Positions 1 through 20,000 of a DNA stretch of 20,000 nt are shown here, one piece after another. Source of the stretch: an uncultured virus (IMG/VR IMGVR_UViG_3300022555_000014) (Duplodnaviria > Heunggongvirae > Uroviricota > Caudoviricetes); the IMG/VR virus record IMGVR_UViG_3300022555_000014. One strand, given 5' to 3'. Within the stretch, counting starts at the first letter, position 1. Every line of letters starts with the position of its first letter. Below the pieces are notes generated by a model. The model searched no databases and had not been told where the DNA came from. It worked only from the letters and a program-made list of their open reading frames with translations. A program made the translations under genes and the position numbers.

Positions 1-1
1 T

Positions 2-706
2 ACTCCTCCGCCTCCTCCGCCTGTACCTAAGCTTACCGCTAATAGCGCCGCCGCTATCACTGTTCACGGCGGTCAAGCCTTCCATGTTGGCACATCGGTT
101 ACCTATGACAGTAACGCCACTCATTTCCAGGTAACCGATATCAATCAAACCAGTCACCCAACAAGTCAAGGGCTTCAGGACTACATCCCCAATAGTTCTG
201 TCACTTACCCTTCTCTGGACCTTGCTCAGTTTAAGGCCCTAACTTACAACAATTGGAGTTCGGCCGGTACAGATACTCTTATTATTCGTGCGTCATCTGA
301 CAACGTTAATTGGAGTGCTCCTGTTGAAGAGACAGTTAACACTGTCGCAGCAACGATTACTGCTAACAATAACCAACTAACTGTTGGTAGTAAGGTTTTG
401 TTGTCTTCGTTGTTCACTGTTCATGACAGCGTACCTGTTCAGAAGATTCACTTCACTCTTCCTACCGTTGGCAGCATTGCAGTGAACGGTGTAGCTCTTG
501 ATCATATCAACGATCCTGGTGATGCCTACATCGCTCTAAACGGTCAAATGCCGACTATTACCTACACCGCTAGCCTATCAGCCACGTCAAGCAACGGTGG
601 TTTGAACACGACTAGCATCAATGTTGATGTCTACGATGGTGTTCAGTCTAATTCGTACTACATTCCGATCTCTATTTTAGGGCACATTCCTACCGCTCAC
701 GTTTAG
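2..706 (+). CDS. 3' part of a beta-rich surface/adhesin-like or virion-associated protein (starts left of the window)
   Basis: Frame of ORF 398..706 is open back to position 2 (TPPPPPPVPKLTANS...GTDTLIIRASSDNVNWSAPV...LLSSLFTVHDS...); Thr/Ser/Asn-rich with a poly-Pro linker; followed by a terminator. Confidence 0.7.
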   Translation, partial: TPPPPPPVPKLTANSAAAITVHGGQAFHVGTSVTYDSNATHFQVTDINQTSHPTSQGLQDYIPNSSVTYPSLDLAQFKALTYNNWSSAGTDTLIIRASSDNVNWSAPVEETVNTVAATITANNNQLTVGSKVLLSSLFTVHDSVPVQKIHFTLPTVGSIAVNGVALDHINDPGDAYIALNGQMPTITYTASLSATSSNGGLNTTSINVDVYDGVQSNSYYIPISILGHIPTAHV

Positions 707-712
707 ATGATC

Positions 713-877
713 AAAACCCTCCTAGGTGGGCAAATCCACCTAGGAGGGTTTTTTGATTCTACCAACTCTCACCAACCCTTTCCCGCGTGACCGACTCAGG
801 ATCGACTCGTCACCCACTAGGGCATTAGTGAGAGTTTAGCGGTTAGGAAGTGGAGGGTACGAACTCTCACTAATGCC
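713..877. repeat. Intergenic structured repeat, copy 1
   Basis: Hairpin AAAACCCTCCTAGGTGG-gcaaat-CCACCTAGGAGGGTTTT, then core AACTCTCACCAACCC..GTGACCGACTCAGGATCGACTCGTCAC..TTAGTGAGAGTT, then AACTCTCACTAATGCC. Confidence 0.95.
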
Positions 878-975
878 TGAGTTTGGTTGTGAGACTACGC
901 GAGATACGGTGTGCGGTTAAAAAATCCTTGGTTTTTCAAGCGTTATAAAGTTTTTGGCTGTAAGTCAAAAAGTAG

Positions 976-1004
976 TTGCTTTTTGAAAATAAGTGGGATA
1001 AACT
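976..1004 (+). promoter_or_regulatory. sigma70-type promoter
   Basis: TTGCTT-17 bp-TAAACT upstream of ATG 1052. Confidence 0.6.
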
Positions 1005-1051
1005 GAGTAGGCAGGGAAATCCTGGCAAACACACATAGAAGGAAAACGATC

Positions 1052-1477
1052 ATGGCTGCACAAGCTAAAGTGACCCCCGTCCAGACCTTGGAACAGACTG
1101 TAGCCTCTTACCTGGGAAAGAGTGTAGTACTCTCTGACGGTAAGGTTGGCGTCATAAAGTCTTATGATGACGTTCGTGGACTTCTTTCGGTAGTGCTGGG
1201 CGCCTACCGTCCGAGGCTCATTCCTTTGACTTCTTTGACCCGTGTCAAGGATGAAATTACTGAAGTCGCTTCCAAGAAAGTGATGGACATTGATCCGCCG
1301 ACCAAGTCCAAAAAGTCTATCAAGGTAAGTGAACAGGCTAACTCGGCAATTTCAGCCGAAGCTCTTGTACGCGTGTTCAGTGAGTATTCAGCGGCAGTGG
1401 AACTCGCCAAGTCTACCGCCCAAGCCAAACTCGCCCAACTCGGTATCACTACTCCAATTGACTGGAGCAACGTTTAA
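1052..1477 (+). CDS. Hypothetical protein with N-terminal SH3/KOW-like domain; paralog of 8843..9253
   Basis: SD GAAGGA; YLGKSVVLSDGKVGVIKSYDDVRGLLSVVLGAYRPRLIPL aligns with YLGNHIKMADGTLGTLKTFYPDRGVVSVVTGPHRPKLIPI. Confidence 0.85.
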   Translation: MAAQAKVTPVQTLEQTVASYLGKSVVLSDGKVGVIKSYDDVRGLLSVVLGAYRPRLIPLTSLTRVKDEITEVASKKVMDIDPPTKSKKSIKVSEQANSAISAEALVRVFSEYSAAVELAKSTAQAKLAQLGITTPIDWSNV

Positions 1478-1637
1478 CTCTCACTAACCCCTAGGTGGAC
1501 AATCCACCTAGGGGTTTTCTCGATTCCAACTCTCACCAACCCCTTCCCGCGTGACCGACTCAGGATCGACTCGTCACCCACTAGGGCATTAGTGAGAGTT
1601 TAGCGGTTAGGATGTGAGGGTACGAACTCTCACCAAC
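1476..1637. repeat. Intergenic structured repeat, copy 2
   Basis: Same terminator and core as copy 1; extra AACTCTCAC overlaps the stop codon. Confidence 0.95.
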
Positions 1638-1681
1638 GTCGGTTTTCAGGATGGGGTGCCTTCCCAACTACCTTTGGTGTG

Positions 1682-1824
1682 CGTGTCCTACGAATCTTTT
1701 TGGTTGTCGGTGCATTTTCCTGTTGACTCTGAGAAACAGGGGTGCTATTCTAAAATGGCGGAAGGGGTTGATCTTCTCCCCATCCAAACCAAACACACAT
1801 AGAAGGAAAACGATCATGGCTGCT
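1682..1824 (+). promoter_or_regulatory. Shared promoter-leader block A (sigma70 promoter, leader, SD, ATGGCTGCT)
   Basis: TTGACT(1723)-17 bp-TATTCT(1746) with extended TG; 143 bp identical to 3356-3498. Confidence 0.9.
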
Positions 1825-2190
1825 CCCAAGACTGGCAAGTCCGCTTCTAAGGCTCCCGCCGCTACTGCCGCCGAAGCTCCTAAGAAGAGCGGTGGTACGC
1901 TCACCCTCACCTGCGACTCAACTCGCAAGCAAGCTGTTGGGCTGAACATGACGGTGTATCCAGCCATCAACTCCAAAGGTGATGATCGCTTGGTTATCGT
2001 GATTGACCCAAGCAAAATCGGTAAGGAGTCCAGCACTGGTAAGAGTTTGCAAGTTGCTAACACGGGTGGGTGGACGATTTTGGAACAGTTTGAACGCTTC
2101 AAGATCACCGGCTCTCTCATTCAGGTCAAAGAAAAGGCTTCCAAAAAGGAAGTGGTTGCTGATGACGATGATGATGACTCAGACGACTAA
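1816..2190 (+). CDS. Hypothetical protein (124 aa) with Lys/Ala-rich N-terminus and acidic tail
   Basis: Start reassigned from 1651 to the SD-preceded ATG 1816 (MAAPKTGK...DDDDDDSDD). Confidence 0.85.
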   Translation: MAAPKTGKSASKAPAATAAEAPKKSGGTLTLTCDSTRKQAVGLNMTVYPAINSKGDDRLVIVIDPSKIGKESSTGKSLQVANTGGWTILEQFERFKITGSLIQVKEKASKKEVVADDDDDDSDD

Positions 2191-2201
2191 TCTGAAATAA
2201 C

Positions 2202-2358
2202 AAAACCCCTAGGTGGACGGTCCACCTAGGGGTTTTCTGATTCGACCAACTCTCACCAACCCCCTTCCCACGTGACCGACTCAGGCTCGACTCGTCACCT
2301 ACTAGGCCATTAGTGAGAGTTGAGCGGTTAGGAGGTGATGGTACGAACTCTCACCAAC
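2202..2358. repeat. Intergenic structured repeat, copy 3
   Basis: Terminator loop CGG; core has a few substitutions. Confidence 0.95.
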
Positions 2359-2408
2359 GTCGGTTTTCAGGATGGTTATCTTGGTGTCAGGATGGGTATC
2401 TTGGTGTA

Positions 2409-2567
2409 CGTGTCCTACGAATCTTTTTGGTTGTCGGTGCATTTTCCTGTTGACTCTGAGAAACAGGGGTGCTATTCTAAAATGGCGGAAGGGGTTGATC
2501 TTCCAAACCAAACACACGTTGATCTTCCAAACCAAACACACATAGAAGGAAAACGATCATGGCTGCT
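2409..2567 (+). promoter_or_regulatory. Shared promoter-leader block B
   Basis: TTGACT(2450)-17 bp-TATTCT(2473); same as block A except a short deletion and a 24-bp tandem duplication (2494-2541). Confidence 0.9.
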
Positions 2568-3167
2568 TTTTCAGAAACAGAAGTCACCACTTTCCTGAAA
2601 ACTCAAGGTGTAATTGGCATGTGTTTGCCTGTTACAGTTTGCTCTACAAGGACGAGTTCAAACTCCACTATAACATATTTGAGTAATGTACTTAATGGAG
2701 CGGAAGTACAGGTACAGTTAGGGACTGGTACTAAAGCTGTAAGTGCTAGCAGACTCTTTGGTTCAGAGTGTGAAGGTTTTGACGGCTTAAAGAGTTTGGA
2801 TGTATACCGTAGCGTTTTAGACCAGTCTTTACTGATAGGTAAAATTTTCAGTTCTATAACTCAGACAAGTTGGACTTTATATTCACTCATGAGGATGCTT
2901 AAGGACCACCCTCTTAACGAAGGCAGGTTCCTTGTACTTAAAGCAACTCTCTCTAAAGTTGACAGAAAGTTTGCTTACTACGACGAAGACTATGACCTGA
3001 CTTCAACGTATGGCCTAACTATTACTGGTGGTTACCTAGTAGAAACTCCTATAAAGGAGTTTTTAACACAAGGTACTTATACTAGGACCTTTGAAAACGT
3101 GGAAATTTTCACGAATAGGGAAAAATTCGAGGCTAAGCTAGCCTTAGAATCAGAGGATAGTGACTGA
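2559..3167 (+). CDS. Hypothetical protein (202 aa); close paralog of 3490..4089
   Basis: SD plus ATG; long blocks identical to the paralog, e.g. SETEVTTFLKTQGVIGMCLPV and LTITGGYLVETPIKEFLTQGTYTRTFE. Confidence 0.85.
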   Translation: MAAFSETEVTTFLKTQGVIGMCLPVTVCSTRTSSNSTITYLSNVLNGAEVQVQLGTGTKAVSASRLFGSECEGFDGLKSLDVYRSVLDQSLLIGKIFSSITQTSWTLYSLMRMLKDHPLNEGRFLVLKATLSKVDRKFAYYDEDYDLTSTYGLTITGGYLVETPIKEFLTQGTYTRTFENVEIFTNREKFEAKLALESEDSD

Positions 3168-3178
3168 TCTGAAATAAC

Positions 3179-3297
3179 AAAACCCCTAGGTGGACTGTCC
3201 ACCTAGGGGTTTTTTGATTCGACCAACTCTCACCAACCCCTTCCCGCGTGACCGACTCAGGATCGACTCGTCACCCACTAGGGCCTTAGTGAGAGTT
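3179..3297. repeat. Intergenic structured repeat, copy 4 (distal part deleted)
   Basis: Terminator loop CTG plus core; the segment between two CGGTT pentamers present in copies 2 and 3 is missing. Confidence 0.95.
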
Positions 3298-3355
3298 GAG
3301 CGGTTTTCAGGATGAAAGTACACTATCAACTGCCTTCCCAACTGCCTTTGGTGTA

Positions 3356-3498
3356 CGTGTCCTACGAATCTTTTTGGTTGTCGGTGCATTTTCCTGTTGA
3401 CTCTGAGAAACAGGGGTGCTATTCTAAAATGGCGGAAGGGGTTGATCTTCTCCCCATCCAAACCAAACACACATAGAAGGAAAACGATCATGGCTGCT
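3356..3498 (+). promoter_or_regulatory. Shared promoter-leader block C
   Basis: TTGACT(3397)-17 bp-TATTCT(3420); identical to 1682-1824. Confidence 0.9.
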
Positions 3499-4089
3499 TT
3501 TTCAGAAGCTCCTCTTTCAGAAACAGAAGTCACCACTTTCCTGAAAACCCAAGGTGTAATTGGCATGTGTTTGCCTGTTAAAGTTTGCTCTACAAAGACG
3601 AGTTCGCCGAACTCCACTGTAGGGTATTTGGGTTATCTACTTAATGGAGCAGCGGAAGTACAGGTACAGTTAGGTACTGGTACTGAATATGTGAGTAAAG
3701 AAAGACTCTTTGGTTCAGAGTTAGAGGATGAAGGTGAGGATGAAGGTTTTGGTGACTTAAATAGTTTGGATGTGTACCGTAGCCTTTTAGACCAGTCTTT
3801 ACTGATAGGTAAAATTTTCAGTACTCTAACTCGGGCAAGTTGGGCTTTATACTCATTCATGGTGATGCTTAAGGACCGCCCTCTTAACGAAGGCAAGTTC
3901 CTTGTACTTAAAGCAACTTTCTCTAGAGTTAAAAGAAAGTTTTACTACAACGAAGGCTATGATCTGATCTCAAAGTACGACCTAACTATTACTGGTGGTT
4001 ACCTAGTAGAAACTCCTATAAAGGAGTTTTTAACACAAGGTACTTACACTAGGACCTTTGAATCCCTGGAAATGGACATGAGAGAATAG
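3490..4089 (+). CDS. Hypothetical protein (199 aa); close paralog of 2559..3167
   Basis: Start reassigned to the SD-preceded ATG 3490. Confidence 0.85.
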   Translation: MAAFSEAPLSETEVTTFLKTQGVIGMCLPVKVCSTKTSSPNSTVGYLGYLLNGAAEVQVQLGTGTEYVSKERLFGSELEDEGEDEGFGDLNSLDVYRSLLDQSLLIGKIFSTLTRASWALYSFMVMLKDRPLNEGKFLVLKATFSRVKRKFYYNEGYDLISKYDLTITGGYLVETPIKEFLTQGTYTRTFESLEMDMRE

Positions 4090-4107
4090 CGACTAATCTG
4101 AAATAAC

Positions 4108-4263
4108 AAAACCCCTAGGTGGACAATCCACCTAGGGGTTTTTTGATTCTACCAACTCTCACCAACCCTTTCCCGCGTGACCGACTCAGGATCGACTCGT
4201 CACCCACTAGGGCCTTAGTGAGAGTTTAGCGGTTAGGCTGTGAGGGTACGAACTCTCACCAAC
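4108..4263. repeat. Intergenic structured repeat, copy 5
   Basis: Terminator loop CAA, core, and third AACTCTCAC motif. Confidence 0.95.
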
Positions 4264-4292
4264 GTCGGTTTCGGTAAGGTACGATAATCAAA

Positions 4293-4308
4293 CGTTCCAC
4301 GTGAAACA
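4293..4308. promoter_or_regulatory. parS: Chromosomal-type parS site
   Basis: CGTTCCACGTGAAACA differs from consensus TGTTNCACGTGAAACA only at the first base; intergenic. Confidence 0.75.
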
Positions 4309-4369
4309 CTTGCTTTTGTTGGGGTTTAGCAGGAATTCAGCGGTGTTTCAAAAATTTTCCAAAAACCTC

Positions 4370-4398
4370 TTGACTCCTGGCAACGCCTATTGTATCAT
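4370..4398 (+). promoter_or_regulatory. sigma70-type promoter
   Basis: TTGACT-17 bp-TATCAT with A/T-rich upstream tract. Confidence 0.8.
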
Positions 4399-4464
4399 TG
4401 GGTACAGGCTACTGGTGGATAGCAGCCGGTCCCTTCAACTCCCCAATTAAACAGGAGCGACATT

Positions 4465-4845
4465 ATGCGAAACGAACTCACCCTTCCTACCGGAGAAACA
4501 GCCATCATCGTGGGTGGTGACGCTGATCGGGTTTACCTTAGAGTACCTGGGAAGACTCGTGGTACACCACGTGCTGTTAACAAGACGGAGTTGGTTGCTA
4601 GGATTAACGTTCTCGGTCAGCCTATCCGTCTGTCTAGCGGCGACGTAGGCGAGATTGTTGGGATTGACGCCAACCGGTTGCTTGTCCGTGTCCATGGGAA
4701 GACTCGTGGTACACCGAGAGTTGTTAACGTGGAAAAGGTGCGTGTACGCTTTTCCAAAAAGAACTGGAGCTTGAAACAGTACACTAGGAAGGCAGCGAAC
4801 ACTTTTACTTTCACCCCGTTCCTCATGCAATCGTTGTCTGCTTAA
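4465..4845 (+). CDS. Hypothetical protein with two tandem SH3/KOW-like repeats
   Basis: SD AGGAG; GKTRGTPR occurs twice within repeated ~45 aa units. Confidence 0.85.
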   Translation: MRNELTLPTGETAIIVGGDADRVYLRVPGKTRGTPRAVNKTELVARINVLGQPIRLSSGDVGEIVGIDANRLLVRVHGKTRGTPRVVNVEKVRVRFSKKNWSLKQYTRKAANTFTFTPFLMQSLSA

Positions 4846-4852
4846 CAACAAA

Positions 4853-4888
4853 AGTGTTGGTGTAGTAAACGTTTACTACACCAACACT
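4853..4888. repeat. Perfect 36-bp palindrome
   Basis: AGTGTTGGTGTAGTAAAC|GTTTACTACACCAACACT. Confidence 0.9.
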
Positions 4889-4905
4889 AACCTAGGAGAA
4901 CGGTC

Positions 4906-5142
4906 ATGGCTTCAGTATCCAAGGACTACATTTTGTATTCCAAACTCTCTCTGGCTATGAGGGATTTGTTCAGCCAAGGGTTTGAGATCAACTCCGGAGG
5001 AAGAGTTGACATGTGGGTGCAGAAATGTGGTAAGGGTTACGACATAACTGCCAGAATAGAACCTTGTGAGCATGATATCAGCAAGGGTGCAGTTAGAGTT
5101 TCTATCCTGGTAAACAACCCTGTAGAGCAACGGGTTAGCTGA
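4906..5142 (+). CDS. Hypothetical protein (78 aa)
   Basis: SD AGGAG; operon context. Confidence 0.75.
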   Translation: MASVSKDYILYSKLSLAMRDLFSQGFEINSGGRVDMWVQKCGKGYDITARIEPCEHDISKGAVRVSILVNNPVEQRVS

Positions 5143-5154
5143 GGAGTTGGTATC

Positions 5155-5538
5155 ATGGCTACGATGACTATGCTGGCAGAGTCTAATGTTATCACCTCTT
5201 TTGATAACCGCCGTCTAGACCGACTTATTAACGAGAAAGGCGCGTCAAACAAACTAACAGATGTTGACTATGTTCTATGCCGACTCTACTTGCAGGGGTT
5301 TCCTGTGAGGGAAATCCTGGATAATCTCTATCCAGGAGATGACGATGGCTCGGACGACGACGATGCTGATGACGACTCGGAAGAGGAAGACTTTACCGTT
5401 CGGCATTTGGCATCGGCTCTCAAAGAGTTGCCTGTAAACGTCAAGCACGCCGTTGCCCATCTAATCTTTCTGGTGGAAAATGACGGTGAATTGGAAGAGG
5501 ATGACGATCCTGAAGAAGACCGAGACGTTGACGACTGA
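5155..5538 (+). CDS. Highly acidic hypothetical protein
   Basis: SD GAGGAG; two Asp/Glu tracts. Confidence 0.85.
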   Translation: MATMTMLAESNVITSFDNRRLDRLINEKGASNKLTDVDYVLCRLYLQGFPVREILDNLYPGDDDGSDDDDADDDSEEEDFTVRHLASALKELPVNVKHAVAHLIFLVENDGELEEDDDPEEDRDVDD

Positions 5539-5662
5539 ACTCTCATTAACCCCTAGGTGGACAATCCACCTAGGGGTTTTCTCGATTCCAACTCTCACCA
5601 ACCCTTTCCCGCGTGACCGACTCAGGATCGACTCGTCACCCACTAGGGCCTTAGTGAGAGTT
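5538..5662. repeat. Intergenic structured repeat, copy 6
   Basis: 5' flank like copy 2; homology stops right after GTGAGAGTT. Confidence 0.95.
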
Positions 5663-5725
5663 GGTTCTCCGGAGGACTACACGACTCATTGGTTTTGTTA
5701 AGGTTTTGACTGGTAAAATTTATTC

Positions 5726-5755
5726 TTGACAGCCAGAAACGATGTGTGGTAAGGT
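5726..5755 (+). promoter_or_regulatory. sigma70-type promoter
   Basis: TTGACA-18 bp-TAAGGT with extended TG. Confidence 0.6.
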
Positions 5756-5804
5756 TGGACTACCAGATTTCCCTGGTCTACCCAATCGGAATAGGTGTGC
5801 CATC

Positions 5805-6071
5805 ATGAAAACCATCCTTGACGAACTCAACAACGGCTACGCTATTGCCAAGGACGTTATTGCCGTGGTGATTAACAAGCGGGGACGCAGGATTAGTCAA
5901 GAGGTAGTTCAGTACCAATTACTAAACAAGGATAACACGGTGATCAACTCTTACCCGTCCTATCAAGACGCGCTGGAAAAAGGTATGGGTTTCGTGTATG
6001 ACCGGCTGCCCCGAGGTGGTCAGGCGTTCATGCCAAGGAAACATGCCGCTGCCGAACACTTGTTTGCCTAG
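5805..6071 (+). CDS. Hypothetical protein (88 aa); probable distant paralog of 7806..8042
   Basis: Start reassigned to ATG 5805 (MKTILDEL); YQLLNKDNTVINSY resembles YELVNSENVVLRTY. Confidence 0.75.
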   Translation: MKTILDELNNGYAIAKDVIAVVINKRGRRISQEVVQYQLLNKDNTVINSYPSYQDALEKGMGFVYDRLPRGGQAFMPRKHAAAEHLFA

Positions 6072-6098
6072 CAGGCTTAGTTAGGCTAATGGCTTAAT

Positions 6099-6134
6099 TA
6101 GGAGTCGAGGGTGAAACAAACCCTCGACTCCCTA
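6099..6134 (+). terminator. Stem-loop, probable terminator
   Basis: GGAGTCGAGGG/CCCTCGACTCC stem after the stop codon. Confidence 0.6.
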
Positions 6135-6173
6135 TTTAGCCCGTTATGATCCTTATAGCCAAGGAGTTGACTC

Positions 6174-6408
6174 ATGATAAATCTTACAAAGTTCCACTCT
6201 AAACTCGCTAGCGTCGTTGTTAGTAACACGCTAACAGGTGTCTTCTCTGTTGTAGGTGGTTTACCTTGTAGTTTCTGATTTAACCGCTAATCAGTGGTTG
6301 ATTGGAAGTGCGGTGGTAGTCATGACTGTTCTGGCGGCAGAGGTTATGTTCTATCATGTACGTCATTGGCTTCGGTGCAAGCGACTCGAGCGTCAACTGT
6401 ACGGATGA
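6174..6408 (+). pseudogene. Frameshifted small membrane protein (or assembly indel)
   Basis: SD plus ATG 6174 frame stops at 6278; +1 frame from 6256 reads VVYLVVSDLTANQWLIGSAVVVMTVLAAEVMFYHVRHWLRCKRLERQLYG* and is followed by a hairpin. Confidence 0.55.
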
Positions 6409-6414
6409 TACGTC

Positions 6415-6443
6415 AGGGTGTGGTGGACAGTCCACCACACCCT
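6415..6443. terminator. Stem-loop with the same GGTGGA-NNN-TCCACC apex as the repeat terminators
   Basis: AGGGTGTGGTGGA-cag-TCCACCACACCCT; no U-tract. Confidence 0.55.
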
Positions 6444-6463
6444 CTAACCAAGGAGTTGGAACT

Positions 6464-6952
6464 ATGCCTTTACCAAAAATAGCGGAACTTAATCCTTCTT
6501 TACCTCAAGTTTATGTAATAACCGATAACTTTGGAGGCGAATATCCAGCTATCTTGGGAGTGTACTCTAGCTCAGAAGAAGCTCGAGCGATATGTGACGA
6601 GTATAACAGAGGGGCTAAACTACAGAACGAATATAATGATCTCTCTTATAGGTACATCAAGAAGTTGAATGAACCAAAGAAACCACCAAGACCTACTTTA
6701 TCTAAGACCTTGCCTGTTGAAAAGGACAAATCCTTACTATCAAAGGAAAAGCAAGCTTGGGAAGACGCTTACAAGCAAGTGTTAGCAGGCTATGAGTCTG
6801 ATAAGGATAAGCTGTATAAAAAGGCTGAACGTGTTCTTATTAAGAAGTACAAACTAACCCCAGAGGAAAAGAAGAAATTTTTGGATGGGGGGTACGAATG
6901 CACCTACGGTTACCTTAACTTTCACAAAGTAAACTTTATCGGAAAACTCTAA
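6464..6952 (+). CDS. Hypothetical protein (162 aa)
   Basis: Start reassigned to SD-preceded ATG 6464; VYVITD..ILGVYSSSEEARA motif typical of small phage proteins; Lys-rich helical C-terminus. Confidence 0.8.
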   Translation: MPLPKIAELNPSLPQVYVITDNFGGEYPAILGVYSSSEEARAICDEYNRGAKLQNEYNDLSYRYIKKLNEPKKPPRPTLSKTLPVEKDKSLLSKEKQAWEDAYKQVLAGYESDKDKLYKKAERVLIKKYKLTPEEKKKFLDGGYECTYGYLNFHKVNFIGKL

Positions 6953-6968
6953 CCAGGGAGTTGGAACC

Positions 6969-7379
6969 ATGTCCGAGTTTCAAATGCCGGTCGGCAACAG
7001 TGAGAAGTGGAGCGATTTACCTTGGATAGTCAAAGGTTACATTCAGGCTGCTTTCTTTACTGAGTGTAACGAAGACCATCCAGAGTTGGCTGATGCAACG
7101 TTCTCAGATATCTCTGAAGAGAGTCTAGCAACAATTCTGGTGGATTGTGCGCTTTTCCAAAATAAGTCAGTAGACTATTTGGAGAAAGCTTGCGAATTGG
7201 CCGGTAAGTCAGAGGAGTCTTTGGGAATGGACTTTTGGTACACGCGGAATGGTCATGGAGTTGGTTTCTGGGAGAAAGGTAGGTGGCCCAAGTACGGTGC
7301 TCGGTTGGACAGGCTTGCCAAAGAGTTTGGTGAGTGTTGCGTTGTTCGCGGTGATGACGGTCAAGTTTATTTTGACTAA
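6969..7379 (+). CDS. Conserved phage hypothetical protein
   Basis: GMDFWYTRNGHGVGFWE matches a recurrent phage motif G(H/M)DFWxTRNGHGxGFW; SD GGAG. Confidence 0.85.
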   Translation: MSEFQMPVGNSEKWSDLPWIVKGYIQAAFFTECNEDHPELADATFSDISEESLATILVDCALFQNKSVDYLEKACELAGKSEESLGMDFWYTRNGHGVGFWEKGRWPKYGARLDRLAKEFGECCVVRGDDGQVYFD

Positions 7380-7398
7380 CTTGTAAGGAGGAAGTAAA

Positions 7399-7551
7399 AT
7401 GAGGCTTTACCAAGAGAGTGTCTATGTTGACTTTAACGAGTTGCTAGGACGTTATTGTGTTATCGGAGTAAGTACGGGACAGTGCTATTTCTATGGTACT
7501 GAGTCTCAATGTCAAATCAAAGCTGAGAAAATCTTTATCGGTTCCGTTTGA
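7399..7551 (+). CDS. Small hypothetical protein (50 aa)
   Basis: SD AAGGAGG; MRLYQESVYVDFNELLGRYCVIGV...; below the ORF-track cutoff. Confidence 0.7.
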   Translation: MRLYQESVYVDFNELLGRYCVIGVSTGQCYFYGTESQCQIKAEKIFIGSV

Positions 7552-7572
7552 GGCTTTGATTAGGAGACTAAC

Positions 7573-7728
7573 ATGAGAACCTGGGTGTTAGGTTTCAAAA
7601 CCGGAGAGTTTACCAGCGACGGTTACCCGTGCATGGGTATCTTGATGGTACGGGCGGGTTCTTTACGCGAAGCCCTACGGAGACTGCGTTTGGACAACGC
7701 CGGAGTTCACGATGTCTACGTGGTCTGA
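7573..7728 (+). CDS. Small hypothetical protein (51 aa)
   Basis: SD AGGAG; MRTWVLGFKTGEFTSDGYPCMG... Confidence 0.7.
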   Translation: MRTWVLGFKTGEFTSDGYPCMGILMVRAGSLREALRRLRLDNAGVHDVYVV

Positions 7729-7737
7729 AATTTACCC

Positions 7738-7767
7738 TTGACACCGACAACCTGATTGTGGTAATCT
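7738..7767 (+). promoter_or_regulatory. sigma70-type promoter
   Basis: TTGACA-18 bp-TAATCT with extended TG. Confidence 0.7.
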
Positions 7768-7805
7768 AAACTCGGAACGAAAAATCCAAACAGGAGAAAA
7801 CCATC

Positions 7806-8042
7806 ATGTCAAACCTTCTGGTCATGAAAGACCTTCCGGGAGTTCATCAACTTGTTCACCGTCTTGACGGCGGGTTGAGGATTCGCCGGGCGTTCATCAC
7901 GGTAGGGCTATACACCAAGCACGCCAAGACCGTTCATAGATATGAGCTAGTCAACTCTGAAAATGTGGTGCTGAGAACTTACCGCACCTTGGCTTTTGCC
8001 CGACAGGACAACGGAGTTGACGTTAGCCGGAAGGCTGCTTAA
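7806..8042 (+). CDS. Hypothetical protein (78 aa)
   Basis: SD AGGAG; own promoter and downstream hairpin. Confidence 0.8.
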   Translation: MSNLLVMKDLPGVHQLVHRLDGGLRIRRAFITVGLYTKHAKTVHRYELVNSENVVLRTYRTLAFARQDNGVDVSRKAA

Positions 8043-8049
8043 TTTAACG

Positions 8050-8083
8050 AGAGGGAAGGTCTAACTATTTAGACCTTCCCTCT
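8050..8083 (+). terminator. Stem-loop
   Basis: AGAGGGAAGGTCTAA/TTAGACCTTCCCTCT 15-bp stem. Confidence 0.65.
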
Positions 8084-8102
8084 GACTTTAAAGGGATTTG
8101 TC

Positions 8103-8309
8103 ATGGCTTATGTAAAATATAAGGACTACTACGGTAGTCATGTCTACACTGTTAACGGAAAGAAGATTAAAACCTTAGCTAGGGTTACTATTACCAATAA
8201 AGGTTTGACTCGTACCTACGAAGTTGATCCCAGTCTTGTTACTGTGGAATTTTTAGAACCGCACAGTCGTTTTAGTCATCCTGTAAGATCAACGGACTTT
8301 TTGTGGTAG
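8103..8309 (+). CDS. Hypothetical protein (68 aa)
   Basis: ORF with SD-like AAGGGA. Confidence 0.65.
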   Translation: MAYVKYKDYYGSHVYTVNGKKIKTLARVTITNKGLTRTYEVDPSLVTVEFLEPHSRFSHPVRSTDFLW

Positions 8310-8457
8310 AGCAAGTTCTAGGCATTGAAATTAAACTTCCTCTGAGCTTTTTCATTCAAAACAAAGCAAAAGTTGCTGTTATGAAAAAAGACGTAACGCT
8401 TGACGACTCCGCTGAATAAGAACAAGCCTACTATGAAACCCTCAGGGAGTTTGAAAT

Positions 8458-8658
8458 ATGGAAATCCTGACAACCCTCTTACCATACTACCTAGGAGTTG
8501 CTACCCTGTGTTGGTTGTGGATCATAGCCGGGGTGTTTGCTAACCCAAGATGTAGCCGATTAAATATTTTAGAGGCTATTACGCTGGGTTGGTTACCAGC
8601 TACTTTTTGGCCGCTGTGGGCTATGTACCAGATTCGTACCTATTACAAATGGTACTAG
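8458..8658 (+). CDS. Small membrane protein
   Basis: SD GGAG; two hydrophobic segments, FWPLW motif. Confidence 0.75.
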   Translation: MEILTTLLPYYLGVATLCWLWIIAGVFANPRCSRLNILEAITLGWLPATFWPLWAMYQIRTYYKWY

Positions 8659-8746
8659 AGGGAGTTTGGCCTATGTTGCTACACGACACGAGCTAACCTG
8701 TTGAAAGTCAACGAGAAAAAATGTTGAAGACCCTTGTCGATTTTTG

Positions 8747-8775
8747 TTGACTTTTGGGAACGACTTCGGTAAACT
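8747..8775 (+). promoter_or_regulatory. sigma70-type promoter
   Basis: TTGACT-17 bp-TAAACT. Confidence 0.75.
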
Positions 8776-8842
8776 TGTTTTCAAGGTGGTCGGGTTGGTC
8801 GGCCACTCTGGAATAGAACCTCGTAATAGGAGTATCGTAATC

Positions 8843-9253
8843 ATGGCCGTTAAGATCAATCGCGAAGCTGTTGTGGAAACCATTCGCAGCCTTATCTCTG
8901 AGTTGCACATTGACCAAGAAGAACTTTTTGGTTCTAATGACTCCTCTGAGGAAGAGGATGCTGTTGAGGCGGCTCCTGTTAAAGCTTCAGTTCAAGAAAA
9001 GACTACTGCGAGTAAGTACTCGGCTAAAGAGATTGCAGCTATTGAAGCTGCGTACCTTGGTAACCATATCAAGATGGCCGATGGCACCCTTGGAACTCTG
9101 AAGACCTTTTACCCTGACCGTGGAGTTGTTTCAGTGGTGACCGGGCCGCACCGCCCCAAGTTGATCCCGATTGACTCTATTGTTAAGAAGGAAGGCGAGG
9201 ACGTGCCGCGTACCTTCAAGAAGGGTGAAGATCGCTACTTTAAGGTGGCGTAA
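8843..9253 (+). CDS. Hypothetical protein (136 aa) with C-terminal SH3/KOW-like domain; paralog of 1052..1477
   Basis: Start reassigned to SD-preceded ATG 8843 (MAVKINRE). Confidence 0.85.
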   Translation: MAVKINREAVVETIRSLISELHIDQEELFGSNDSSEEEDAVEAAPVKASVQEKTTASKYSAKEIAAIEAAYLGNHIKMADGTLGTLKTFYPDRGVVSVVTGPHRPKLIPIDSIVKKEGEDVPRTFKKGEDRYFKVA

Positions 9254-9265
9254 ACTCTTCAAGGA

Positions 9266-9307
9266 AAAAGTGAGTGTCATATTTAATTAAATATGACACT
9301 CACTTTT
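9266..9307. terminator. Perfect 42-bp palindrome, probable bidirectional terminator
   Basis: AAAAGTGAGTGTCATATTTAA|TTAAATATGACACTCACTTTT. Confidence 0.75.
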
Positions 9308-9508
9308 CTAAAAAGTAAGTTTGGCACTAATAACCAATTTTTGCCAAACTCTCTAATCAACCAACTTTTACTACTGAAGGGTAAGTAATATGCCTCTAAA
9401 CGGTGTATACAAAAATTTTCCCCCGTGGCTTAATTCCCGATACTAATTTTCTTTTGCAAGACAGAGTAAACCGGTGAAAAGAAAAATTCGAAAACAGTAA
9501 AATTTTTC

Positions 9509-9537
9509 TTGACTTCCCGGTTTTAACCTGTTATCAT
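9509..9537 (+). promoter_or_regulatory. sigma70-type promoter
   Basis: TTGACT-17 bp-TATCAT, extended TG, A/T-rich upstream region. Confidence 0.8.
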
Positions 9538-9606
9538 CTTTTTAGTTTTGGTGGTCTCACCAAAATAACTGGTTAATACCCTACCCTCTCTAGGAGATTA
9601 AAACAA

Positions 9607-10458
9607 ATGGCTAAGAAGAGCAAGGAAATTGAAGTCGTTGAAGTTGACGAAGATGAAGACGATGACAACACCAGTGAATCTGGTGAAGGCTTTGCTACCG
9701 AGGCTGACGTTGTTGCTGACTCTGAAGACGGTCTAGACGCTAAGTTGATCGTCATTAACATTCTCAATGAATGTGAAGACTCAGTAGCCATGAACTTGGC
9801 GTCGTTTCTAGCTTCTATCTTCGGTGATGACGACGGAGAGTCAGGCGAAGATGAAGATGAAGATGAAGATGACGACGACTCTGATGACGAAGATTCAGAC
9901 GACGAAGAGGATGAGGACGACGACTCTTCTGATGACTCGGACGACGAAGACGAAGACGACGATTCGGATGATGAAGAGTCAGACGACGAAGATTCTGATG
10001 ATGACTCGGACGACGAAGACGACGACTCTGATGATGAAGAGTCAGACGATGATGACGATGACGAGCCTGTAAAGCCTGCTGCTAAGAAGGGTGCTGCTAA
10101 GGCTCCTCCGGCTAAGGCACCAGCCAAGGCTGCCAAGGCAGAACCGGCCAAGCCCGCTAAGGCGGCTAAGGCAGAACCGGCTCCAAAGGGTCTTTCTGTT
10201 GAAGAGAAGGCAGAGAAGCTCACTAAGCTTAACATCGAATTTAAGACTGCTAAGAAGCAGTCGGTTCAGGAAGCGAACATTACTAATCGCTTTGCTGAAT
10301 GGGAAACCTTCGCTAAGAAGCATGAAGGTAAGTCTTTTGAACAGGTTCAAAAGCTGCTCACTAAGGCAGGAGTAGAGCCCTCTTACGGTCGTGGTCGTAA
10401 GTCTGACGACACTAAGAAGGAAATCGCCTTGGCAGCACTGTTTAACCAGCAAGCGTAA
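9607..10458 (+). CDS. Protein with long Asp/Glu tract, Lys/Ala/Pro linker and C-terminal helical GRGRK domain
   Basis: SD AGGAG; composition read from the translation; C-domain shared with 11215 and 14758. Confidence 0.9.
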   Translation: MAKKSKEIEVVEVDEDEDDDNTSESGEGFATEADVVADSEDGLDAKLIVINILNECEDSVAMNLASFLASIFGDDDGESGEDEDEDEDDDDSDDEDSDDEEDEDDDSSDDSDDEDEDDDSDDEESDDEDSDDDSDDEDDDSDDEESDDDDDDEPVKPAAKKGAAKAPPAKAPAKAAKAEPAKPAKAAKAEPAPKGLSVEEKAEKLTKLNIEFKTAKKQSVQEANITNRFAEWETFAKKHEGKSFEQVQKLLTKAGVEPSYGRGRKSDDTKKEIALAALFNQQA

Positions 10459-10472
10459 TTGAATTAACCTAA

Positions 10473-10512
10473 TTGGGATAAGGGGTAAAACAACAAAAAC
10501 CCCTTATCCCAA
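10473..10512. terminator. Stem-loop between genes
   Basis: TTGGGATAAGGGGT/ACCCCTTATCCCAA stem; no U-tract. Confidence 0.55.
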
Positions 10513-10537
10513 CCTTAACCAAGAAGGATATACTACT

Positions 10538-11038
10538 ATGGCAAAGCCCGTTTCTTCTAAGAAGACCCTCGCTGCAGGCGCCAACTCTGTACCGTACACC
10601 GTTGCAGTACGTGTTCCTCAGAGCCTGAAGACCCTTCAGGGTGTCGTTGAGAGCATCAATTCGCTCTTCACTGTTGTTCGCGCGCCGCGTCCGCATTCAA
10701 CAGCCTACCAGCTGGTTAACATTCCTACCTCTACCGTTCGTCGTATTGACGGTGAGATTGGTAAGTCCTGCAAGGTGTTCTTTATCGCTACTGAGACCCA
10801 ACGTCCGATCACGGGTACAATCGACCATCAGGTCGAAGGCACCAATCTCGTTAAGATCGTTGGTGAGGACAAGGAAGGCAACGCCGTAACAACCTTCGTT
10901 GCCGCTGACTACGCAGAGTTCGTTGCTGCTAACGTCGAGGCTCCCGATGAGAGCACTGGCTTCAAGCGTAAGGGTAAGGTTAAGGCTGAAGTTGAAGAGA
11001 AGCCGGTAGCCGCCGCTAAGAAGCCTTCCAAGAAGTAA
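10538..11038 (+). CDS. Hypothetical protein (166 aa)
   Basis: SD AAGGA; codon usage like neighbouring genes; Lys-rich termini. Confidence 0.85.
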   Translation: MAKPVSSKKTLAAGANSVPYTVAVRVPQSLKTLQGVVESINSLFTVVRAPRPHSTAYQLVNIPTSTVRRIDGEIGKSCKVFFIATETQRPITGTIDHQVEGTNLVKIVGEDKEGNAVTTFVAADYAEFVAANVEAPDESTGFKRKGKVKAEVEEKPVAAAKKPSKK

Positions 11039-11051
11039 AACCTAGTTCTGA

Positions 11052-11095
11052 AAACTAAAGGTCTTAGAGGGGAAACTCTCTAAGACCTTTAGTTT
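11052..11095 (+). terminator. Rho-independent terminator
   Basis: AAACTAAAGGTCTTAGAG/CTCTAAGACCTTTAGTTT. Confidence 0.75.
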
Positions 11096-11123
11096 ATCCC
11101 GAAACTCTTTAGGAGTTGGTGCT

Positions 11124-11204
11124 ATGACGCCGATTGAAAGTCGTATATCGTTTAGGGCAACGACGGAGCGACTCCAGAAAGAGTTGGTAGCTTTAACCAA
11201 ATAG
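11124..11204 (+). CDS. 26-aa peptide MTPIESRISFRATTERLQKELVALTK
   Basis: SD AGGAG; stop codon overlaps the SD of the next gene. Confidence 0.5.
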   Translation: MTPIESRISFRATTERLQKELVALTK

Positions 11205-11214
11205 GAGAAACTCA

Positions 11215-11676
11215 ATGGCAACTAAGTCACCGTTCTCAATAGACGAGCTTGAGAATTTAGTAAAGCTTCAATACAACGAGATTCAACGACTTCAGGCTAT
11301 CGTTGATCAGCATACAGGTCAAGTTCGACATACTGCACCTACTAAACAGCTAGTGCATGTTAAAGCCAAGGTTCCAAAAGAAGAGCCTGTTGAGTTCGAA
11401 GAGTCTGACGACGTTAGCGACAAAAAATCTTGGTTGGAAAAAATAGGTTGGCCTATACCAAAAGCTAAGGTAGGTGAGGGTAGGGACAAAGTAATATGTG
11501 ACGCTTATGACCTATACCTAGATTTCGAATCTGATCACGATAACTTCACTGTAGATCAACTTGTAGAAAAAGCTAAAAAGTTGGGGGATTTTTCTTTTGG
11601 GCGCGGTCGTAAGCTGGAAGACTACAAGCGTGGTTTGGTGACTGCTTTCATCTATCGTAACGAAGAGACGACTTGA
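11215..11676 (+). CDS. N-terminal coiled coil plus C-terminal GRGRK helical domain
   Basis: FTVDQLVEKAKKLGDFSFGRGRKLEDYKRGLV aligns with KSFEQVQKLLTKAGVEPSYGRGRKSDDTKKEIA of 9607. Confidence 0.85.
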   Translation: MATKSPFSIDELENLVKLQYNEIQRLQAIVDQHTGQVRHTAPTKQLVHVKAKVPKEEPVEFEESDDVSDKKSWLEKIGWPIPKAKVGEGRDKVICDAYDLYLDFESDHDNFTVDQLVEKAKKLGDFSFGRGRKLEDYKRGLVTAFIYRNEETT

Positions 11677-11680
11677 CGCC

Positions 11681-11710
11681 AAAACCGGTTGGAAATTCCC
11701 AACCGGTTTT
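11681..11710. terminator. Bidirectional terminator followed by a relic of the repeat core
   Basis: AAAACCGGTTGG/CCAACCGGTTTT, then TTCGACCAACTCTCAC. Confidence 0.75.
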
Positions 11711-11780
11711 CGTCGTTTCGACCAACTCTCACTATCAACGACTCGAAGAAAACCGTTGATTTTCCTGAGAGATTTTCCAC

Positions 11781-11810
11781 TTGACATCAGATAATCGGTT
11801 GTGATATAAT
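11781..11810 (+). promoter_or_regulatory. Consensus sigma70 promoter
   Basis: TTGACA-18 bp-TATAAT with extended TG. Confidence 0.85.
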
Positions 11811-11841
11811 GCTGGTAACGATCCCAGACAGGAGATGTATC

Positions 11842-12129
11842 ATGTCCGAGTTAGAAGATTACGTTATTGAAGAAGAAAAACTACTTAACTCACTAGCAGT
11901 TTCTATTGAGTCTCTATTCTCTTCCGAGTGTTCTAGTTTTAAATTAAGCAGGAGAGGTTTAGTCAGTAAGTTCGTTGTCTTTGGCGATTATGCCGACTTG
12001 ATGGGAAAGCTCCAAATTTTACTGGAGGGTAGGGGTATTTATCTAGTCTTAGAAAATTCAGGGAAGGAGGTGTTCGTGTTCGGTAGGTCTTGTATCAGCC
12101 AGGCACCCCTTCTGGGATTTTCTCTCTAG
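11842..12129 (+). CDS. Hypothetical protein (95 aa)
   Basis: Start reassigned to SD-preceded ATG 11842. Confidence 0.75.
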   Translation: MSELEDYVIEEEKLLNSLAVSIESLFSSECSSFKLSRRGLVSKFVVFGDYADLMGKLQILLEGRGIYLVLENSGKEVFVFGRSCISQAPLLGFSL

Positions 12130-12144
12130 AGTAGGAGTTTTGCA

Positions 12145-12315
12145 ATGGCTAAAGAGTTGGAATGTGTACATAAAGCCATAAAAGACTTATATGAATCTGG
12201 TTTTGTTGACGATGTAGTCATGCGGCGGTTGGACGTGCTGTGTAAGGTTAAAGAAGAGGACAAACTCAAACCTCAGAAACCAATAGGAGGCGGAAATGAC
12301 CATAGTTACGTGTAA
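12145..12315 (+). CDS. 56-aa protein resembling the N-terminal segment of COG2944/HigA-type antitoxins, without HTH
   Basis: SD AGGAG; LECVHKAIKDLYESGFVDDVVMRRLDVLC versus family pattern LEAVHETAxDLHxxGFIDKxTMRxFDALC. Confidence 0.65.
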   Translation: MAKELECVHKAIKDLYESGFVDDVVMRRLDVLCKVKEEDKLKPQKPIGGGNDHSYV

Positions 12316-12574
12316 TCATGTTGATTTACACGGTGAGGTGTCTGTTGTGTCTTTAGAGTTGCCTACCTGCAAAGAGGCTTTCTGGAGGTCCTATGTTAGA
12401 AAGTGTCAACAGTTGATGTCAGGTCCGTCAGAGCAATATTGGGTATTGTCAGACGGTAAAGTAGCTGGGTACGGTAAAGGTCTACCTAGAGGTCAAGTCG
12501 TAATGGACAGGTTCACCTTTGAGTACGCGATAGGTTTGGTTAGTGGTTCTAGCGGAGGAGAACAGCACGCTTAG
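12296..12574 (+). CDS. Hypothetical protein (92 aa)
   Basis: SD AGGAGG. Confidence 0.7.
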   Translation: MTIVTCNHVDLHGEVSVVSLELPTCKEAFWRSYVRKCQQLMSGPSEQYWVLSDGKVAGYGKGLPRGQVVMDRFTFEYAIGLVSGSSGGEQHA

Positions 12575-12626
12575 CTCTAATGTAGAATATGGGTAGTCAA
12601 CAGACAACTAATAAGGAGTTCCCGTT

Positions 12627-13181
12627 ATGGACGTGTACAAAAACTTCTCTGAAATCCCGCAATTGACCAAAGGAGCACCTTATAAGGTAAACATGGCTTG
12701 GGATTATATAGAGGACTGGTTACGCCTTGAAAACGAGACAGCTAAAGGGTACTCCATTGACTTGGATCCAAGTTTCCAGAGAGTTCATGTTTGGGACGAC
12801 GTGCGAAGGGTACGCTATGTTGAGTACATCTTACGTGGCGGTTTAAGTGGCAAGGATTTGTACTTCAACCACCCTAATTGGATGAGTTCTTTCAAAGGTA
12901 CCTTAGTTCTTGTTGACGGTAAGCAAAGGCTAGAGGCTGTAAGAAAATTCATGAATAACGAAATACCAGCTTTTGGAACACTACTAAAGGACTACTCTGG
13001 TAGATTGCCTATGATGAAATGTGATTTCATAGTCAACGTTAACAATCTGAAAACCACAGCGGAGGTGTTACAGTGGTATATTGATTTGAACGCTGGTGGG
13101 GTTGCTCACACTGATGGAGAGATAGAGAAGGTGAGAGTCATGTTGAAAAAGGAAACTTTGAAATCCAAGAGGAAGGAGTAA
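12627..13181 (+). CDS. DUF262 (ParB/Srx-like fold) domain protein
   Basis: LDPSFQRVHVWD and LVDGKQRL motifs; C-terminal YIDLNAGG. Confidence 0.85.
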   Translation: MDVYKNFSEIPQLTKGAPYKVNMAWDYIEDWLRLENETAKGYSIDLDPSFQRVHVWDDVRRVRYVEYILRGGLSGKDLYFNHPNWMSSFKGTLVLVDGKQRLEAVRKFMNNEIPAFGTLLKDYSGRLPMMKCDFIVNVNNLKTTAEVLQWYIDLNAGGVAHTDGEIEKVRVMLKKETLKSKRKE

Positions 13182-13184
13182 CCA

Positions 13185-13496
13185 ATGTCAGTAGTAATTA
13201 CCCATCCAAAAGACGGTGTTTATCTCGGTCAGACTCTTGGCTTGGGGTTCTGGACTCTCATGGACTCCGTTGGTCAGCCTAGTGCCTGTGTATTTAAAAG
13301 TGTCAAGCAGGCTACTAAACATGTTGAGAGTTGGGAGGAGCACCATCCTGTCAGAGACTATGTTTTTGTGACTGTTAAGACTGCTGATGATCGCTACGCT
13401 ACTATCCAAGAGTTGAAAGACGCGGGTTTGGAGCATTTGCTCGGTGACATGGAGCAGCAAGCTTTAGAGTTTGCCGACGTGTCAGGAAACGCTTAA
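13185..13496 (+). CDS. Hypothetical protein (103 aa)
   Basis: SD AAGGAG; operon context. Confidence 0.8.
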   Translation: MSVVITHPKDGVYLGQTLGLGFWTLMDSVGQPSACVFKSVKQATKHVESWEEHHPVRDYVFVTVKTADDRYATIQELKDAGLEHLLGDMEQQALEFADVSGNA

Positions 13497-13516
13497 CATA
13501 GAAGGAGTAAACAGTC

Positions 13517-13717
13517 ATGATGCCTACCGGAGACAACAGTATTTTGGGTATCGTCCTGACCTACCTTTTCGTCGCTAGTTTGGTAGTAGCAGTAGTACTC
13601 AGAGTAGCTTTGGGAATCCTATCTTGGATATTTAGCCTTGATATTAGGTTTAGTATCTTCAAGATTTGGGCTTTCATTGTGCTTTGGTTTATGTTAGTAG
13701 GAAAGGCGTTTGTGTAA
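13517..13717 (+). CDS. Small membrane protein
   Basis: SD AAGGAG; strongly hydrophobic. Confidence 0.75.
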   Translation: MMPTGDNSILGIVLTYLFVASLVVAVVLRVALGILSWIFSLDIRFSIFKIWAFIVLWFMLVGKAFV

Positions 13718-13720
13718 TAC

Positions 13721-13876
13721 ATGGTTAAAAAGATCAAGATAGAGTTGCCACCGAGTAAACGTCCTAGGGACACCCACGCGGTGGCAACTAAGTTGAGGAA
13801 AGCGGGTCCTCACAAGAAAAAACGCGACAAGAAATCAACTACAGAGTTGGAAACAGGAGGCGACAATGAACCGTAA
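13721..13876 (+). CDS. Small basic protein (51 aa)
   Basis: MVKKIKIELPPSKRPRDTHAVATKLRKAGPHKKKRDKK...; fills the gap in the operon. Confidence 0.65.
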   Translation: MVKKIKIELPPSKRPRDTHAVATKLRKAGPHKKKRDKKSTTELETGGDNEP

Positions 13877-14219
13877 GTCAATGTCTAGTCGTCAATTCAT
13901 CAACTTAACGTACAGAAACAGTTTAAGTCAAAAAACCAACTCAGATATGCTATTTGAGGTTATGCGCGTCTACAATCTAGTAGAACAGAGTAATAATACC
14001 TACATTCACGATTTATTCAAAGTCGGCAGTTTGTTGAAAGCCTTTCATTCTACCGCCTTCCGAGATTGTCTGATTATTGAGTCTTGCTTTAAAACTACTA
14101 GTAAGCTTGGAAGATATAGATCACATTATCGTTGGGCTACTTGGGGAATGTCAACCGATGAGTTGGTAGATTTTGGGCTAACCTTTGAGAAACATAACCT
14201 AGCAACAAAAGGAGAATAA
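13866..14219 (+). CDS. Hypothetical protein (117 aa)
   Basis: SD AGGAGG. Confidence 0.75.
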   Translation: MNRKSMSSRQFINLTYRNSLSQKTNSDMLFEVMRVYNLVEQSNNTYIHDLFKVGSLLKAFHSTAFRDCLIIESCFKTTSKLGRYRSHYRWATWGMSTDELVDFGLTFEKHNLATKGE

Positions 14220-14221
14220 TC

Positions 14222-14557
14222 ATGTTGATATCTGAAAAAGAGACTAACTCTATTAAGTGCTGTGGTCCTGAAGGGTGTGGAGATTTAACCGACTCTTTGA
14301 ATAGACGTTGTGTTGGTTCAAATTGTATGGCTTGGTCATGGTTTGATCCGGTTACTATTGAAATGCATTGTTCTAGCCGTGGAAAATTCACCAAGGAAGA
14401 GATGACATCTTTTGGCCCAGCCTCTAATTGGCCCAGTGCTATGTTGAGCGGTAGTTGGAGATTAGTAGAAACTGGTAATCGTCGTCGTGGTTTTTGTAAC
14501 TATGCGGGTGTCCCTCTCGGACACATTGAACCGTTTTCTTTACCTAAAAACTACTAA
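14222..14557 (+). CDS. Cys-rich, probably metal-binding phage protein
   Basis: CCGPEGCG...CVGSNCMAWSW...RGFCNYAG pattern. Confidence 0.8.
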   Translation: MLISEKETNSIKCCGPEGCGDLTDSLNRRCVGSNCMAWSWFDPVTIEMHCSSRGKFTKEEMTSFGPASNWPSAMLSGSWRLVETGNRRRGFCNYAGVPLGHIEPFSLPKNY

Positions 14558-14567
14558 AGGAGTTTAA

Positions 14568-14729
14568 CGTATTCCCAGTGAATCTGGGAAGTACCGAAGG
14601 ACATCGGAAACGCTTTAGCCTAAGAGAGGGTCTAGATTCCCTTGAAAGTCTAAGGCTGCCTGTTATCTTGGAGTTGCTACCCAAGAGCACACAGGAAGAA
14701 ACCTCCAGGGTTTAGCCGGAGGTATGTCA
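14568..14729 (+). mobile_element. Non-autonomous IS200/IS605-derived element / orphan omegaRNA-like structured RNA
   Basis: Five successive stem-loops; ends GAAACCTCCAGGGTTTAGCCGGAGGTATGTCA, resembling TnpB right-end hairpins ending in TCA; preceded by TTTAA. Confidence 0.6.
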
Positions 14730-14757
14730 TTGACCCTTGACCTACCAGGAGTTTGTC

Positions 14758-15408
14758 ATGAAAACCTACTTTGCTAGTCATCAAGACTTTATCTGGGGTG
14801 TGGGTTCCTCTAATGAAGAAGCGTTAGCTGACGCTAAAGAACTTTGGGACCAACACTATCGTGCCACCGACAAACTAGGAAACTATCCAGTGTTTGCAGT
14901 GTACCCTCCTCCGAAAGCGGCAGCAAAGGCTCCTCCGGCTAAGCCCGCTAAGGCTGTCAAGGAAGTCACTCCAAAGGGTCTCTCGGTTGAGGAAAAGGCT
15001 GAAAAGCTTACCAAGTTGAACATCGAGTTTAAGACTGCTAAGAAGCAGTCAGTTCAGGAAGCGAGTATCACCACTCGCTTTGCTGAATGGGAAGCGTTCG
15101 CTAAGAAGCACGAGAGCAAGTCTTTTGAACAGGTTCAAAAGTTGCTTGCCATGGCTGATAAATTCTGGTTTGCAATCTACGAGAAAGTTATTTGGGGAAC
15201 AGGAACAACCAAGAAGGGTGCTCGCGACGACGCTAAGGGGTGCTGGAAAAATCAAGACCAAGGTAAACTACCAACGTTTGAACTAGTTGAGGCTACGGAA
15301 AAGGCTTATTATCAAGTTCATAAACGGTATGGTTTTGATAGTCACACTGATTCTTTCAGAGTTGCTACGGTGGTAGTGGAAGTAACTCGTAGAGGAGAGA
15401 AACCATGA
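14758..15408 (+). CDS. Chimeric protein (216 aa): two IWGxG repeats flanking a segment copied from ORF 9607
   Basis: SD AGGAG before ATG 14758; PKGLSVEEKAEKLTKLNIEFKTAKKQSVQEA identical to 9607. Confidence 0.85.
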   Translation: MKTYFASHQDFIWGVGSSNEEALADAKELWDQHYRATDKLGNYPVFAVYPPPKAAAKAPPAKPAKAVKEVTPKGLSVEEKAEKLTKLNIEFKTAKKQSVQEASITTRFAEWEAFAKKHESKSFEQVQKLLAMADKFWFAIYEKVIWGTGTTKKGARDDAKGCWKNQDQGKLPTFELVEATEKAYYQVHKRYGFDSHTDSFRVATVVVEVTRRGEKP

Positions 15409-16184
15409 AAATAGCTTACGCCTCTGACGTTCACCTTGAACACAACCCTTTAAGCATTCAAGAATGTGACGCTGAAGTTGTTATTCTGGCGGGTGACATC
15501 GGTACCGGGTTGGAAGGGGTGTGGTGGGCAATTCGGGAGTTTGACAAATTTGACTCTGTCAAACACGTCTTCTATGTTCCAGGTAATCACGAAAGCTACG
15601 GTTTCAACTTTCTTAAACTGGTTCGCGATATGAAGTCGTGTGCTCAAGGTTCCAAGGTCAAAGTCCTCTATAATGACCTAGTAGATTACAAAGGTTTTAG
15701 GTTCCTAGGATCAACTCTGTGGACTAATTTCAAGTCGGTCGGGGACGCAACGTTTAACAAGTTGCAAATAGTAAAGTCAATCAACGACTTCGCTTACATC
15801 AAGATTGACCCTTATTGTTCAGTTGACGGTAGGAGGGGGAAAGTCGTAGAGTCTATAACTACCGACTTCATGGAGTTGGAGTACGACAAAGCAGTAGACT
15901 TCATCTTCTCTAACTTAAGTCAAGAGTTTGAAGTTACCAATGTGGTAATTACTCATTGGTCTCCTGACTCCACTCCGGCCTACTCAGGACGTTATCCAAT
16001 TAACCACGTAACGTCTTACTTCTACAATGACTTAGGAAACAAGATAGCCTACTCACCTATCAAACTCTGGATTCACGGTCACGACCATCATTCGGATGTA
16101 CGGGCTGTAGGGAGTACGATAATTACTAGTAATCAACGCGGTTATTATGACGAGCAGTTTGAACTGAAAATCTTCCACTTGTAG
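15405..16184 (+). CDS. Calcineurin-like metallophosphoesterase
   Basis: Motifs DVH, GD, GNHE, TH, GHDH in canonical order. Confidence 0.92.
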   Translation: MKIAYASDVHLEHNPLSIQECDAEVVILAGDIGTGLEGVWWAIREFDKFDSVKHVFYVPGNHESYGFNFLKLVRDMKSCAQGSKVKVLYNDLVDYKGFRFLGSTLWTNFKSVGDATFNKLQIVKSINDFAYIKIDPYCSVDGRRGKVVESITTDFMELEYDKAVDFIFSNLSQEFEVTNVVITHWSPDSTPAYSGRYPINHVTSYFYNDLGNKIAYSPIKLWIHGHDHHSDVRAVGSTIITSNQRGYYDEQFELKIFHL

Positions 16185-16198
16185 TAGGAGCTAACCTC

Positions 16199-16720
16199 AT
16201 GATCGACAAGCCGACTATCTATAGTGTGCAAAAGGCAGTAATGGACCACGTAGCACGCTTACTCCATTCAACGGTCGTAATCGTCGACATGGACTCTGAA
16301 AACCTCAAACTCTACGAAAAGTTTAAAGAGTGGGGTTTGGCGGACAAGATTGACTGGCCTTGTATAGATATTGATACTTCTTTTGTAATCCCTGAAGAAC
16401 GAGTGGAACGTCCGAGAGTTTGCGATACTGTAAATGAAACGTTTAGTAGGAAACGGGTTACTAAAATGGTTAAATCTGTAATTGCCGACGAGTTTGACTT
16501 GGAAGACGCTAGTAGCGTTAAAAAGTCTACCCGTCTAGACAATATTGAAGGTTATAGTTTTGACAGATCGCTGGTGTCTATTTTGACAAGAGTTGAAAGC
16601 TTGTTGCCTGTAACTTTCCGTCTCGGCGACGTAAGAGACCTTTTGCCAACACATGATATAACCGTAGGACATATCATCGATTTTATTATCGACAATCTAG
16701 GTATTATAGCCATAAGATAA
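16199..16720 (+). CDS. Protein with C-terminal acyl-carrier-protein-like domain
   Basis: VKSVIADEFDL...TRLDNIEG..DRSLVSILTRVES....TVGHIIDFI follows the ACP helix pattern. Confidence 0.7.
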   Translation: MIDKPTIYSVQKAVMDHVARLLHSTVVIVDMDSENLKLYEKFKEWGLADKIDWPCIDIDTSFVIPEERVERPRVCDTVNETFSRKRVTKMVKSVIADEFDLEDASSVKKSTRLDNIEGYSFDRSLVSILTRVESLLPVTFRLGDVRDLLPTHDITVGHIIDFIIDNLGIIAIR

Positions 16721-16753
16721 ACTCTCACCGGAGAAGGAGTCAGGAAATTTTTC

Positions 16754-16781
16754 TTGACTCCTTCAAAATTTCGTGTACACT
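16754..16781 (+). promoter_or_regulatory. sigma70-type promoter with -35 inside an inverted repeat
   Basis: TTGACT-16 bp-TACACT; inverted repeat GAAGGAGTCAGGAAA/TTTCTTGACTCCTTC. Confidence 0.6.
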
Positions 16782-16844
16782 GGTTGCTCAAGTGTGGTTG
16801 TGACAAAAGACCTTTAATCTAATAGACTTTAGGAGTTTGTTGCT

Positions 16845-17039
16845 ATGATTCTAAAGAAATCAGAACGAGAACGAGTTGAAGTCGCCAAAAGAATACTTAA
16901 GCCTTTTGGAATTAGTCCTAATGTAGTAATGGGAGGACATCACAAGATGCTATTTGTAGGTAGCAGGAAACTAGCAATTGCCACTTCTGCCGGTGGTCCG
17001 AAGTGGGAAGCTGATGTTAGGAGATTGGCTTGTGGCTAA
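16845..17039 (+). CDS. Small basic protein, possible HicA-like fold
   Basis: SD AGGAG; 64 aa helix-3 strands-helix pattern with GGHHK. Confidence 0.6.
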   Translation: MILKKSERERVEVAKRILKPFGISPNVVMGGHHKMLFVGSRKLAIATSAGGPKWEADVRRLACG

Positions 17040-17060
17040 TCTGGTTAGGAGGAGTTGATC

Positions 17061-17327
17061 ATGGTAGAGAACACATTCGGTGTAGGGTTTGGTGGTCCCT
17101 TTAGGCATGGCTTTCAGACAGGTATGGTTGATACACCGCCGGAGTTGGATCCTGACGAGAAGCTGAAAAAGGATTGGCTCAAGGAACACCGTAAACAGCA
17201 GAAAACCGAAGATCGTTTCCTTAGCAATAACGACAACAGACCACAGCCTAAGCTGAAAGGTTTGCTTGATCCTAGCGTTTTCAACAACGGTCTACGTGAG
17301 AGCAAGACTCGCTGTGCCAGAGTTTGA
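17061..17327 (+). CDS. Hypothetical protein
   Basis: SD AGGAGG before ATG 17061. Confidence 0.7.
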   Translation: MVENTFGVGFGGPFRHGFQTGMVDTPPELDPDEKLKKDWLKEHRKQQKTEDRFLSNNDNRPQPKLKGLLDPSVFNNGLRESKTRCARV

Positions 17328-17348
17328 GCCTATTACGTAACCACGTAG

Positions 17349-17387
17349 AAAGAACCTTTTGACTCACCGGAGTCAAAAGGTTCTTTT
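17349..17387 (+). terminator. Rho-independent terminator
   Basis: AAAGAACCTTTTGACTC/GAGTCAAAAGGTTCTTT. Confidence 0.8.
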
Positions 17388-17434
17388 CGTCCAAGTGTCT
17401 GATTTTGTTCATCTATTTTCTTTTAAAATTTATC

Positions 17435-17463
17435 TTGACTCCCTGTTTGAGTTGGGATAGACT
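17435..17463 (+). promoter_or_regulatory. sigma70-type promoter
   Basis: TTGACT-17 bp-TAGACT. Confidence 0.75.
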
Positions 17464-17502
17464 GAAGGAGTCGTAGAGATTACGATGTGCTGCTGAAAGG
17501 TT

Positions 17503-18558
17503 ATGGTTATGACTAGCAATATTTCCACCGTGTACGACCGGCAGATGTTTGACTTTGCAGGGAACCCTCTGATAGTCTTTGTTAAGAAGGATGAACCTTG
17601 GTTCAAGTTGGTTGACGTGTGTGGTTACCTTGAGCTAACAAGTACTAGTAAGGCTAAGCAACAACTGGACTCCGACGAGTATGTTACTTTAGCTCGAGGT
17701 GACAACGGGTTTAGTGAGGTAGTGAGTAAAATTAAGGGGTCAAAGGAAGGGGTGAATTCAAATCACCCCTTCCAAGCCGAAGATAAGCGTATCAATAGTA
17801 TCACTTTGATCAATGAATCTGGGTTCTACAGTCTGACGCTTCGTTGCCGCCTAGCTACCACGGTGGGTACTGTTCAACACAAGTTTCGCAAGTGGGTTAC
17901 AGGAACTGTCCTTCCCTCCATCCGTAAAAACGGTAAGTCTAGCACCTCTACCGAGTGGTGTGGTCCACCTAAGACTAAGAATAAAGTAGAGGTTGTCCCC
18001 TATAAAGAAGTCGTCAACTCTGACGATCTGGACGAGTTCGGTAAGATTCTCTACGCTAGAATGGTGGATGCCATGCCTTCTGCTATGAAGGTGTTGATTG
18101 AAGAGTCTGTAGGTCCTGAGTTTAGGATTGCGCTTGCTGAGAAGTTAGCTGAGCAAAACAAGCCGGTTAAAAACGTGCTTAATGACATTGGTTCTAGATT
18201 AGCAGAGTTGGAAACTAACTACTCTAACTTAAAGTCAAAGACTAATGTAACGTTCAAGCGTAGCCGGAACTTGGAAAAATCCTACGAACTTCAGAAATCT
18301 ATCCTCGAGGAGTTGAATAATGACACCAAAGTCATTAGCGACATGTTGGATGAACACGAGGAAAAGAATGTTTCAGTTGATTCTACTATCATAACTTTGC
18401 AGAAAACAGTTATGGAGTTGAAGAAAGCCGTCAAGAAGCTGACTAATGATAATAACCTTCGTGCTTCCAAGGACGCTATGTTCAACAAACTGTACGACAA
18501 GTTGACCAAACTCGGTGAGTTGAACGACAAGCCGGTCAGCAAGAAGTACAAAAACTAA
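17503..18558 (+). CDS. Bro-N domain (antirepressor-like) protein with long C-terminal coiled coil
   Basis: FDF.G..L......EPWF...DVCGYL, LINESGFYSL and KFRKWVTGTVLPSIRKNG Bro-N motifs. Confidence 0.9.
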   Translation: MVMTSNISTVYDRQMFDFAGNPLIVFVKKDEPWFKLVDVCGYLELTSTSKAKQQLDSDEYVTLARGDNGFSEVVSKIKGSKEGVNSNHPFQAEDKRINSITLINESGFYSLTLRCRLATTVGTVQHKFRKWVTGTVLPSIRKNGKSSTSTEWCGPPKTKNKVEVVPYKEVVNSDDLDEFGKILYARMVDAMPSAMKVLIEESVGPEFRIALAEKLAEQNKPVKNVLNDIGSRLAELETNYSNLKSKTNVTFKRSRNLEKSYELQKSILEELNNDTKVISDMLDEHEEKNVSVDSTIITLQKTVMELKKAVKKLTNDNNLRASKDAMFNKLYDKLTKLGELNDKPVSKKYKN

Positions 18559-18565
18559 TAGCTTA

Positions 18566-18608
18566 AAAAGACGGTGTGTCAGAGTTTTAGCTTAACACGC
18601 CGTCTTTT
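18566..18608 (+). terminator. Terminator-like hairpin
   Basis: AAAAGACGGTGTGT/ACACGCCGTCTTTT. Confidence 0.65.
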
Positions 18609-18625
18609 CAGCAAGGAGTTTGACC

Positions 18626-18910
18626 ATGGCAAAAAGCTTTATATATCACTCGAAACTTCCGTTCACGGTCGGACCAGAAGGTGGTGAAGACACGGTGGAG
18701 TTCGAATCGCTAATTCTTATAAAGTACGACTTAAACAGCGAGCACACGATTACTGATCACAAGGTTTCCAAGATTCGTCAAGTTGGTTGTTCTGACGAGT
18801 GGAGGAAACCGACTTATCTAGACGCTACAGTTACTAACGCGGTTGACAGTTGGGTTTTGGCTAATCACGATTCTCTTGTTGCTCTAATTCGTACTAAAGA
18901 AGGAGTTTGA
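18626..18910 (+). CDS. Hypothetical protein (94 aa)
   Basis: SD AAGGAG before ATG 18626. Confidence 0.75.
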   Translation: MAKSFIYHSKLPFTVGPEGGEDTVEFESLILIKYDLNSEHTITDHKVSKIRQVGCSDEWRKPTYLDATVTNAVDSWVLANHDSLVALIRTKEGV

Positions 18911-18912
18911 AC

Positions 18913-19080
18913 ATGCTAAAGACCATGATAGACTGGATCAACCCTCAAAATCTGAGACGTTACGGTGACAAGGTTAGAGTCGTTCAGGTGAATAAGCGAT
19001 CACAAGGTCGGTTTGTTACTTTTGCTGACGGGTCCGGTGAGGTATTGAATACGTTCACTCAGTTTGTAGAATCTAGTTGA
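18913..19080 (+). CDS. Small hypothetical protein (55 aa)
   Basis: SD AAGGAG; MLKTMIDWINPQNLRRYGDKVRVV... Confidence 0.65.
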   Translation: MLKTMIDWINPQNLRRYGDKVRVVQVNKRSQGRFVTFADGSGEVLNTFTQFVESS

Positions 19081-19186
19081 ACGTTAAAGAAGAATCTTTC
19101 TTAGAATCTTTTTATGATTCACCTCGAGTCAGAACCCTAATTTTGTTTGTAAGAGTTTATAGACCCCTTTTAAGTTGGAATCTAAC

Positions 19187-20000
19187 ATGAAGTTTAAACA
19201 TGTTTCCCGTCAACAGGTAGACTTCAAACACCAACTCTACGGTTACTGTGACAACTTCAGTTATCTAACCGATAGACTCCGTGACAAAGGGTATTACCTT
19301 CTACGTCAGAACTTCTTCTACCACCAAGAAAACTGGGATAAACCCGGTTACCGTAAGCTAATTGACTGGGACCTTAAGACTCTCAATAAGGAGTTGATTC
19401 CCTGCCCAGAGTACCAAGCTCTACCCGCTAAAGTGGCTGGAACTGCTCTTAAGTACGTCTTAAAAGACTGGAAAGGGTTCCTGAGAGGACTCTTTGAGTA
19501 CTACAAATGGCTTAAGAGTCCCTCAGAAAAGGAGAAGTACCCCAATAAGTTCAAGGCTAGACCAAACCCTCCTAACTACAACGGTTCTATAGAACTCCAA
19601 CGTACAGACGGTAGGAACGTAGTCCACCTAAACTACCAGACCATGTCTGGTGGTAGTACTAAGAAGGACCCAGAAACTGGTAAATGGATTACCCTTTACG
19701 GTAGGGAACGATCCCTTTCAATAGCTCCGTTGGGAATCATTACCGTTTGTTCTACCGAATCTGAGTTTAAGCAGTCTTTCCACTTCAACCTACACCTCCA
19801 ACCTCAGCTAGACCTTAAGACTAAACAACCGATTCTAGACCCTACTACCAAGGAGATAGTCTACCGTCAGATAGAGATTGAAGAGGTTAGAATCGTCCCT
19901 CGTACTGGTGGTTACGTAGTAGAAGTCTGTTACGAAGAAGAGGTTCCTGACCTAGACTTATCAACCTTAATCCCTAAAGCTAAGCACAAGTACGCTGCTC
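19187..20000 (+). CDS. tnpB: TnpB-family RNA-guided endonuclease (IS200/IS605 OrfB), N-terminal part; runs off the window
   Basis: Open frame missing from the ORF track: RQNFFY...EYQALPAKVA...KDWKGF...KFKARPNPPNY...GRNVV...EVRIVPRTGGYVVEVCYE...KYAA, ending just before the expected RuvC-I Asp. Confidence 0.88.
   Translation, partial: MKFKHVSRQQVDFKHQLYGYCDNFSYLTDRLRDKGYYLLRQNFFYHQENWDKPGYRKLIDWDLKTLNKELIPCPEYQALPAKVAGTALKYVLKDWKGFLRGLFEYYKWLKSPSEKEKYPNKFKARPNPPNYNGSIELQRTDGRNVVHLNYQTMSGGSTKKDPETGKWITLYGRERSLSIAPLGIITVCSTESEFKQSFHFNLHLQPQLDLKTKQPILDPTTKEIVYRQIEIEEVRIVPRTGGYVVEVCYEEEVPDLDLSTLIPKAKHKYAA

Follow-up and report, generated by a model that had tools for sequence, protein, structure and literature searches.

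The window analyzed here, the whole 20,000-nt stretch of uncultured phage DNA, carries at positions 713 to 5662 six co-oriented copies of a repeated module, with none in the rest of the 20 kb. The modules are direct repeats of 125 to 165 bp, one per 0.7 to 1.4 kb, and a core 27-mer matches six times (787, 1551, 2272, 3248, 4177, and 5613, all on the plus strand), with 0 matches expected by chance in 20 kb. The original prediction had the repeats starting at 713, 1476, 2202, 3179, 4108, and 5538, after stop codons and ahead of a promoter and a gene or short operon. These positions are correct: no copy begins more than a few bases from a stop codon, and every unit goes on to a sigma-70-type promoter of its own and a leader whose ribosome site is strong, ahead of a single gene or an operon of three. 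What had been taken for a single element of ~120 to 165 bp is indeed repeated six times but is a composite, consisting of a strong intrinsic terminator hairpin with a T run at the stop codon, a gap of 13 to 15 nt, a nearly invariant imperfect hairpin of 73 nt, and, in copies 1, 2, 3, and 5, a second hairpin. The stop-to-ATG span is ~300 to 370 bp per unit, with the terminator 150 to 220 bp 5' of the -35 box. The distance from the terminator to the 73-nt hairpin is constant (13 to 15 nt), whereas that from the hairpin to the next promoter varies from 64 to 144 nt, indicating that the hairpin goes with the terminator rather than with the promoter that follows. Each module contains three to four occurrences of a 12-nt arm motif, which is present in both orientations.

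All features below lie on the plus strand unless stated otherwise. Copy 1 begins directly 3' of the stop codon of an upstream gene of 454 aa with a terminator hairpin (713 to 752; 18-pair stem and T run), followed by the 73-nt hairpin with its 12-nt arms (764 to 836, strand not assigned) and the second hairpin (arms at 816 to 836 and 862 to 882). Unit 1 has a weak sigma-70-like promoter at 976 to 1004 (TTGCTT, 17 nt, TAAACT; seen by eye, below the scan threshold), a copy of a shared 34-nt leader at 1026 to 1059, and ORF1052 (1052 to 1477; 141 aa). Copy 2 (1476 to 1633) has the arm motif at the stop codon (1476 to 1487), the terminator at 1486 to 1516, the 73-nt hairpin at 1528 to 1600, and a second hairpin ending at ~1633; it leads into the promoter/leader block of unit 2 (1682 to 1824, promoter 1723 to 1751, TTGACT-17-TATTCT) and ORF1816 (1816 to 2190; 124 aa, acidic tail). 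Copy 3 (2202 to 2352; terminator 2202 to 2236, hairpin 2248 to 2321) precedes the promoter region of unit 3 (2367 to 2541, promoter 2450 to 2478), which contains two local tandem duplications (20 nt twice at 2367 to 2407 and 24 nt twice at 2494 to 2541), and ORF2559 (2559 to 3167; 202 aa).

Copy 4 (3179 to 3297; terminator 3179 to 3213, hairpin 3225 to 3297) is without the second hairpin, apparently through a deletion between short CGGTT repeats. It is followed by the unit 4 promoter (3397 to 3425, TTGACT-17-TATTCT) and ORF3490 (3490 to 4089; 199 aa). Copy 5 (4108 to 4257; terminator 4108 to 4142, hairpin 4154 to 4226) is followed by the unit 5 promoter (4370 to 4398, TTGACT-17-TATCAT) and a three-gene operon (4465 to 5538) of ORF4465, which contains two small repeats, ORF4906, and ORF5155 (29% D+E). 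Copy 6 (5538 to 5662) again has the arm motif at the stop codon (5538 to 5549), with the terminator at 5548 to 5578 and the 73-nt hairpin at 5590 to 5662; unit 6 (5726 to 6071) has a promoter found by eye (TTGACA, 18 nt, TAAGGT) and ORF5805 (88 aa). A partial seventh module extends over 11681 to 11810: its part related to the array modules (11681 to 11739) combines a different terminator hairpin with a 16-mer of spacer and arm as in copies 3 and 4, and a promoter of perfect consensus lies at 11781 to 11810.

Cargo genes and regulatory blocks

None of the eight cargo ORFs belongs to a family in Pfam, PHROG, or NCBIfam. Fast-evolving orphan early genes usually deal with host takeover and defense. 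Among 5.8 billion proteins, ORF1816 and ORF2559 match only this phage's own proteins, ORF1816 finding only itself; a search of 1.84 billion representatives gave three weak hits for ORF4465, and residues 20 to 68 of ORF1052 resemble ORF8744. Three cargo types had been treated as unrelated. This holds for ORF1816, which has no protein similarity to ORF3490, but ORF2559 is a paralog of ORF3490 (74% identity across 196 aa, E value of 8e-94; dN/dS of about 1.2, dS of 0.11), so that two of the three cargo types are related and this part of the array is a tandem duplication. The common 3' ends reported for ORF1816, ORF2559, and ORF3490 are real, except that ORF3490 itself stops at a TAG (4087 to 4089) 7 nt 5' of the TAA of the shared block.

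The promoter scan predicts sigma-70-like promoters starting at 1723, 2450, 3397, and 4370, and promoters of the TTGACT-17 type number 41 on the plus strand of the window versus 22.5 expected. The 143-nt identical block drew attention from the outset: 1682 to 1824 equals 3356 to 3498 exactly, through ATGGCTGCT, and it serves ORF1816 and ORF3490; the flanks of ORF1816 are those of the two paralogs. The promoter block of unit 4, which includes these 143 nt, is 95% identical to that of unit 2 despite the unrelated cargo and only 87% identical to that of unit 3, which drives its paralog. Four units (1026, 1790, 2533, and 3464) carry the 34-nt leader with 100% identity, bearing out the leader sharing noted for ORF1052; unit 1 has the shared leader but a different promoter. 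These patterns are evidence for an exchange of regulatory blocks independent of the cargo.

Probable exchange among copies and population context

Within the repeat, the four-gamete test fails for columns 85/112, 112/157, and 157/170 of alignment A1, each pair showing all four allele combinations, and the breakpoints among copies are scattered over several sites rather than confined to a single crossover point. Protein P0001 from another assembly joins the ORF2559 body to the ORF3490 end, and P0005 is the reverse; the paralogs share ~62 identical bases at the hybrid exchange point. Such a reciprocal pair is what unequal crossing-over between tandem paralogs would be expected to yield. In run X6, one contig carries copy 2 with three letters in the copy 5 states. 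The two hybrids and the X6 variant, whose depth is low and patchy, could also be assembly chimeras. Repeat divergence is 2 to 12%, not far under the synonymous divergence of the paralogs, and conservation of the repeats may therefore partly reflect recent duplication.

The compact array recurs in public lake metagenomes from three studies. Logan contigs from four runs of these studies independently reproduce the junctions of unique sequence and repeat, so the repeats are genuine and not an assembly artifact. The population looks nearly clonal, with no differences among these contigs except the three letters in X6, and P0015 is identical at 453 of 454 positions. No repeat-to-repeat joint occurs in the contigs of the four runs, a type of data that cannot show rare forms, and we found no relative with different cargo or cargo order, so that shuffling between genomes is conjectural. 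As noted at the outset, no recombinase family was found among the 33 ORFs scanned in the window, and the same is true of five ORFs upstream (25 kb in total, of a genome that may exceed 250 kb). Of the proposed system that captures, duplicates, and exchanges early genes, duplication is supported by the tandem paralogs and exchange by the regulatory blocks and by the hybrids elsewhere, which may be chimeric; active capture by a more elaborate system finds no support in relatives, contigs, or recombinase genes.

A PeSL-like reading of the array

The best explanation, to which we give a probability of roughly 60%, is that a large phage of fresh water, as yet uncultured, carries here six immediate-early units in a row, with the design of the PeSL (promoter-early stem-loop) cassettes of T4-type phages (Arbiol et al. 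2010, PMC2839356; Comeau et al. 2014, PMC4122927). As defined in these papers, PeSLs combine a terminator stem-loop and a sigma-70 promoter, reach from stop codon to ATG, flank ORFans, and recombine with one another, and mini-circles arise by recombination between flanking copies. The analogy drawn in the original prediction fits the architecture seen here: terminator and sigma-70-type promoter composites fill the stop-to-ATG space and flank small ORFans, which they would insulate transcriptionally, and they would offer homology for insertion, deletion, and replacement.

There are also differences. In PeSLs, the stem-loop overlaps the -35 and -10 boxes or lies between them, with AT-rich sequence upstream, whereas here the terminator stands well upstream of the -35 box in units of the length given above, and a nearly invariant 73-nt second hairpin is added between the two. 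PeSLs are found in the hyperplastic regions of T4-type myoviruses; here, no T4 core family was seen among the 33 window and five upstream ORFs, ~25 kb of a genome that may exceed 250 kb. Insertions, deletions, and replacements in PeSL-carrying relatives map to the repeats; here, the corresponding signs are the hybrids P0001 and P0005, possibly chimeric, and mosaic blocks within one genome. What is new relative to the known kind of PeSL is the added conserved 73-nt hairpin. A looser parallel is halovirus HF2, whose intergenic repeats of 58 and 29 bp carry AT-rich archaeal promoter elements (PMC8707807); it shares repeated intergenic sequence classes with regulatory function, but its repeats, as described there, are not terminator-hairpin composites.

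In the PeSL-like reading, the terminator would insulate each unit, and the repeated modules, leaders, and promoter blocks would serve as stretches of homology. General recombination or template switching during replication could act on them. Units would then be duplicated in tandem or deleted, hybrid genes would arise, gene conversion would take place among the copies, and cargo would be replaced with its edges precisely at the borders of the modules. A dedicated recombinase would be unnecessary.

Alternative roles of the 73-nt hairpin

The 181-nt module folds far better than shuffled sequences on both strands (z of -5.85 on plus and -5.56 on minus), and the 73-nt hairpin forms more pairs on the minus strand (28 to 29, including 3 to 4 G.U) than on the plus strand (21 to 23, no G.U). 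Folded as DNA, the bottom strand is again the better one (z of -4.2 to -4.9 versus -1.8 to -2.1), with single-base bulges. An accessory to a plus-strand terminator would not account for this bias, and the conserved 73-nt hairpin with its preference for the bottom strand is a definite peculiarity that lends itself to testing. As to what the hairpin does, a second barrier at the RNA level or a structure through which read-through transcripts are processed is our tentative first choice; a DNA hairpin or cruciform promoting exchanges is possible, an array of protein-binding sites would be a weaker candidate, the body of a minus-strand RNA is doubtful, and a hairpin without function of its own seems improbable.

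The alternative that survives best, though we consider it unlikely, is that the hairpin mainly serves regulation at the RNA level, with recombination among copies as a by-product. It might be a processing or stabilizing site in polycistronic early read-through RNA, or a minus-strand small RNA of roughly 130 nt ending at the bidirectional terminator. The folding scores and the minus-strand excess of pairs speak for it, as do a single compensatory change from G-C to A-U (copy 3), terminators of copies 3, 4, and 5 that also score on the minus strand, and an arm motif that can pair in two alternative ways in four of the six copies. However, on the plus strand a strong terminator precedes the element, which should therefore be present in little RNA; copies 2 and 6 have no minus-strand T run; and no minus-strand promoter is conserved, the single site lying near copy 5. 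Covariation is not significant either (25 of 28 pairs are constant, and the observed score is equaled or exceeded in 115 of 500 shuffles), and no Rfam family matches the modules, which give only sub-threshold chance hits (His_leader at 27 to 28 bits versus a gathering score of 49; NsiR1 on the terminator). Early genes of phage T7 have RNase III processing hairpins between them, and related irregular long hairpins likewise recur between early genes here, but in T7 the early genes share a single transcript with neither terminators nor promoters inside it, whereas both are present in every unit of the array.

With at most one mismatch allowed, the arm motif is present 18 times in the array, where 0.37 would be expected for the whole window, and once more at 11724 behind an unrelated terminator. 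Together with arms that are invariant in all copies and loops that vary, this would suit a DNA-binding site for a phage or host protein acting in early shut-off, as a roadblock behind the terminator, or in genome organization. We regard such a role as rather improbable: no DNA-binding family occurs among the array proteins, strand-asymmetric folding is unexpected for a double-stranded site, and the compensatory change fits a folded strand better than a protein site.

A bolder and quite improbable idea is that the hairpin is active as a folded single bottom (template) strand, either as an attC-like recombination site or as the body of six minus-strand small RNAs. In the former case, the phage would swap self-expressed early-gene cassettes without a known integrase or attC signature; in the latter, there would be a small-RNA family of six ending at bidirectional terminators. 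Neither kind of element is known to have been described in phage early regions.

A full site-specific cassette system, in which an unseen recombinase recognizes the folded bottom-strand hairpin as in integrons, is very improbable. The likeness to attC is that of an imperfect, co-oriented palindrome directly 3' of each gene, within the attC range of 57 to 141 bp and better folded on the bottom strand (Larouche and Roy 2011, PMC3053210), and the cargo borders are exact. In that account, attC is bounded by an RYYYAAC inverse core and a GTTRRRY core; here, the inverse core is found at the left arm in none of the six copies and the core at the right arm end in two of six. The active form of attC is the folded bottom strand, in which two bases on one side are extrahelical; the better-folding bottom strand of the 73-nt hairpin has single-base bulges. 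Integron cassettes are mostly promoterless under a common promoter, whereas each unit here has its own; no integrase or other tyrosine or serine recombinase is seen in 38 ORFs (25 kb), and the exchange points are spread out. Least likely is a selfish, MITE-like non-autonomous element inserted behind terminators: the unit is discrete and sharp bordered, with 12-nt terminal inverted arms (in copies 2 and 6 an arm also lies 5' of the terminator, giving a 125-bp unit between inverted arms), but target-site duplications are absent from the ends of the arms, the copies all face the same way within one 5-kb stretch, none occurs in 185,579 species genomes or the viral collection, and the terminator belongs to the conserved unit.

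If the PeSL-like reading is true, repeated-cassette shuffling, known in T4-type coliphages and vibriophages, would extend to an unrelated, abundant lineage of freshwater phages, where it would act on fast-evolving orphan early genes, as the dN/dS of the one paralog pair suggests.

Anatomy of the repeated module

Direct-repeat search, alignment and pattern search agree on six copies of the module in the same orientation, starting at 713, 1476, 2202, 3179, 4108 and 5538, exactly where the original prediction had placed them (copies and the units that follow them are numbered 1 to 6; the window is the reverse complement of the first 20 kb of a 41.9-kb metagenome contig). A 27-nt core has 6 matches, all on the plus strand, and no other in the window; the number expected by chance is 0. 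Each copy begins with a terminator hairpin of 14 to 18 pairs and a T run, starting at the upstream stop codon or a few bases away, followed by a 73-nt imperfect hairpin (74 nt in copy 3) that sets in 13 to 15 nt past the final G of the terminator stem and has invariant 12-nt arms. Copies 1, 2, 3 and 5 have a second hairpin as well, for which the right arm serves again. With up to one mismatch, the arm motif occurs 18 times in the array, compared to an expectation of 0.37 in the window as a whole. In the 73-nt hairpin, the right half repeats the arm and the terminator's left half in inverted orientation, and the arms of the second hairpin reach 21 nt in copy 1, suggesting that the palindromic complex grew by inverted duplication.

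A partial seventh module, absent from the original prediction, is found at 11681-11739, where a different, bidirectional terminator hairpin is followed by the 16-mer that forms spacer plus arm in copies 3 and 4, and then by the window's sole perfect-consensus promoter, TTGACA-18-TATAAT with a TG (span to 11810). Another terminator-like hairpin, at 6415-6443, has the same inner 15 nt in its stem-loop as the array terminators and other outer pairs, which hints at a hairpin core that this phage favors. Two perfect inverted repeats of 21 nt (9266-9307) and 17 nt (17349-17386), both intergenic, each lie upstream of a TTGACT-17 promoter (9509 and 17435, respectively) and have weak, sub-threshold Rfam matches on both strands.

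Transcription layout and the 73-nt hairpin

The array sets in directly behind a 454-aa gene, itself downstream of a 945-aa gene. The 945-aa phage protein, encoded on the minus strand about 1 to 4 kb upstream of window position 1 (L005:7583-10420), has a calpain-family cysteine protease domain (Pfam Peptidase_C2, E 1e-20) and no match in PHROG or NCBIfam. Each unit has a sigma-70-like promoter 64 to 144 nt beyond the 73-nt hairpin. The promoter scan placed TTGACT-17-TATTCT at 1723, 2450 and 3397 and TTGACT-17-TATCAT at 4370, and weaker promoters at 976 and 5726 were read by eye, all on the plus strand. A leader and then one gene follow, or three genes in unit 5. TTGACT-17-type promoters are also frequent over the rest of the window, with 41 plus-strand sites versus 22.5 expected, so that host RNA polymerase seems to drive the whole region, the module being restricted to the first 5.7 kb.

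The 73-nt hairpin sits at a fixed offset behind the terminator and its distance to the following promoter varies; hence, it belongs with the terminator. Folded as RNA, the element reaches -21.8 to -25.2 kcal/mol with 21 to 23 pairs and no G.U pair on the plus strand, versus -33.3 to -37.3 kcal/mol with 28 to 29 pairs, 3 to 4 of them G.U, on the minus strand; DNA folds of copies 3 and 5 give z-scores against shuffles of -1.8 and -2.1 (plus) versus -4.2 and -4.9 (minus). All wobble positions favor the bottom strand, a bias that is suggestive only, since these positions are common to all copies and would trace back to no more than four or five events. Of the 28 pairs, 25 are the same in all six copies, one has gone from G-C to A-U in copy 3, and one is altered on one side only. 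Covariation is not significant, the observed score being reached by 115 of 500 shuffles, and thus neither supports nor refutes the hairpin structure.

Several known roles were considered for the hairpin. The minus strand of the arm motif may resemble the core of T7-group phage promoters. This reading was dropped because none of the protein families seen in 25 kb is a single-subunit RNA polymerase and the other genes are not preceded by the motif. Compared with integron attC sites, the hairpin lacks the core/inverse-core signature. The promoter scan found no sigma-70 promoter conserved on the minus strand that could serve a small RNA; in copies 1 and 5 only, reading by eye gave an extended -10-like site that points toward the terminator. 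No Rfam family matches the module.

Cargo proteins and signs of exchange

None of the eight cargo proteins is named by a family library (Pfam, PHROG, NCBIfam), and among 5.8 billion proteins ORF2559 and ORF1816 match this phage only. The original prediction called ORF1816 and ORF3490 unrelated, and these two indeed have no similarity to each other; it had overlooked that ORF2559 and ORF3490 form a pair of tandem paralogs (74% identity across 196 aa). Over 186 codons this pair has a dS of 0.109 and a dN of 0.129, a ratio of 1.18, which indicates relaxed or diversifying selection. The 3' ends of ORF1816, ORF2559 and ORF3490 are shared as predicted, with the ORF3490 stop 7 nt ahead of the shared stop position. 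ORF4465 (4465-4845) has three weak relatives among 1.84 billion representatives; it consists of two copies of an approximately 35-aa unit, present eight times in one relative, the 684-aa database protein P0038. Weak PRC-barrel-type matches among these relatives give a weak hint that the repeat may be PRC-barrel-like. Residues 20 to 68 of ORF1052 (1052-1477) resemble residues 104 to 152 of ORF8744 (8744-9253; 41%, E 1e-11), and its similarity to ORF4465 reaches an E value of 0.15 only. Some of the apparently unrelated cargo may share a small barrel domain. Structure prediction gave no usable model for ORF2559 (AlphaFold2, mean pLDDT 31), and no usable structure for ORF1052 came from the Atlas.

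Have the copies exchanged sequence? In A1, the alignment of the six repeat copies, all four allele combinations occur for each of the variable column pairs 85/112, 112/157 and 157/170, a pattern that within a repeat requires recombination or recurrent mutation. The promoter blocks of ORF3490 and the unrelated ORF1816 are 95% identical, versus 87% for those of ORF3490 and its paralog ORF2559; the 95% includes 143 nt that are identical, as predicted (1682-1824 and 3356-3498). Terminator and hairpin are present in 6/6 units, the second hairpin in 4/6, the promoter block in 3/6 and the leader in 4/6; the repeat search recovered the predicted 34-nt leader common to these four units, joined in unit 1 to a different promoter. 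Judged from these sequences, the modules assort independently. Copy 4 lacks the second hairpin, with short CGGTT repeats flanking the point of the missing segment, and unit 3 contains two local tandem duplications, perfect or near-perfect.

Two database proteins are hybrids of the tandem paralogs: P0001, on a 17.4-kb contig of another assembly, joins the body of ORF2559 to the end of ORF3490, and P0005, on 3 contigs of at most 2.3 kb from other assemblies, joins the body of ORF3490 to the tail of ORF2559. Together they would form the reciprocal pair expected of unequal crossing-over between tandem paralogs. In one contig of metagenome run X6, three letters of copy 2 are switched to copy 5 states. 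Both the hybrids and the X6 variant could be assembly chimeras, since the paralogs have about 62 identical bases at the exchange point and depth in X6 is low and patchy.

Population stability, relatives and comparison with PeSLs

The array is present in eight DNA runs of lake and freshwater metagenomes from three studies, none on record as RNA. Contigs from four runs, representing the three studies, equal the window except for the three X6 letters. The repeat-to-repeat joints proposed earlier do not appear in them, nor do indels; these are assembled sequences, which end at each repeat and lose rare variants. Hence, they establish the array as real and as stable in its majority form and are silent on rearranged forms. 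Depths of the unique pieces give no consistent sign of a copy-number difference; the two loose ends in run X4, at 2368 and 5504, are single AT-rich contigs. Exact cargo proteins occur on 10 to 27 public contigs, the longest 254,081 bp, so that the phage may be a jumbo phage and the 41.9-kb source contig its fragment. A strain variant of the 454-aa protein is identical at 453 of 454 positions.

Pfam and PHROG matches (Bro-N/anti-repressor, metallophosphoesterase, DUF7336, phrog_1915 and GmrSD_N) identify the window as phage DNA. The GmrSD restriction endonuclease N-terminal domain is in a 184-aa protein among the early genes (12627-13181; PF03235, E 7e-9; phrog_1583, E 5e-20). In ORF9607 (9607-10458, 283 aa), a long low-complexity stretch rich in D/E/S (9826-10056) precedes one rich in K/A/P, and the last 60 residues of the protein match part of ORF14737 (14737-15408) at 90% identity, a second duplicated domain in the early region.

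The predicted cargo variation among relatives was not found, as no close relative turned up in the phage, viral and genome DNA or protein loci searched. A DNA search of INPHARED phages with 8 kb gave no match, and the core 27-mer had 0 matches in viral_contigs and 0 in genome_contigs; in metagenome_contigs it matched the 41.9-kb source contig of the window and nothing else. A looser arm pattern gave 0 matches; the terminator palindrome gave 2, in an unrelated AT-rich phage, attributed to chance. Searching for loci by protein, with ORF2559 and the 454-aa gene ahead of the array, yielded no usable relative. The best non-self homolog of ORF6969, the best-conserved neighboring gene, is 44% identical, and none of 80 loci found by its family alignment has a second window protein or any DNA of the array.

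The PeSL literature (PMC2839356, PMC4122927) describes composite units of sigma-70 promoter and stem-loop terminator, running from a stop codon to the next ATG, that lie on either side of ORFans in the hyperplastic regions of T4-type phages; recombination of these units with one another yields indels, replacements and mini-circles. The array has the architectural features of PeSLs. However, its module far exceeds theirs in length, its terminator is placed a long way upstream of the promoter, it has an additional conserved hairpin (the 73-nt one), and no T4 core gene was seen among 33 window and 5 upstream ORFs. We would therefore call it a PeSL-like variant rather than a member. The original observation holds, and its shuffling interpretation has partial support, from the architectural likeness and the signs of exchange among copies, set against majority-form contigs that are stable in four runs. 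With a probability of about 0.6, we regard the array as a row of early transcription units, each self-contained and delimited by the terminator-hairpin modules, whose repetition would double as homology for general recombination.
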